Under the pieces are notes generated by a model, which was not told the DNA's origin, searched no databases, and saw only the letters and a program-made list of their open reading frames with translations. Positions 1 through 64,000 of a stretch of DNA of 64,000 nt are shown here, piece after piece. The translations under genes and the position numbers were made by a program. Origin of the DNA: an uncultured Candidatus Saccharibacteria bacterium. GTDB lineage: Bacteria > Patescibacteriota > Minisyncoccia > UBA6257 > UBA9933. How positions within the stretch are numbered: the stretch's first letter is position 1; each line of letters opens with the position of its first letter. The stretch lies in NCBI GenBank assembly GCA_964642155.1, contig CAZXNT010000001.1, forward strand, positions 65,238 through 129,237, written 5' to 3'.

Positions 1-882
1 CGTTTTATCCGTATCAGTCTGCGTTAAGTCTGTATTGGTCTGTGCTTCAACAAGTGGCGTAATAAGCCCGACATCGTAATGCACCACCCGTTCTTCCGAT
101 TCCTTTTCCAAACTTTCCGGCTCCTCTTTATCGCCGTACCCCACTTCCCCGATTACAGGCGCGGATTCTTTTCTCACAGCCGCTTCTTTGCCGTTCAAAA
201 ATCCAAACAATTCTCCAAGCGACTTCTTTTTCGTTTCTCCCAGTACTGTTTGCAATCCTTCTTCTTCGTGCAAAACAACCGGTTTATCCGCCATAGCTTC
301 AGCGACGGCGGACCCTTTTAAACTTTCAAACTCTGAAACTTTATCAATATCTTCAAAACCTTTTTCTTCCGCTTTCGGAACAATTAATTTTTCTTCTTCG
401 CCAACACCGACAATCCTCATTGGTTCCACTTCCGCCGGCTGAGCATATCTTACTTCTTTAGTGATTTTCACTCCGCCGGTTTCACGGCGAATATCTGTCA
501 CAACACTTTCTTCAATTTCCGGCGCCTGCGTTTCTTCTTCGGGTTTTTCAGATTCCAACGGCAACGCGTATGCCTTGTCAATTTCGCTTCTAATAGGCGC
601 GAAAATTTTCCGGTCAATTTCTTTGACAATCAAATCAATAATTTCAGAATGAATGCCCGTCGCTTCTTTAATTTCTTTCGCCAAATCTTCGGGATGAATA
701 AAGCCCATAGCCACAAAACCAGTTAATCCGGAAATTTTATCGCTTTTTTCGCCCATTACATGATTTTTCTTGCAAATTTCCAAAATCATCTTAGCTGTAT
801 CAAAAGAACATAAAATTTCCAATAAACGCATTGGTAAAACATTCCACCTATTTTCAATTTGTTGCTCAGTAATTTGAAACAT
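1..882 (-). CDS. hypothetical acidic protein, N-terminal part only (gene continues past window start)
   Basis: ATG at 880-882 (minus strand), 14 bp downstream of the stop of 897..3137. My manual translation stays open to position 1 (MFQITEQQIENRWNVLPMRLLEIL..., Glu/Lys rich, no TM). It is absent from the ORF track because no stop falls in the window. Confidence 0.4.
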   Translation of the reverse strand, partial: MFQITEQQIENRWNVLPMRLLEILCSFDTAKMILEICKKNHVMGEKSDKISGLTGFVAMGFIHPEDLAKEIKEATGIHSEIIDLIVKEIDRKIFAPIRSEIDKAYALPLESEKPEEETQAPEIEESVVTDIRRETGGVKITKEVRYAQPAEVEPMRIVGVGEEEKLIVPKAEEKGFEDIDKVSEFESLKGSAVAEAMADKPVVLHEEEGLQTVLGETKKKSLGELFGFLNGKEAAVRKESAPVIGEVGYGDKEEPESLEKESEERVVHYDVGLITPLVEAQTNTDLTQTDTDKT

Positions 883-896
883 AAATTTTATTATTT

Positions 897-3137
897 TTAT
901 GGAGTGGGTGCGGTAGCCGCGGTAGCCATGGTTGAAGGCGCTCCTCCTTCAAATATTCTGAAATTTTTAAAAATAGTTTGGATGTCTTTTTTGTCGAGAT
1001 TGGGATTTGCGTTTTCAAAATCGGCTTGAAAATTATTTACTACTTTATAACCTCCCATATTGGGCAACATTGAAGAAATAATAGCAAAATTATGGCCGAG
1101 AGCGATGGAAATTTGTTTAGCTAATGATTTTTCATCGCTGTCCCTAATTCCCAAATTGCCATAAATTCTTTTAAGAGCTTTACCGATATCAGCGGCATCG
1201 GATTTTTTAAGCCCTCCATAAAATTTCTTCGCTGCGACTGCAAATTCTTTGCTATCTGTGCCATGTTCCTTACGTGCATTAACCATTTCATTTGATTCTC
1301 CTATTTTTTTCTCAACAGCATTAAAATCCATTTTACTTCTTGCATAAAGATTCTTTATTGAATCAGGTATAAGATTATTTTTCAGCCAATTATGTTTTGC
1401 TAGGTCGTCGTCCCTTATATCTTCATATTTACCAGTTCCCCTTTCTCCTACTTTAGTTTGAATTTTCCTTCCTGTTGGAACTTTTATTTTATTTCCTTTA
1501 TCATCAGTCAAATTCGATTCTCGCATCTCATCAGTCTCTTCCATTATAGGCTCCATTATTTCTTCTCTTCTTATTCCTCCAGGAATATTTACTTTGGGAA
1601 GATTATTTAATATATGCTCGCTTAATGCCACCTTCCGCCCGCCAGGCATCAACATACTATCACTTGATAATTGAGCCATTGTTTGAGCCATTGTTAATTT
1701 TGACACTTCACTCTTATATCTTTCAGGTTCTCTTTCAGCAGGAGCGGATAAATTTGCCAGAGTACGAGCTTTAAGTCCATAATAATATCTTCCGAGCATG
1801 CTCCTGGATTTATCAGAGGCCTTTTCAGACGCTTCTATTGATTTATCTCCCCACTTCGCCGCGCCTGCTAATCGACTATATCCACCACGAAGACCACCCA
1901 ATGTTTTCCTCCCCGCCCACGCGCCGGCGCCTTTGCCGGCTTTTTGCGCCAGATTCATTGCTATATTCGCTCCGACAATACCCATTAAATTTGCCACATA
2001 AAGTCCGCCCAACATAAAACCAATTAAAATTAACATACTGCCAACATTTTCTAAAAATCCTTGCTGTCTAAATGTTCCACTCAAAACTTTTTGGACGTCC
2101 GCTTCTTTGAGTATTGGCATAAACTCAATTGATTTAATTGATAAATACATAAAAAAAGACATTACTGGCATAAAAAAAGTCCATCGCAAAAAATTATCCC
2201 ACCACTTCTTCCATAAATGTTGCGTTGACGGTAAAATCCAACACAACCAAGCTAAAGGCGACAAAACCAAAATAAATCCCAATGCCACATATCTTATTAA
2301 AAGCATTACAAAAGTTGCGAGTAAGGTAAGAACTCCTAAAAAGCTGAAAATTACGGAAAAAAATAGACTAGCAATCATAGTTAAAAATTCTGTGCTTAAG
2401 TTATCAAAACCCCCTTTTTCTTTTGCTGCTGTAAGTGCTGTATTCAAGTCACATTTACATGTAAATTCCGCTAAAATTCCAGCTCGCCAAGTACTAGCTC
2501 TTTTTGTTGTACCTTCTTCTGCTCTTAAACATGCCCCATTTGTCGAATCTACAAAATTCTCTTCTATCCAATTACAATTTTCATCGCCAACATTCATCAA
2601 CCGTTGATTATTAAAAACTGACCCTAAAGTATCGGCTGCTGTTCGTGGACCTAATTTACTCGCGTCTTGAAAATATTTTGCCGTGATATCAGACACACTA
2701 ATAAACGCACCGGCAATCACCAAGCTAAAATTCACTAAAAGCGCGGTGACAATCAATTTCCAAAGAGTTTGTTTTATGGCGTAATTTTCCAAGCGAAAAA
2801 TTGTGGCAAAAGCGATAATAATAATCGCCAAAACAAAACCGAGATTAGCAAAATTTAAAACTATATCCCAACCAACTCTAACTGCTTGGTTATTTAAAAT
2901 CCCTTCGTTAAAACCTATCGCCCATTGCACTAAATATGCGCTGAGGGCAAAAAATACTCCTCCAATAAAACCGATTATATAATTTAAAATATATGTCGTG
3001 AATCCGATTGCGCCGCTTAAAATATAATCCATACCATCTGCATGCGCTTCTTCCGGAACAAGCACAACAATAATCGCAACTATTGCAATTAACACCGTCA
3101 ACCCTATTTTTTTATTTTTTAAAAAATAAAAAGTCAT
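897..3137 (-). CDS. polytopic membrane protein with VirB6/TrbL-like topology and a ~330-aa hydrophilic C-terminal extension
   Basis: Signal peptide followed by at least six hydrophobic helices, a Cys-containing loop of about 130 aa, and a long charged tail. It overlaps the upstream gene by 4 bp, indicating an operon. The family assignment rests on topology only. Confidence 0.35.
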   Translation of the reverse strand: MTFYFLKNKKIGLTVLIAIVAIIVVLVPEEAHADGMDYILSGAIGFTTYILNYIIGFIGGVFFALSAYLVQWAIGFNEGILNNQAVRVGWDIVLNFANLGFVLAIIIIAFATIFRLENYAIKQTLWKLIVTALLVNFSLVIAGAFISVSDITAKYFQDASKLGPRTAADTLGSVFNNQRLMNVGDENCNWIEENFVDSTNGACLRAEEGTTKRASTWRAGILAEFTCKCDLNTALTAAKEKGGFDNLSTEFLTMIASLFFSVIFSFLGVLTLLATFVMLLIRYVALGFILVLSPLAWLCWILPSTQHLWKKWWDNFLRWTFFMPVMSFFMYLSIKSIEFMPILKEADVQKVLSGTFRQQGFLENVGSMLILIGFMLGGLYVANLMGIVGANIAMNLAQKAGKGAGAWAGRKTLGGLRGGYSRLAGAAKWGDKSIEASEKASDKSRSMLGRYYYGLKARTLANLSAPAEREPERYKSEVSKLTMAQTMAQLSSDSMLMPGGRKVALSEHILNNLPKVNIPGGIRREEIMEPIMEETDEMRESNLTDDKGNKIKVPTGRKIQTKVGERGTGKYEDIRDDDLAKHNWLKNNLIPDSIKNLYARSKMDFNAVEKKIGESNEMVNARKEHGTDSKEFAVAAKKFYGGLKKSDAADIGKALKRIYGNLGIRDSDEKSLAKQISIALGHNFAIISSMLPNMGGYKVVNNFQADFENANPNLDKKDIQTIFKNFRIFEGGAPSTMATAATAPTP

Positions 3138-5047
3138 TGCAATATTATGTTATCGCTGAATGTGTTTGAATAAGCGTTTGCCGCGTTGCGGAACCTCACA
3201 TAAACCGTTTTTAATCCGGCTCCGGCCGTTAAGGTCCAATTTCTCGTCGTTGAATAAGCTTCCCAAAAAGAGTTAAAGAAAACTATATCATTGGAAATCA
3301 TCATTTCCGTAACATTAACTATCCCGGAAGTGCTGGAAGCGGCGTTTAATCTTAATACTATATTGACATCCGTGGTTGTGTCCGCTCCGTCATTTATCGC
3401 AATCGGAGCGCTGCAAACCGCCAATCTTGCTGAAACAGCGCTGTTTTGAGCAATCGCGGCATCTAATCTGGCTTGCGCGTCTCTTATCGGGTCGTAAGTT
3501 GGATTAGTAATTTGTCTATTGGTCATATTCTGATTGCTTCTATTTATAAACTCGTTATAACGTTCTAAAATTACCGACCATGCCGCCGTGTCTGACGGGC
3601 TAGTCGCTCTAATGTCATTAATCAGCTGGTCGGCTTCCGATTGAGCGTCGCCTTGAGCCAAAAGATTGTCCACTTCGCTTTGAGCTGTTGCGATTTCATT
3701 CGCGCCGACTGAACATCCGCGAGATTGCATATCTTGAAACATCGCGAGTGTTGAACTTGCGTAAACTAATGTTTCTTGAGTTATGGATGACGTATCAACG
3801 CCTATGCCATTAGCCGCCGCCCTTCTAACTTCACCAATCATCATTTCTTTATCTTGCCCCTGCTCGCTCGCCCTCATATCGGCATATTCTTCGGGATAAT
3901 AATCCGGTTCCGCGTCCTTGTCCGATTCTTTCATTTCAGATAAACCTTTTTCCAATAACCGGTTAATCACTGCGTTAACCAAAGCCGAAACCCAAGAGCT
4001 GATATTGGCGGCCCATGCCGAATCGGTTGTAATGGCGCTGCCAACCGCGTCGCCAACAAGAGCGCCGGGCGTGGTTGTTTCCATATTCTTCGGGTCGCAA
4101 TACGCTCCGGTTGTGTCTTGTTTATAACCTTTATCACCCATCTCTTTATCAAATTGACCCCTTTTTTCTACACCCTTATCACTTTGCTCCCAATCTTTCA
4201 CGCATTTATTATAATCATCCTGCTTTTTTTTCACCGTTGCCTCATCATCAGTTCCCTTAAAAATTGGACTAGCGCACGCAGAATCAGAGTTTGCAGTAGC
4301 ATCCCAAGTAGTTCCCCCTCCTCCAGGTTGAACCTTGCCTTTATAATCCTTAGAAAATTCTGCCTCTTCTGCCGTCTTTTTACACCTTTCCACTCCTAAA
4401 AATCCTTTGCCTGACAACGCTTTTTGGCCGGCGACTTGAACTGCTTTGGCTTGTTTAAGCATTTTTTCGTCTTGTATCATCAGTGCCGCGCCGAAAAAAT
4501 TATTTTGCGGCTCCCAACTCGCCAAATATCCCTCCCAACCACCGACTGAAAAATCAACATAAAAATCCTTAATGTTTTTCACGGCTTTATCCAAGGTGCA
4601 AGAAACTCTCTGGCTGAATTTCGGCACCGGCAAAAACGCCAATTTCAATTGCAAACCGAACGGCGAACAAAGGTCCGCCAAAAGAAGGTCTCTTGATATG
4701 GATTCAAAAGCAATATCGCCGGCGTCTTTCAAAAATCCGTCCCAATCGGTTATAAATTTCGGGTCGCCGCCGCCCTGAACCCATTTGACGGTTTGGTCAA
4801 CGATATAATCTATAATGCGTTTAGCAACGATATCGCGCATCACTTCTTTCCAATTTGTTTTTATCCATTCAAATATACTTCTCCCTAACTTTCCAGCAAG
4901 TATTAGGAAATCAGTAACTATGTTTGAAAATGCCGCTTCCGCCTTATTAGGAGTCAATTTAAAAAATCCGGTTCTTAAAAATCCCGGGGAATTAAAAACC
5001 AGCAGAAAAATAATTAGAAAAATTATTGTTTTAGAAAAAAAGTTCAT
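3134..5047 (-). CDS. large secreted hypothetical protein (637 aa)
   Basis: N-terminal signal peptide MNFFSKTIIFLIIFLLVFNS. Cys-rich, Asp/Lys-rich middle region. Translationally coupled to its neighbours (ATGA overlaps at both ends). Confidence 0.5.
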   Translation of the reverse strand: MNFFSKTIIFLIIFLLVFNSPGFLRTGFFKLTPNKAEAAFSNIVTDFLILAGKLGRSIFEWIKTNWKEVMRDIVAKRIIDYIVDQTVKWVQGGGDPKFITDWDGFLKDAGDIAFESISRDLLLADLCSPFGLQLKLAFLPVPKFSQRVSCTLDKAVKNIKDFYVDFSVGGWEGYLASWEPQNNFFGAALMIQDEKMLKQAKAVQVAGQKALSGKGFLGVERCKKTAEEAEFSKDYKGKVQPGGGGTTWDATANSDSACASPIFKGTDDEATVKKKQDDYNKCVKDWEQSDKGVEKRGQFDKEMGDKGYKQDTTGAYCDPKNMETTTPGALVGDAVGSAITTDSAWAANISSWVSALVNAVINRLLEKGLSEMKESDKDAEPDYYPEEYADMRASEQGQDKEMMIGEVRRAAANGIGVDTSSITQETLVYASSTLAMFQDMQSRGCSVGANEIATAQSEVDNLLAQGDAQSEADQLINDIRATSPSDTAAWSVILERYNEFINRSNQNMTNRQITNPTYDPIRDAQARLDAAIAQNSAVSARLAVCSAPIAINDGADTTTDVNIVLRLNAASSTSGIVNVTEMMISNDIVFFNSFWEAYSTTRNWTLTAGAGLKTVYVRFRNAANAYSNTFSDNIILQ

Positions 5048-5883
5048 TTGATTTCCAACGCTTTTTCTTTATATTCTTGTTGAATTTTAAATTCCTCGTC
5101 AACCATATCAGGAATCATCTGCACTAATAAATCCGCTCTTATCGGGTCTTGCTTAAAAACCGTTATTCCCCGATATAAATTTTCAAATTTTTTAAACAGA
5201 ACCAAATATCTTTTATGAAGAGCAAGCCAATCAGAAGGAACCTCCGTATTTAAAAACCCGTTGAACATATTTTGATAAGTGTCGGCAAGATTATTGGCTT
5301 TGGAAATATCTCCGACAATCAAACTCTCTAAAACTTTAATCGGATTTTTATAAAGATTGTTTGAATTATTATAAATTATATTGATGGTCGCTTCAAGATA
5401 AATCATCTTCTTTTGGGAAGAATTATCGGAAGAAATTTTTAAATCTTTGTCGCTAATGGAATAATTTTCCAACAAAAGCGACGGGTCGCTGATTTTGGCG
5501 AGCGTTTGCTTAATCAACTCCTGTCCTTCCTGGCTTTGCGGGTCAAAACCGCTTGAAGGGTCAATACCCCTTTGGTCTAAATCTTTCATTTGCGTAAACA
5601 TTGATTGAGCGACAAATTCCGTTAAATTAATCTGATCGGCAACTTGGCTATTATTTAAATTTTCCGCCTGCCTGCTGGTAGGTATGGCCTTAATTTTTTG
5701 AAAATTATCTTTCACCCATTGAAGCGGATTCTTGCCGACCAAATCAACAAAATTTCCGGAAAAACCGTCCTTTGATTTCGCGCCGTCCGGTTTAATTCCG
5801 GCGCCGGATTTAACAATAAAATACGCTCCGACCAAACCGGCAATAATGATAAAAACCGCTTTTGCGGAAATAAATTTTTTCAT
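5044..5883 (-). CDS. membrane-anchored hypothetical protein, first gene of the operon
   Basis: Likely start is MKKFISAKAVFIIIAGLVGAYF (signal-anchor) at 5883. The ORF-track extension to 6189 has no start-like context and would overlap the plus-strand gene. Confidence 0.45.
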   Translation of the reverse strand: MKKFISAKAVFIIIAGLVGAYFIVKSGAGIKPDGAKSKDGFSGNFVDLVGKNPLQWVKDNFQKIKAIPTSRQAENLNNSQVADQINLTEFVAQSMFTQMKDLDQRGIDPSSGFDPQSQEGQELIKQTLAKISDPSLLLENYSISDKDLKISSDNSSQKKMIYLEATINIIYNNSNNLYKNPIKVLESLIVGDISKANNLADTYQNMFNGFLNTEVPSDWLALHKRYLVLFKKFENLYRGITVFKQDPIRADLLVQMIPDMVDEEFKIQQEYKEKALEIK

Positions 5884-5995
5884 TTTTATAACATAATAAT
5901 AATATAAAAAGCTATTTAAAGCAATGAAAAAAAGTGTTAAATATTGGATTGACATTGAATTGGACGCTGATATAATTTTATAAACATTCACAAAC

Positions 5996-7477
5996 ATGCC
6001 ATTAATAATAAAAATTTTAATCCCAGGTATAATTATAGCGGTGATAGCCGCCGGTGGCGTAATAGTTTGGAAAATGTCGTCGCAACCGACTCCGGATTTG
6101 ACGGCCGTGGCGGTTCTTAAAGCGAACGATATTGACAATTCAATCGCCGTCCCTTTTGCAACGCCCGTGGTTCTAAGTTGGGAATCCAAGAATGTCGGCG
6201 ACTGCCTTATTTCCGGCGATTGGTATAGTCCGGTTTCAAATTCCGGCTTTCAATCTGTCGGCGAAATTAAAAAATCAACAAATTATGTTTTGGTCTGCGT
6301 TGACAACGAAGGCAAGGATGTTTCCGATTCAATTGCCGTTAATATTGACGAGAAAACAATTCCTCAAAACGTTTTACTCACGGATTTGTTTAAAGATTTC
6401 CGATATCTCTGGAAAAAAGAACTTTGCTTGGGATTAACAAACGACCCCGATGTCGTGGCTTTGCAAACCGCCTTATTTTTTGAAGGCATACTTTCTCCTC
6501 AGGAAAAAATCACCGGAAATTACGATAACGACACCTTTTTGGCCGTTAAAAAATTCCAGGAAAATTACGGCATTGTTCCGCAAACCGGCTGTGTCGGTCC
6601 TCAAACAATAGCGAAATTGAACGCGCTTTTTTATTATTATAATTACAGCGACCAGTCCGCCTTCCAAGAATTGAGTCAAAAACAAATAACAACAACTCAA
6701 CAAAAAATATCTTTATATCAACAAACAAAAAGCGCGCCGGCAACGGTTCCCGCAACTCCCATTGTTCCCGCCCCCACTCTAACTCCCACCTCAACTCAAA
6801 TTCGTCCGCCGATAACCGCCCCGACGACTCCAACAATAACTACCCCCACTGCAAGACCTATTGTTGACCTGAAAGTTAATGGTTTAAGTCGCAGCACAAC
6901 CAGCGTCAAAAAAGGAGAAACTGTTACCCTTACTTGGACGTCAAAAAACGTGAAATCTTGCGTTGCTTCCGGAAGTTGGACGGGAACAAAACTGATTTCA
7001 AACACAACCGGAGAAAAAACAGAACCCATTAATAAATATTCCACTTTTAAATTAACTTGCGAAGGAGAAAATAACCAAAACGCCGCTGATTCGGTTTATG
7101 TGAGCATACCTTATGTTTATACCCCATCAACAACTGAAACTGAAAAAGCTCCTGTTATTGATAAAATAGAACCATATGCGGTTGTTCTTAATCCCGTTTC
7201 TCAATTATATGATGGAACAATAAAGATTATAGGGTCTGGATTTTCTCCTGGCTCAATAATTCATTTTGCAGGAAGAGATATAACTCCTGGCCAAGGTTCA
7301 ACAGAAAACACTTTAAAATTTAGCTTACCATTTTTTCTCCAACATGGGGAAATTGCCAACCCTAAATGTCCTTTAAATTATCAGTATCATGAAATAACAG
7401 TTGAAGAAGGTGGACTTATGGGTGAAGATGGACTCATTAGTAATAAAGAAACTTTTTGTATTTATTTTGGTAATTAA
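5996..7477 (+). CDS. cell-envelope protein: N-terminal TM, PG_binding_1-like peptidoglycan-binding domain, Pro/Thr linker, two Ig-like Cys-pair domains
   Basis: The motif LAVKKFQENYGIVPQTGCVGPQTIAKL matches the peptidoglycan-binding domain signature. PT-rich linker PATVPATPIVPAPTLTPTSTQIRPPITAPTTPTITTPT. Repeated modules of the form TWTSKNVKSC...TFKLTC. Confidence 0.6.
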   Translation: MPLIIKILIPGIIIAVIAAGGVIVWKMSSQPTPDLTAVAVLKANDIDNSIAVPFATPVVLSWESKNVGDCLISGDWYSPVSNSGFQSVGEIKKSTNYVLVCVDNEGKDVSDSIAVNIDEKTIPQNVLLTDLFKDFRYLWKKELCLGLTNDPDVVALQTALFFEGILSPQEKITGNYDNDTFLAVKKFQENYGIVPQTGCVGPQTIAKLNALFYYYNYSDQSAFQELSQKQITTTQQKISLYQQTKSAPATVPATPIVPAPTLTPTSTQIRPPITAPTTPTITTPTARPIVDLKVNGLSRSTTSVKKGETVTLTWTSKNVKSCVASGSWTGTKLISNTTGEKTEPINKYSTFKLTCEGENNQNAADSVYVSIPYVYTPSTTETEKAPVIDKIEPYAVVLNPVSQLYDGTIKIIGSGFSPGSIIHFAGRDITPGQGSTENTLKFSLPFFLQHGEIANPKCPLNYQYHEITVEEGGLMGEDGLISNKETFCIYFGN

Positions 7478-7478
7478 T

Positions 7479-8480
7479 TCAGCTATTAGATAAAGCGATG
7501 ATTCGCTCAACGCTCAAATTCTGCGGCCTCGCATTCGGCTCAACACCGATTAATTTTAATTTTTCAATAATTTCTTCTTTGATTTTTGTCTTATTTATAA
7601 TTTGTGGTTCATTTTTATTACATTGTGCCTGCGATAGCAGATCTAATGTAATATTATTTTTATTTACTTTATCTCCCGCTATCCTATCGGATAGCGTGCT
7701 ATCCGATAGGATAGCTGTATTTTTGCCCGCAATTTCTGACATTAAATTATTTACAATCGTCTTCCTCGGCTGTTTAAAAAGAATTTTGATAAATTTATAA
7801 TATTTCTCATTATTACATTTCAACCGCGATAGCAGTTGAAATGTAACCGGCGTTAATTTAATAATCGCGCTATCCACTTTCGGCGCCGGTTTAAAATCAT
7901 TACGCGACACATAACCGATAATTTTCGGCTCAGCCCAAATCTGAACGCTAGCTGCCAATAAATTAATTTGCGGCGACTTGGCGCAAACGCGCTCCGCCAC
8001 TTCTTTTTGAATTAATAAAACAATTAATTCCGGCTTGCCTGCCCCGCTGTGCCCCGTAGTGAGTTTTGCTCTACTACTGGTGTAAGAAGCTTGCTTTTCT
8101 TCAGAGTACTCCAACCCGCCCAAAATCCTGAATAAATAACCAGTTATGTAATAGGGGATATTACCAACGATTTTATAATTCTTAATTCTGAATTCTGAAT
8201 TCTGAATTAAACGCGGAAGCACTTTCAATGCGTCACCTTCAATAATTTCTATATTTTTATCTCCCTTAAATTTTTCTTTAAAATCTTCGGCTAATTTCTT
8301 ATCTTTCTCAATCGCAATAATTCTACATTCTGAATTCTGCATTCTTAATTCTTTAGTAAGTTCCCCATGCCCGGGCCCAATTTCAATCACAACATCGCCG
8401 TCTTTCAATTCCAACGCTTCAACAATTTTCCGCAATTTCTCCTTATTTTTCAAAAAATACTGTCCAAGATAATTTCCCAT
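7479..8480 (-). CDS. ksgA: 16S rRNA (adenine1518/1519-N6)-dimethyltransferase KsgA/RsmA, carrying several in-frame repeat insertions
   Basis: Conserved motifs GQYFL, VVIEIGPGHGELT and GNIPYYIT. At 333 aa it is longer than typical KsgA. The extra segments correspond exactly to DNA repeats (two 34-bp palindromes, two GAATTCT tracts, one ATCCTATCGGATAGC palindrome). Confidence 0.85.
   Translation of the reverse strand: MGNYLGQYFLKNKEKLRKIVEALELKDGDVVIEIGPGHGELTKELRMQNSECRIIAIEKDKKLAEDFKEKFKGDKNIEIIEGDALKVLPRLIQNSEFRIKNYKIVGNIPYYITGYLFRILGGLEYSEEKQASYTSSRAKLTTGHSGAGKPELIVLLIQKEVAERVCAKSPQINLLAASVQIWAEPKIIGYVSRNDFKPAPKVDSAIIKLTPVTFQLLSRLKCNNEKYYKFIKILFKQPRKTIVNNLMSEIAGKNTAILSDSTLSDRIAGDKVNKNNITLDLLSQAQCNKNEPQIINKTKIKEEIIEKLKLIGVEPNARPQNLSVERIIALSNS
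7813..7846. repeat. 34-bp palindromic repeat TTACATTTCAAC-CGCGATAGCAG-TTGAAATGTAA. Family copies also at 7618-7651, 8515-8548, 9206-9239, 16057-16090 and 44096-44129.
   Basis: Read directly. Conserved core CTGCGATAGCAG flanked by TTACATT/AATGTAA arms. Three copies lie in-frame inside ksgA and the Mur ligase gene, three are intergenic. Confidence 0.85.
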
Positions 8481-8581
8481 TAATATCTATCATATCTATA
8501 AATATTTCATCAAATTACATTTCAACCGCGATAGCAGTTGAAATGTAATTTAAATTTATAATTTATATTATATAATTTGAT

Positions 8582-9193
8582 TTAATTAAATTCAGAAAAA
8601 ATTTTTTCGTCATCTATTTCGCCAACAGTTATAATTCTAATATGATTTTTTAATTTTTTATTAATAATTTCTTTATATAATTCTTTTGATAACGGCCATT
8701 TGCCGATAAAAACGCTTTTTTGAAACGGCCGATATCCCAACCCAAATAATTTGAATCGCAACCATTCTCTTTCTTTTTTTATTTTTTCCGGAATATCAAA
8801 CATTACAATTCTCCATTTTCCATCCCATTCTTTTTTTTTATTATTTTGTTGAATTTTTTTAAAATATTTTAATCCCAATAAAGTCAATTTATATTGTTCA
8901 TCATTTTTTTCAATTAATCCTTTTTGTTGTAAACGATATAAAATAACTTTTGCGTTATTCTTTTTTAAATTTTTAAGAAATTCTTTAATCTCAATATAAT
9001 CGGAAATAAAATCTCTACTATTCCTCATCCCAAAATCAAAAGCTCCGCCCACTCCCATTCTATTACTCATTAATATTCCTTCTCCTGTTTTAATAATTCC
9101 TTGCCCAATTCCAAAAATAACTGCCAAACTTGCCGCTCCTAAACTATATGGTAAATCTTTAAATTGTTCTTTAATTCTTTTTCCTCCTTTCAT
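8582..9193 (-). CDS. PaaX-like winged-helix regulator (Cas2/VapD-fold C-terminal domain)
   Basis: C-terminal motif WDGKWRIVMFDIPEKIKKEREWLRFKLFGLGYRPFQKSVFIGKWP resembles the PaaX signature. N-terminal wHTH ILYRLQQKGLIEK. Bracketed on both sides by copies of the 34-bp palindrome. Confidence 0.4.
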   Translation of the reverse strand: MKGGKRIKEQFKDLPYSLGAASLAVIFGIGQGIIKTGEGILMSNRMGVGGAFDFGMRNSRDFISDYIEIKEFLKNLKKNNAKVILYRLQQKGLIEKNDEQYKLTLLGLKYFKKIQQNNKKKEWDGKWRIVMFDIPEKIKKEREWLRFKLFGLGYRPFQKSVFIGKWPLSKELYKEIINKKLKNHIRIITVGEIDDEKIFSEFN

Positions 9194-9248
9194 CTTTCTA
9201 TTTTATTACATTTCAACCGCGATAGCAATTGAAATGTAACCAAGTAAA

Positions 9249-11120
9249 TCAATACTCAATATAACGCTCTTCGTCGTCCAGAAAATCGCTTAATGTTTCA
9301 AATTTATCGCGATTATTACTTGTAAACTCCACTGTTTCCGGAGCGATTTCATAAAGAAAACGCGAGGGGAAATTATAGAAATTTAAAAATAATTCTTTTT
9401 TGGCGCGTGTCATCGCCACATACATCAAACGGCGCTCTTCTTCAATTTCTTCATCATTATGATATGACATTTGGTGCGGCAACAGTCCTTCATTACAACC
9501 AACGATAAAAACCGCGTCAAATTCAAGCCCTTTGGCCAAATGAATCGTCATTAAATTTATAATATTTTGAGATTTATCTACTAATAGGCGAGATTGAGAA
9601 TCTAAAATTTGAGATTTTTTTATGGCATCACTTGATTGAAAAAGCGAGATTTTTTCAAGAAAATCTTGCAAATTATTGAATTCCGAAGCATAATAAATAA
9701 GTTCATTAATGTTTTCCTCGCGTTCGCGAAAATTATCGTAATTCTTTTTTAATTGGTTTAAATATCCTGTGATTTCCAAAATAAAGCTAATTAACTCAAC
9801 TGGCGGAAGTTTTCCGGTCATTTTCGGAATTTTATCTTGAATTTCCAAAAATGGTTTTTTCAAAAAATTGGTTTTTATTCTCTCAAAACTGACCGTATCG
9901 TTCGGATTAAACGCCCAACGAAGAACCGCCACAATGTCTTTAATTTCTTTGCGTTCATAAAATTTCACGCCGCCGAAAATCTTATAAGCGATGTCGTTTT
10001 CAATAAACGCGCTTTCAATGGCGCGCGACTGCGCGTTAGTGCGATAAAGTATGGCGATAGATTTATTAGAAATTGCCTCCCTTCGGGAGGTCTCCCGCAG
10101 GGAGAGAAATTGGAAATTGGAAATTTTTTCCGCTATCCACTCCGCTTCCCCGTCTTCATCATAATGTTCAATCGCTTTTACCAAATTGCCATCGTCATTT
10201 TCCGTCCAAAGATTTTTATGCTTTTGAAATTTATTTTTGGCTATCAAAGAAGAGGCAGCCTTGATGATGTTGCCGGTTGAACGATAATTTTGTTCTAAAA
10301 AAACGGTTTTTGTTTTCGGCCAATCTTTTTCAAAATTCAAAAAAATTTTAAAATCCGACCCCCTAAATTTATAAATTGACTGTTGGTCGTCTCCGACAAC
10401 GCTTAAATTTTTATGTCCACTAGCCAATAATTTTACAAAAACATATTGCGCCGTATTTGTATCCTGAAATTCGTCAACAAGAATATAACGGAATTTTTTC
10501 TGATATTTTTCAAGAATATCCGGATGATTTTTAAAAATTTTTACCGGCTCCGTGATTAAATCGTCAAAATCAAAAGCATTATTTCTCCGCAGGGTCGTTT
10601 CATATTCCTTAAAAAGAAATTTGACAGTATCATCTTCACTCTCGGGATCGGATAATTCACTTTTAATCCGTGAAAATTCTTTTCGTAAAAATAACGGGTT
10701 AACCTCCTTCTTTTTTTCGTATTCCGAAAAATTAAGATTTTTAACAATTGTTTTTATGAGCCGGAGTGAGTCATCGCCGTCAAAAATGGAAAAATTCGGC
10801 GTTCGGCCGACAAATTTAACTTCGTTTTTTAAAATTCGCGCCCCGAGAGAATGGAAAGTGCCGATGAACGGCTGAACTTTATTTTTTATTCTTAATTCAT
10901 TATTCATTATTCTATTTTTCATTTCTTCCGCCGCCTTATTGGTAAAAGTGATGGCCACAACGCTCTCTGGATCAACTCCGGAAGCCAAAATAGCCGCCAA
11001 ACGGCTGGTTAAAGCCCTGGTTTTCCCGCTTCCGGCTCCGGCAACTATCAAAATCGTCCCCTCTAAGTTTTCCACAGCCTCCTGTTGCTTTTTGTTAAGG
11101 CTTTGATATAATGGGTTCAT
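9249..11120 (-). CDS. uvrD: ATP-dependent DNA helicase UvrD/PcrA family
   Basis: Q-motif and Walker A LNKKQQEAVENLEGTILIVAGAGSGKTRALT. UvrD blocks FTNKAAEEM and YRSTGNII. The likely start is MNPLYQSL at 11120 rather than the ORF-track 11225. Contains an in-frame hairpin element at about 10069-10127. Confidence 0.85.
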   Translation of the reverse strand: MNPLYQSLNKKQQEAVENLEGTILIVAGAGSGKTRALTSRLAAILASGVDPESVVAITFTNKAAEEMKNRIMNNELRIKNKVQPFIGTFHSLGARILKNEVKFVGRTPNFSIFDGDDSLRLIKTIVKNLNFSEYEKKKEVNPLFLRKEFSRIKSELSDPESEDDTVKFLFKEYETTLRRNNAFDFDDLITEPVKIFKNHPDILEKYQKKFRYILVDEFQDTNTAQYVFVKLLASGHKNLSVVGDDQQSIYKFRGSDFKIFLNFEKDWPKTKTVFLEQNYRSTGNIIKAASSLIAKNKFQKHKNLWTENDDGNLVKAIEHYDEDGEAEWIAEKISNFQFLSLRETSRREAISNKSIAILYRTNAQSRAIESAFIENDIAYKIFGGVKFYERKEIKDIVAVLRWAFNPNDTVSFERIKTNFLKKPFLEIQDKIPKMTGKLPPVELISFILEITGYLNQLKKNYDNFREREENINELIYYASEFNNLQDFLEKISLFQSSDAIKKSQILDSQSRLLVDKSQNIINLMTIHLAKGLEFDAVFIVGCNEGLLPHQMSYHNDEEIEEERRLMYVAMTRAKKELFLNFYNFPSRFLYEIAPETVEFTSNNRDKFETLSDFLDDEERYIEY

Positions 11121-11169
11121 TAGTACAATAGTAAGCAAAATTAAATATTTAGCAAATAAAGCGGAAAAA

Positions 11170-11808
11170 ATGAGATTTGACTGCCTCGCTATGCTCTGGT
11201 GGGGACTTTTAATTTTAGCGGTCATTACGGTAAATTTCGCTTCAAATAAGGCTAATTTGAACGTTTCTTTTGTTAAAAACAGTCTCGGTGGTCCGAGCGA
11301 AGAATATCAGCGCCAACATCAAGACGCTCTTTTGGCAGCCACGGCATTAGCGCAAGGAATTCCGGAAGAAACTTCCCAAAACACCTATTCCGACGCTCTT
11401 AATACCAAAAATTCTCCAATTAATCAAAAAATCAATAAAAAATCAAATAAATTACGGATTTCCCCTCCGACTATCGGCTGGAATTGGGGACAATTACACA
11501 CTTTTAACGCCGTTGACATTGCCAACCGTTGTGGCACGCCAATATACGCGGTAAAAGACGGAATTATCACTGAAATAAATGACGATAATAGTTGGAATAA
11601 CGGTTATGGAAATTCCATTACTATGGAGCATTCAAATAATATTGAAACGCTTTATGCGCACCTTGAAAAAGTTCAAACTCAAATCGGCCAATACGTAAAA
11701 GAGAAAGAGCTTATCGGTTATATGGGCAGTACCGGCAATACGGACGGCCCGACTGGCTGCCACCTCCATTTTGAAGTTCACGGCGCGGAAAACCCGTTGG
11801 CAAATTAA
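11170..11808 (+). CDS. M23 family metallopeptidase (lysostaphin-like), secreted
   Basis: N-terminal hydrophobic segment. Catalytic motif LYAHLEKV...GYMGSTGNTDGPTGCHLHFEVH (HxH). Confidence 0.8.
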   Translation: MRFDCLAMLWWGLLILAVITVNFASNKANLNVSFVKNSLGGPSEEYQRQHQDALLAATALAQGIPEETSQNTYSDALNTKNSPINQKINKKSNKLRISPPTIGWNWGQLHTFNAVDIANRCGTPIYAVKDGIITEINDDNSWNNGYGNSITMEHSNNIETLYAHLEKVQTQIGQYVKEKELIGYMGSTGNTDGPTGCHLHFEVHGAENPLAN

Positions 11809-13382
11809 CTCTTCTCTCTCACCCTATATTGAAATGCCTCCGCCAAGTGATTGCCTTTTATTTTTTCCGAATTTTCCAAATCGGCGATTGTTTGAGCGAT
11901 TTTTAAAACTCGGTAATATCCCCTGGCGGAAATAAAAGATTTTTCCATTATATTTTTTAATACTGATTCCGCGTCATCGGCCAACGCAACTATTTCATCA
12001 ACCATTTTTGAACTCATTTCGGAGTTTAAATAAATTTTCGGCCTAGTTTTCACAAAACGATTCTTCTGAATTTCACGCGCTTTTAAAACCGCCTCTTTTA
12101 TTTTTTTATTAATATTATTATCGCGGCTCGGCGCTTCTTTTCTTAATTCTTCTATTTTTATTCGTGGCACTTCAATTTGAATATCAATTCTATCCAGAAG
12201 CGGACCGGAAATTTTCTTTTGATAACGAAAAACTTCGTTCGCCGTGCATTGGCATTCTTTTTCCGGCGTTTCAACTCCGAAATAACCGCAAGGGCAAGGA
12301 TTCATCGCCGCCACCAAAGAAAATTTCGCCGGAAAATCAAGTGAGCCCTTGGCGCGAGAAATACAAACATTACCGCTTTCCAATGGCTGACGTAAAGATT
12401 CTAAAAGGTCGCGGCGAAATTCCGGAATTTCATCAAGAAACAAAACTCCCCGATGCGCCAAACTTATTTCTCCGGGCTTGGGATTCGCTCCGCCACCAAT
12501 AACCGAAACCATTGAAGCTGAATGGTGTGGCGCCCGAAACGGCCTAAAATTCACGAACGGATTATTGCCCAAAGCGCCAGCAGCGCTGTAAATCTGCGTT
12601 GTTTCAATGATTTCGTCTAGCGAAGGCAAAGGTAAAATCGAAACTAAGGCCTGAGCCAACATTGTTTTGCCGGCTCCCGGCGGTCCAAACATTAAGATAT
12701 TATGTCCGCCGGCAGCCGCTACCGTTAAAGCCCGCTTGGCGCTTTCCTGCCCCTTAATGTCCGAAATATTAACTAACGACTCTTCATTTGTTGAATCAAA
12801 TTCAATCTTGAACGGCTTTTGAAAAACCATTTCTTTTCTTTCTTCAAGAAAATCAATCAATTCAATTAAATTTGAAACTGGAACAATATTTATTCCTTTT
12901 ATAATCGCGGCTTCAGCCGCGTTTTCTTTCGGTAAAAATAAAAATTTAAATCCGAGTTTTTTTGCCAAACGGCTGATGCTTAAACTTCCGGAAATCTGCC
13001 TTAATCCCCCGTCTAAAGAAAGTTCGCCGATGAAAATTTTATCCTTAGTTTCAAAATTTTTAATTTGTTTAGTGGCCAGTAAATAGCCGGTGGCAATCGC
13101 CAAATCGTATTGCGAACCGGTTTTTTTAATGTCAGCCGGCGCGAGATTAACCGTAATTTTTCTGTTTTCTTTTGTCGGCGGCTTGATGCCGGAATTTTTT
13201 AAAGCCGAACTTACGCGCTCTTTCGCCTCTTTCAACGCCCTATCTGCCAAACCGACTATATTAAACGAATGAAGACCGACGTTAATGTCGGTCTCCACTT
13301 CAATAAGCCTGGCGTTAATTCCTTCAAGTTCAGCTGAATAAACTTTAGAGAAATTTTTCATAGTATTCGCGAATAATGCCAA
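11805..13382 (-). CDS. comM: YifB/ComM family Mg-chelatase-like AAA+ ATPase
   Basis: Walker A MFGPPGAGKTMLAQAL. Overall ComM-like layout. C4 cluster CPCGYFG...CQC. Confidence 0.85.
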   Translation of the reverse strand: MALFANTMKNFSKVYSAELEGINARLIEVETDINVGLHSFNIVGLADRALKEAKERVSSALKNSGIKPPTKENRKITVNLAPADIKKTGSQYDLAIATGYLLATKQIKNFETKDKIFIGELSLDGGLRQISGSLSISRLAKKLGFKFLFLPKENAAEAAIIKGINIVPVSNLIELIDFLEERKEMVFQKPFKIEFDSTNEESLVNISDIKGQESAKRALTVAAAGGHNILMFGPPGAGKTMLAQALVSILPLPSLDEIIETTQIYSAAGALGNNPFVNFRPFRAPHHSASMVSVIGGGANPKPGEISLAHRGVLFLDEIPEFRRDLLESLRQPLESGNVCISRAKGSLDFPAKFSLVAAMNPCPCGYFGVETPEKECQCTANEVFRYQKKISGPLLDRIDIQIEVPRIKIEELRKEAPSRDNNINKKIKEAVLKAREIQKNRFVKTRPKIYLNSEMSSKMVDEIVALADDAESVLKNIMEKSFISARGYYRVLKIAQTIADLENSEKIKGNHLAEAFQYRVREKS

Positions 13383-13438
13383 TTTTTTATCAATAATGCG
13401 AATAAATTATTAGCATTATTTGCGAGCAATTCGCATTA

Positions 13439-13759
13439 TTAGCGATTACTCTTGCATTCCCGGCACAATTTTGATTCCGGGCTTATTCCAAGAATTTCCG
13501 CGGAGATTTCTTTTTTACAATTTTCGCAAACTCCGTATTTGCCATTATTGATTTTTTCCAAAGCCGATTCAATATCAGATAAACGCTCTTTTAAAGTTTG
13601 GACAATGGACATCACGTTGCCGTATTCTTCGGATTCATCGGTTTCTTCATCCGGGTCCACATCGCTGCCGAAATCGGCAATCCCTTTGTGTTTTTTTAAT
13701 TCTTCCAAAACTTCCTGTTTTTCTTTTTCAAGTTTTTGTTTAAATTCAATGGTATTCAT
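13439..13759 (-). CDS. DksA/TraR family C4 zinc-finger protein
   Basis: C-terminal CENCKKEI...CRECK C4 motif preceded by an acidic coiled coil. Confidence 0.65.
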   Translation of the reverse strand: MNTIEFKQKLEKEKQEVLEELKKHKGIADFGSDVDPDEETDESEEYGNVMSIVQTLKERLSDIESALEKINNGKYGVCENCKKEISAEILGISPESKLCRECKSNR

Positions 13760-13769
13760 AAATTATAAA

Positions 13770-14114
13770 TTACAACAATTTCAATGCCAAATTATACGCT
13801 AAAAATCCCAATCCCGCAACCGCTATTATCATGATTACAACTATAATTATTATTTTTAACGAAGACTTGGCTTTGGTAACTTCGCCGGCTGTCGCCCTCA
13901 CTTCTCCCGTAGACGCGAAAATTCCTTGTTCCGAACCAACATATCCCGGCACGCCAATATTAATTTTCATTTCCTCAACAGCCGCCGGTTTTTTATCTTC
14001 GGCTAATTTTACAAACTGCATAGAAGTCGCGTCGCCGCCGCTGGCTTTAATCGCCGCAATGTCGGACTTCATTGTCCTGATTTCAATATCCTGATTTTGA
14101 GAATTATTTTCCAT
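13770..14114 (-). CDS. hypothetical tail-anchored membrane protein
   Basis: ORF with a C-terminal TM helix (IIIIVVIMIIAVAGLGFLAY). No recognisable family. Confidence 0.35.
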   Translation of the reverse strand: MENNSQNQDIEIRTMKSDIAAIKASGGDATSMQFVKLAEDKKPAAVEEMKINIGVPGYVGSEQGIFASTGEVRATAGEVTKAKSSLKIIIIVVIMIIAVAGLGFLAYNLALKLL

Positions 14115-14150
14115 TTTTGAATTATATTCAAATTTTTAAAATCACGCAAA

Positions 14151-15056
14151 TTATCTTCTTCTCCTGCCATGAAACGCTTTATGAACTTCGCGAAGTTCTT
14201 TATTGGTTAAGTGAGTATAAATTTGAGTTGTTGAAATATTGGAGTGGCCGAGCAATTCCTGCACCGAGCGCAAGTCCGCTCCGCCGATTAAAAGGTCAGT
14301 GGCAAATTGATGACGCAACTGATGAGGAGATATTCTTTCAAAAATTCCGGCTTTACGACTGTAAAAATCAACTAATCTTTGCGCCGTTCTCGGTAAAATT
14401 CTACCGATAATTTTAGAAGAATTTTTATTCAAACTGATAAATAACGCTTCTTCAATATCTCCACGCTTATCCAAATAATTTTTAAGCGCTTTTTTGGCGC
14501 GTTCGGAAAGAAAAACTACTCGTATTTTGCCGCCTTTGCCACGAACCGTGATTTCACCGCGGTCAATGTCTATGCGCCTATCCAGCGAACAAAGTTCGGA
14601 AATGCGCAAACCGGTTGAAAACAACATTTCCAAAATAGCCTTATCCCGCAAAGATTTTAAATCATCTCCCTGCGGCGCGTTAAGCAACCGTTCCATGTCT
14701 TTATACTCAACTATCTTAATCTGGCGTTCGGGAATTTTCGGCAATTCAATTTTATCCGGCGACAAAACATTATAATCATTTTTAATCAAATATTTTAAAA
14801 AATTCCTTAAAGCGATAATATAATAAGATTGCGTCGTTTTTTTAAGATATTCTCCCTTTTCATTCTTCATTCGTGCCAAATGCAACCGAAAATTTTTTAT
14901 CTTATCAACATCAATGTTTTTTTCGCTTTTAATTCCGCTAAATTTAAAAAAAACTTTAAGATAACGCTCGTAATTTTCCCGCGTTTTTAAAGAACGATTT
15001 TTTTCTATTTCAAGATAATCAAGATAATTTTGAAAAAGATTTTTAATGTCCGCCAT
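14151..15056 (-). CDS. xerD: tyrosine site-specific recombinase XerC/XerD
   Basis: Catalytic box ISPHQLRHQFATDLLIGGADLRSVQELLGHSNISTTQIYTHL with R..H..R..Y. Confidence 0.85.
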   Translation of the reverse strand: MADIKNLFQNYLDYLEIEKNRSLKTRENYERYLKVFFKFSGIKSEKNIDVDKIKNFRLHLARMKNEKGEYLKKTTQSYYIIALRNFLKYLIKNDYNVLSPDKIELPKIPERQIKIVEYKDMERLLNAPQGDDLKSLRDKAILEMLFSTGLRISELCSLDRRIDIDRGEITVRGKGGKIRVVFLSERAKKALKNYLDKRGDIEEALFISLNKNSSKIIGRILPRTAQRLVDFYSRKAGIFERISPHQLRHQFATDLLIGGADLRSVQELLGHSNISTTQIYTHLTNKELREVHKAFHGRRRR

Positions 15057-16046
15057 TTATTTTCTTTTTATGGCGCACTTCGCCGCTTTAATAATACTTT
15101 CCACACCCAAGCCATATTTTTCAATTAATTCTTCGGGCTTGCCGCTTTCGCCGAAACAATCCTGCATTCCGATAAATTCCATCGGCACCGGATAATTCTT
15201 TGCCAAAACTTCCGCCACCGCTCCGCCTAATCCTCCTAAAACATTATGTTCTTCCACGCTCACGACAGCCCCGCATTTTTTCGCAAGTTCAATGATTTTT
15301 TTATCGTCAATCGGCTTAATGGTATGATTATTTAAAACAATTGTTCCAATGTCTTCTTTTTCCAATTCTTTCGCCGCTTGCAAAGCATTATGCAAAACAG
15401 GGCCACAGCCGATTATAACGACTTGCGGTTTTTTAGATTGCCAAAAAATTTCCGCTTTTCCGGGAACAAACGGTGTTTCTTCGGTCGTAATAACCGTTGT
15501 TTTCTCGCGGGCAAAACGCAAATAAACCGGTCCCCAGATTTGCGCGACGGCGATTGTGGCTTTTTTCGCTTCAATCGCATCACAAGGAACAATCACTTTC
15601 ATATTCGGCATCGCCCGCATAGTGGTAATATCTTCAATCGCCTGATGAGTAGCGCCGTCCGGCCCCACGGAAACGCCGGCATGCGCACCGCCGATTTTCA
15701 CATTAGAATCGTTATAAGCGATTGTCGTTCTAATTTGCTCCCAATTTCTGCCCGGAGAAAAAACTGCGTAAGAAGAAATAAAAGGAATTTTTCCGGAAAC
15801 GCCCAAGCCGGCCGCTATTGCCGCCATATTCTGTTCAGCCACGCCCATTTCAAAAAATCTTTCCGGAAATTTTTTCGCAAACCAATGGCTCCGCGTCGAT
15901 TCTTTTAAATCCGCGCATAAGACAACAACATTTTTATTTTCCTCGCCGGCAATTAAAAGCCCTTCACCGTATCCGTCGCGCGTCGGTTTTTTTGCCGCAT
16001 CCTTTTCAAAAATTTTATTATTTAATTTTATTTCTTGATTAATCAT
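15057..16046 (-). CDS. tktB: transketolase, C-terminal (pyrimidine-binding) subunit
   Basis: Split transketolase. Pyr-binding and C-terminal domains. Sits immediately downstream of the N-terminal subunit gene. Confidence 0.85.
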   Translation of the reverse strand: MINQEIKLNNKIFEKDAAKKPTRDGYGEGLLIAGEENKNVVVLCADLKESTRSHWFAKKFPERFFEMGVAEQNMAAIAAGLGVSGKIPFISSYAVFSPGRNWEQIRTTIAYNDSNVKIGGAHAGVSVGPDGATHQAIEDITTMRAMPNMKVIVPCDAIEAKKATIAVAQIWGPVYLRFAREKTTVITTEETPFVPGKAEIFWQSKKPQVVIIGCGPVLHNALQAAKELEKEDIGTIVLNNHTIKPIDDKKIIELAKKCGAVVSVEEHNVLGGLGGAVAEVLAKNYPVPMEFIGMQDCFGESGKPEELIEKYGLGVESIIKAAKCAIKRK

Positions 16047-16109
16047 TAATTTAAAATTACATTACGACTGCTATCGCAGGTGTAATGTAATTATTAAAAT
16101 TTTTAATTA

Positions 16110-16970
16110 TTATTCATGTTCGGATTTAATCTGGCCTCCCAATGTCCGTAATTCATTTAATGCTTTTTTCGCCTGTTCTTTATCCGGAGGAATGCCGTGC
16201 CACAAATAATCCTGCTCCATAAAACTCACGCCCTTGCCGGGAATTGTATGTGCGATAATTACAGTCGGTTTTTCAAAAATCGCCTTAGCTTCATTACAAG
16301 CGTCAACAATCTGTTCAATATTATGACCGTCAATTTCCAAAACATGCCAGCGGAACGCTTCGTATTTTTCTTTCAAAGATTCCAATGGCATGACATCTTC
16401 GGTAAATCCGTCTATCTGGATATTATTTCTGTCAATAATCGCCGTAATATTACTTAATCTGTTTTTTCCGATAAACATCGCCGCTTCCCAAGTATTGCCA
16501 CAATTCTGCTCGCCATCGGACATTAAAGAATAAATCCGATGTTTTTTATTATCTAATTTAGCAGCCAAAGCAAAGCCTGCGGATTGCGACAATCCCGAGC
16601 CCAAAGGCCCGGAAGTTGTTTCAACTCCCGGCAAAGCGCCGCGGTGCGGATGCCCCTGCAAGCGCGAATTTAATTTTCGCAAAGTTTTCAATTCTTCTAT
16701 ATCAAAATATCCGACTCGCGCCAATGTCGCATATTGAACCGGACAAATATGTCCGTTTGATAAAATTAATCTATCCCTGTCCGGCCAAACCGGATTTTTT
16801 GGATCATGATTTAAAATATGAAAATATAAGGCTGTAAAAACATCGGCCATTCCCAAAGGCCCGGCTGAATGACCCGAACCGGCCTCAACGAGCATTTCAA
16901 TAATGTTCTGGCGAATTTGATTCGCTGTTTCTTCTAAAAATTTAAGTTTTCTTTCGTGTAATAATTCCAT
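16110..16970 (-). CDS. tktA: transketolase, N-terminal (TPP-binding) subunit
   Basis: GHSAGPLGMADVFTALYF and SNGH ThDP-binding motifs. Confidence 0.85.
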   Translation of the reverse strand: MELLHERKLKFLEETANQIRQNIIEMLVEAGSGHSAGPLGMADVFTALYFHILNHDPKNPVWPDRDRLILSNGHICPVQYATLARVGYFDIEELKTLRKLNSRLQGHPHRGALPGVETTSGPLGSGLSQSAGFALAAKLDNKKHRIYSLMSDGEQNCGNTWEAAMFIGKNRLSNITAIIDRNNIQIDGFTEDVMPLESLKEKYEAFRWHVLEIDGHNIEQIVDACNEAKAIFEKPTVIIAHTIPGKGVSFMEQDYLWHGIPPDKEQAKKALNELRTLGGQIKSEHE

Positions 16971-16972
16971 AT

Positions 16973-17629
16973 TTATATCGCCGCTAATTCTTTATAAACC
17001 TCTTGTGGATTGCCGCTTTCCCAAATATACGAACCGACCGCTAAAATATCAACTTCGGCTTCTTGGCATAATTTCGCGGTTTCCAAATTTATGCCGCCGT
17101 CAACTTCTATTATAACATCGGAAAATTTTTTCTTCAAAAATTTTATCTTATCCAAAACCTGCGGCTGAAATTTCTGACCGGACAATCCGGGATTAACAGC
17201 GAGTATTTGCACAAAATTCCTGCTTCTATTGATAGAAGCAGATAAAAAGGGAATTAAATTTTCAACCGATGTATCGGGATTTATCGCCAACCCGATTTCA
17301 ACGCCACTTAAAACTTTTAAACTTTGAAACTCTAAAACTTTAACTGCTTCCAAATGAACAATTATTCTTCTCGCCCCAGCCTTAATCCAATCGCCAATAA
17401 CCACTAATGGATTTTCAACCATTGAATGAACTTCGAGATTAATTTTCAATTTCCAATTTTCAATTTTCAATTTCTCTAAATCTTTTAGTTGATTCCAAGT
17501 TTTATGCGCAGTAAATTTGCCATCCGCGATATCAATCTGAACCCACTCCGCGCCAAATTCTACGGCTTTTTTTAATTTTTCCGCAACGCAGGCAAAATCG
17601 CCGCAATTTATCGTCGGAATAATTTTCAT
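16973..17629 (-). CDS. rpe: ribulose-phosphate 3-epimerase
   Basis: MKIIPTINCGDFA...VQIDIADGKF and the barrel motifs. Contains an in-frame (CAATTTT)n tract. Confidence 0.8.
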   Translation of the reverse strand: MKIIPTINCGDFACVAEKLKKAVEFGAEWVQIDIADGKFTAHKTWNQLKDLEKLKIENWKLKINLEVHSMVENPLVVIGDWIKAGARRIIVHLEAVKVLEFQSLKVLSGVEIGLAINPDTSVENLIPFLSASINRSRNFVQILAVNPGLSGQKFQPQVLDKIKFLKKKFSDVIIEVDGGINLETAKLCQEAEVDILAVGSYIWESGNPQEVYKELAAI

Positions 17630-17681
17630 TCCAATTAATGATACCGTAATTAAAACAAAACAAAAAGACCGATTACTCGGC

Positions 17682-18311
17682 CTAGTGGAAATTTCTAAAT
17701 TTATTTTTCATTATTATTTTGACATTTTTCATGTCAAAATAATCGGTTTCTTTAAAAAAATCATAATTCATAACGGAAAAAGGGGAGCCGTGATATCCGT
17801 CATAATCTATCGCTCCGAAAAGATGTCCGATTTCATGAGCTATAATCCGCTTTTCAAAAAAAGCGTCATCGCTTACTCCCACTAACGCATAATTTCCCAA
17901 ATATTCAGCCACACCCATCCACCAAAGATAATTTGTCTTTTGATCAGTAAAAGCCACAACAATGTCTATTTCTGGCATTATCTGGAATTTCCTTTTTACT
18001 TCATTAAGCATTGCCCTTTTATCATCACTATCCGACTCCGAACTCCATTCTTCAAAATCTTTCAAAATAAATTTAATTCTAAATTGATTTTCATAAATAA
18101 CCGAGACTTCATTAAATAAATCAACTATTCTTTCTTCCGAATTTTTATTTTTTTGCTTATATTTGTCATCAATAACAACTTTAACAATAATAATTCTAAT
18201 ATATTCATTGCCTATTCCCAAATCTTTGTAAGTAAAAATTTTTTCCGCGACGCAACCGAACATAAAAATAACAAGGGTTAAAATGACTCCCAGTCTTTTC
18301 AAAAATTTCAT
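17682..18311 (-). CDS. lipoprotein zinc metalloprotease (HEXXHXXGXXD, snapalysin-type motif)
   Basis: Lipobox FMFGC. Zinc-binding motif HEIGHLFGAID. Confidence 0.55.
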   Translation of the reverse strand: MKFLKRLGVILTLVIFMFGCVAEKIFTYKDLGIGNEYIRIIIVKVVIDDKYKQKNKNSEERIVDLFNEVSVIYENQFRIKFILKDFEEWSSESDSDDKRAMLNEVKRKFQIMPEIDIVVAFTDQKTNYLWWMGVAEYLGNYALVGVSDDAFFEKRIIAHEIGHLFGAIDYDGYHGSPFSVMNYDFFKETDYFDMKNVKIIMKNKFRNFH

Positions 18312-18353
18312 TTTCTGCCTCCTTATTTAAAAATTAAAGAACGTTTATTTTGT

Positions 18354-19561
18354 CTAAGATTTAACACAATAAACAGGATCGTCGCAATTCACTCTATAAA
18401 TAATTCCATCTTCATCATTTTCGAATAAGAGATTATTTTTATCTTCTAAAATAGCGCCTAAAATATAACTTTGACCGTCATCGCTGATACTATATGAATA
18501 AAATCGAATTGTTTTATCTTTATCTTTAATTAAAATGTCTTTTAAAAAATGCAATGAATTAGCTATGACGAGTGATTTCCCGTCAAATTTCAAATAGTCG
18601 CTTTTTGAAGCACTTGGATAATATTTTTTTGCAAGGTAATAATCGTTTAAATAAATCTGAATTTTGGAAAAATCAGACATCACCTGTTGTGCGGGATGCG
18701 CTTTTTGTTTAATTTTATTAAATCCAATACCAACTACTGACGCAAACAACACAAACAATATTATTAATAACGCTATAATCGCTCCAAATGTCGCGCAAAA
18801 AACAAAAAATCTCTTTTTAGTTTTAATCGGTTGATTAACTAACTCCGGCTTAAGCGAAATTAATGAGCGATATAAAATAAAGGAGTAAGCCACGGCAAAT
18901 GGCAATAATAAGAATGTGTATAAAATCTCATCTACTAATACTAATAAAGTATTATCTATAATATTTTTGTTAAAAATATCAAACGGGGAAATAATCACAA
19001 AACTAATACCAGTTATTATTAATGAACAAATTAATATTCTCCAAAAAATCTTCCACCAACAACCAGCCACATAATCTTTGCTTCTTAGAAGCGCTTGTAG
19101 ACCATATAAATTTTGGTCAATTAAAATATAGGCGGCAAAAATGAACCAGACGCCAAAAATGAAAATTGGAATAATCCCCATTACTAATCCGCCTAAACCA
19201 ATAAAAAAGCCAAGAACAACAAGCCATAAATAAGATTTGAATTTTGAAAGAGCTGATTTATAGGCGGCAATTACACCTAAGGATTCATCACAAAAAGCGC
19301 AAATTAAAGCCAACGGAGTAAATAAAAACAAAATAATAAACCAGCTAATCAGAATTATAAAACCTATTATTACTAAAAATATGTTGCTTTCAAAAACATA
19401 GGTGATTTGCAATAGTACCGAAAAAACAAATGGTAGTAAGCTAATAAAAATTAGTGTCTTAAAGCGATTCTTATATATTAACCAAGAAGACCCAAAAAGT
19501 TGACGGATAGAAATTAAAGATTTATTTGTGTTATTTAATTTTTGAGCTTTGAATTCGTCCA
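18354..19561 (-). CDS. polytopic membrane protein with C-terminal extracytoplasmic domain
   Basis: Multiple TM helices. The likely start is MDEFKAQKL at about 19561. The ORF-track extension to 19631 runs into the duplicated gap 3' fragment. Confidence 0.45.
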
Positions 19562-19583
19562 TTTTTAATTTAATTATATTGTT

Positions 19584-19667
19584 TCCGCCGCTTTCAAAAC
19601 GTGCTTTTTCAGCATTGCCACATATCCCCATTCGTTATCGTACCAGGAAAGAATTTTCACCAAATTC
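19584..19667. repeat. 84-bp direct repeat, identical to 20182-20265 (duplicated 3' end of gap)
   Basis: Identical strings tccgccgctttcaaaacgtgctttttcagcattgccacatatccccattcgttatcgtaccaggaaagaattttcaccaaatt at both positions. The DUF4258/DUF2283 pair lies between them. Confidence 0.9.
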
Positions 19668-19676
19668 TTTTAAAAA

Positions 19677-19922
19677 TTAATTAAATGTCATTACTCTCCT
19701 GTCTCCTGTAAAAACATTGTTAAAAGAAAAATTTTCAAATGTGGCGGTATTTAATTCTTTCCCAAATTTTTCTTTAGCCCCTATTATCTCAAGATAAAGC
19801 GGCTTTCCGCTTTTATCTAAATCCAAAAACATCTCCTTCGCGACTTCAAGAGTTCTAAAAACCTTGCCCTTTTTAAATGTGATATTTACGGCGTCAACTG
19901 CCGCATCATAGGTTATTTTCAT
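19677..19922 (-). CDS. DUF2283-family putative antitoxin
   Basis: MKITYDAAVDAVNITF...YLEIIGA matches the DUF2283 signature (M.I.YD.E.DALYI...GIEI). Overlaps the upstream gene by 4 bp. Confidence 0.6.
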   Translation of the reverse strand: MKITYDAAVDAVNITFKKGKVFRTLEVAKEMFLDLDKSGKPLYLEIIGAKEKFGKELNTATFENFSFNNVFTGDRRVMTFN

Positions 19923-20155
19923 ATTTTTTTATTGAATTTTTCATCCCAATATTGAGTTATTATGACAATTATATCGTTTTCTTTAATAAAAACAACTTTT
20001 AAATATAATTTCCCGAATTTTTTATAAGCTATTTTTCTGTTTGATAAACTTGGAGAAATTATATCAGGATTTTTAATGGTTTGAATAATTTTTTGTTTTA
20101 ATATGCTCCTTTGCTTTAATTTTAATAAAGAATGTGTGCTAAAAATAATTTTCAT
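19919..20155 (-). CDS. DUF4258-family putative toxin (BECR-fold RNase-like)
   Basis: Pattern H..L..R.I....I..T..NPD.I ... YLKVVF....IIVIITQYW typical of DUF4258. Paired with DUF2283. Confidence 0.55.
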   Translation of the reverse strand: MKIIFSTHSLLKLKQRSILKQKIIQTIKNPDIISPSLSNRKIAYKKFGKLYLKVVFIKENDIIVIITQYWDEKFNKKI

Positions 20156-20171
20156 ATTTTAAAATTTAACT

Positions 20172-21176
20172 TTACAAATTCTCCGCCGCTTTCAAAACGT
20201 GCTTTTTCAGCATTGCCACATATCCCCATTCGTTATCGTACCAGGAAAGAATTTTCACCAAATTGCCGTCGATTACTTTGGTAAATTTTAAATCAACGAT
20301 CGCTCCGTACGATTCAGAAATAATATCCGAAGAAACAATCTGGTCTTCAACGGTTTTTAAAATTCCCTGCCATTTTTGAGATCCTGTGGCTTTTTTCAAA
20401 ATATCATTAATTTCTTCAACCGAAGTTTTTCTTTTGGAAATAAAAGTGATGTCCGCGATGGAACCGGTAATCATAGGCACGCGCAAAGCAATGCCGTCAA
20501 ATTTTCCTTCCAAGTCTTTAATGATGCGATTGGTAGCAATGGCCGCGCCGGTAGTTGAAGGAATAATATTTTGCGAAGCGGCCCGGCCGCGCCGAAAATC
20601 GTTGCCCTTCACCGGACTGTCAACGGTTGTTTGAGTATTAGTCATTGCGTGAATAGTGTTTAAAACTGCTTTTTCAATTCCCGGATTTTCATTTAAAATC
20701 GCCATAACCGAAGCAATGCCGTTAGTGGTGCAGGAAGCGTTGGAAGAAATTTTAACGGATTTCAATTCATCGTCATTTATGCCGATTAAAATCGTCTTGC
20801 CCAAATCGCCGTCTGCGTCTTTTGCCGGCGCGGTCAAAACAACTCTTTTGGCTCCGGCGTCCAAATGCGCCTTGGCTTTTTCATAAGATTCAAAAACTCC
20901 CGTTGATTCAACGACAATATCCACGCCCAAATCTTTCCACGGTAATTTTGTCGGGTCTTTTTCCTGTAAAAATTTTATATTGTCAATCGGAGTTTCAAAA
21001 CGCCCGTAAACCGAATCGTACTTAAATAAATAACGCAGATTTTCAACGTCGCCCAAATCATTTATCGCGACAATTTCAATCCGCTGGCTAACGGATGGGT
21101 CGCTTAATATCTGCCTAAGGAATAATCGCCCAATCCTTCCAAAACCGTTTATCGCTATTTTAATTTTTTTATCCAT
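20172..21176 (-). CDS. gap: type I glyceraldehyde-3-phosphate dehydrogenase
   Basis: KIAINGFGRIGRLFLRQ and SNASCTTNGIASV active-site motifs. Confidence 0.9.
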   Translation of the reverse strand: MDKKIKIAINGFGRIGRLFLRQILSDPSVSQRIEIVAINDLGDVENLRYLFKYDSVYGRFETPIDNIKFLQEKDPTKLPWKDLGVDIVVESTGVFESYEKAKAHLDAGAKRVVLTAPAKDADGDLGKTILIGINDDELKSVKISSNASCTTNGIASVMAILNENPGIEKAVLNTIHAMTNTQTTVDSPVKGNDFRRGRAASQNIIPSTTGAAIATNRIIKDLEGKFDGIALRVPMITGSIADITFISKRKTSVEEINDILKKATGSQKWQGILKTVEDQIVSSDIISESYGAIVDLKFTKVIDGNLVKILSWYDNEWGYVAMLKKHVLKAAENL

Positions 21177-21257
21177 CTATTAATTTTAAACCTTTAAACT
21201 TTTAGATTTCACGCTTCTATTATAAATCCGTTTTTCTGAATAGCAATACTTTTATCA

Positions 21258-21725
21258 TCACTGATTTCCGTATTCAAGATTTCTTATTTTTTCAATCCGC
21301 CTTTTATATCTTTCTCCTCCGGAAAAAGGCGTGGACAGCCAGACACTAATGATTTTCTTGGCAATTTCTTCGCTTGTGAATTCCGCTGCCAAAGACAAAA
21401 CATTCGTATCATCATCCTTGCGGCTCAAATACGCCTGGTCCGGATTGGCGGCCAAAACCGAACGAATATCTTTAAACTTGTTTGCCGTAATATCAACGCC
21501 CGCGCCCGAACCGCAAATTAAAATTCCGCGTCGCGTAAACATATCCTGTGCCACTTGCCTCGCAACCAAAACCGCGAAATCCGGATAATCGTCGTTTTCA
21601 TCGTACTTGTCATTGCCGACATCAATTACTTCATAGCCCCGCTCTTTTAAAAATTTTTTTAAGGCGTCTTTTAATTGAAAACCTTGATGGTCTGCGCCGA
21701 TATAGATAAGCATAAATTTAGCCAC
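21258..21725 (-). CDS. rpiB: ribose-5-phosphate isomerase B
   Basis: IGADHQG and GILICGSGAGVDITANK motifs. Confidence 0.85.
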   Translation of the reverse strand: MAKFMLIYIGADHQGFQLKDALKKFLKERGYEVIDVGNDKYDENDDYPDFAVLVARQVAQDMFTRRGILICGSGAGVDITANKFKDIRSVLAANPDQAYLSRKDDDTNVLSLAAEFTSEEIAKKIISVWLSTPFSGGERYKRRIEKIRNLEYGNQ

Positions 21726-21766
21726 TAGGGTTTAACCAATAACCACTAGTGATTTTTTAATTATAA

Positions 21767-22240
21767 TCAAAAATTTACAAAATGAAATGCCACTATACCG
21801 AATGCCACGGCAACATTTAAAGATTCTTTCCTACCTTTCATCGGAATTTCCAGAATTTTATCGGCTTTTTTCAGGATTGACAACGGCAAGCCCTTAACTT
21901 CATTGCCCAACACCAAAGCAATCTTACGAGACTTAGTCTCATAAGATTTAATTTTATAATACGGAATTGATTTTTTACTTTGCTCAACAGCAAAAATTTT
22001 ATAACCGTCCTTTTTAAGTCGGTCAATTAAACGGGCTGTGGATTTAAAATGTTCCCACCCTACGTATTTCTCCGCGCCAAGTGAAACCTTTACCAATTGT
22101 TCGCGCGATCTGCCGAATTCATCAACCGGTTTCGGCGTAATGCCGCATAAATATATTTTTTTAATTCCAACGGCATCGGCGGTGCGAAATATGGAACCGA
22201 CGTTATAAAGAGAACGGATATTGTGGAGAATAAGAATCAT
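21767..22240 (-). CDS. SpoU/TrmH-family RNA 2'-O-methyltransferase
   Basis: SPOUT motifs NVGSIFRTADAVG, LVLGNEVKGL, IPMKG. Confidence 0.75.
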   Translation of the reverse strand: MILILHNIRSLYNVGSIFRTADAVGIKKIYLCGITPKPVDEFGRSREQLVKVSLGAEKYVGWEHFKSTARLIDRLKKDGYKIFAVEQSKKSIPYYKIKSYETKSRKIALVLGNEVKGLPLSILKKADKILEIPMKGRKESLNVAVAFGIVAFHFVNF

Positions 22241-25200
22241 CTTAATGATATTGGTGAAGTAATAATAAAATACAAATCTTTTTCGCCATTATAAGGAACA
22301 TAACTGTCACTATCCCAATAAACAAAATGGCCATTAATCCATGCGTCATTCTCGGAATACCCTAATTTCCAATTTTGTCCGGAACCTCTAAATACAAAAT
22401 TAAAATAATACCATTTCGAAGCGGCGAGAGTGATACGCGGAAAACTGAAAGTATTGATTCCGGTTGTTAAATCAGACGTTGTAAATGAATGATTTACCAA
22501 AGATGAACAATTAACATAATTAACGTCGCATTCATAAAAATAAAAATTGTGATTGTCCTGCTGGCCAATATCTTTCATATAAATACTTAAAGAATTAATT
22601 CCGCCGCTTAAATTATTCCCCAAAAATTGCCGATAATAAGAATACTGTGCTTGTGTCGTATTTATATAATCTATTTGTTGAGCGAATATAAATCTTTCAT
22701 TTAAAGAATACGGTATATTTATTTCTTTGCTAAAACTGGCAAGCGATTCATTTCCTGATTGGTCAATAGCCACAATAGAAAATTTATAATTGCGTCCAAC
22801 TTCATTAATTGCAATTGTTGTTGAGGTCGCGGAAGTGATTATTTCCGGTAAAACCAAAGTTGAGCTAGAAACCAAAGAACTGATATCAGTAATTCTATAA
22901 GTCGGGGCCGATGAAGAAGCGTTAAAATATCTCGGCTTATCCCAATTTAAAGAAAATGCTAATGTACTGGTTGAATAATTCGCTTCAAAATTTTGCGCCA
23001 CTGATTGAGAAATACTCGCAGGAAGTTCAATCGGCGATTGTGGCGAGCCGGTTTTTATTAAAAAATATAAATCTTTTATTCCCGCGTCAATGTACGCGCT
23101 ATTATTATCATATTTTGTCGCTTTCCCGTAGATATAAGAAGAGCTGTTGTTTGAGCCGTAAAAATAAGAATAATTTTGATAAATTTCAAATTTGAGTTTG
23201 TAGTATTTTGACGGGTCGAAAGTGAATGATTGCTGAATGGGAATCGTATAATCTTTATCAATATTAAATTCAAAATTTAAATTTGGACAATCGCTTCCGT
23301 AAATACTGCCATTGGCATAGGTGGCGCCGGGATTATCGCGAGTGCAGGTATTTGAAGAAATTTTTATAAGATTGCTATAATCTGATTCATTAGATTGCCA
23401 AAAAGTCGCGTTAATATAATAAGTTTCTATCCAATATCCGGAGGAAGGCAGTTTTGCATGAAAAGTTATGCTTTGGGGCGATCCCAATAAACCATTGCCA
23501 AGATCTTGATCAAAATGGCCGTTGCCATCGCCTTGATCAAAAACGAATTTATCAAGCTGTTGAGCAATAATTAAAGTTGAATTTGGAATTGAGATTTCTT
23601 TTTGACTTGATGTTGAATTAAAATTTTCTTTGTCAAAAGCTTGAATTGAAAATAAATAAGTTTTACCGAAATTATTTTCATTAAGTGAAATTATGGCCGC
23701 TGTTGAAGTCGTATTAATTTCCGCAAAAGTCGAACTACTATTACTAATATCGCTAATTTTGTAAATTATCGTTGAAGTGGCGCCGAAATAATCCTGCGAT
23801 ACATTCCAATTAAAATTTAATTCCATCGTGCTGGAACTGTATTGAATTGAAAAATTTTGCGGCGTTATCGGAGCGTTGCGCGGCTCAGGAAAATTTTGTG
23901 AATTTTGCGGCTCCGCTGAATTTCTTAAAATAAAATCATCCGCACTATCAGTATCATAACCATTACCGGAAAATCTATGCTCGCCGGAAACCATTAAATC
24001 AACAGTTGAGGTTGAAAACGCTTTTCGCTCCAATGATTGACCGTCTATAAAATTAACCGGATTATAATTTGCTTGGTCAATAATCGCATCATTCTCAAAC
24101 AATAAAATGCTTATGGTTTCACTGCCGCTGGTGGAAAGAGAATATGAACGATTTAATTTATCGGCGATCGCATATGTGCTACTGCCATAATTGCTTAAGC
24201 CAACCAGAAAAAAACTTTTTGCGGCAATTATCTGGCTAGATGAAAAACTGGAAAGTGAATTTGTGCTCGTGGCTGACCCTGTTTGTCTTTTTAAAGAATA
24301 ATTGCCGAGTTCAATTGAAGAATCTGTCGGATTATATAATTCCACAAAATCAAAATTATTTCCTGTTTTATCGGGATAAATTTCGCTGATAACAATATGA
24401 TTGACGCCTGCCGGTGCCAAAGAATTAATTAAAATAGTGGTTGAAGTGGCGGTTGACGAAGCGTTTTGATTGTCAAAAACAATTAAATCGACTTGGTAAT
24501 TGCCGGCTTGAGAATAAATGTGAGTAGTAGTAGCGGTTGTTGCCGAAGAAGTCGCATTATCGCCAAAATTCCATTGATAGGAAATAATTTGACCGTCAAT
24601 GTCAGTTGAAGAAGCGGCGTTAAATAAAATTAAATCGCCAACTTGAGGATTTAAAGAAGTATAAATAAAAGAGGCGACAGGACTTTGATTGTTTTGCAAA
24701 CAAGTTCTGAATTGTGTTTTCGGACTCGGACAAGTCTGAATTTCAAAATCTTGCGCATTATTATCTATATCAATAAAATCTCCACTTTGAAATTTTCTTT
24801 GAATACTTTGACCGTCCGCGGAATTTGTCGGAAAAACCGAGTTTTCAATAAAAATATTTTCCGCTTCGCCCCACGCAACGCTGTCAATAATCTGTCCCGT
24901 GTCATTCGCGCCGTAACGAATGGCAATGCCATTATTATTGCTAATTGTCTGCGTAGTGGTTGAATTCGAAACAACAGACATGTCACTACAATCGCTGTTT
25001 GCCCATAAATAATAACTATTGGCCGGAATAGAATCGCCACTCGTCCATGATTTAATTAAAGTGTCGCTTGCTCCAGTTTGAGTTCTTTTAACTAAACGGT
25101 AATTTTGAAGATTAATTACAGCGCTGTTTGGATTATAAATTTCTATAAAATCATCGTGCGTGCTTGACGCTGAAGCCAATTGAATTTCGGTAATTAAAAT

Positions 25201-26754
25201 TTTCAACGGCTCCGCACTTGTTTGCATATTATTCTGCGTATTACTGTTGCTTCCTCCACTGCTGCCACCGCTACTATTTACACTCGCGTTTCCGCTTCCG
25301 CTTCCGCCGGTATATCTAAAAACAATGGTGTTTGTTTGACCGCTTGTTTGATTACTTTGCTCATTGACGTTAATTACAATTTCTTCTTGTTGTTTCTCCT
25401 GATTTTTTATTTCTTCTTTTTTAATTCCTTCTTCATATAACAAATCACTGCCGATCGGCAGTAAACTGTTATAGTCTAAAATTTCATTTTTGATTTCTGT
25501 TGAATTATTGGTTTCTATTATTGAAGAAGTGGCTGTTTCATCAGAATTCGCATTATCAATAGCATTATCCAATAAAGAAATTTGTTGCGGCTGTTGCGAT
25601 TGATTAATCCCCAATAAATTGCCGATTGTTGATTTGACTTGGCTAAAAAGATTTTTTGCAGTTTCAATCGTTTTTGTTAAAAATGATTTATCTTCAATTT
25701 TTGTAAAATTCGGATCATTTTTCGCTTTTTCAACTTCTTGAAAGAAAAGATTAATAACTCCGGCGCCATATTGAACAGATTTAGTGGAAAGACGAGACCA
25801 GTAATCATTCACCACTCTATCTTCATCTTCTATTTTTAAAACAATATTAGATTTTGTTTCTGATATAAAACTATTGTGATAATTTTTATAAACAAATAAA
25901 TAATATAAATTATTATCTTCGTCGTATTTTGCCGCATAATAATAATCTCCATCTTTTTTCAACAATCCTTCTGTATTTGGCTGCGGCAACTCATATCCAC
26001 TCTGTATTCCAATCGTATCTTTGCTATAAAAATTATTATTTGAATATTTCGCCAACCCGTCAAAATAAGAATTTAAATCGGAAAAAATAAATGGGGGCTT
26101 ATTTGACAATCTTTTATTTAAATCAGCGTCGGGGTTAGAAAGAATAAATTTAGCGGTGTAATTTTCATAAGGACTATCTTCGGGATGTGGATCGTTCCTT
26201 GTGTGATCTGGAACAGATGCATCCTCAACTAAATGTAAAATGTGCCCCAAGATAAGCATTGCTTTTTCTTTCTCGCCTTGCGCATAAAATTTAACAGCTC
26301 TTTCCCAAATAAAATCAGTTTCCGTTGTTAAAGCGCTGATTTTTTTCTGCTGAATTGCCGTTAAAACTGAAGCAATTGTTGTTGGAACTTTATAAGTTAA
26401 GCTGTTTTGATTATAGCTATCTTGCGCCCAATCTTTAGATTTTTGCCAAGTGCCTAGATTAATCATGGGATCTATTGCCGGATCGTACGTTAATCCTCTA
26501 TTTTTTACTGGATCATAAAAATGATTCATCCAGCGCGGAATATCATCTTCTTGACGAACTCCATCTAAAAGATATGGAACTAATTCTTCATTGATTTTAT
26601 TATCTGAAAATTTTTGATTATAAAATTTAACAGCCTCATTGGTTAAATAAGCATGAGTTTCAATGCCATAAGCAAAAACATTATTAATACTAATAACAAA
26701 AAATCCTAATATAAAAATTGGGATTAAAAATTTTATATACTTTCTATTTTCCAT
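22237..26754 (-). CDS. giant secreted multidomain protein: Zn-dependent PLC/P1-nuclease-like N-domain, two lamin-tail domains, PKD domain, FN3-like repeats
   Basis: Signal peptide. HILHLVEDASVPDHTRND and YGIETHAYLTNEAV match PLC/S1-P1 zinc-site signatures. Lamin-tail-domain segments around FIEIYNPNS and FVELYNPTD. PKD signature WNFGDN...THIY. Confidence 0.6.
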   Translation of the reverse strand: MENRKYIKFLIPIFILGFFVISINNVFAYGIETHAYLTNEAVKFYNQKFSDNKINEELVPYLLDGVRQEDDIPRWMNHFYDPVKNRGLTYDPAIDPMINLGTWQKSKDWAQDSYNQNSLTYKVPTTIASVLTAIQQKKISALTTETDFIWERAVKFYAQGEKEKAMLILGHILHLVEDASVPDHTRNDPHPEDSPYENYTAKFILSNPDADLNKRLSNKPPFIFSDLNSYFDGLAKYSNNNFYSKDTIGIQSGYELPQPNTEGLLKKDGDYYYAAKYDEDNNLYYLFVYKNYHNSFISETKSNIVLKIEDEDRVVNDYWSRLSTKSVQYGAGVINLFFQEVEKAKNDPNFTKIEDKSFLTKTIETAKNLFSQVKSTIGNLLGINQSQQPQQISLLDNAIDNANSDETATSSIIETNNSTEIKNEILDYNSLLPIGSDLLYEEGIKKEEIKNQEKQQEEIVINVNEQSNQTSGQTNTIVFRYTGGSGSGNASVNSSGGSSGGSNSNTQNNMQTSAEPLKILITEIQLASASSTHDDFIEIYNPNSAVINLQNYRLVKRTQTGASDTLIKSWTSGDSIPANSYYLWANSDCSDMSVVSNSTTTQTISNNNGIAIRYGANDTGQIIDSVAWGEAENIFIENSVFPTNSADGQSIQRKFQSGDFIDIDNNAQDFEIQTCPSPKTQFRTCLQNNQSPVASFIYTSLNPQVGDLILFNAASSTDIDGQIISYQWNFGDNATSSATTATTTHIYSQAGNYQVDLIVFDNQNASSTATSTTILINSLAPAGVNHIVISEIYPDKTGNNFDFVELYNPTDSSIELGNYSLKRQTGSATSTNSLSSFSSSQIIAAKSFFLVGLSNYGSSTYAIADKLNRSYSLSTSGSETISILLFENDAIIDQANYNPVNFIDGQSLERKAFSTSTVDLMVSGEHRFSGNGYDTDSADDFILRNSAEPQNSQNFPEPRNAPITPQNFSIQYSSSTMELNFNWNVSQDYFGATSTIIYKISDISNSSSTFAEINTTSTAAIISLNENNFGKTYLFSIQAFDKENFNSTSSQKEISIPNSTLIIAQQLDKFVFDQGDGNGHFDQDLGNGLLGSPQSITFHAKLPSSGYWIETYYINATFWQSNESDYSNLIKISSNTCTRDNPGATYANGSIYGSDCPNLNFEFNIDKDYTIPIQQSFTFDPSKYYKLKFEIYQNYSYFYGSNNSSSYIYGKATKYDNNSAYIDAGIKDLYFLIKTGSPQSPIELPASISQSVAQNFEANYSTSTLAFSLNWDKPRYFNASSSAPTYRITDISSLVSSSTLVLPEIITSATSTTIAINEVGRNYKFSIVAIDQSGNESLASFSKEINIPYSLNERFIFAQQIDYINTTQAQYSYYRQFLGNNLSGGINSLSIYMKDIGQQDNHNFYFYECDVNYVNCSSLVNHSFTTSDLTTGINTFSFPRITLAASKWYYFNFVFRGSGQNWKLGYSENDAWINGHFVYWDSDSYVPYNGEKDLYFIITSPISLR

Positions 26755-27266
26755 ATTTTAGAATTTTTATTTAATTTTATTTCTATTAATAAATCAATTT
26801 CTCCATTTGAATTGTAAAGTTTAAATAAAGCCCCGTCATCATCTTTAAATGTTAATTTAATTAACGATAATTTAGATATCATCTCTTCTAATCTATTATT
26901 TGTTTTTAATTTCTCTAATCCTTCCTTCAATTTTGGGTCAACGCTCCCGTCGCTTCTTAACACAAAATATTTACTCGCCAACTCAATATCTTCTTTCTTT
27001 AACGCCTCAATAAACATTTGCAAAGTTTCTTCCGGAGTTTTACCGCCATAAATATCTTCTTCCATCGCTTTATTATAATTTTTTTCCCAAGTAAGATATT
27101 TTTCATAATTTTTCTGCGTTTCGCGTTGATATTTTGCCTGCGGACTTAAATATTTCCCCCATAACAAAAAACCTCCAATCGTAAAGATAATAATTCCTAA
27201 AAAACCTATTACAAATTTTCGGAAATTCAACTTATTTTTAAATTCATTATTAATTTGATTATTCAT
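26733..27266 (-). CDS. small membrane-anchored protein, paralog of 27833..28366
   Basis: N-terminal TM. Shared block YGGKTPEETLQMFIEAL...ELASKYF and C-terminal IWKIESI. Confidence 0.5.
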   Translation of the reverse strand: MNNQINNEFKNKLNFRKFVIGFLGIIIFTIGGFLLWGKYLSPQAKYQRETQKNYEKYLTWEKNYNKAMEEDIYGGKTPEETLQMFIEALKKEDIELASKYFVLRSDGSVDPKLKEGLEKLKTNNRLEEMISKLSLIKLTFKDDDGALFKLYNSNGEIDLLIEIKLNKNSKIWKIESI

Positions 27267-27280
27267 ATGATTTATTAAAT

Positions 27281-27817
27281 TTAATTATTTATTATATTAC
27301 TTTTATTAAAAGATGATTTTCTTTGTCTCATTCTTAATGTCGCAATAATAAAAACAAGAATTAGTTCAAAAAATGATGATGTTATTATATAAAAATTTAA
27401 AATGTTTTCTAAAATTTTAATTTCATAATCAGAATAAGAAAAAATTAAGATGTGAATAAATGGGAATATAAAAAGGGTTGCTATGATAATTAATATTGGT
27501 AAAACAAAAAAATTAAATTTATTAGATAAAATTTTTGACATCCATTTAATAATTAAAGCTGGCAATCCTATAAATAATATTAACATTATAATATATTGAG
27601 GGCTGAAATTTAAATTAAAAATATTTTTAAAGAAATTTTTGAGTATATTTAATCGTGTTTCATTTTCTAAATTTGGAAATATTATAATAAGTAATAAATT
27701 ATATAAAAATATAATAAATATAAAAAATAACAAATTAGTTAAAATAATTTTAAATTTCCAAAACTTGCTCTTCGGCTTATTATTCTTATTTAAAGAAATT
27801 AGTATTTTTTTGAACAT
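27281..27817 (-). CDS. polytopic membrane protein sharing an N-terminal motif with both flanking genes
   Basis: N-terminal KPKSKFWKFKIIL compares with KPKGKFWKFTLIF in the upstream paralog. Four or five TM helices. Confidence 0.45.
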   Translation of the reverse strand: MFKKILISLNKNNKPKSKFWKFKIILTNLLFFIFIIFLYNLLLIIIFPNLENETRLNILKNFFKNIFNLNFSPQYIIMLILFIGLPALIIKWMSKILSNKFNFFVLPILIIIATLFIFPFIHILIFSYSDYEIKILENILNFYIITSSFFELILVFIIATLRMRQRKSSFNKSNIINN

Positions 27818-27832
27818 AATTTTAATTACTAA

Positions 27833-28366
27833 TTATATTTCTATTATTTTCCAAATATTATTAGGATAAAGACCTATTCTAATATAAATTGGCTCGTCAA
27901 TAAAAAATTCTTTTCTACCAGGAATATCATCTGATGAAAAATATCCATTTGTAGATTTTTTAAGTAAACTAAGATATTTATCTATAAATTCTTTTGTCAC
28001 TTTATTTAATTTTTCCAATTCTTTTTCCTGATATTTCTCTATAAAATATTTACTCGCCAATTCGTAATTTCCTGTTTCAACGGCGCTTATGTACATTTGC
28101 AAAGTTTCCTGCGGAATTCTACCGCCATAAGTGTCCGCCATGGCTTTTTGATAATCTTCTTGTTTAATTCTTTCCAATCTTCCAGCTAATTCTTCAACCG
28201 CTTTTTCTCCCTGCCATTGCCTAAAAAAATACCAACACCAAGAACTGGCGATATACAAAACAAAAACACCGGCGATTATCGTGAAGAATATCAATGTGAA
28301 CTTCCAAAATTTGCCTTTCGGCTTATTAATTTCGTTTATTTGATTGTTTTGATTTTGATTTTCCAT
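27833..28366 (-). CDS. small membrane-anchored protein, paralog of 26733..27266
   Basis: Same architecture. Its start codon abuts the terminal inverted repeat of MITE copy 1. Confidence 0.5.
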   Translation of the reverse strand: MENQNQNNQINEINKPKGKFWKFTLIFFTIIAGVFVLYIASSWCWYFFRQWQGEKAVEELAGRLERIKQEDYQKAMADTYGGRIPQETLQMYISAVETGNYELASKYFIEKYQEKELEKLNKVTKEFIDKYLSLLKKSTNGYFSSDDIPGRKEFFIDEPIYIRIGLYPNNIWKIIEI

Positions 28367-28513
28367 CCCTCACCCTTCAAAGATTTTCCAGTACATAAAG
28401 CTTTTTATGTACTGGATTATATTGAAGTTTAATTTTATTTTATATCTCATTCATTTTACTTATCATTCCCCTTTACCACTTTCTTTATTTCTTATCTTTG
28501 AAGGGTGAGGGAT
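28365..28513. mobile_element. MITE-like element copy 1 (20-bp terminal inverted repeats ATCCCTCACCCTTCAAAGAT / ATCTTTGAAGGGTGAGGGAT)
   Basis: Termini are identical to the copies at about 50081-50223 and 55438-55584. The interior is AT-rich with a hairpin. Confidence 0.6.
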
Positions 28514-28649
28514 TTTCAAAATAAAAAGGACGTATTCCAAAAAACACGCCCCCTCACTCAGGCATAATTAAATTATAAATCGCCACATTTTTCCGTCAAC
28601 CACTCTCTCTGTGGATAACTTATTTATCTAATACATTAAACTCTAAATA

Positions 28650-29522
28650 CTACTTACAAAGACAGAGAAATGGATGAGCGCAGTCATATACATAAGTTGT
28701 ACCACATCCAACATTTAATACAGCATTACTCTCGCCAAAATATAATGTAGCTTCGCATGTTTTTCCAATTTGAGAACATTTAGTGGCGCAACTTACATCG
28801 CGACAAGTCCATTCTGAAAAAAGAGCTCCTCCGCCTGCTGTGGTTTGTGTCGTGTTATCTGGAAATTTGAAACCGCCAGCGGTACTGTGAATTGTGCCGG
28901 CAACTTCTAATTTGCTATTTGGTATAGTCGTACCGATGCCGACGTTGCCGTTTTCTAAAATTGTTAGGGTTTTAGTAGTCACAACACTGCTTACATATCT
29001 AGTAATATCAAAATCTCCAGAAGTGCCGCTTGATCCCATCTTCCAGCCGTGGATACCTCCAGCGCCGTTATTTTGCGCAAGAAAAATCTGATTCTTAGTG
29101 CCAAGAGAAGATTCTACAATTTCTAACTTATATGCAGGCGCCGTCGTCCCAATACCGACGTTGCCATTTTTTATGGTCAAAACATCTGAGTTATTATTAT
29201 TGATGATTAAGGCGGAATCGGTGCCGAGTTTGAATAAAGTGGAAGTGGCTGATTGTCTGGATAATTTAAGCACAGAATCGGAAGAAGTGGAGTAGATTTC
29301 CATTTTAGCGCCGGGATATAAGGTACCGATACCGATATTATTGCTGGAATCGGAATATAAGGTCTGGCCAGCTGGATTGGGAGGAATAGTAGTAGGGGCA
29401 TTCCAACTAAAAACTAATTTAATAATAATTGTGATTAAGAAAAGAGCGGCGAAAAATAAAGATGAATAAAAGAAGGGTTTTTGGTGATTTTTTTTGAAAA
29501 ATAAAATAACAGCCCGCGCCAA
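28650..29522 (-). CDS. secreted repeat protein with tail-fibre-like GNVGIGTT.P..KLEV repeats and a Cys-rich C-terminus
   Basis: Hydrophobic N-terminus. Three repeats NVGIGTTAPAYKLEI / NVGIGTTIPNSKLEV. The start is read as TTG directly after the (CT)n tract. Confidence 0.5.
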   Translation of the reverse strand: MARAVILFFKKNHQKPFFYSSLFFAALFLITIIIKLVFSWNAPTTIPPNPAGQTLYSDSSNNIGIGTLYPGAKMEIYSTSSDSVLKLSRQSATSTLFKLGTDSALIINNNNSDVLTIKNGNVGIGTTAPAYKLEIVESSLGTKNQIFLAQNNGAGGIHGWKMGSSGTSGDFDITRYVSSVVTTKTLTILENGNVGIGTTIPNSKLEVAGTIHSTAGGFKFPDNTTQTTAGGGALFSEWTCRDVSCATKCSQIGKTCEATLYFGESNAVLNVGCGTTYVYDCAHPFLCLCK

Positions 29523-29526
29523 TTTA

Positions 29527-29551
29527 CTCTCTCTCTCTCTCTCTCTCTCTC
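29527..29551. repeat. (CT)12 dinucleotide microsatellite immediately 5' of the start of 28650..29522
   Basis: Read directly from the sequence (ctctct...c, 25 nt). Confidence 0.9.
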
Positions 29552-29660
29552 GGATTGTGATTATTGATGAATTTCATAATATTATAGTCACTAGCATTAT
29601 AAATTATTATTATACTCTAAATTATTTTATTTAGTAAATCTCTGTATTTTAATTTTTTTA

Positions 29661-31175
29661 TTATTTCATTCCGAAACTCACCATAAATTCAACTCCTTTG
29701 TCGGTTCGGTTAATTTTAGTAATCGGAAGATCCACATTATTAAAACCCTCGGCAATCAATTTGTTTTTAAAATCAATCGCCGCGTCTTCGCTCGGCCCTA
29801 AAGCGTTAAAAAGCAAGGGCATATCAATTGACTGGACATAAATTCTTCTGATGGAAATACTATCGCCGGCCGCCAAATTGCCGATTTTTTCAAAAAACTC
29901 CGACCACGCGGAACGCTCGGCGCTCACCTTAACGGCAAAATCTATTTTTTGGTTAAAACTTTCTATATCTTTTTTAATTTTTTCAAATTCTCCCCTTTCC
30001 GATTGCTTATATTGTCCCAAACCGGAAATTTGATTATTCAACGAAACAATGGTTTTATCTAAAAACAAATTATTAATACCGATAAAAACGATTAAAACAA
30101 CCGCCAATGTGATTAAAACGACATTGCGCCAAATTTTAATAAAATCTAAAATTCTGTGTTGGAAAAATTTTTCCTCCGTTCCTATTTTCGCAAGACTTAT
30201 CATATTGTCTTTTGAGCGCGGAGTTATTCCCCTAATGGCTGAACCTAAAACTGAAAACCAGGCTGGCTGGATATTTTCCGGCGCGACATCGCCGATTTTT
30301 TTAAGACTAAGCGGTTCAACTTTGCTGAAAGAAAAATTCTCGGACACTATTTTAACAATAGCGTCGTTTAAGCCGTAGGTTACTAAAATCATCTCGTCAA
30401 TTTGCTCTTTCCAGCGGGTATTATAAAAACTTAAAACTTTTTTAACGTCGTCAATAATTAATTTTTTGAAAAGATCCATGGGAATTTCTTTTATTTCCGA
30501 ATGGACCATTTGCCAAGGAACAAAATGGTTAAAATACAAATTGCCGTTTCTCACAAGATTAAAACTTAAACCGTTGACGCCAATATAAAATAAAATAAAC
30601 GGTTTGTTTTTACTCACATTTGCCCCAAAATCAACCGCCAATCTTGCGAGAGCCAAACCGCTGAATTCAAAAGCCACCGGCATAAAATTGGCTTCTTTTA
30701 AAGATTTATCAAATTCGTCAATCATTTGCGATTCGCTAAAAGCCCCAAGAATTTCCAATTGGTCGCGGCCATCAATCACTTCTTCGCCAATTGCCTGCCA
30801 ATCAGAATAAACCTTGCTAAAATCAGTCGGGGAAATCATTTTTAAATTCAAATCAACAGCTTCTTCAAGATTACCTTCCAACATCGGCAAATTAAATACC
30901 TGAAAATAAACGTTATTATCGGGGAAGTTAATAATAACGTTAAGCTTTTCTTTCGCTTTCGCGGTTATTTGGGAATGTATAACTGACAATGCCGATACAA
31001 ATCTTTTGTAATCGCTTATTTTACCGTCCTCAACCACTCCAGCCGCCAATTTCGCGGAATAAGAAATAAATTTATCATCTTTAATAAGACTAAATTTCAA
31101 ATCAACGTCGCTTATTTCTAAAGCGCCGATTTTCGGCTGGGGATTTAAAATTTTAAAAATTTTTTTGTAATTCAT
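29661..31175 (-). CDS. pilM: type IV pilus assembly protein, PilM-PilN(-PilO) fusion
   Basis: N-terminal actin-like PilM region (LEISDVDLKFSLIK, LGSAIRGI). Single TM helix (VVLITLAVVLIVFIGI). Coiled-coil PilN/PilO-like C-terminal part. Likely start MNYKKIF at about 31175. Confidence 0.6.
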   Translation of the reverse strand: MNYKKIFKILNPQPKIGALEISDVDLKFSLIKDDKFISYSAKLAAGVVEDGKISDYKRFVSALSVIHSQITAKAKEKLNVIINFPDNNVYFQVFNLPMLEGNLEEAVDLNLKMISPTDFSKVYSDWQAIGEEVIDGRDQLEILGAFSESQMIDEFDKSLKEANFMPVAFEFSGLALARLAVDFGANVSKNKPFILFYIGVNGLSFNLVRNGNLYFNHFVPWQMVHSEIKEIPMDLFKKLIIDDVKKVLSFYNTRWKEQIDEMILVTYGLNDAIVKIVSENFSFSKVEPLSLKKIGDVAPENIQPAWFSVLGSAIRGITPRSKDNMISLAKIGTEEKFFQHRILDFIKIWRNVVLITLAVVLIVFIGINNLFLDKTIVSLNNQISGLGQYKQSERGEFEKIKKDIESFNQKIDFAVKVSAERSAWSEFFEKIGNLAAGDSISIRRIYVQSIDMPLLFNALGPSEDAAIDFKNKLIAEGFNNVDLPITKINRTDKGVEFMVSFGMK

Positions 31176-31185
31176 ATAAAAAAGT

Positions 31186-33036
31186 TTAAAAACCAACTTC
31201 GCCGTTTTTTGAATCAAAACCGACATCACTTAATCCCTGAGTGGACACGCTCTTGGCGGAACCGGTTAACTGCAAATTAACAAATTCGTCAACGGCGCTT
31301 ATTAAAGAATCTCCGATTAATATCGGATACTTCCCGATTTGATTGGCATTTGGCAATAATTCTATTTGGAAAACAGCTTCAACCGGCTTATTAATAATGC
31401 CCTTGGTTGCCGCGATTCTATCAATAAGCCAACTCACTTCTTGCGTTCTTTCATTATAAACCGGGATAGTATTTATATTGCTTTTTGCTTCACCAATAAG
31501 CCTGACACCCGGACCAAGATACGCCCCAACACTCGCATTTTTAATATCAGTGGAATAATTCCTGACAATCCAATGAACAATAAAATTTATCGGATTATTA
31601 GCTTTCGGCGGAAGCGAACCTTTATTTAAAATTCCGGAAGCTAAAATTGAAAAATCGCGGAAATAAATTTTTGAATCAAGGGCAACGGCGCCGGCAACTT
31701 TTATTTCCCAATTTGCAAAACTAGTTGTTTTATCGGTCGCCACATAATACGGAACGGTCGGCGAAGAAATATCAGCCGCGACTTTCAAAATAAAATTTTT
31801 ATCGGACAATCTTTTAATAGGATAACTCGGCTTCACACTTATTTCAAATTCAACCGCGCCGCTTCCGCCGGGTTCAATTAAATGCAATTCTGCATTGCTT
31901 GCCGCATTCCACGTTAAAGTGTTATCGCGGGAATCAAAAGAGGCATTGGTTCTTAATTGGGAAAAATCAAACATTTCTCCGCTTAATTTCGTCTTAACCA
32001 CAACGTCTCCAAGTCCAACGTCGCTATTATTTGAATAAACAACTCTGAATTTTAAATTGCCACCCGGCAAAACATATTCCGAAGAAACGTCAAATTCAAT
32101 TTTTAAAAAAAGCGGCGACGGCGCGATATTCACCTTCGCGGATTTCTCGCTGATTTTAAAAACTTGATTTTCACCTGCCTGACCGGCGGGCAAGTAAGAA
32201 GCTTCAATGTTTGAATTGATTTCAAAAAACGTTTGATTAATGCCGGAAATTTTTCCAACAACGGCGATTTCGCCTTTCTGATTTTTATTTAAATTGCCAA
32301 TATCTAAAACATTGTCGCTAACCGCGGGGTTGGAACTTTTAACGATAAAATCTTTGGGAAAATTAAAATTCAGTTTAACGCTGGAAAAATCAAATTCGGA
32401 AATATTTGAATATTTGATTACCACTTCAAACTCTTCATTGTTTAAAACTTTTTCCGGAGCGACAAGGTCAAACTTGATGGCCGGTTCGCGGACGGAAACT
32501 TCCACGGTTTGTTTTTTTTCAAAAGTAGTTCCCAGAGCCGAGGTATAACTTACTGAAACATTGAATTTTTTAACTGACTCGCCGTCGCTAAAAATTAAAA
32601 TTTTTATTTTCTCGCTGAAACCGCTTTCTGGATTGATATCTCCGATTTCTTTTTCAAAATTTCTTTTTTCTTTGCTAATATTCAACGCCGCCACTCCTTC
32701 TGGCAATAAAACAGAAAGCCTAACGTTTTCCAAAACTTTTTTTGAACCATTGTTAAAATCCACCGCCAAATCAAACGGAACACCCATTAGAACATTGTCT
32801 TTGGCAGATGCGATAAGCGATATTTCGCGGCTGGCTGAGAAATAATTATAAAAATAAAAACTTGACACTGCCACTCCTATCGTCGCCAAAGCAACCAACA
32901 CCCAAAATATCCGATGGCTTATGAGGCTAATTTTTACGACGGGCGCGCCGGCTTTTTTGCCAAAATTTTGCGCTAAATCAAACTTTTGTTCCTTATTCCA
33001 ACTTGAACCGTAATTTTTATTATCTTCTTGGGCCAT
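31186..33036 (-). CDS. membrane-anchored protein with multiple beta-sandwich (CARDB/DUF11-like) domains, pilus-associated by position
   Basis: N-terminal TM (IFWVLVALATIGVAVSSF). Repeated V.V.Y.N beta-rich modules. Likely start MAQEDNK at about 33036. Confidence 0.45.
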   Translation of the reverse strand: MAQEDNKNYGSSWNKEQKFDLAQNFGKKAGAPVVKISLISHRIFWVLVALATIGVAVSSFYFYNYFSASREISLIASAKDNVLMGVPFDLAVDFNNGSKKVLENVRLSVLLPEGVAALNISKEKRNFEKEIGDINPESGFSEKIKILIFSDGESVKKFNVSVSYTSALGTTFEKKQTVEVSVREPAIKFDLVAPEKVLNNEEFEVVIKYSNISEFDFSSVKLNFNFPKDFIVKSSNPAVSDNVLDIGNLNKNQKGEIAVVGKISGINQTFFEINSNIEASYLPAGQAGENQVFKISEKSAKVNIAPSPLFLKIEFDVSSEYVLPGGNLKFRVVYSNNSDVGLGDVVVKTKLSGEMFDFSQLRTNASFDSRDNTLTWNAASNAELHLIEPGGSGAVEFEISVKPSYPIKRLSDKNFILKVAADISSPTVPYYVATDKTTSFANWEIKVAGAVALDSKIYFRDFSILASGILNKGSLPPKANNPINFIVHWIVRNYSTDIKNASVGAYLGPGVRLIGEAKSNINTIPVYNERTQEVSWLIDRIAATKGIINKPVEAVFQIELLPNANQIGKYPILIGDSLISAVDEFVNLQLTGSAKSVSTQGLSDVGFDSKNGEVGF

Positions 33037-33041
33037 TTTAT

Positions 33042-33614
33042 TTATATTAATAATAATTGATTTTGAGCAATTTTTCCAGCGCATTTGACGCATAAAAAAA
33101 TATGCTCGGGTTTTAAAAAATAATCGGCTCGCGGATTATCGCAAACAACGCAAGAAGCGTGTTCCGGGTCAAATCCCAAAATTTTCAACAAGCCGCGATA
33201 AATTACCCTATCTTCAAGGCCGGCCAAATCGGCGCTGAAAATTTTTTTAATCGCCTGCCAAAGACGCAAATCCTGATGAAGCTCAAAAGTCATTTCATTG
33301 ATAAATTGCGCGATATTCAAAAATTTCGCGAGATTTTCCGGATTTTTTTCCAATTGAGAACCGTCTTCAATAGTCAACGCATCAACCACCTGAAATCCCT
33401 GCCTGCCGGCAGATAAGGCATTCTTCTCAATCAACCGACAATTGACAAAATTAAGCGGCTGAAGATGGCTGTTGAGTTTGGAAGTTATTTTTCTCGCGCT
33501 TTTCGCCATGGCAATCACTTTACCGAAATCGCGGGTATATAAAGTAATAATGGCATCCAATTCTTTGCTTATTTTATTGTCGAAAACAAACGCCTCAGTA
33601 TAATGTTCAAGCAT
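33042..33614 (-). CDS. recO: DNA repair protein RecO
   Basis: OB-fold N-terminus and C-terminal zinc finger CVVC...CVKC. Confidence 0.6.
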   Translation of the reverse strand: MLEHYTEAFVFDNKISKELDAIITLYTRDFGKVIAMAKSARKITSKLNSHLQPLNFVNCRLIEKNALSAGRQGFQVVDALTIEDGSQLEKNPENLAKFLNIAQFINEMTFELHQDLRLWQAIKKIFSADLAGLEDRVIYRGLLKILGFDPEHASCVVCDNPRADYFLKPEHIFLCVKCAGKIAQNQLLLI

Positions 33615-33631
33615 ATGTTATAATTATATAT

Positions 33632-33713
33632 GCTCCCGTGGCGGAACTGGAATACGCGCGGCGTTTAGAACGCCGTCCCGCAAGGGTTAGAGGTTCAAAT
33701 CCTCTCGGGAGCA
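33632..33713 (+). tRNA. tRNA-Leu (anticodon TAG), long variable arm
   Basis: Acceptor stem GCTCCCG/CGGGAGC. Anticodon stem CGGCG/CGCCG with loop TTTAGAA. T-loop GGTTCAAATCC. Confidence 0.75.
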
Positions 33714-33715
33714 CA

Positions 33716-34051
33716 TTATTTCCCCCTGTCGCCGTATTTTTCAAAAATCGTCCAAAAACTGAAAATTTTTTCTCCTTCGTTATAAACTTTATGAAAATCG
33801 CCGGCGGGTATAAGAACAACATCCTCTGCTTTAACGGAAATTTTTTGTTCCGCCACTTCTATTAATCCTTCTCCATCAATAAAAATATGAACCTCATCAG
33901 CATCGCTATGAGAATGACCGGTTGTGGCTTTCCCCGGATAAAGTTCTGTTAAGGAAAGAGTTAAATGATTTAAACTGGACAAGTCATAAACCTTATAAAT
34001 TTCATTGTCTCGTATGAGTTTGGCTGATTGTTTATATTCTTTGATATTCAT
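33716..34051 (-). CDS. cupin-domain protein
   Basis: Cupin motifs GHSHSDADEVHIFIDGEG and VVLIPAGDFHKVYN. Confidence 0.65.
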   Translation of the reverse strand: MNIKEYKQSAKLIRDNEIYKVYDLSSLNHLTLSLTELYPGKATTGHSHSDADEVHIFIDGEGLIEVAEQKISVKAEDVVLIPAGDFHKVYNEGEKIFSFWTIFEKYGDRGK

Positions 34052-34060
34052 ATTATTATT

Positions 34061-34132
34061 TGCCCTCGCGAGGAATCGAACCTCAATTTTAGGTTTAGGA
34101 AACCCATGTCCTATCCGTTGAACGACGAGGGC
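34061..34132 (-). tRNA. tRNA-Arg (anticodon CCT)
   Basis: Reverse complement folds with acceptor stem GCCCTCG/CGAGGGC, anticodon loop TTCCTAA and T-loop TTCGATT. Confidence 0.7.
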
Positions 34133-34229
34133 TTATTGTCAAATTATGATTGCTTGAATATAATAATTAAAACACAAATAATAATAATTTCAAAGGTCGT
34201 TTTAATTTTTTAATTTATAATTTAAAACA

Positions 34230-34535
34230 ATGATGCAAGGATTTTTTGGAAGCGGGAGTTTTGGAGCCGGCTTCAACAATATGATGAATAACTGGGGAAA
34301 TTGGGGAATGCCTTTCAGTGCCGGCGTGTTTTTTGGATTCGGCAGCCTGATTATGCTCGCTCTTATAGTTTGGGTTCTTTATTGGAAAGGAATCGCATTG
34401 TGGAAAGCCGCGCGCGCCGGAGAAAAATATTGGTTTATTGCCATACTTATAATCAATACGCTTGGTATTTTGGAAATACTTTATATTTACGTATTCAGCA
34501 AAAAACAAATTAAGGAAGAAAAACAAACGGCATAA
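34230..34535 (+). CDS. small Gly-rich two-TM membrane protein
   Basis: Gly/Asn-rich N-terminus and two hydrophobic helices. Preferred over the antisense ORF 34215..34619, which overlaps a tRNA. Confidence 0.4.
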   Translation: MMQGFFGSGSFGAGFNNMMNNWGNWGMPFSAGVFFGFGSLIMLALIVWVLYWKGIALWKAARAGEKYWFIAILIINTLGILEILYIYVFSKKQIKEEKQTA

Positions 34536-34547
34536 AATGCCGTTTAT

Positions 34548-34618
34548 GGGCCTATGGTATAGTGGTAACACGACTCCATGGCATGGAGTAGTCGGCGGTC
34601 CGATTCCGCCTAGGTCCA
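34548..34618 (+). tRNA. tRNA-Ala (anticodon GGC)
   Basis: G3:U70 identity pair in the acceptor stem GGGCCTA/TAGGTCC. Anticodon loop ATGGCAT. The T-loop reads TCCGATT (C at position 55 by my parse), which is unusual. Confidence 0.55.
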
Positions 34619-34663
34619 AAATTTTAATTTAATAAAGGTCGGCTAAATAAAAATTATATTTTT

Positions 34664-34909
34664 ATGTCAAAAAATGTAGGCGCGATAGATAGAGTTATTA
34701 GGATTATTGTCGGATTGGTTTTGTTGTATGGCGGATATTATTTCGGTATCTCAACTATTGTCGGAATTATTTTGATTGTATTAGGCGCGATTTCCATTAT
34801 TGACGCTATTACAGGATTTTGTTTGATTTATAAAATTTTGGGGATCAGCACCGCTAAATCAAAAAATCAAGAACAGACAACCCCGCCAATTCCACCCCAA
34901 GGACAATAA
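34664..34909 (+). CDS. DUF2892 (YgaP-like) small membrane protein
   Basis: GAIDRVIRIIVGLVLLYGG ... TGFCLIYKILGIST matches the DUF2892 pattern. Confidence 0.6.
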   Translation: MSKNVGAIDRVIRIIVGLVLLYGGYYFGISTIVGIILIVLGAISIIDAITGFCLIYKILGISTAKSKNQEQTTPPIPPQGQ

Positions 34910-35062
34910 TAATTTTGTGGGTAAGGGGAATCGGCTACAAGTAAATTTCCTAACGGAAATTTCTCGCAGCCCGCTCCTCGCGGCGCTCGCCTTTCGCCTT
35001 CGGCGAAAACTCGCGCATCGCTGCGGTCTTCGATTCCCCTTAAATAAACTTCAAGTTGAAAT

Positions 35063-35092
35063 AAAAACTTCCCGATTGGGAAGTTTTTATTT
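35063..35092. terminator. rho-independent terminator hairpin (aaaacttccc gatt gggaagtttt)
   Basis: Perfect 10-bp stem with T/A runs on both sides. Confidence 0.6.
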
Positions 35093-35098
35093 CAATTG

Positions 35099-35169
35099 AG
35101 CGGGTAAGGGGAATCGAACCCCTGTCATCAGCTTGGAAAGCTGAGGTAATACCATTATACGATACCCGC
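35099..35169 (-). tRNA. tRNA-Gly (anticodon TCC)
   Basis: Reverse complement has acceptor stem GCGGGTA/TACCCGC, anticodon loop TTTCCAA and T-loop TTCGATT. Confidence 0.75.
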
Positions 35170-35227
35170 GATTTTTAAATTATATCCGTTTTGTTGCTTT
35201 TTTCAAGAATTCACGCAATAATTTAAC

Positions 35228-35854
35228 ATGCTCAGAAATACAACTTTGATTAAAAATCTGTATTTAAAAATTCCCCGCCGAATGCGAATTTTAATTATTT
35301 TTCTGCTGATTGTCGCGGCGGTTTGGTTAATCGTCAAGATATTGACTCCCGACGCAAAAAATACGCCAAAAGAATTTTTGGAAACCCGCCAGGAAGCTTC
35401 TCTTATTGCCAAAGACATTATTAATATTTCCGGCCGCACCGCTGAAAATATAAAAAAAATATCCGACCTTGATAAAAATAAAGAATATACCGAAGCGCTT
35501 AACTTGATTTCGGAGGAATTAAACAATAACCGCAAAGCGAGAGAGAGTGCCATAAAATTGTCTTCCCAATTGGAAATAATGGCAAAAAACGTTTCGCAAA
35601 TATCGCCGGCAGCCGCCGGACAAATCGCCATTCAAGCAATCAGTTCGGAAACCGCTCTAATCAGCCGGCTTATTACTTATAACGACTACCTAATAAAGCT
35701 TCTGGAAATTTTGCAGGCTAAATTTTTGGAAAAAGAAAAAAATGCCAACGATAAAATAGCGGACTTAATTGAAAAAATTAACGATGAAGCGCGGGCAATC
35801 AACGACCTGAATAATAATTTTAACAGCTTAATGACAGAATTTGATAAAATATGA
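35228..35854 (+). CDS. membrane-anchored coiled-coil protein
   Basis: N-terminal TM (ILIIFLLIVAAVWLIV) and a long coiled coil. Sits upstream of two receiver-domain genes and the pilin gene. Confidence 0.4.
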   Translation: MLRNTTLIKNLYLKIPRRMRILIIFLLIVAAVWLIVKILTPDAKNTPKEFLETRQEASLIAKDIINISGRTAENIKKISDLDKNKEYTEALNLISEELNNNRKARESAIKLSSQLEIMAKNVSQISPAAAGQIAIQAISSETALISRLITYNDYLIKLLEILQAKFLEKEKNANDKIADLIEKINDEARAINDLNNNFNSLMTEFDKI

Positions 35855-35879
35855 TACAATAAGCGCAATATAAAAAATA

Positions 35880-36254
35880 ATGACCGAAATACAAAACAAA
35901 AAAATTCTGGTTGTTGAAGATGAAAAACCTCTTTGTGATGCGATTAAATTTAGATTGGAACGCTATGGAATAACGACTTTTATCTCCAATTCAGCAGAAG
36001 AAGCGATGGAAATTCTAAAAAAGGAAAATGTTGATTTGATATGGCTTGATATAAAATTGCCGAGAGTAAACGGCATTGATTTTTTAAAAATAATTAGAAA
36101 TAATCCTGATTGGAAAGATAAAAAAGTGATAGTTGTTTCCGCTTCCGGAAGCGATGAAATGAAAAATACAATGAGAGAAATGGGAATTTTAGATTATATA
36201 GTGAAAAACGAGATGAAATTAGATGACATAGTCGCGCGCGCCGCGAACGCTTAA
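35880..36254 (+). CDS. stand-alone response-regulator receiver (CheY-like) protein
   Basis: ILVVEDE...DLIWLDIKLP...VVSASG pattern with conserved phospho-acceptor Asp. Confidence 0.8.
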   Translation: MTEIQNKKILVVEDEKPLCDAIKFRLERYGITTFISNSAEEAMEILKKENVDLIWLDIKLPRVNGIDFLKIIRNNPDWKDKKVIVVSASGSDEMKNTMREMGILDYIVKNEMKLDDIVARAANA

Positions 36255-36269
36255 AATTTAAAACATATT

Positions 36270-36644
36270 ATGGATGATAAAAAAACAATTTTAGTGGTTG
36301 AGGACGATTTCTTTGTTTCCAGAGCTTATGCCATTAAGCTTGAAAAAGAAAATTTGAATGTCCAATCCGTCACTGACGGCGAAGCGGCTATTGATTATCT
36401 GAAAAAAAACGAAGTGCCAAATTTGGTGCTTCTTGATTTAATGATTCCGAAAAAAAGCGGTTTTGAAGTTTTGAAAGAAATTAAGGAGAATGAAAAATGG
36501 AAAAATATTCCTGTAATTATTCTTTCCAATCTCGGCCAAGAAAGCGATATTAAAAAAGGTAAAGAAATGGGCGCCGCGGAATATATAATCAAGGCGGATG
36601 TTGATATTGAAGAAATTATTGAAAAAGCGAAAAAATATCTGTAA
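36270..36644 (+). CDS. stand-alone response-regulator receiver (CheY-like) protein, tandem paralog
   Basis: ILVVEDD...LVLLDLMIPKKSG...IILSNLG receiver motifs. Confidence 0.8.
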   Translation: MDDKKTILVVEDDFFVSRAYAIKLEKENLNVQSVTDGEAAIDYLKKNEVPNLVLLDLMIPKKSGFEVLKEIKENEKWKNIPVIILSNLGQESDIKKGKEMGAAEYIIKADVDIEEIIEKAKKYL

Positions 36645-36670
36645 AATAATCATGAACTGAAAAGGTCGAG

Positions 36671-37321
36671 TTGATTTTAAATAAAATTATGAATTCAAAA
36701 AATATTAAAAAAGGTTTTACATTACTTGAACTTTTAATCGTTATCTCCATTTTGGCGGTTTTGGGCGCGATTGTTATTTTCCTGCTAAATCCGGCGGAAA
36801 CATTGAAAAAAGCGAGGGACTCGCAAAGAATCAGCGATTTATCAACGATTAAAACAGCGATTGGTATTTATATGACCAGCGTATCGTCTCCGCAGTTTGA
36901 CGGCATAAGCGGAACGAAAAATGATAAATGTTTAGGTGGTGCTGGAATAATAACGGCATATACAAGTTTTGTTGGGACAGCTACTACTACTCCAACTAGC
37001 GATTATAGCCCCACTTTTACAGTGGTGACTAATTCCACTACAGCTTCTTCATCTCTTGTTGATGGCACTGGCTGGATTCCTGTTAATTTAACTTCCCTTA
37101 CAGGCGGTTCGCCGATTTCTAATATGCCAGTTGATCCCATTAACGATAATACGGATTTAATATATCGTTATGCTTGCAGAAAATCTCCATTAGGGTTTGA
37201 AGTTGACTCGACTTTGGAAAGCACCGCGTTTACGGTTGATGACGATAAAGGGGCAAAAGACGGAGGCAATAATAGCGCTCGTTTTGAAGCAGGAACCGAT
37301 TTAAAAATTTTGAAGATTTAA
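36671..37321 (+). CDS. pilA: type IV pilin (prepilin with N-terminal methylation motif)
   Basis: KKGFTLLELLIVISILAVLGAIV gives the class III signal G|FTLLE. Variable beta-rich C-terminus. Confidence 0.8.
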   Translation: MILNKIMNSKNIKKGFTLLELLIVISILAVLGAIVIFLLNPAETLKKARDSQRISDLSTIKTAIGIYMTSVSSPQFDGISGTKNDKCLGGAGIITAYTSFVGTATTTPTSDYSPTFTVVTNSTTASSSLVDGTGWIPVNLTSLTGGSPISNMPVDPINDNTDLIYRYACRKSPLGFEVDSTLESTAFTVDDDKGAKDGGNNSARFEAGTDLKILKI

Positions 37322-37357
37322 CTATTTTGCCGTAATTAATATTCAAAAGTATTTTTT

Positions 37358-37392
37358 AAAAACAGCCCATTGATTTTCGGGCTGTTTTTGTT
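37358..37392. terminator. rho-independent terminator after the pilin gene (aaaaacagccc...gggctgttttt)
   Basis: GC stem followed by a T run. Confidence 0.6.
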
Positions 37393-37408
37393 TAATATAA
37401 ATTTATAA

Positions 37409-38650
37409 ATGAAACGTCCGATATTTTTATTCTTTATAATTATTCTTTTGGCCATTATAGCGGTTTTTTTTGTCTATCCAAAATTTCCCCAACCCTTTAA
37501 CTGGTTGGAAAAAAAATTACCCTGGAAATTAGGTCTTGATTTAGTCGGCGGCACACACCTTATTTATGAAATTAACATGAGTCAAGTGGCCGGCGTTGAC
37601 CGCGATTCGGTTATTTCCGGTCTTCGCGATGTGATAGAAAAAAGAGTGAATCTTTTCGGCATTGCCGAACCCTCAATCGTTACCGCCAAAGAAGGTGATA
37701 ACTATCGTTTAATAGTTGAACTCGCCGGAATAAAAGACGTTAAAGAAGCCGTAAACCAAATTGGCTCAACTCCGCTTTTGGAATTTTACGAAACTTCAGC
37801 GGTCGGGACATCAACGCAATTTATTCCAACTAATTTAACCGGCCGCTATTTAAAAGGCAGCCAGATTGATTTTGACCAGACCACCGGCGCTCCGCAAATA
37901 GCTTTACAATTCAATGACGAAGGCGCAAAAATCTTTGAAGAAATAACCGGCCACAATGTCGGCAAATTGGTTTGTGTTTCCATTGACCGCCAAATTAACG
38001 ACAATGACTGCGCCACTGTTCAGGAAAAAATTTCCGGCGGACGAGCGCAAATCACCGGTCGTTTCACTCCCGAAGAAGCCAAAAGAATCGTTTCCCGATT
38101 TAACGCTGGCGCCCTGCCAGCGCCCATAAATTTAATCAGCCAGCAATTAGTCGGCGCGAGCTTGGGACAAGAATCGCTTAAAAAAGCCATTTACGGCGGT
38201 CTTATCGGCACATTAGCGGTTATGGTTTTTATGCTCATTTATTACCGAACGCGCGGTATTTTCGCTTCCTTGGCGCTTTTAATTTACACCGCCCTGACAC
38301 TGGCTATTTTAAAATTATTTTCCGCCACAATGACTTTATCGGGCATTGCCGGTTTTATCCTTTCAATCGGAATGGCGGTTGATGCCAATATTCTTATTTT
38401 TGAAAGAACGAAGGAGGAAATTAAAAAGGGCTTAACGAAAATATCGGCGATTGAAGAAGGATTTAAGCGCGCTTGGCCGTCAATCCGCGACTCAAATGTG
38501 AGCACGATTATTACTTCACTTATTCTTTATTTTTTCACCACCAGTTTTGTCAAAGGATTCGCCTTAACGCTTTTAATCGGCGTTCTGGTTTCCATGTTTT
38601 CGGCAATAACCATTACAAGAACAATGATGAGAATATTTATTAAAAAATAA
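37409..38650 (+). CDS. secD: protein translocase subunit SecD
   Basis: LGLDLVGGTHLIYE motif with the expected TM topology. Confidence 0.85.
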   Translation: MKRPIFLFFIIILLAIIAVFFVYPKFPQPFNWLEKKLPWKLGLDLVGGTHLIYEINMSQVAGVDRDSVISGLRDVIEKRVNLFGIAEPSIVTAKEGDNYRLIVELAGIKDVKEAVNQIGSTPLLEFYETSAVGTSTQFIPTNLTGRYLKGSQIDFDQTTGAPQIALQFNDEGAKIFEEITGHNVGKLVCVSIDRQINDNDCATVQEKISGGRAQITGRFTPEEAKRIVSRFNAGALPAPINLISQQLVGASLGQESLKKAIYGGLIGTLAVMVFMLIYYRTRGIFASLALLIYTALTLAILKLFSATMTLSGIAGFILSIGMAVDANILIFERTKEEIKKGLTKISAIEEGFKRAWPSIRDSNVSTIITSLILYFFTTSFVKGFALTLLIGVLVSMFSAITITRTMMRIFIKK

Positions 38651-38654
38651 AATT

Positions 38655-39563
38655 ATGAATATAATAAAATTTCGCTACATATTTTTCTTCATTTCCACTG
38701 TTTTAACAATCGCAAGTGTTGCAGCGATTTTTATTTATGGCTTAAAACCCGGAATTGATTTTACCGGCGGCACTTTGTGGCAACTTCGCCTAACACAGAC
38801 CAATACAGACTCAACACGGACTTATACGGAAGAATTGAGAAATTTTTTTGAAAACGAATTAAATATAAAAAACACGACTATTTATCCGGAAGCTGAAAGC
38901 CAAAGTTATTTAATCAAACTTGGCCACATTTCTGAAGAAGAGCATCAAAATTATCTGACGGCGCTTAATTATAAATTCGGCCAAATTGAAGAAATGCGCT
39001 ACGAAGCCATCGGACCGGCAATCGGCAAAGAATTAAAAGGAAAGGCGGTTTGGGCGATTATTCTTGTGATTTTGGGCATTTCCCTATATGTTGCTTACGC
39101 TTTCCGCAAAGTTTCTTATCCTGTTAAATCATGGAAATACGGAATAATTACCCTAATTACTCTTTTTCATGATGTTATTGTTTCAGTCGGCGCGCTCACA
39201 CTTTTGAGATGGAAATTCGGCGTTGAACTGGACACAAAATTTATCGTCGCCTTATTGGTTATAATCGGCTTTTCAGTCCACGACACGATAGTTGTTTTTG
39301 ACAGAATCAGAGAAAATCTTTTACTTGATAGAGGCCGAAAAGATTTAAAAGAAATTATCAACGACAGCGTTCGTCAAACTTTCGCGCGCTCCGTCAACAC
39401 TTCTCTTACCTTAGTTTTAACGCTTTTAGCTCTTTTCTTTTATGGCCCGCTCACCTTAAAATATTTTGTCTTATTAATTATGACCGGCACAATTATCGGC
39501 ACTTATTCATCAATTTTTATCGCCTCTCCAATGTTGTTGTTTTTTAAGAATAAACCCCGTTAG
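38655..39563 (+). CDS. secF: protein translocase subunit SecF
   Basis: GIDFTGGT motif and six TM helices, directly downstream of secD. Confidence 0.85.
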   Translation: MNIIKFRYIFFFISTVLTIASVAAIFIYGLKPGIDFTGGTLWQLRLTQTNTDSTRTYTEELRNFFENELNIKNTTIYPEAESQSYLIKLGHISEEEHQNYLTALNYKFGQIEEMRYEAIGPAIGKELKGKAVWAIILVILGISLYVAYAFRKVSYPVKSWKYGIITLITLFHDVIVSVGALTLLRWKFGVELDTKFIVALLVIIGFSVHDTIVVFDRIRENLLLDRGRKDLKEIINDSVRQTFARSVNTSLTLVLTLLALFFYGPLTLKYFVLLIMTGTIIGTYSSIFIASPMLLFFKNKPR

Positions 39564-39590
39564 AAGTAAAACTTCTAACGGGGTAAATAA
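39561..39590. terminator. terminator hairpin built from the CCCGTTAGAAG motif (ccccgttagaag taaaa cttctaacgggg)
   Basis: Perfect 12-bp stem at the secF stop. The same motif recurs at 60700-60860. Confidence 0.6.
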
Positions 39591-39636
39591 AAAATCCTCG
39601 CCAATGTTCTGGCGAGGATAGACAGTTCACAAAAAA

Positions 39637-40401
39637 TTATCCTGTTATGATAAACGCAGCGTTGCGATATTTAATGCCGTTTTTATCATCGCGAGAATAA
39701 CACCAGTATTTCCCGCTACAACAGACACATTCGCCCGTATCATTAATTTTTTTATAGCCTTTTTCCGTAAATAATTCTCGGATAAGGCCGACTAAATTGA
39801 AATTAATGGAACGGTTTTCTATATGAATAAATTGATCGTTATCATTCGGCCTCATGACTTTGATAATAGGATAAACGGTCTTTAAAAAATAATTATAACC
39901 GTCTTTCTCATATTTGAGACAATCGCCGCACATTGAAGGAAGAAAAACTATCTGCGTAGTTTCTTTTCTCCCGCTGACATTTTCCCATAACGTTAAAAAT
40001 CTATCAACGATATTTTGCGTTATTGATTTCCAACCTCCGTGAAGAAGGCCTGAGATATTTGCCTTTTCATCACAAAGAATAATCGTCGGACACCCGCCGG
40101 GAAAGAATATGGCCGATCCTGGTCCATAGTAAATAACACCATCGCAAAATACCTGAGTAGATTTATTTTTTTTCAACTTTTCAAAAAACCAAACATCATC
40201 GCCGTGATTTTCCGCCCGCATAACAACATATCCAACCTGATTAAAGCCGGATATTGTTAAAGCCATATCAGCCATTTTAAACGCCTCAGCAAACGAACTA
40301 TTGGGGGAAAAATTACCCGCACCTTTAAGCGTCATACCTGCCAGTACTTTATTACTAACGTCAAATTGGCTGAATAAAAAATGAGTTTCTTTCTTCATCA
40401 C
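39637..40401 (-). CDS. pgeF: peptidoglycan editing factor PgeF / YfiH (DUF152) family
   Basis: IILCDEKANISGLLHGGWKSI and the C-terminal Cys cluster are characteristic of DUF152. Confidence 0.55.
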   Translation of the reverse strand: MMKKETHFLFSQFDVSNKVLAGMTLKGAGNFSPNSSFAEAFKMADMALTISGFNQVGYVVMRAENHGDDVWFFEKLKKNKSTQVFCDGVIYYGPGSAIFFPGGCPTIILCDEKANISGLLHGGWKSITQNIVDRFLTLWENVSGRKETTQIVFLPSMCGDCLKYEKDGYNYFLKTVYPIIKVMRPNDNDQFIHIENRSINFNLVGLIRELFTEKGYKKINDTGECVCCSGKYWCYSRDDKNGIKYRNAAFIITG

Positions 40402-40510
40402 AACCTCCTATATTTAATTTTTTATTTTTTACTAATAATAGAATAAAACACGTTTTATAAAATGTCAACTTTTCTTTTTATTTTTAAACCAATATAATAA
40501 TAATGCGATT

Positions 40511-41080
40511 ATGGAAACATTGCTGTTCCAATACCTGCTTTTATGGAAGCCCTTGGGCTATTTTTTAATCTTTCTCGGTCTCGCGCTTGAAGGCGATACC
40601 GCGCTGTTCATAACTTCGTTTTTAACCTACCATGGATTTTTTGATATCTGGAAATTTCTTTTAGCCGCTTTCAGCGGAGCTATAATTGGAGATATCTTCT
40701 GGTATTGGCTTGGCCAGCGTATCAACAATTCCTCGTCTTTTATTAATAAAATAACTAATCGCATAAAATTCGCCGATAACCACCTTATTAACAGATTGCC
40801 GCATACAATTTTTGTTTCAAAATTCATTTACGGCACTCATCATCTCATCATGCTCCGCGCCGGCGCCTTAAACATTGATTTAAAAAAAATAATAAAATAT
40901 AATTTTTTGCCGACTCTTCTTTGGATTTTATTAATCGGCGGATTGGGATATTTGTCCGGCGCGTCTTTTATTATTATAAAAAAATACGTGCGATTTATTG
41001 AAATAGGCCTGCTTATCGCTTTGATAATTTTCTTTATTGTGGAACGCTTTATTAAAAAACGCTCCGAGAAAAAATTGTGA
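40511..41080 (+). CDS. DedA/VTT-domain membrane protein
   Basis: LGLALEGDTALFITSFL ... GDIFWYWLG motif. Confidence 0.7.
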   Translation: METLLFQYLLLWKPLGYFLIFLGLALEGDTALFITSFLTYHGFFDIWKFLLAAFSGAIIGDIFWYWLGQRINNSSSFINKITNRIKFADNHLINRLPHTIFVSKFIYGTHHLIMLRAGALNIDLKKIIKYNFLPTLLWILLIGGLGYLSGASFIIIKKYVRFIEIGLLIALIIFFIVERFIKKRSEKKL

Positions 41081-41128
41081 TATAATTTTTATCATTGACG
41101 AAAACAATTAAATAAAGATAATTAAATT

Positions 41129-41884
41129 ATGGAAAATACACCAAAGGAAAATAAAGATTATTTTTTGCCGGCAAGCATCGTTATCGCCGCCCTGCTTATC
41201 GCCGGCGCGTGGATTTATACTGCCGGATTAAAAAATATTGAATTGAAAAAATCCGACCAAGCGCCGCAAGCTGAAAAAACCGTTCCAAGCATAGAAAACG
41301 TAATTCCAATAAGCGATAGAGACCACCTCCGGGGAGACAAAAACGTTCCCGTTCAAATTATTGAATTCTCCGACATGGAATGCCCATATTGTAAAAATTT
41401 CCATCAAACAATGTTGAAAATAATGGAAGAATACGGCAAAAACGGCCAAGTGGCTTGGATTTACCGACATTTTCCGCTTGAGCAACTTCATCCCTTAGCG
41501 CAAAAAGCAGCTGAAGCATCGGAATGCGCGACAAAAATTGGCGGTAACGATATTTTTTGGAAATATCTTGACCAATATATGACGTTATCGTCTTCTGAAG
41601 AAAATTTAATATCAAATAAATTTACCGAAATAGCCGAAAATATCGGATTAAATAAAACACAATTTGAAAATTGTTTGAACAGCGGAGAATTCAAAGAGAA
41701 AATAGACGGCCATGCTCAAGATGCCATGAATTCTGGCGCCATGGGCACTCCTTATAGTATTATTATTGGAAAAAACAACAAAAAATACGAAATCAACGGC
41801 GCCTTGCCAATTGACGATTTTAAAGATCAATACGGCATAATGCAAAAAGGCATAAAAACACTTATTGAAGAAGCGCTAAAATGA
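41129..41884 (+). CDS. DsbA-like thiol:disulfide oxidoreductase, membrane-anchored
   Basis: N-terminal TM. Thioredoxin CxxC motif ECPYCKNF. Confidence 0.75.
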   Translation: MENTPKENKDYFLPASIVIAALLIAGAWIYTAGLKNIELKKSDQAPQAEKTVPSIENVIPISDRDHLRGDKNVPVQIIEFSDMECPYCKNFHQTMLKIMEEYGKNGQVAWIYRHFPLEQLHPLAQKAAEASECATKIGGNDIFWKYLDQYMTLSSSEENLISNKFTEIAENIGLNKTQFENCLNSGEFKEKIDGHAQDAMNSGAMGTPYSIIIGKNNKKYEINGALPIDDFKDQYGIMQKGIKTLIEEALK

Positions 41885-43146
41885 TTTTTAAAAATCTTCA
41901 AAAAACCGACTCTGAAATTTACAAACTTATCGTTGCTGAAGATAAACGGCAGAAAGAAACAATAAACCTGATTGCTTCGGAAAATTTTGTTTCCGAAAGT
42001 GTTCTTGAAGCGTTGGGTTCGGTTTTCACTAATAAATACAGCGAAGGATATCCTCATGCCAGATATTACGGAGGCAATGAATTTTGCGACAAATTGGAAG
42101 AATTATGCCAAAAAAGAGCACTTAAACTTTTTAAACTTTCGGCGCGCGAATGGAGCGTTAATGTTCAACCGTATTCCGGTTCTCCGGCAAATCTAGCCGT
42201 CTATTTGGCGCTTGTGCCAATTGACGAATCCGCCTTCGCGCAAGGCTACGGCGGACGAGGAAAAATAATGGGAATGCAACTTGATATGGGCGGGCATCTG
42301 ACGCACGGACACAAAGCGAGCGCCACGGGGAAATTATGGCAACAAATTCCTTACGGCGTTGATGAAAAAACCGAGCAATTAAATTATGATGAAATTTTAC
42401 AAATTGCCAAAAAAGAAAAACCGAAATTGATTGTTTGCGGCTATACCGCTTATTCGCGAATTATTGATTTTAAAAAATTCCGAAAAATCGCCGATGCTGT
42501 TAATGCTATTTTAATGATTGATATGTCTCATTTTGCCGGATTGGTTGCCGGAGGCGTTTATCCTTCTCCTTTTAAATACGCTGACGTTATCACGACAACA
42601 ACGCACAAAACTTTGCGAGGACCCCGCGCCGCGCTCATATTTACGAATAAAAATAAAAAATTACATTACACCAGCGATAGCATGTCTAATGTAATAAATA
42701 AAGCTGTTTTCCCGGGATTGCAAGGCGGGCCACATATGAACGCCGTTGCCGCCGTTGCCGTAGCCTTACAAGAAGCCGCCAAACCGGCTTTTAAAAAATA
42801 TAGCCAACAAATAATAAAAAACGCTAAAACTTTTGCTTTGGAACTGCAAAAACTCGGCTGGCGAATTATTGCTAACGGCACGGATACGCATTTATTTTTA
42901 GTTGATACATGGTCGCGCGGAATTAGTGGAAAAACCGCCGAAACCGCGCTTGAAAAAGCCGGTATAATTGTTAATAAAAATACGATTCCGTTTGACAAAC
43001 GAAGCCCAATTGACCCATCCGGAATAAGAATCGGAACAGCGGCAATCACCAGTCAGGGACTAAAAGAAAAAGATATGAAAAAAATCGCGAAAAAAATAGA
43101 TAAAATTCTAACGGGGTTGACAAAAAAATATAGTAAGTTAAAATAA
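41881..43146 (+). CDS. glyA: serine hydroxymethyltransferase
   Basis: LIASENFVSESVLEALGS and TTTTHKTLRGPR (PLP-binding Lys). Confidence 0.9.
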   Translation: MIFKNLQKTDSEIYKLIVAEDKRQKETINLIASENFVSESVLEALGSVFTNKYSEGYPHARYYGGNEFCDKLEELCQKRALKLFKLSAREWSVNVQPYSGSPANLAVYLALVPIDESAFAQGYGGRGKIMGMQLDMGGHLTHGHKASATGKLWQQIPYGVDEKTEQLNYDEILQIAKKEKPKLIVCGYTAYSRIIDFKKFRKIADAVNAILMIDMSHFAGLVAGGVYPSPFKYADVITTTTHKTLRGPRAALIFTNKNKKLHYTSDSMSNVINKAVFPGLQGGPHMNAVAAVAVALQEAAKPAFKKYSQQIIKNAKTFALELQKLGWRIIANGTDTHLFLVDTWSRGISGKTAETALEKAGIIVNKNTIPFDKRSPIDPSGIRIGTAAITSQGLKEKDMKKIAKKIDKILTGLTKKYSKLK

Positions 43147-43212
43147 AATTGTAGTACTTACAAAATTTTATAAAAAGGAGAGGGGTGGTTATGAAAAATA
43201 AGGAGGGGGTCA

Positions 43213-43395
43213 ATGAAAAGATGGATGCCTAGTGGACCTGTATGTCCACACTGTAAAGCGCCAAATGCCGACAATCATGACAAATGTGGCAGTTGCGACC
43301 AAAATACACAAACATCATCACCCTTATTACCACCAGACGCTCGACTTACGGCCGAAGAATTACTGTGGCATTCCGTAACCTTATTAAGCTCATAA
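43213..43395 (+). CDS. small zinc-ribbon protein (CPHC...CGSC)
   Basis: 60-aa ORF with two CxxC pairs, preceded by strong SD-like tracts aaggagagggg and aaggaggggg. Local GC is raised. Confidence 0.3.
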   Translation: MKRWMPSGPVCPHCKAPNADNHDKCGSCDQNTQTSSPLLPPDARLTAEELLWHSVTLLSS

Positions 43396-43404
43396 TGTAT
43401 AATT

Positions 43405-44826
43405 TTATATTATTACATTGTGGGCTTTTTTATTTTCCAAAATTTCCTCCACGATTTTTTTTTCGTCCCACGGAATTTTTTTATTGCCCGCAACGCACAT
43501 TGACGACTCCCCTCCCTTCCCCGTTAAAATAACAACATCTCCTTTTTGCGCCAAAAACAGCGCCTTTTTAATCGCTTCTCTCCTATCTATAATTTCATAA
43601 ATTTTGGAAATTGGAAATTGTCTGGCTTCGCCAGATCTCGCGAAGCGAGAGAAATTGGAAATTCCAGATTTTATTTCCGATAAAATCTGGCTGGGTTTTT
43701 CGTCATATGGGTCTTCATTCGTCAAAATAACTTCATCGCAATATCGCGTTGCTATTTCGCCCATTTTCGGCCTTTTCCATTTATCCCGTCCTCCGCCCTG
43801 CGCCCCCAATAAACATATCAACTTTGAATTCTGAATTCTGAATTCTGAATTCTGAATTGTTTGATATACTGCTTCCAAACTCACCGGTTCATGGGCGTAA
43901 TCAACAATCACGGTAAAATCACTTACCTTGATAATCTCCATTCTGCCTGCCGGCGATTTTGCCTGCGCCAACGCTTCTTTTATTTTTTCAATCGGGATAT
44001 TTAGCGACAAAGTAACCGCAATCGCCGCCACGGCATTATAAACATTAAATTCCCCAACTAATAGTATTCCAATAATTAATGGTATTTCAATTTTATTACA
44101 TTGCATCTGCGATAGCAGATGTAATGTAACTTCGAATTTTGTTTTATCTGAATATAATTTAATATTTTCTACTTCTAAAATTTTATTTACTTTTGACTTT
44201 TGATTTGAACTTTTGACTTTTATTCCGTATCCGTATTTATTTTTAATTTCCGGTTTTAAAAAATATTCAACGTTTTCATCGTCTAAGTTATAAATCCCAA
44301 CACCATTTTTCTTTCGTGCCACTCTTTCAAATAATTTTATTTTTGCGTTCCGATAATTTTCAAAACCGCCGTGCCGTTCAATATGTTCAGGCGATAAATT
44401 TGTAAAAACCGCGATATCATAATCAATAAAACGATGTCTGTATTGCAAAATCCCCTCTGAAGAAGTTTCTACCACCGCGTATTCGCATTTTTCCGCAACC
44501 ATTTGCCTCAGCAATTTTTGCAGCTGAAACCTGCCGAGCATTGTCTGCTTTGATTCGTTTTTCCATTCCCGCTCGCCTATCCGAAAATCCACCGTGGTTG
44601 CCATTCCGACTTTATGGCCGCTGAAATTCAAAATTTGAGCGATTAAATTGCAAGTGGTGGTTTTTCCTTTGGTTCCGGTAACACCGATGACTTTCATTTT
44701 GTGAGACGGAAAACCATAAATCAAGGCTGAAAAAAATGCCAGAGAAAAATGATAAATCGGCTGGCCGAGCCGATATAAAAATTTCGGAATAATATGTTTT
44801 TCAAAAAATCTTAAAATTTTCTCCAT
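43405..44826 (-). CDS. murE: Mur ligase family protein (MurE-like), with in-frame repeat insertions
   Basis: VIGVTGTKGKTTT P-loop, NLSPEHIERHGGFENYRNAK and a C-terminal GGGRDKWKRP Mur-ligase motif. Contains a 34-bp palindrome, a (GAATTCT)4 tract and a double-hairpin element. Confidence 0.7.
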   Translation of the reverse strand: MEKILRFFEKHIIPKFLYRLGQPIYHFSLAFFSALIYGFPSHKMKVIGVTGTKGKTTTCNLIAQILNFSGHKVGMATTVDFRIGEREWKNESKQTMLGRFQLQKLLRQMVAEKCEYAVVETSSEGILQYRHRFIDYDIAVFTNLSPEHIERHGGFENYRNAKIKLFERVARKKNGVGIYNLDDENVEYFLKPEIKNKYGYGIKVKSSNQKSKVNKILEVENIKLYSDKTKFEVTLHLLSQMQCNKIEIPLIIGILLVGEFNVYNAVAAIAVTLSLNIPIEKIKEALAQAKSPAGRMEIIKVSDFTVIVDYAHEPVSLEAVYQTIQNSEFRIQNSKLICLLGAQGGGRDKWKRPKMGEIATRYCDEVILTNEDPYDEKPSQILSEIKSGISNFSRFARSGEARQFPISKIYEIIDRREAIKKALFLAQKGDVVILTGKGGESSMCVAGNKKIPWDEKKIVEEILENKKAHNVII

Positions 44827-44827
44827 T

Positions 44828-46075
<1,248 letters not shown>

Positions 46076-46077
46076 TA

Positions 46078-46653
46078 TTATTTTGATAAAAATTTCAAAG
46101 CCACCCTTATTCTTTCTTCAATCTTTTTAATTTTCGGAGGCACTTTTTTTATAGCTTCTTTAATTTCGTTTTGTCTATAGCCCAAATTTTCCAAAGCCTT
46201 TTCAATATCAACGTCTATTTCCATTAATGCGATTTCTTCTTCGCTTTTATAATGCTTAATTTTATCTCTTAATTCCAAAATAAGGCGCTGGGCTTTTTTA
46301 TCGCCGATACCCGCAACCTTGGTAAGCAAATCGCTTCTGCCCTGCTTTATGGCGGCCAATAAATTATCAATTTTTATCGCTTCAAAAATTTTCAAACCGG
46401 CTTTCGGGCCAATGCCGTTGGCGGAAATTAAAAGCTCAAAAATTTCCAACTCTCTTTCGCTTGCAAATCCATAGAGCTGAGCGCCGTCTTGCTTAATATT
46501 CGTATAGCAAAATAACGCTGAGTGCGAACCGATTTTCGGCAATTGACGCGCTGTTTTTGATGAAACAAAAAGCTTAAAACCAATGCCGTTAGCTTCAATA
46601 ACAACAAAGCTCTGTTTTTTAACAATTAATTTCCCGGAGATGGAATAAAACAT
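46078..46653 (-). CDS. ruvA: Holliday junction DNA helicase subunit RuvA
   Basis: OB-fold N-terminus and GIGPKAGLKIFEA helix-hairpin-helix motif. Confidence 0.85.
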   Translation of the reverse strand: MFYSISGKLIVKKQSFVVIEANGIGFKLFVSSKTARQLPKIGSHSALFCYTNIKQDGAQLYGFASERELEIFELLISANGIGPKAGLKIFEAIKIDNLLAAIKQGRSDLLTKVAGIGDKKAQRLILELRDKIKHYKSEEEIALMEIDVDIEKALENLGYRQNEIKEAIKKVPPKIKKIEERIRVALKFLSK

Positions 46654-46813
46654 AGAATAACTGCATTATATCTTAAAAAGCGTTGACTTTCAAATTTTTA
46701 TCTGCTATATTCTAAATACTATAAATATAAATCATCCGCGCCTTTGGCGGGATGCTCGATTCTGTAGATAAATTTTCATCGTCTACAGACTTGAAAATTT
46801 ATACATAATCGGC

Positions 46814-47071
46814 ATGCCAATAATCAAATCCGCAAAAAAAGCTCTTCGACAAAATATCCGCCGGAGAAAAACAAACGTAAAAAGAAAAACTGAACTGAAA
46901 TCGGTTATTAAACAGTTTAAAAAATTGGTTGTTGAAGGAAAAAAGGAAGAAGCGCAAAAATACCTTTCCCAAGTTTATAAAAAACTTGATAAATCCGCGA
47001 AGGTTAATCTCATAAAAAAGAATAAAGCTTCAAGATTAAAGTCCCGATTAAGTAAAAAATTGGCAAAATAA
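46814..47071 (+). CDS. rpsT: 30S ribosomal protein S20
   Basis: MPIIKSAKKALRQNIRRR... is a typical bS20 sequence. Confidence 0.85.
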   Translation: MPIIKSAKKALRQNIRRRKTNVKRKTELKSVIKQFKKLVVEGKKEEAQKYLSQVYKKLDKSAKVNLIKKNKASRLKSRLSKKLAK

Positions 47072-47103
47072 AAAATCCCCACAACGCGGGGGATTTTTTA
47101 TTA
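47072..47103. terminator. rho-independent terminator after rpsT (tccccacaacgcggggga followed by a T run)
   Basis: Hairpin plus TTTTTTATT. Confidence 0.65.
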
Positions 47104-47119
47104 CTTATCAGCTTTTAAG

Positions 47120-49204
47120 CTAAGCGGCTACTTGTTTTAATGACAATCCTATTCTTCCGTCTTCAACACGAATCACTTTTACGCGCACCTTATCGCCCAT
47201 TTTAACCACATCTTCAACTTTTTTCACAAAGCCGTCTCTGAGCTCAGAAACATGAGCCATGCCGTCCTTGCCGCCGCCCAAATCAATAATCGCGCCGAAA
47301 TCTAAAATTTTAATGACTTCTCCTTCAACAATTTCGCCGACTTCAAATTCTCGGGTTAAATCTTCTATCATTTTCTTGGCGGCATCCGTGTCTTTGTGAT
47401 TTTTACCGGTGATGAGCACCGTGCCGTCCTGTTCAATGTCAATTTCCGCGCCAGTTTTTTCCGTAATGCCCTTAATAACTTTTCCAGCCGGACCGATAAC
47501 CGCCCCGATTTTCTCCGGGTCAATCATTATTTTAATTATTCTCGGCGCGTAAGAGGAAAGCTCCTTTCTTGATTCGGGGATTTCTTTAAGCATCGTTTCC
47601 ATTATTTCTTCCCTTGCCTTCTTCGCTTGCTTTAAAGTTTTTTCCAAAATTTCCACAGTCACGCCGTCAACCTTAACATCCATCTGAATAGCCGTAACGC
47701 CGTCCTTCGTTCCCGCCACTTTAAAATCCATATCACCGTGATGGTCTTCCGGACCTTGAATGTCGGTCAAAACCTTATAATTCTTTTCGTTTTTCATCAT
47801 CAAGCCCATGGCAATGCCCGCCACCGGCGCCTTAATCGGCACACCAGCGTCCATCAACGCCAAAACAGAGGCGCAAATTGAACCCTGCGAAGTGGAACCG
47901 TTTGACGCCATTGATTCGGAAACAATTCTTATGGTGTAAGGAAATTCTTCGCGAGAAGGAATAACCGCTGATAACGCCCGTTCCGCCAGCGCGCCATGTC
48001 CGATTTCACGCCTGCCCGGATTACCCATCCTGCCTGTTTCGCCGGTGGAAAACGGCGGAAAATTATAATGATGCATAAAATGTTTTTTCATCTGCACTTC
48101 CATTCCTTCAATTAATTGGACATCCTTCGGTCCGCCAAGAGTAACCACTGAAAGCACATGCGTTCCGCCCCTAAAGAAAACACCGGAGCCGTGAAGAGTC
48201 GGCAAGAATCCCGTCTTGGCGAAAATATTCCTTAACTCGTCCATTTTTCTTCCGTCCGGCCTTTTGTCATTTTCCAAAATTTCTTTATGAATAATATTAT
48301 TCACTTCTTCCTCATAAAGGTCGTCGGCCTGATTTTTCTTTTCCGGCCCGAATTTTTCCGCGGCGACTTTCATCCATTGATATTTAAAGTCGCCGATGTC
48401 TCCTTTTACGCCACCGTAAATAACCTTATCTAAGTTTTGGGAAATTTCTTTTTTGAAAAATTCACGCATATCGGCCGGTATTTCGTCCAGTTCAACTTTT
48501 GCCTTTTCTTTCCCGATTTCCAAAATTATTTTTTCCTGAAATTTTTGAACAGTAGCGATTTCTTCAAGCGCCTTTTCCATTCCCTTAATGGCGATGTCTT
48601 CCGGAATTTCTTTCGCGCCAGCCTCTATCATATTTATTTTTCCTTTTGTTCCGCAGATGACGGCATCAAGAGTGGAGTTGCCGCGTTCTTCATAGGTGGG
48701 GTTGACGAGAAGATTTTGTCCGTCATAGCCGATACGGACGGCACCGACTGGCCCGCCCCAAGGGATATCCGATACGCCAAGCGCCAACGAAGCAGCAATA
48801 ATAGCCGGAATATCAGAATCATTTTTAGTATCAATAGAAAGAATGAGTATGGTCACCTGCACTTCGTTTCTTATTTTTTGGTCAAAAAGTGGCCTAATGG
48901 TGCGGTCAATAACGCGCCCCGAAAGTATCGCCTCTTCCGACGGTCTGCCCTCGCGTCTCATAAATCTGCTTCCCAAAATTTGGCCTGCAGCGTAAAATCT
49001 TTCTTCGTAATCAACGGAAAGCGGAAAATAATCAAGGCCTTCGCGCTTGTTCTTTCCCATCACCGCCGTGGCGAAAACCGCCGTATCTTCATAACGGACG
49101 AGAACGGAGCCATTGGCCTGGTCGGCCAAATCGGATATTTCAACAGACAATTTCTTGCCGCCGAAATTAGTTTCGTATTTTTTTATCTGCATAGTTTTTA
49201 CCAT
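47120..49204 (-). CDS. pnp: polyribonucleotide nucleotidyltransferase (PNPase)
   Basis: Two RNase PH-like domains, KH and S1 domains. N-terminus MQIKKYETNFGGKKLSVE. Confidence 0.9.
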   Translation of the reverse strand: MVKTMQIKKYETNFGGKKLSVEISDLADQANGSVLVRYEDTAVFATAVMGKNKREGLDYFPLSVDYEERFYAAGQILGSRFMRREGRPSEEAILSGRVIDRTIRPLFDQKIRNEVQVTILILSIDTKNDSDIPAIIAASLALGVSDIPWGGPVGAVRIGYDGQNLLVNPTYEERGNSTLDAVICGTKGKINMIEAGAKEIPEDIAIKGMEKALEEIATVQKFQEKIILEIGKEKAKVELDEIPADMREFFKKEISQNLDKVIYGGVKGDIGDFKYQWMKVAAEKFGPEKKNQADDLYEEEVNNIIHKEILENDKRPDGRKMDELRNIFAKTGFLPTLHGSGVFFRGGTHVLSVVTLGGPKDVQLIEGMEVQMKKHFMHHYNFPPFSTGETGRMGNPGRREIGHGALAERALSAVIPSREEFPYTIRIVSESMASNGSTSQGSICASVLALMDAGVPIKAPVAGIAMGLMMKNEKNYKVLTDIQGPEDHHGDMDFKVAGTKDGVTAIQMDVKVDGVTVEILEKTLKQAKKAREEIMETMLKEIPESRKELSSYAPRIIKIMIDPEKIGAVIGPAGKVIKGITEKTGAEIDIEQDGTVLITGKNHKDTDAAKKMIEDLTREFEVGEIVEGEVIKILDFGAIIDLGGGKDGMAHVSELRDGFVKKVEDVVKMGDKVRVKVIRVEDGRIGLSLKQVAA

Positions 49205-49299
49205 GCCGAGAAGCCCGAACTTTCAGATTTTAGAACACAAAAATGATTTTTCTGTTCTACTTATCCGCAAACCCGGAACCCTTACGACATAGAATTAAA

Positions 49300-49812
49300 T
49301 TATTTTTTTAATATTACTCTTGGCATTCGATCTAAGTCAATAAAATAATCGGCTACTTCTTTAAGTTTAGCGGACGCGCTTCTGCCGAACGCCGCCACCT
49401 CCACTTCTCTGCCCAATCCCCATTTTAGATATTCAACTAAAGGAATAAAATCTCCATCGCCGGTCACTAAAATAATAGCGTCCAAAGAATTTGCCATCCT
49501 GATGGCGTCAACCGCCATCCCCACGTCCCAGTCAGCTTTTTTCATTCCGCCCGCGAAAATCTGAAGGTCTTTCATTCTTAATTCAATACCGGATTTTTCC
49601 AAGGCTTCAAAAAAAGACGCTTCGCCGGAAATAGCCGATTGCTCGCTCTTTACCACATAGCCGATCGCCCTTATTAATTGGCGATTGCCAATAAGCGTTT
49701 TTATCAATTCTTTATAATTGACTCTGGCGTGATGGATATTCTTCGCCGAATGGTAAAGATTTTGAATATCAATAAAAATTCCGACTCGCTGATCTTTGTG
49801 TTTAACTAACAT
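49300..49812 (-). CDS. NYN/LabA-like PIN-fold domain protein
   Basis: VGIFIDIQNLYHS ... AIILVTGDGDFIPLVEYLK motif. Inserted between rpsO and pnp. Confidence 0.65.
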   Translation of the reverse strand: MLVKHKDQRVGIFIDIQNLYHSAKNIHHARVNYKELIKTLIGNRQLIRAIGYVVKSEQSAISGEASFFEALEKSGIELRMKDLQIFAGGMKKADWDVGMAVDAIRMANSLDAIILVTGDGDFIPLVEYLKWGLGREVEVAAFGRSASAKLKEVADYFIDLDRMPRVILKK

Positions 49813-50082
49813 TTATTTTTTCAAGCCGAGTTTTCGCACTAAGCTTGTATAACTTTTATTATCACTGCTTTCCAAATAAGAAAGGAATTTCTTTCTTTTG
49901 CCAACCATTTTTAAGAGCCCGCGGCGGGAATGATTGTCTTTAGCATTCTTCTTAAGATGGTCAGCTAATTCATTAATCTGCTTGGTTAAAAGCGCGATTT
50001 GAATTTCAACCGACCCGGTGTCGGTTTCATGAAGCCCGTACTCTTTCGCGATATTTTGTTTTTGCCTGACGGTTAAAGCCAT
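49813..50082 (-). CDS. rpsO: 30S ribosomal protein S15
   Basis: [16 protein letters not shown]...[20 protein letters not shown]. Confidence 0.9.
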
Positions 50083-50223
50083 CCCTCACCCTTCAAAGAT
50101 TTTTTATGAATTTTATTTATTAAAATTCATAAAATTATGATAATTGAAGATTAATTTTAATTTATTTATTATTTATTCCCTGCGCCATAAAATGATATTT
50201 ATTATCTTTAAAGGGTGAGGGAT
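50081..50223. mobile_element. MITE-like element copy 2, abutting the rpsO start codon
   Basis: Left terminus ATCCCTCACCCTTCAAAGAT at 50081-50100, right terminus ATCTTTAAAGGGTGAGGGAT at 50204-50223. Internal palindrome. Confidence 0.6.
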
Positions 50224-50314
50224 AATTTATAAAATTTAACACAGGTTAAAATAAAAAACAAGGGCAGTAAAAAAGTTTTGTTTGCAAAGAAGAAGAGGGC
50301 GCGAAAGGGACTCC

Positions 50315-50710
50315 CTATAAGATTTTTGAATACTCTTGATAATTTTTTCTTACCACCGCTTTCCAACTTGCGGTTTCGTTTTCACCCCCTAAATCATTTT
50401 TACTATATACCAATAAAACACGGACGGTTGAAGTGTGTTTATGAACAGCGATAATGCACCTATTGCCGGAAGCGTGTCTAGACTCTTGAGTTCCATGCAC
50501 ACGGAACTCTGTTTTGCAAACCCTTACATCCCCAGCTTCAGTAATGGTTTCTGCTATGTTTGTTTGCCCGATCAATGTATCAATGCGCTTAAACTCCTCG
50601 TGCATAGCAGTCCAAGTTACATCCCATGCCCCTTTATGCTTCTTTTTAAATTTAGAGATAAAGTGTCGTTCCGCGTATCGTTCTATAATAACCGTATAAT
50701 TAGTAAACAT
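50315..50710 (-). CDS. putative toxin partner of the HTH-Panacea antitoxin (family not recognised)
   Basis: 131-aa ORF overlapping the upstream antitoxin-like gene by 11 bp. GC-rich relative to its surroundings. Confidence 0.4.
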   Translation of the reverse strand: MFTNYTVIIERYAERHFISKFKKKHKGAWDVTWTAMHEEFKRIDTLIGQTNIAETITEAGDVRVCKTEFRVHGTQESRHASGNRCIIAVHKHTSTVRVLLVYSKNDLGGENETASWKAVVRKNYQEYSKIL

Positions 50711-51377
50711 AATCGGGGTCCTGTTGAGTTATCAATTCATACGGAATCATTTCATCTGGAGCGCAGAGTTTGTAGGGTAACTGTTCGTGAGTAAAATCAA
50801 TAATTTCTTGAGTTCTTTTATTTTTCCACTTTGTGGATATTTTTTTCATTAAATTAACTTCTTCGGTTTTAAGAAAATCAAGTTTTTGGTGTTGCGCGCC
50901 CGCGCCAATAAGAATGGCGCCACCCTTATAATCAACAGTTATTTTCCCTTCCTCCTCAAGCTCTGCAAGCGCTCTGAAATACGAATCGGGCACAGGACCA
51001 TACGTTCGGCGCAAATATTGCATCCCGCTCATACTCTCAAGATTCGTGTAATACCACGCGAAATCAGCCAAATAGAGAAGCTTGGCTAATTTAGTTTTTG
51101 GAACTTTTCCGTCAGTAGAAATTGAAGATTTAAGAAAAGCAATAATCATTTGCTTATATTTTTCATACTTTGGCAAAGTGGCTTTTGCAAATTCTTCGAT
51201 AGAAATGCCGAACAGATTTTTTAACTTCTGCGCTTCATCTAGGGTGAGACCCCTGTTCCCGCGCTCAATGGCTACATATGAAGGACGGGAAAGCCCCAAT
51301 TTATCCGCGACAAAAGACTGCGAAAAATCCCGCTCTGTTCGAAGAGCTTTTATAAATTGCGCATATTTATTAATCAT
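50700..51377 (-). CDS. HTH (XRE-family) plus Panacea/DUF4065-domain protein, putative antitoxin
   Basis: N-terminal Cro/C1-type HTH (FVADKLGLSRPSYVAIERG). C-terminal KLAKLLYLADFAWYY resembles the DUF4065 signature. Confidence 0.55.
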   Translation of the reverse strand: MINKYAQFIKALRTERDFSQSFVADKLGLSRPSYVAIERGNRGLTLDEAQKLKNLFGISIEEFAKATLPKYEKYKQMIIAFLKSSISTDGKVPKTKLAKLLYLADFAWYYTNLESMSGMQYLRRTYGPVPDSYFRALAELEEEGKITVDYKGGAILIGAGAQHQKLDFLKTEEVNLMKKISTKWKNKRTQEIIDFTHEQLPYKLCAPDEMIPYELITQQDPDYVY

Positions 51378-51481
51378 ACTAGAAGTATATTTATGTATGT
51401 AAAAAAGTCAAGCATTAAGTGTTGATAAATTTTACATTTAAAAATTAAGGTTGTAAGATAACGGCGACGATCATCCTTTGG

Positions 51482-52294
51482 TCATGGACGCCCTAGTGGA
51501 AATGCCCGAGGCGCAAATGCCCTTATGTTTGCCCCTCCTACCCCTTTTGCGCGCACAGAGAAACGCTCCCGTCCTTTCAAACTATACTTAAAAACATCGT
51601 TCACTTCTCGAATATTTTTATTTGCTTCTTTTACATATATAGGTTGAACTTCTGTTCCTAAATAATTTCTTCTATGTAATAAAGCAGCTACGGCAGTGGA
51701 ACCCGAACCCATAAATGGGTCCAAAATAGTATCTCCTTCTTTGCTGAAAAGTCGCATGAACCACGAAGGTAATTCAATTGGAAAAACAGCGCTATGATTT
51801 TTTCTCGAAGAGGATTCGACAGCTGATTCAAATATATTACTCAAATACAATCTATGTTCTTCTTCAAAAACTATTACATTATGCGGGAAAACCTTTTTCT
51901 TATTAAGCCAATTTGAAACATTGCGACCTAAATGAGAATTGTTTTTAGAAATGTGTCTGACAAAATCATTTTCGCTCATTGATTTAAAACGCTTCTCTGC
52001 CCAGCTCCCAATTGGAACCTTAACCGCATCTTGATACATTTTGAAATCTTTTTGCTTTGTGAATTGTAAACAACATTCCCATGAATCACGAAACCGATTG
52101 GGCCATTTTCCAGGGAATGAATTTTTCTTATACCAACAATACTCTTCGATCCAAAACCATCCTTGCTTTTTCAATTCCAAAATTAACTCCAGAACATAAG
52201 TTTCTCGCTCACCATTTTTGGGATGTTCTTTTATATTGAGAATAAATAAACCATCGTCTTTTAGTACTCTGTAAAGTTCTTTTGTGATCGGCAA
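51482..52294 (-). pseudogene. N-4/N-6 DNA methyltransferase (PF01555-like), N-terminally truncated and lacking the DPPY motif
   Basis: C-terminal SAM motif DPFMGSGSTAVAA and RVLKDDG block are present. The frame is closed by an upstream stop about 30 codons before TTG, with no DPPY/NPPY. The sortase gene's 3' end occupies the expected N-terminal coding region. Confidence 0.5.
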
Positions 52295-52371
52295 AAACCA
52301 CTGAACATATTTATCTGGATGAGTACCACCATACGATTTTTTTCTTTTTTCCCGACGGGGTTTGTATTTTG

Positions 52372-53007
52372 TTATTCTTTATCAGTAAAAACTATGAGTC
52401 GATCAGAACGAGTTTTCTCGGCCTTATTCCAAACTCCCGCGCAAGTAATAAGGTTAAGGTGCGCTTTTCCGTCACTTGAACCAAATACATCCGAGGCATC
52501 CGCGTTCTTGTCATATCTCCGAATTTCGCGCACAACAAAAGTAACAATCGCCCCTTTTTCATTTTCAATATACATTTTATCACCTTTGCGTATTTTATGT
52601 AAATTATCAAATACTGCCGGTATATCATTTTTCCAGCCATAGTGCCCGGCAATAACAGAACTTCCGTTTTCTCCGGGGCGCGGGCCGAGATTAAACCACG
52701 CTACCCCAATAGGACCTTTAGGCACGTCCATTGCTCCGTCGGATGTAAGACCTACATACTCGACGGAGGCATCAACCTTTATACTTGGAATTTTGAGATG
52801 CACCGGAAGTCCCATACCCCCTTGTTGCTGGGTCAGTATTTGGGATAATTGCTGCTGAAGCTGGACTATCTGTTGTTGAATCTGGGTAATTAATGTTTGA
52901 AGTTGGCTGTCAGTCATTCGCTGAGCCTTTACGACAAGGTTCGGCGATAATAAAAAAAACACTACTATAAATAATAAGATTGATAAACTCTTTCGGAAAA
53001 ATTTCAT
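52372..53007 (-). CDS. sortase (TLITC active site) with N-terminal TM and Gln-rich coiled coil
   Basis: Catalytic His (VIAGHYGW), Cys (LNLITCAG) and Arg (TRSDRLIVF). Signal-anchor MKFFRKSLSILLFIVVFFLL. Confidence 0.75.
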   Translation of the reverse strand: MKFFRKSLSILLFIVVFFLLSPNLVVKAQRMTDSQLQTLITQIQQQIVQLQQQLSQILTQQQGGMGLPVHLKIPSIKVDASVEYVGLTSDGAMDVPKGPIGVAWFNLGPRPGENGSSVIAGHYGWKNDIPAVFDNLHKIRKGDKMYIENEKGAIVTFVVREIRRYDKNADASDVFGSSDGKAHLNLITCAGVWNKAEKTRSDRLIVFTDKE

Positions 53008-53113
53008 ATTTTTATAGTTTAATTACTTTATTTATTATACTACAACCAAAAACTACTCATAAAAGGTGGCTATAGAAAATACGCAGGCAAAAGAAGAAAA
53101 AGATAACTAATAC

Positions 53114-54355
53114 CTACTTAACACTAGGAGGAAAACCTGTATTTGGCAGTTTTATCATTGCTGAGAGTTGAGCTTGAAGTAATTGTACTAATTGCTGCAT
53201 CAGAGGAATGAGCTGTTGTTTAATCTGGTTAATCTGGGCTAAAATCTGCTGGTTTGATACAGGTGTCGGTGTCGGTGTCGGAGCTACTGTTAGTACAACC
53301 ACAGGAGTTGAGGTTGGTGTTGGTGTTGGGGTAGGGGTAGGGGTAGGTGTTGGTGTTGGTTGGGTAACATTAACCACCACACTGTTCGACGCACCAGCAC
53401 AATTTATTGAATACGTTGTATTTGATGTCGGTGAAACGCTAACACTTCCTGAAATAGCATTTCCTGTTGAGAAGTTGGTACCAGAACAACTTGCCGCATT
53501 TGAGCTTGACCACGATAGGGTTGACGAATTACCACTTATGATTGAGGTTGGATTTGCTGAAATTGTTGCTGTTGGGGTTGGTGGTGGAGTAACGGCAACA
53601 ATTGGCTTGGTAACAGTGTTTGCATCTAACGTAGCTGCGGTCTGTGCGAGTGCCCTGCCGTTTAGCGTTGCACCGGTGTTCAGCACAATTGCTGTTTGAT
53701 CCAATATATTTCCATTAAAGACAGCTGTCGTTCCAAGTGTCGTTTGGCCAGCAACCTGCCAGAAGATGTTAGCGGCCTGCGCACCGCCACTCAGGACAAC
53801 CTGCACAGCGGAACTCACAGTGAGATTTTGCGCTATCTGAAATATCCAAACATCATTGGCACCGCCCGAGAGAGTGACATTCGTTGGTATTGTCACGCCG
53901 GTACTCCATTTATAAAGTCCCGGAGCTAATGTCATTCCGCCAATATTTCCCGCACCCAATTCAGTCGCAGTCGGATTTGTTCTCCCCGCGGCATCAGTGT
54001 ACGCGGTTTCCATGTCACTTACCGCTGTAGTCATTGTAGCTGGAGTAGGAGCCGTATAGTCGGCTGCATATACTTTTCCGGTTACTATGGCTGATGTCGA
54101 AAATGTATTCGAAGCGTCCAGTATTAATCCGAATCCAGTTATGGCAGTCGCGGCGATTGGGCTCACTCCAATATCTCCAGTAATTGAGGTATTTCCGGTG
54201 GTTGAGATCCCCGACTTCGTTAGAATCACGAAATTGCCTGCTGATCCGAGATTTACTGTCGCTGGACCTGCAGCAAGCACAGCCATTGGCCCGGTGAGAC
54301 CAAACATAAATGCAAGACCTAATACAACCACTAAACCCTTGTTAAATTTTTTCAT
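53114..54355 (-). CDS. surface protein with DUF3494 (ice-binding-like) domain, Ig-like domain, PT linker, Gln-rich coiled coil and C-terminal LPNTG
   Basis: LGSAGNFVILTKSGISTTGNTSITGDIGVSP matches the DUF3494 signature. (PT)n linker. The ORF ends KLPNTGFPPSVK. Confidence 0.7.
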   Translation of the reverse strand: MKKFNKGLVVVLGLAFMFGLTGPMAVLAAGPATVNLGSAGNFVILTKSGISTTGNTSITGDIGVSPIAATAITGFGLILDASNTFSTSAIVTGKVYAADYTAPTPATMTTAVSDMETAYTDAAGRTNPTATELGAGNIGGMTLAPGLYKWSTGVTIPTNVTLSGGANDVWIFQIAQNLTVSSAVQVVLSGGAQAANIFWQVAGQTTLGTTAVFNGNILDQTAIVLNTGATLNGRALAQTAATLDANTVTKPIVAVTPPPTPTATISANPTSIISGNSSTLSWSSSNAASCSGTNFSTGNAISGSVSVSPTSNTTYSINCAGASNSVVVNVTQPTPTPTPTPTPTPTPTSTPVVVLTVAPTPTPTPVSNQQILAQINQIKQQLIPLMQQLVQLLQAQLSAMIKLPNTGFPPSVK

Positions 54356-54454
54356 ATATTTTATTTATTTATTATTTTGTTAATGACTTTTATTGGTGGC
54401 AAGTATGGTCGACTACATACATGTTCCAATAATCGATTATTTTTTACGACCTTT

Positions 54455-54500
54455 ATTATAGTTTACCCCCCCCCCCGATAATTTTGCAATGTGTATTAAG
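54455..54500 (-). promoter_or_regulatory. candidate promoter with a G12 homopolymer (C12 on the plus strand, 54466-54477) between a TTGCAA -35-like hexamer and a perfect TATAAT
   Basis: Minus-strand read: TTGCAA aattatc G12 taaac TATAAT, about 95 nt upstream of the start of 53114..54355. Confidence 0.45.
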
Positions 54501-54815
54501 TCCACCCCTTTCATATCTCAGTGTTAGCCGCCGAAAATCCAAAAACAAAATCAGTCTCGGTTTTGCCAAATCCCTTCTCCCAGAAAATAGTTTTGGCAAA
54601 ACCGAGTCCGCATTAGTTCCGCCACACTGCCCAAATACTTGGAGAGCAGAACCTCGAAAAAAAATGTCTTTTCTTTTTTAAAAGAAATTGGTCGCGCGCA
54701 AATCCGAAAATGCGAACAAAACTTTTCTGTGGTGTGGCGAGCGTTAGCGAGCGGCGGCGGGGCGGGTCAGTTGTTCCGCTCAAAATGGGTTCGTGCATTT
54801 TCAAACAAAGGGCAG

Positions 54816-54890
54816 TGTCCTCGACAGGAATCGAACCTGTACCGCCTCCTTCGGAGGGAGGCATTGTATCCATTCAACTACGAGGACTTA
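54816..54890 (-). tRNA. tRNA-Arg (anticodon CCG)
   Basis: Reverse complement has acceptor stem GTCCTCG/CGAGGAC, anticodon stem CCTCC/GGAGG with loop CTCCGAA, and T-loop TTCGATT. Confidence 0.75.
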
Positions 54891-54923
54891 GCAATCTAAT
54901 TCTGAATTTATAATTCTAAATTA

Positions 54924-55439
54924 TTAATTAAAGCGAAGCTTTATATACGCCACGTCGCTGGGCTGAGGAGAATAAGAAATTTTCATATCAATCCGCCATT
55001 TGACAGATTTAAAAGTGTCTTTGATTTTTTTGGCAATTTTTACGGCAAGTTGGTTTTCGGTAACGGTTATCGTCATTTCGCTTTTATTTTTTTTAACGGC
55101 AATCAGCCTGTCCATCGGGTCGCGTTCATAAGCCCGCCGGCCGAATGTCATTATTAAATGTTCAATTTCGCTGAAAATTTCAGAAGGAATGTTTTTAATA
55201 ATAATCTCTCCCTCAAACTGTCTGTTTTTAATCATCTTGCAAGCCGGACATAAAGAAAATTTAATGGGCAAATTTTCGCGGAGATTTTTATAATTTCGCA
55301 AATTGTGATGCCAAGATTTTTTATAATAAACCGCGTTGCAATCTTTGCAAAAAACCAAACCCAGTTTCCCTTTTGGTAATTCACGCTCTTCTGTTCGCGG
55401 CAAAATTATTTTATTGTCATATTGTTTGCGCCTTTCCAT
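54924..55439 (-). CDS. hypothetical zinc-ribbon protein (CKDC...CPAC)
   Basis: Two CxxC pairs. The start codon abuts MITE copy 3. Confidence 0.4.
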   Translation of the reverse strand: MERRKQYDNKIILPRTEERELPKGKLGLVFCKDCNAVYYKKSWHHNLRNYKNLRENLPIKFSLCPACKMIKNRQFEGEIIIKNIPSEIFSEIEHLIMTFGRRAYERDPMDRLIAVKKNKSEMTITVTENQLAVKIAKKIKDTFKSVKWRIDMKISYSPQPSDVAYIKLRFN

Positions 55440-55584
55440 CCCTCACCCTTCAAAGATCTATTTTTAATTTTAATATAATTAAAATTAAAAATAAAATTCT
55501 TTAAATTATTATTTTATTAAAATTTTATTTTTTACTCTTTAATCCTTTATCCTTCAATTTTCCAATCTCTGAAGGGTGAGGGAT
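55438..55584. mobile_element. MITE-like element copy 3
   Basis: Termini ATCCCTCACCCTTCAAAGAT ... ATCTCTGAAGGGTGAGGGAT. AT-rich palindromic interior. Confidence 0.6.
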
Positions 55585-56768
55585 TAATAAATTAATTTAT
55601 ATCCTATTCCGGCCGCGAAAACAAGCAGAAGAAAAGCGATAATTATCGGATGGATTTTGTTAATAATTTTTTCCTGCCCGAGCAAGTCCGCGCCCCGAGA
55701 CGCCTTAAGCCACATTAAGATTATAAAAATTCCTTCCAGCCCGATAATAATCGCGCCAACGAATTCCACTAGCTGTAAAAAATTCTGGGAACCGACAATA
55801 TAAAACAAAATCGGGATTGCGACAACAATCAAACCCGAGAAAACCAAGGGCATATTAAAATCGTGTTCCAGACTTTTTTTAATGTCGCGGCCGATGATAA
55901 TATACGTGCTCCAAAGAGAGATTATGCCCAAGGCTCCTAAAATCCAAAGAATTATTGATGGCAGATTTTTAACCAATCCGGAAACCGCGTCCTGCGAAAC
56001 GCCGTTTGAAAGACCTAAAATCCCGAAAATAAAAACCGCGTAAATAAAAACCGGCGCGATACTGCCGATAATAATAGGCCACTTGCTCTTTATCGGCGAC
56101 TGACCGTTATTGCGAAAATAGCCAAGTAAGGTCGGTATCGCCGACCGACCGTACATTGAAAATAAAACCGCGCCAAACGGCAAAAAAATATTGCCGAAAT
56201 TAAACAAGGAAACAGTTTTTATTTTTTCCAATCCGCCGGAAAATCCGAATCCGAATATTATAAAAATCATCGCGGCTATCGCCAGAAAAATAAAAAAATC
56301 GGAAACCGCCAATTCATTGATTTTTAAAAAAATTGCCAATGAGCCAAAAAGCCAAAAAATAAAAATAACATAGATATCCGGAGCGGCCGGCAAAATCAAT
56401 TTTATAAAACTTACCGACAAAACAAGATAAATCGTCAAAACCAAAAGCGCGCCGAAAATTGTCATAAAAATACTTGACCAATGTCCGAGCCGTCCCAAAT
56501 AAATTTTGGCGTAACCGGAAAAACGCCTATTTTCCGAAGTACGAACGATAATATCGGCGTACATTAAATGAATCAAAGCGAATACGGCGCCAAAAATAAA
56601 TAAATAAAATAAGCTTATGGCAACGCCGGCTTTATTAAATAAATAGGGTAGAGCGAACATTCCGGCGCCGATAATAGTGGTCGCCAAAAGCGAAGCTGGA
56701 AAAACCAACTGGCTAAATATTCTCCTCATTTTGTTTACCGATAATCTTGTCCAAAACTTTTTTTTCAA
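55584..56768 (-). CDS. amino acid permease (aromatic/tyrosine transporter-like)
   Basis: IIGAGMFALPYLF motif and 10-11 TM helices. The true start is probably downstream of 56768 (MRRIFSQ). Confidence 0.6.
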   Translation of the reverse strand: MKKKFWTRLSVNKMRRIFSQLVFPASLLATTIIGAGMFALPYLFNKAGVAISLFYLFIFGAVFALIHLMYADIIVRTSENRRFSGYAKIYLGRLGHWSSIFMTIFGALLVLTIYLVLSVSFIKLILPAAPDIYVIFIFWLFGSLAIFLKINELAVSDFFIFLAIAAMIFIIFGFGFSGGLEKIKTVSLFNFGNIFLPFGAVLFSMYGRSAIPTLLGYFRNNGQSPIKSKWPIIIGSIAPVFIYAVFIFGILGLSNGVSQDAVSGLVKNLPSIILWILGALGIISLWSTYIIIGRDIKKSLEHDFNMPLVFSGLIVVAIPILFYIVGSQNFLQLVEFVGAIIIGLEGIFIILMWLKASRGADLLGQEKIINKIHPIIIAFLLLVFAAGIGYKLIY

Positions 56769-57177
56769 AAATCCAGAAAATTGTAAAAATCATAAGCGTT
56801 ATAATTACGGTAAAAACGGCTATCGCATAAAATCCAAAACCCGTTGCCATTCCAACCGCCGCGGCAACCAATAAACCGGCGGCTGTTGTAACTCCGCTGG
56901 GATGAGAGCCGTGAAAAATAATAAGTCCCGCGCCGATAAAACCGATTCCGCCGATAATGCTGGGAGGTATTACAGCAACGTTAAAATTGGGGAAAATTTT
57001 ATCAAGAGAAATTGAAATAACCACCAGAAGACACGAGCTTAAGCTGATTAAAGAAAAAGTTCTCAATCCGGCTGTTTTATGCGCTATTTGCCTTTCAATG
57101 CCGATTAAACCGCCGAAAATAACCGCTAAAACAAGCCGCATAAAAATTTCCCAATTTTGAAAAAATAAAATTTCCAT
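56713..57177 (-). CDS. mgtC: MgtC/SapB family membrane protein
   Basis: VIFGGLIGIERQIAHKTAGLRT motif. Confidence 0.75.
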   Translation of the reverse strand: MEILFFQNWEIFMRLVLAVIFGGLIGIERQIAHKTAGLRTFSLISLSSCLLVVISISLDKIFPNFNVAVIPPSIIGGIGFIGAGLIIFHGSHPSGVTTAAGLLVAAAVGMATGFGFYAIAVFTVIITLMIFTIFWIFEKKVLDKIIGKQNEENI

Positions 57178-57178
57178 C

Positions 57179-57790
57179 CTATAAAACTTTGTGGTTATTG
57201 TTTTTTTCTTTCTTGATTATCTCAATCAGTTTGTCCAAAAGCCGCTTCGGGTCGCTGTCAAAAACTATTTTCCCTTTCATTTCTTCGGCGCGATGAGATT
57301 TTTCAATCAATTCCTTAAAAAGTTCGTCAGTTTCCCACTCACCCTGCAAAATTCCTATCGGCTTTTTATCTTCAAAGGTGATTGTGAATTCATTTAATGT
57401 ACCCATTCTGCCACATCCGAAAATCACAGCATCGGAAGACCTCACCAAAAGCAAGTTTCTGCCGGAATAATTAAAACCCGTGTAAATTATCATATCGTGA
57501 TATTCTGTCGGCAATTGATAAACTTGAATATGCTCTTTCTCGGTGGCAGCCGGCGAAAGACCGATAACAATACCTCCTTCTTGCTTCGCGCCCTTAGCAG
57601 CCCAAAAAGGAAAACCTGTAGTGGCGCCGTCAATTAAAACCGCGTCGTGCCGGACAATTTCCCTCCCTAATTCTTCGGCCAAATTAAAAGCATCCACTCC
57701 GCAATGGTTTGTTTCCGCGGCTCCGGAAACGCAAATTTTATATTTATGGTCAGTATGACAGATATTTTTATTCATTAATTTATTATAACT
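57179..57790 (-). CDS. SLOG/LOG-like Rossmann protein (TIGR00725-like)
   Basis: ICVSGAAE ... VLIDGATTG ... GGIVIGLSP ... AVIFGCGRMGTLNE pattern. Likely start MNKNICH at about 57790. Confidence 0.5.
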   Translation of the reverse strand, partial: SYNKLMNKNICHTDHKYKICVSGAAETNHCGVDAFNLAEELGREIVRHDAVLIDGATTGFPFWAAKGAKQEGGIVIGLSPAATEKEHIQVYQLPTEYHDMIIYTGFNYSGRNLLLVRSSDAVIFGCGRMGTLNEFTITFEDKKPIGILQGEWETDELFKELIEKSHRAEEMKGKIVFDSDPKRLLDKLIEIIKKEKNNNHKVL

Positions 57791-59159
57791 CAATACTTTC
57801 TCCTTGTGAAGGAATAACTGCGTCAATCGCCATTTCATCCCTGATTTTATCCAATAGAGGTTTTGACTGGTCTTCGTCGCCTTGCACCACAAAAACTTTT
57901 TTTAATGTCTTGCTTCGAGGCCTCAACCATTCCATTAATTTTTTCTGGTCCGCGTGCGCCGAATATCCGCTGATTGTTTTTATTCTGCAATTAACTGCTA
58001 TGTCTTCTCCGAAAATTCTCACGTTCTTTTCTCCTTCTAGAATCTGCCTGCCCAAAGAATCTTTCGCCTGATAACCGATAAATAAAATCGCGCTTTTCGG
58101 ATCGGATAAATAACGCATTTCATGATGTAAAATCCTTCCTCCCTGCGACATTCCGCTTCCGGCAATAATTACCTTGGGACCCTTCACATCATTGATTTCT
58201 TTTGATTGCTGAGTGGTTAAGGTAAATTTTAATCCCGGAAAATCAAAGATAGCATCGCCCTTTCTTATTAAGGCCAGCGATTCGGCATCAAAATAATCGG
58301 GGTTTTGGGAATATTTTTTGTAAACCTCGGTAAGTTTTATCGCCAGCGGACTGTCAATAAAAACCGGCAAACGGGGAATCCGCCCGTTTTCAACAAGTTC
58401 GTTCATTTCATACAAAAGGTCCTGCGTGCGTTCCATGGCAAAAGCCGGAATTATAAGCGTTCCGCCAACTTTCACGGTTTCTTCAATCGCATCCTCTAAA
58501 ATATCTTTTCTAATAGCCAAGTCTTCGTGTAAACGATTGCCGTAAGTTGATTCAATTAAAACATAATCAGTGTCAGCCAGTGGTTCCGTATCTTTTACCA
58601 ATGGCGTGGCGACATTGCCCAAATCTCCGGAAAAAACAACTTTTTTGCCTTTTTTGTCTTTTACTAAAATAGACGCCGAACCGAGAATATGACCGGCATC
58701 AAAAAATTCAATCTCAAACCCGTTATCCGGCGAACCAATCTGAATTTTCTGATGATATTTAACTCCCTCCCACAATTTCATCATTTCATTAACATCTTCA
58801 ATCGCATAAATCGGAGCGCGATTTCTTTTTTCTGCTTCTTTATATAAAATATTTTCCGAATCAATTAATGAATATTCGCTAAAATCTTTCGTCGGCGCGG
58901 TGGAAAAAATTTTCCCGCGGAAGCCATGTTTATAAAGTTTCGGCAAACGGCCGATATGGTCAATGTGAGCATGAGTGATAAAAACCGCGTCAATTTCTTT
59001 GGGGTCATAAGGGAACTTCTCAAAATTGAGATTTTCGCAAAAAGACGAGCCCTGAAAAAGCCCGCAGTCAATTAAAATTTTTACGCCATCTGTTTCCAAT
59101 AAATAATTGGAGCCAGTTACCACCCCCGCCCCGCCGTGAAAAGTAAGTTTCATGCTCAT
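57783..59159 (-). CDS. MBL-fold beta-CASP family RNA-metabolising hydrolase
   Basis: Metallo-beta-lactamase motif HAHIDHIG within LTFHGGAGVVTGSNYLLETDGVKILIDCGLFQG, plus a beta-CASP-like C-terminal region. Confidence 0.7.
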   Translation of the reverse strand: MSMKLTFHGGAGVVTGSNYLLETDGVKILIDCGLFQGSSFCENLNFEKFPYDPKEIDAVFITHAHIDHIGRLPKLYKHGFRGKIFSTAPTKDFSEYSLIDSENILYKEAEKRNRAPIYAIEDVNEMMKLWEGVKYHQKIQIGSPDNGFEIEFFDAGHILGSASILVKDKKGKKVVFSGDLGNVATPLVKDTEPLADTDYVLIESTYGNRLHEDLAIRKDILEDAIEETVKVGGTLIIPAFAMERTQDLLYEMNELVENGRIPRLPVFIDSPLAIKLTEVYKKYSQNPDYFDAESLALIRKGDAIFDFPGLKFTLTTQQSKEINDVKGPKVIIAGSGMSQGGRILHHEMRYLSDPKSAILFIGYQAKDSLGRQILEGEKNVRIFGEDIAVNCRIKTISGYSAHADQKKLMEWLRPRSKTLKKVFVVQGDEDQSKPLLDKIRDEMAIDAVIPSQGESIEL

Positions 59160-59248
59160 AATATTTTAAATTATAACTCAAAATCTATTTTCAGCAAAGA
59201 GCTGTGATATAATATCAATATATGTTTCTACCGATTCTTTAATCTTTT

Positions 59249-60628
59249 TTGGGGATTTTGGCATTTTTGCCTTTTGATTATTTCTGGCCATTTGGTTTTT
59301 TTTATCTTGTTCCGCTTTTTATTTTTTTAATTAAAGAAAAAAGTTTATGGAAATTATTGGCCGGCGGTCTTGTTTTTCGAGTAATTTTTAGTCTCGGAAC
59401 GGTTTATTTTACCTTAGAACCAATTCTCTGGCTACTTTCAATCCCGCTTTTTTTAGGCCTTCCAATTTCTGTTTTTTTTCTTAAAAAATTCTTAAACCGT
59501 TTTAATAATTCCTTAATTCTTAATTCTTACTTCTTAATTCTATCTTTGCCGTTCCTCTGGGCTTTTTTTGACCATTTTCAAGCCCGTTTTTCGCTCTTCC
59601 CGACTTATATAATGACTGCCGGCAATTCATTGGGCTCATCGCCATTTCTCGGACTGGCTTCAATTAGCGGATTAATTTCACTTACTTTTTTTGCGGCTTT
59701 AATAAATACTTTAATCGCTATTTTGATTTTAAAAATAAAATCACAAAATACCAAAATCATAATTCTTAATTCATTATTAGTAATTTTTATAATAATAAGC
59801 GCTTGGCAAATTTCCCAACTTCAACTTCAAAAAAATTCTGAAACCTATGAAAATCTTGAAAATTCTTTTAAAATCGCCGCTGTTTCCGTTAATGAAAATT
59901 TCAACTATTCCGATTTAGAAAAAATCAAAAATAAAATAATAAACAACGAAATTGATTTCTTAATCCTGCCTGAAGATATTTTTAATAACTCGCCCCAAGA
60001 ATTAGATCTAAAATTTTGGCGCGACTTTGCTCAAAAAATAAACGCTGGTCTTTTAGCAACCGGCGACCGACAAGAAAACAACAAACGCTATGATTCAAGC
60101 ATTTTAATGGATAAAAACGGTAAAATTGCCGATATTTACGACAAAAACCGCCTGACTTTTATAGGCGAATACTGGCCTTTCGGCAAATGGATTCCCTTCT
60201 ATCTTAACTGGTTAAAAAAAACTCAGCCGGAAATCAAAAATTACGCGGTTTTTAATTTTAAAAATGCTTATTCTTCCGGCAATCAAAAACTGCTAACCGT
60301 AAAATCAAAAAATGGAGATCTTAAATTTGCTTCTCTGATTTGTTTAGAAATTCATTATCTCCGCGATTTGAAAAATTATAAAAAAATGGGAATACAACTC
60401 TTTATTAATCCCACCAGCAACCGTTGGCTGGATTTAGGTTTGTACCATTTTTTATATCTGACTAATAATTTAAGAAAGATTGAATCTGTTTGGCTAAAAG
60501 CGCCGATTGTTTCAAGCGGAGTTAAAGATTATGCTGGAATTATTGAGCCGACAGGCATTAGCCGCTTGATTAATTTTGAAAATCAAAATAAAAATTACGG
60601 ATTATTTCTGGGAGAAGTTAGGTATTAA
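59249..60628 (+). CDS. lnt: apolipoprotein N-acyltransferase-like protein (multi-TM N-terminus plus CN-hydrolase domain)
   Basis: Six or seven N-terminal TM helices. Nitrilase-fold E/K/C triad candidates (LPEDIF, DKNRLTFIGEYWP, ASLICLEI). Confidence 0.5.
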   Translation: MGILAFLPFDYFWPFGFFYLVPLFIFLIKEKSLWKLLAGGLVFRVIFSLGTVYFTLEPILWLLSIPLFLGLPISVFFLKKFLNRFNNSLILNSYFLILSLPFLWAFFDHFQARFSLFPTYIMTAGNSLGSSPFLGLASISGLISLTFFAALINTLIAILILKIKSQNTKIIILNSLLVIFIIISAWQISQLQLQKNSETYENLENSFKIAAVSVNENFNYSDLEKIKNKIINNEIDFLILPEDIFNNSPQELDLKFWRDFAQKINAGLLATGDRQENNKRYDSSILMDKNGKIADIYDKNRLTFIGEYWPFGKWIPFYLNWLKKTQPEIKNYAVFNFKNAYSSGNQKLLTVKSKNGDLKFASLICLEIHYLRDLKNYKKMGIQLFINPTSNRWLDLGLYHFLYLTNNLRKIESVWLKAPIVSSGVKDYAGIIEPTGISRLINFENQNKNYGLFLGEVRY

Positions 60629-60699
60629 AATATTATTTCGTAAGAAATAGCGGTGGCGGCGCTCAGGAAAACCGAAAGGTTAATAAAAAACATTGATAA

Positions 60700-60860
60700 A
60701 TTTTATCCCGTTAGAAGCAGAATATCCTGCGGCTTTGCCGCGGGGATGAATCCCGTTAGAAGCCACAATCGCGGATCGCGATCTGCTTCTAACGGGATGG
60801 ATGCCATCATTTTAACAGCTAGCGCGGAGTTTAATACCCCGTATAAGCTTCTAACGGGAT
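60700..60860. repeat. cluster of four copies of a 15-bp motif ATCCCGTTAGAAGC(A/C), two forward and two inverted (REP/BIME-like)
   Basis: Forward copies at about 60703 and 60754, inverted copies at about 60783 and 60846. Lies in the convergent intergenic region. Confidence 0.6.
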
Positions 60861-61169
60861 TTATTGAAGCTGTTGAGGAAATTGTATCTGCTGAATGTTC
60901 AATTTCGGAACCAATAATCCTTGCGCGGCCATCCAGTCAAGCAACCAAGGGCCGACTACAAAATAACTGAGCAAAGCCCAGGCAATGGCAAAAACGATAA
61001 TAATTATACCCTCTCTTCTGTGATTTTTTTCTAAAAGCAAAACGATGCCGTATATCAATCCGGCAAGGGCGTGAATAAAAGCGATAATAATTCCAATCCA
61101 AAACCATTTCTTGCCCAGTTTAAATTTATCAACAGAAATCATCTCCACTTGATTGTCGGTTATGTTCAT
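60861..61169 (-). CDS. small two-TM membrane protein
   Basis: Hydrophobic helices WFWIGIIIAFIHALAGLIYGIVLLL and IIIIVFAIAWALLSYFVVGPWLL. Confidence 0.4.
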   Translation of the reverse strand: MNITDNQVEMISVDKFKLGKKWFWIGIIIAFIHALAGLIYGIVLLLEKNHRREGIIIIVFAIAWALLSYFVVGPWLLDWMAAQGLLVPKLNIQQIQFPQQLQ

Positions 61170-61204
61170 ATTTTTATTTTATTTATAATTTCTATCGACC
61201 TTAA

Positions 61205-61627
61205 TTAATAACTCGGTATCACTTCATATACTCTGGGTTTGAAACCTATATTAACGGAAGTTTGATAAGAACTTGTTCCGTCAACAGTGCTACAAGTAAG
61301 GGTATAAGTGGTTGCTTGGGAAGGCCTTACGCTCTTAGAGCCCAGAATAGAGTTTACACTGCCTATGCCTTGGTTAATTGAGCAAGAGTCAGAACCTTCG
61401 TTCGGTCCGCCTCCGACATAACGGCAATCCCAGGAAAGAGTGGAAGTAGCGGGAAGAACTTCAATAGTGGAAGGATCGGCGGAAAAAGTGCAGTTGGGAT
61501 ATTTAAACACGGTTACTTGAACGCTGTCGGAAAGAGTTTTGTTTTTTTGAGGGAATTCGCAACTCATGGAATAATTGTATTGTTTGCCCTTACCGGGATT
61601 AGATATTCCCCTGGCTATTCTGCCCAA
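61205..61627 (-). CDS. Ig-like Cys-pair domain protein, possibly the C-terminal part of a frameshifted gene
   Basis: LSWDCRYVGG ... TTYTLTC module as in 5996..7477. TTG start. The open frame continues upstream to 61697. Confidence 0.35.
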   Translation of the reverse strand: MGRIARGISNPGKGKQYNYSMSCEFPQKNKTLSDSVQVTVFKYPNCTFSADPSTIEVLPATSTLSWDCRYVGGGPNEGSDSCSINQGIGSVNSILGSKSVRPSQATTYTLTCSTVDGTSSYQTSVNIGFKPRVYEVIPSY

Positions 61628-61721
61628 ATCTTGAGAAGCCGAAGCTGGGCCTTTGTTGTCGCTCCAATCTCCGGAAGCGGTGCAGGAAGCGGCAACTATC
61701 GTATCCCATCTAAGGCTTACA

Positions 61722-62486
61722 TTATCTCTGGCAACGAAAACATTGAGGGGGCCCGTCTGAATTATTGGCTTTGAGGTCTAGTTTGATGCAATCGGTATAT
61801 GCATACATTTCCGGATATCTGTATTGTTGACCGTTTTTGTTGGTTAATACTACGTCGTATTTATAAGTGATGTTTAGAGCTAAATTGCTGTCTGTGTATG
61901 AGAAGCTGGTGTTGTATGGGGAGGGTTGAACAATGGTGTTTAATGTCCCTTGGTTTATTAAAGCGCCGTCTCTGTATATTCCATATTGGTAAGCGTCTGT
62001 GACGCTATATAATAAAGTAAATCCGGTTACGCAATTTCCATCTGAGCTTACAGTCGGAGTCGCTGTTTGACTTTGTAATGTGGGAGAACCAGGAGAGCCG
62101 GCGACGCCTTGCCGTGGAGAAGCGCCTCCACCACTGCTGTTGCCATCGCCTCCGCCGCCGCCTCCGCCGCATTCATTATTTTTTACAAGACTAGTAGCAA
62201 CACCGGCGCCACTTTGTCCTCCCCCTCCTTGAAAAGCAAGCATACCAGCGGCTGTTTTATTACATGGAAAAACTTTTGCCCCTATTACTCCCCAGAAAAT
62301 TGATGTTTGAGTAAATGACGCACCGAAGATGGCAAGAACAGTTGTTGCTGGCTTTGGTATAACTCTAATAACCTCTTGAACAGCCCGAACAGCGCCTCTT
62401 GCCTCGGCAGTTTTAATTGGAAAACCGTAAAACAATACCGTTAAAATCAAAAAAGAAATAAAGAACTTATTTGAAAAGACTTTCAT
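61722..62486 (-). CDS. secreted Gly-rich hypothetical protein
   Basis: Signal peptide MKVFSNKFFISFLILTVLFYG. Poly-Gly region ECGGGGGGGDGNSSGGG. Confidence 0.45.
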   Translation of the reverse strand: MKVFSNKFFISFLILTVLFYGFPIKTAEARGAVRAVQEVIRVIPKPATTVLAIFGASFTQTSIFWGVIGAKVFPCNKTAAGMLAFQGGGGQSGAGVATSLVKNNECGGGGGGGDGNSSGGGASPRQGVAGSPGSPTLQSQTATPTVSSDGNCVTGFTLLYSVTDAYQYGIYRDGALINQGTLNTIVQPSPYNTSFSYTDSNLALNITYKYDVVLTNKNGQQYRYPEMYAYTDCIKLDLKANNSDGPPQCFRCQR

Positions 62487-62585
62487 TAACTTAATTTTAA
62501 CAAATCAAAAAATAAGCGCAAGAGTTGGACTGTGGATAACTAAAAATGGGAAGGACGCTGTGCCCTCCCCATAAAATCAATAAAT

Positions 62586-63113
62586 TTAAATCTCCCGCTC
62601 CTCTATCAGCTCGTACTGATAAGAAATGGTATTAGATTTCCTTCCGGTGCTGTCTTTCAAAAAGATGAGATACGTTATAGTATCTCCTGATTTTAATTCT
62701 ATAATATCCTTGGCTTCAAGCAAGGGAACAATGATCTGAAATTTTCCCGCCTCAAAAGCATCCATTTTAAATTCAGACGCCTTTCCCAAATCCGGAGCAA
62801 ACCTCAAATTGGTTATAACATTTGATTCCATAACCAATCCACTTCTCTCAATAATATAACCGATGGTGAACTTTGCCTCTGCGAGTCCACCATTAATATT
62901 ATCAAAAGAAAAACTGAGGCTTAAATCTTCCCCGTTTTTCACAATCTCAAAATCTTTTATCGCCGGCATGCCGTTATAATCCTCGGCCATCAATTCGGCG
63001 CCAAGGGCAAAAATAAAAAGAACAACCAAAAACCATACTAAAGATTTCAAATTTTCTTTCATTTTATTATACCTCCATAATCTTTTGAGCGGTTGAAAAC
63101 CGCTGTTTATCAA
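62586..63113 (-). CDS. secreted hypothetical protein
   Basis: Probable start MKENLKSLVWFLVVLFIFALG (signal peptide) at about 63062. Confidence 0.4.
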   Translation of the reverse strand: MINSGFQPLKRLWRYNKMKENLKSLVWFLVVLFIFALGAELMAEDYNGMPAIKDFEIVKNGEDLSLSFSFDNINGGLAEAKFTIGYIIERSGLVMESNVITNLRFAPDLGKASEFKMDAFEAGKFQIIVPLLEAKDIIELKSGDTITYLIFLKDSTGRKSNTISYQYELIEEREI

Positions 63114-63160
63114 GTTGCGCTTAAATTATACTTAAATTTAAATAAAAAGTCAACCCCAAA

Positions 63161-64000
63161 TCACGCGCCGCCGACCATTACGGTCTGGCTATTTATCAAG
63201 CGTTGGTAAGTTTTGCAGGTTTTTAACAATTCATTATGCTTGCCTTCGCCGACTATTTTCCCCTTTTCCATCACAATTATTTTATCGGCGTCTTTTATGG
63301 TTGATAAGCGATGGGCAATAATAATGGTTGTTCTGCCTTTTGACGCCCTTTCAATGGACGCGCGGATAAGCGTTTCATTTTCCGTGTCCAAGCTTGATGT
63401 CGCTTCGTCAAAGATTAAAATTGACGGATTTTTAATAAGCGCGCGGGCGATGCCGACTCTTTGACGTTCGCCACCGGAAAGTTTTATGCCCCGCTCGCCG
63501 ATAATCGTGTCAAAACCGTTCTCTAATTTAGAAATAAATTTGTCAATGCAAGCCATTTTCGCTACTTGTTGTAATTGCTCTTCGGATACGGCCCGCTGAT
63601 TAAGAATGCCGAAAATAATATTGTATCGCAAAGTGTTGTCAAAAAGAGAAATGTCTTGCGACGCTACTCCGATATGCGAACGAAAATTTTTTAAATCAAG
63701 ATTTTTTAAATCAACGCCGTCAATTAAAATTTGACCTTTTTCGGGGTCATAAGCGCGAATAAGTAAATGCGCCAAACTTGTTTTGCCAACGCCAGAAGGG
63801 CCGACAATCGCGACTTTTTGCCCGGGCTCAATTAAAAGATTGATATTTTTTAAAACATATTCCTTGCCGGTTCTTTTATTACTTTCAATAATTTTGACGG
63901 TTTTCTTGTTTTCATTTTCATTAATATATTCCCGTTTCGGATATTTGAAATAAATATCTTTAAATTCAATTTTACCGGATAATTTTTCAAATTTAACGGG
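63161..64000 (-). CDS. ABC transporter ATP-binding domain (exporter type), gene continues past window end
   Basis: ABC signature LSGGERQRVGIARAL and Walker B ILIFDEATSSLD. Walker A GPSGVGKTSLAHLL is encoded upstream of the ORF-track M, so the gene extends beyond 64000. Confidence 0.8.
   Translation of the reverse strand, partial: PVKFEKLSGKIEFKDIYFKYPKREYINENENKKTVKIIESNKRTGKEYVLKNINLLIEPGQKVAIVGPSGVGKTSLAHLLIRAYDPEKGQILIDGVDLKNLDLKNFRSHIGVASQDISLFDNTLRYNIIFGILNQRAVSEEQLQQVAKMACIDKFISKLENGFDTIIGERGIKLSGGERQRVGIARALIKNPSILIFDEATSSLDTENETLIRASIERASKGRTTIIIAHRLSTIKDADKIIVMEKGKIVGEGKHNELLKTCKTYQRLINSQTVMVGGA

Follow-up and report, generated by a model that had tools for sequence, protein, structure and literature searches.

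A poly-G tract in the putative promoter spacer of a DUF3494 surface-protein gene: a candidate phase-variation element in Patescibacteria

Phase variation through a homopolymer that changes length within a promoter spacer is textbook knowledge for host-adapted pathogens (Neisseria, Bordetella, Haemophilus, and Mycoplasma). In a 64-kb stretch of DNA from an uncultivated groundwater patescibacterium, analyzed as a whole and called the window below, a long run of G residues stands upstream of a gene for a secreted protein with a DUF3494 domain. We asked whether this run could be a promoter-spacer switch of the same kind, and which gene or genes it would control. Metagenome-assembled genomes (MAGs) of groundwater Patescibacteria hold the nearest relatives of this gene. 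We regard the host as Wolfebacteria-like; the PNPase of the window is 90% identical to that of one named Candidatus Wolfebacteria, and the other named matches are Patescibacteria or Parcubacteria.

The tract and the putative promoter around it

A sequence-only reading of this locus had reported a run of 12 G residues at 54466-54477; counting gives 11, at 54466-54476. The elements that it named (TTGCAA, AATTATC, TAAAC, and TATAAT) were all found on the minus strand, in the order TTGCAA (54489-54484), AATTATC (54483-54477), G11 (54476-54466), TAAAC, and TATAAT (54460-54455), with 99 nt from the end of TATAAT to the ATG at 54355. The features of this region, in the direction of the gene, are as follows.

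54484..54489, minus strand: putative -35 hexamer TTGCAA of a promoter that we call P1; TGCAA is present in 9/9 aligned regions.
54477..54483, minus strand: nonrepetitive part of the spacer, AATTATC; the same in L162, AATTATT in L080, AGTTATC in L160.
54466..54476, minus strand: G11 homopolymer (C11 on the plus strand), the -10-proximal 11 nt of an 18-nt spacer, by count.
54460..54465, minus strand: putative -10 hexamer TAAACT of P1; TA(A/T)ACT is present in 9/9 aligned regions.
54455..54460, minus strand: TATAAT, the -10 hexamer of the sequence-only reading; its first base is the last of TAAACT, and it ends 5 nt beyond that hexamer.

The tract is an outlier in its surroundings. The window has a G+C content of 37%, and its runs of G or C measure 1 to 5 nt, plus one single run of 11. 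Under a first-order Markov model, ~0.011 runs of at least 11 nt are expected per window, and at least three G9 matches occurred in just 1 of 100 dinucleotide-preserving shuffles. The tract is more than chance. Its length falls in the range of about 8 or more G/C residues that marks slippage-prone homopolymers in phase-variable promoter spacers. The tract is G11 as well in a second assembly (Logan SRR13723396, contig L001), whose sample or reads are possibly shared with the first; this was the one other contig that an exact-protein look-up for same-strain variants returned. No conserved open reading frame or feature uses the tract when it is read as C11 on the plus strand.

Protein-guided searches across genomes, metagenomes, and assemblies yielded homologous upstream regions; alignment A1 comprises nine regions, including that of the window and, as an outlier, the distant L163. 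In this alignment the tract is bracketed by the only invariant blocks, TGCAA and TA-AC-T, represented in the window by TTGCAA and TAAACT, to which we assign the roles of -35 and -10 hexamers by inference. Conservation is poor upstream of these blocks, and a conserved A(A/G)GGTC motif lies right behind the -10. The first base of the -35 hexamer is T in eight regions and C in one. Apart from L163, the regions read as follows (putative -35, spacer with its length, putative -10).

Window: TTGCAA, AATTATC + G11 (18 nt), TAAACT.
L162: TTGCAA, AATTATC + G11 (18 nt), TAAACT.
L080: TTGCAA, AATTATTGTGGGGAAGT (17 nt), TATACT.
L160: TTGCAA, AGTTATCCGGGAAGGGG (17 nt), TAAACT.
L002: TTGCAA, TAAGTGTCGAGGAGGGG (17 nt), TATACT.
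L081: TTGCAA, TAAGTGTC + G10 (18 nt), TAAACT.
L159: CTGCAA, TAAGTGTC + G8 (16 nt), TAAACT.
L161: TTGCAA, TAAGTGTC + G7 (15 nt), TAAACT.

Tract length is polymorphic among these relatives (G11, G10, G8, and an unreliable G7) while the flanking hexamers are kept. L081 and L159 stem from Hainich H43/H52 samples. In a second lineage, TAAGTGTC stands where the window has AATTATC. Because both prefix lineages include members with a homopolymer and an interrupted member, at least two independent gains or losses of the homopolymer are indicated; the interrupted tracts are those of L002 (GAGGAGGGG), L080 (GTGGGGAAGT), and L160 (CGGGAAGGGG). In all three of these close nonhomopolymer relatives the spacer is exactly 17 nt. 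The more distant L163, reached by a look-up with P0057, has both hexamers at a spacing of 15 nt without a homopolymer, and there TGG precedes TAAACT, making an extended -10. The DUF3494 genes to which look-ups with P0081, P0098, P0071, P0052, and P0084 led have unrelated upstream regions, and in L170, whose PNPase is 87% identical to that of the window, the cassette is absent altogether.

Two of the alleles need comment. The G7 of L161 would be a direct 3-nt difference from the near-identical L081, but we downgraded it: the L161 assembly is error prone and indel rich, with 23 gap openings in 1.26 kb against L081 and a frameshifted sortase gene, and a homopolymer error of long-read sequencing is the probable source of the G7. 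The G10 of L081 comes from an assembly with a coverage of only ~4x. Spacers of 18 nt are found in each of the three short-read-type tract alleles whose runs are longest; that of L159 is 16 nt. Judged by spacing, alleles of both lengths would be functional, in agreement with selection for a majority state in which the gene is expressed. The differences in length are differences between lineages and may reflect slow evolution rather than rapid switching; with G11 in two assemblies of the locus and in the diverged L162, instability is not visible at the level of the consensus.

The functional -10 is almost certainly TAAACT, not TATAAT. TAAACT directly adjoins the G11 tract and retains the key -10 bases, an A in second and a T in sixth position. 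With TAAACT as the -10, the spacer is 18 nt. The putative promoter, TTGCAA-18-TAAACT, matches the E. coli consensus at 8/12 positions (4/6 per hexamer), with a spacing in the 16- to 18-nt range. The spacer had been taken as nonoptimal; measured to TAAACT it is a single nucleotide longer than the 17 nt of the close nonhomopolymer relatives, and P1 as assembled would by its sequence be near optimal, not crippled. A consensus promoter scan with a cutoff of 9/12 did not list P1, which scores 8/12. The window contains one match to TTGCAA-N16-18-TAWACT where 0.13 are expected, and at least one match appeared in 12 of 100 shuffles; by itself this pattern is not significant. That the host uses sigma-70-type promoters follows from those at tRNA genes of the same genome, TTGAAA-16-TATAAT at tRNA-Gly and TTGTCG-16-TATAAT at tRNA-Leu. 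These tRNA promoters and the conservation of the two hexamers speak for P1 as a promoter of this type.

The DUF3494-sortase unit and its leader

Downstream and upstream of P1, the following features bear on what the promoter would drive.

53114..54355, minus strand: gene for a DUF3494 (ice-binding-like) secreted protein of 413 aa (Pfam PF11999, E = 1.4e-80).
52372..53007, minus strand: sortase gene (Pfam PF04203, E = 4.4e-22), the next gene after the DUF3494 gene.
54356..54453, minus strand: predicted 5' leader, placed by promoter geometry, with a start ~7 nt after TAAACT.
54374..54402, minus strand: promoter-like site P2, TTGCCA-17-CAAAAT, from a consensus scan (9/12); it lies in the leader insert and is independent of the tract.
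54556..54606, minus strand: terminator-like hairpin, a 15-bp stem followed by a U-rich run (RNA fold -35.3 kcal/mol, z = -3.66).
54815..54887, minus strand: tRNA-Arg(CCG), the upstream neighbor (ARAGORN, Rfam).

The description of the gene as encoding a DUF3494 protein with an LPNTG motif, made from the letters of the sequence, held up on both points. The match to PF11999 is full length (270 bits, profile positions 1-208 of 208), and the translation shows a signal-peptide-like N terminus, PT-rich linkers, and a C-terminal KLPNTG. This motif is accompanied by a sortase encoded in the next gene, the pairing expected of a sortase-anchored protein and its cognate enzyme, and the sortase gene is probably cotranscribed with the DUF3494 gene. 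In L002, L080, L159, L160, L161, and L162, too, the DUF3494 gene is directly followed by one for a sortase; in L022 and L026 a sortase gene is found further downstream, behind a second DUF3494-like gene. Flanking inverted repeats, sought around the cassette, were present in L002 only, with perfect arms of 352 nt.

The sorting signal of the window copy is incomplete. Its protein ends LPNTGFPPSVK, followed by a TAG stop (codon 414, 53114-53116) 6 codons past the LPNTG motif, and does not have the hydrophobic segment and positively charged tail that follow LPXTG. The homologues P0005, P0011, and P0044 keep the full signal, composed of LPNTG, a hydrophobic stretch (...LPNTGIGPDEKSIPWNIVIPAGIFA..), and an RRKQT(I/V) tail. 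Because the 18 in-frame codons beyond the TAG are hydrophobic, the sequence suggests that this stop is a recent nonsense mutation. It removes the membrane-retention part of the sorting signal; this allele may be secreted and not anchored, or the gene may be decaying.

Since the terminator-like hairpin stands between the DUF3494 gene and tRNA-Arg, the gene needs a promoter of its own; the hairpin, which differs from that of L002 by one compensatory change (C:G to G:C), would insulate P1 from the upstream tRNA-Arg. Rfam searches of the region at gathering and permissive thresholds returned the tRNA only, other matches being chance matches of microRNA models to the hairpin. The leader holds an insert of ~55 nt common only to the window and L002, and is ~36 to 50 nt long in L162, L081, L159, L080, and L160. 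At the place of P2, L002 reads TTGCAA-17-CTAAAT. Lying downstream of the tract, P2 may provide tract-independent transcription in the window genome and in L002, which would blunt any effect of the tract.

Other repeats at surface-protein genes

To ask how G/C runs are distributed relative to DUF3494 genes, we used a set of 152 nonredundant loci (696 kb) picked by DUF3494 protein homology alone. Four of the six G/C runs of at least 8 nt fall within -350 to +60 of a DUF3494 start, a zone that covers 11.8% of the sequence (binomial P = 0.0024). Two of the runs, a G8 in L025 and a G10 in L026, lie upstream of DUF3494 genes at positions that are not homologous to P1; they were set aside as promoter tracts and enter the enrichment statistic only. 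The L026 region can be read as TTGGCT-19-CATACT, a reading on which we do not rely.

Intragenic repeats were found at two further genes. In L022, from another MAG of the Paceibacterota, a paralogous DUF3494 gene carries C9 in its signal-peptide codons, with the result that the ATG is out of frame; a tract of C8 or C11 would restore the complete protein. The second case is in the window itself.

29527-29551: perfect (GA)12.5 repeat in the 5' coding region of a gene whose ATG is at 29577 (MKFINNHNP(RE)n...).

As assembled, this repeat leaves the gene out of frame, and translation would stop after 17 codons. With 27 or 21 nt of repeat, the ATG would be in frame with a 290-aa membrane-anchored protein bearing GNVGIGTT fiber-like repeats. 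Homologues of this protein have (RE)2, (RE)3, or (RE)5 at that place or are called from an internal start. From the clustering of G/C runs, the C9 of L022, and the (GA)12.5 repeat, we consider that surface genes under the control of repeats are a recurring feature of this genome and of its relatives.

Slippage in the spacer, its rivals, and its meaning

We favor, at a probability of roughly 60%, the explanation that slippage of the porA type in the P1 spacer grades transcription of the DUF3494-sortase unit. P1, a putative sigma-70-type promoter, would drive the gene for the LPNTG surface protein and, probably, the sortase gene behind it, and the G11 tract would slip by single bases during replication. 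Each slip would shift the spacing of -35 and -10 by 1 nt and their relative twist by ~34 degrees, thereby altering promoter strength. G10, with a spacer of 17 nt, is expected to be optimal; G11 as assembled (18 nt), slightly to somewhat weaker; G12 and G13 (19 to 20 nt), like any spacer of at least 19 nt, weak; and G8 or fewer (15 nt or fewer), again weak. The spacer lengths are arithmetic from the window sequence, and the strengths are assigned by analogy. The outcome would be a heritable, reversible, and stochastic "volume control" of the surface protein, as at porA of Neisseria meningitidis. At the sequence level, the architecture is that of a promoter-spacer contingency locus; what we infer from it is that the hexamers serve as -35 and -10, where transcription starts, that slippage has a useful rate, and that expression tracks tract length.

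A neutral origin of the tract has a real, if minor, chance of being the better account. An ancestral G-rich spacer would have been converted by point mutations into a pure run that drifts in length, with selection holding the spacer at 16 to 18 nt and no meaningful switching. Spacers are G rich in all relatives, the interrupted ones included, which agrees with such an origin, as do the uniform 18 nt of the three short-read-type tract assemblies and the G11 common to the window and the diverged L162; P2, moreover, could make modulation of P1 unimportant. Whatever its origin, however, G11 is intrinsically prone to slippage, and homopolymers have been gained or kept in two separate spacer lineages. 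The enrichment of G/C runs at DUF3494 starts in unrelated MAGs, among them the frameshifting intragenic C9, likewise weighs against neutrality, as does a second variable-number repeat at another surface-protein gene of the same window. No other G/C run in the window exceeds 5 nt, which argues against a general mutational tendency.

Improbable, in our view, is a model in which TATAAT is the -10, so that the spacer is 23 to 24 nt, the promoter is now off, and contraction toward 17 to 18 nt turns it on. TATAAT is a perfect consensus hexamer at 54460-54455, and L080, too, has TATAAT at this position. In the other relatives, the hexamer degenerates to TATAGT (L162 and L159), TACAGT (L081 and L161), TTATAC (L160), or TATAAG (L002, with loss of the critical last T), whereas TAnACT is invariant in 9/9 aligned regions. 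The distance from TTGCAA to TATAAT had been given as 24 nt and is 23 nt with G11; in the nonhomopolymer relatives it is 22 nt, while that to TAnACT is exactly 17 nt. Switching on would, furthermore, require the loss of 5 to 6 G residues, which would destroy the slippage-prone tract itself. TATAAT is thus probably not the -10 of P1. With TAAACT in this role, the large contraction proposed earlier is unnecessary, and single-base slips would be enough for tuning. What survives of the sequence-only reading is its core, a slippage-prone poly-G tract in the promoter spacer of a surface-protein gene, which the comparative evidence favors; the tract count, the choice of -10, and the spacer length did not.

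It is also conceivable, though very improbable, that the spacer acts through its G content and not through its length, as a site for binding or as an element of structure, with a small XRE-family regulator as the candidate ligand. The G richness of the spacer is kept in all relatives, and in L002, L159, and L085 the promoter is immediately preceded by a gene for such a helix-turn-helix (HTH) protein. The window, however, has a tRNA gene there and no HTH gene, the spacer sequence is unconserved apart from its G richness, and it contains no palindrome or repeat of the operator type. Finally, a sequencing or assembly artefact in the tract or its exact length is scarcely credible: homopolymers are error prone, L161 clearly carries indel errors, and L081 has low coverage, yet the Logan contig (possibly of the same sample) agrees on G11, four further data sets, of different sample origin, have a tract at the corresponding place, and an artefact would not fall precisely between two conserved promoter hexamers.

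The favored reading, graded transcription through slippage in the P1 spacer, has close counterparts. Promoter repeats are known from fim2/fim3 of Bordetella pertussis (poly-C), vlp of Mycoplasma hyorhinis (poly-A), and hifA/hifB of Haemophilus influenzae [(TA)n between -35 and -10]. As in these systems, a simple repeat within the promoter would set the spacing of its elements at a gene for a surface structure; they differ from the present locus in repeat type or in dependence on an activator (BvgA for fim), no activator being implied here, and none of their hosts is a CPR bacterium. Simple-repeat promoter systems are treated in reviews cited in PMC5084427 and PMC1891110. The nearest likeness is to porA of N. 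meningitidis (and to the poly-C of opc), in which a G/C tract of ~9 to 11 nt separates the -35 and -10 of a surface-protein gene. At porA, 11 G residues between the two elements give high surface expression, which is 2.2-fold lower with 10 and 13-fold lower with 9 (PMC3639595). The 11G tract of porA equals that of the window in length. Unlike porA, the present locus belongs to uncultivated groundwater Patescibacteria and not to a mucosal pathogen, its target, a sortase substrate carrying a DUF3494 beta-solenoid domain, is not a porin, its tract directly adjoins the putative -10, and a second promoter may lie downstream. Intragenic simple-repeat loci such as the poly-G tracts of Neisseria lgtG and hmbR resemble the C9 of L022 and the (GA)12.5 at 29527-29551, which would switch the reading frame; unlike lgtG and hmbR, the G11 tract lies upstream of the predicted transcript and would act on transcription.

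Full-text literature searches turned up neither a description of phase variation in Patescibacteria/CPR nor a paper that connects DUF3494 proteins with these bacteria. As a mechanism this is familiar; new are its host and its target. A broader proposition, that Patescibacteria (CPR) keep simple-repeat contingency loci that randomly vary their surface proteins, is tentative, and we would place it slightly below even odds; two more repeat-controlled surface genes, those with the C9 of L022 and the (GA)12.5 repeat, point the same way. If true, the set would comprise poly-G in a promoter spacer, poly-C in signal-peptide codons, and (GA)n in a 5' coding region, and the affected proteins would be sortase-anchored DUF3494 proteins and fiber-like membrane proteins.

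Attachment to other cells is the presumed way of life of the ultra-small CPR bacteria. Surface proteins are obvious mediators of this lifestyle and likely phage receptors, and a stochastic switch on the DUF3494-sortase cassette would mean bet-hedging on surface composition. The relation of tract genotype to expression offers a concrete handle on CPR proteins of unknown function. If the broader proposition is correct, these loci would represent the first case of programmed phase variation from the CPR radiation, with a possible role in host-cell attachment or in how far phage receptors are exposed among groundwater populations.

Repeat tracts at other surface-protein genes

The window has a second tract that may alter expression of a surface-protein gene, here within the 5' coding region of a gene whose membrane-anchored product contains fibre-like GNVGIGTT repeats.

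29527-29551, minus strand: perfect dinucleotide repeat, (GA)12.5
29577, minus strand: ATG upstream of the repeat; the ORF runs from 29522 to 28650

In the assembled sequence, the frame opened by this ATG meets a stop after 17 codons, while a tract of 27 nt or 21 nt, as computed from the window sequence, would yield a protein of 309 aa or 307 aa, respectively. Homologues carry (RE)2, (RE)3, or (RE)5 at this position or have the gene called from an internal start. Judged by its sequence, the locus has the appearance of a classical case of translational phase variation. Three ORFs of similar size (~177 aa) and a gene for a 1505-aa PKD/LTD protein follow the gene on the minus strand.

Homopolymer tracts are also found at DUF3494 genes of other loci.

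L022 2968-2976 (JBAYHV010000002.1, a Paceibacterota MAG): C9, inside the signal-peptide codons of the DUF3494 gene
L026 2673-2682 (another lineage): G10, ~320 nt upstream of the DUF3494 gene
L025 2144-2151 (another lineage): G8, ~130 nt upstream of the DUF3494 gene

With C9, the ATG frame of the L022 gene ends after 11 codons in the assembly, and the complete signal peptide and the domain are regained with C8 or C11. The positions of the L026 and L025 tracts are non-homologous; that of L026 is flanked by TTGGCT and CATACT, 19 nt apart, and precedes a small membrane-protein gene, itself ahead of the DUF3494 gene.

Leader and C terminus of the DUF3494 gene

The leader of the window's DUF3494 gene contains a second promoter-like site, P2 (TTGCCA-17-CAAAAT), located within an insert common to the window and its closest relative, L002, only.

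54356-54420: leader insert, ~55 nt

Since the -35 region of the P2 counterpart in the L002 insert (ACTTGCAATAA) is a repeat of the -35 region of P1, the inferred promoter whose spacer holds the G tract, the insert with P2 suggests a partial promoter duplication.

At the other end of the gene (53057-53119), the protein terminates in LPNTGFPPSVK, followed by TAG, and so has neither the hydrophobic segment nor the charged tail expected in a sortase sorting signal; in relatives, this end reads LPNTGIGPDEKSIPWNIVIPAGIFA...RRKQT(I/V). Because the 18 in-frame codons 3' of the TAG are hydrophobic (VLVIFFFFCLRIFYSHLL), a recent nonsense mutation is suggested.

A possibly island-like setting beside tRNA genes

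A conserved non-coding stretch separates tRNA-Arg from the promoter, and its homologues in L002 form a perfect inverted repeat.

54540-54815, minus strand: conserved, relatively GC-rich non-coding stretch of ~255 nt, directly 3' of tRNA-Arg
L002 2118-2469 and 4958-5309: arms of a perfect 352-nt inverted repeat, homologous to the stretch

At its 3' end the stretch has a hairpin of 15 bp followed by a U-run; it shows one compensatory change relative to L002 (C:G to G:C) and had no match in Rfam. Its possible identities are a long tRNA trailer that carries a terminator and an unrecognised small RNA. The L002 arms, 81-83% identical to this stretch, which the window has in single copy, enclose a 2.5-kb segment comprising an XRE-HTH gene, the promoter, the DUF3494 gene, and the sortase gene; this arrangement may represent an invertible or mobile cassette. 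The inverted repeat was not found in L080, L081, L160, or L162.

In most related loci (window 50300-54900; L080, L081, L160, and L162), tRNA genes adjoin the DUF3494-sortase cassettes. In L170, a relative whose PNPase is 87% identical, the whole cassette is absent, and a tyrosine-recombinase/integrase gene stands beside rpsO in its place. The DUF3494-sortase region looks like a variable, island-like one. DUF3494 domains 65-85% identical to that of the window (loci L020-L079) are present in MAGs with archaeal labels (Methanoregula, Woesearchaeota, and Micrarchaeota) and in MAGs labelled Chloroflexota, Spirochaetota, Proteobacteria, and others, a range of labels that points to widespread horizontal transfer or else to mis-binning.

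Genes downstream of the sortase

Three further genes follow the sortase gene on the same strand.

50315-52294, minus strand: N6/N4 DNA methyltransferase, HTH+SocA/Panacea antitoxin-like gene, and 131-aa ORF

Of the window ORFs that were scanned, none was recognised as a restriction-enzyme gene to accompany the methyltransferase. If co-transcribed from the tract-controlled promoter, the methyltransferase would be phase-variable as well.
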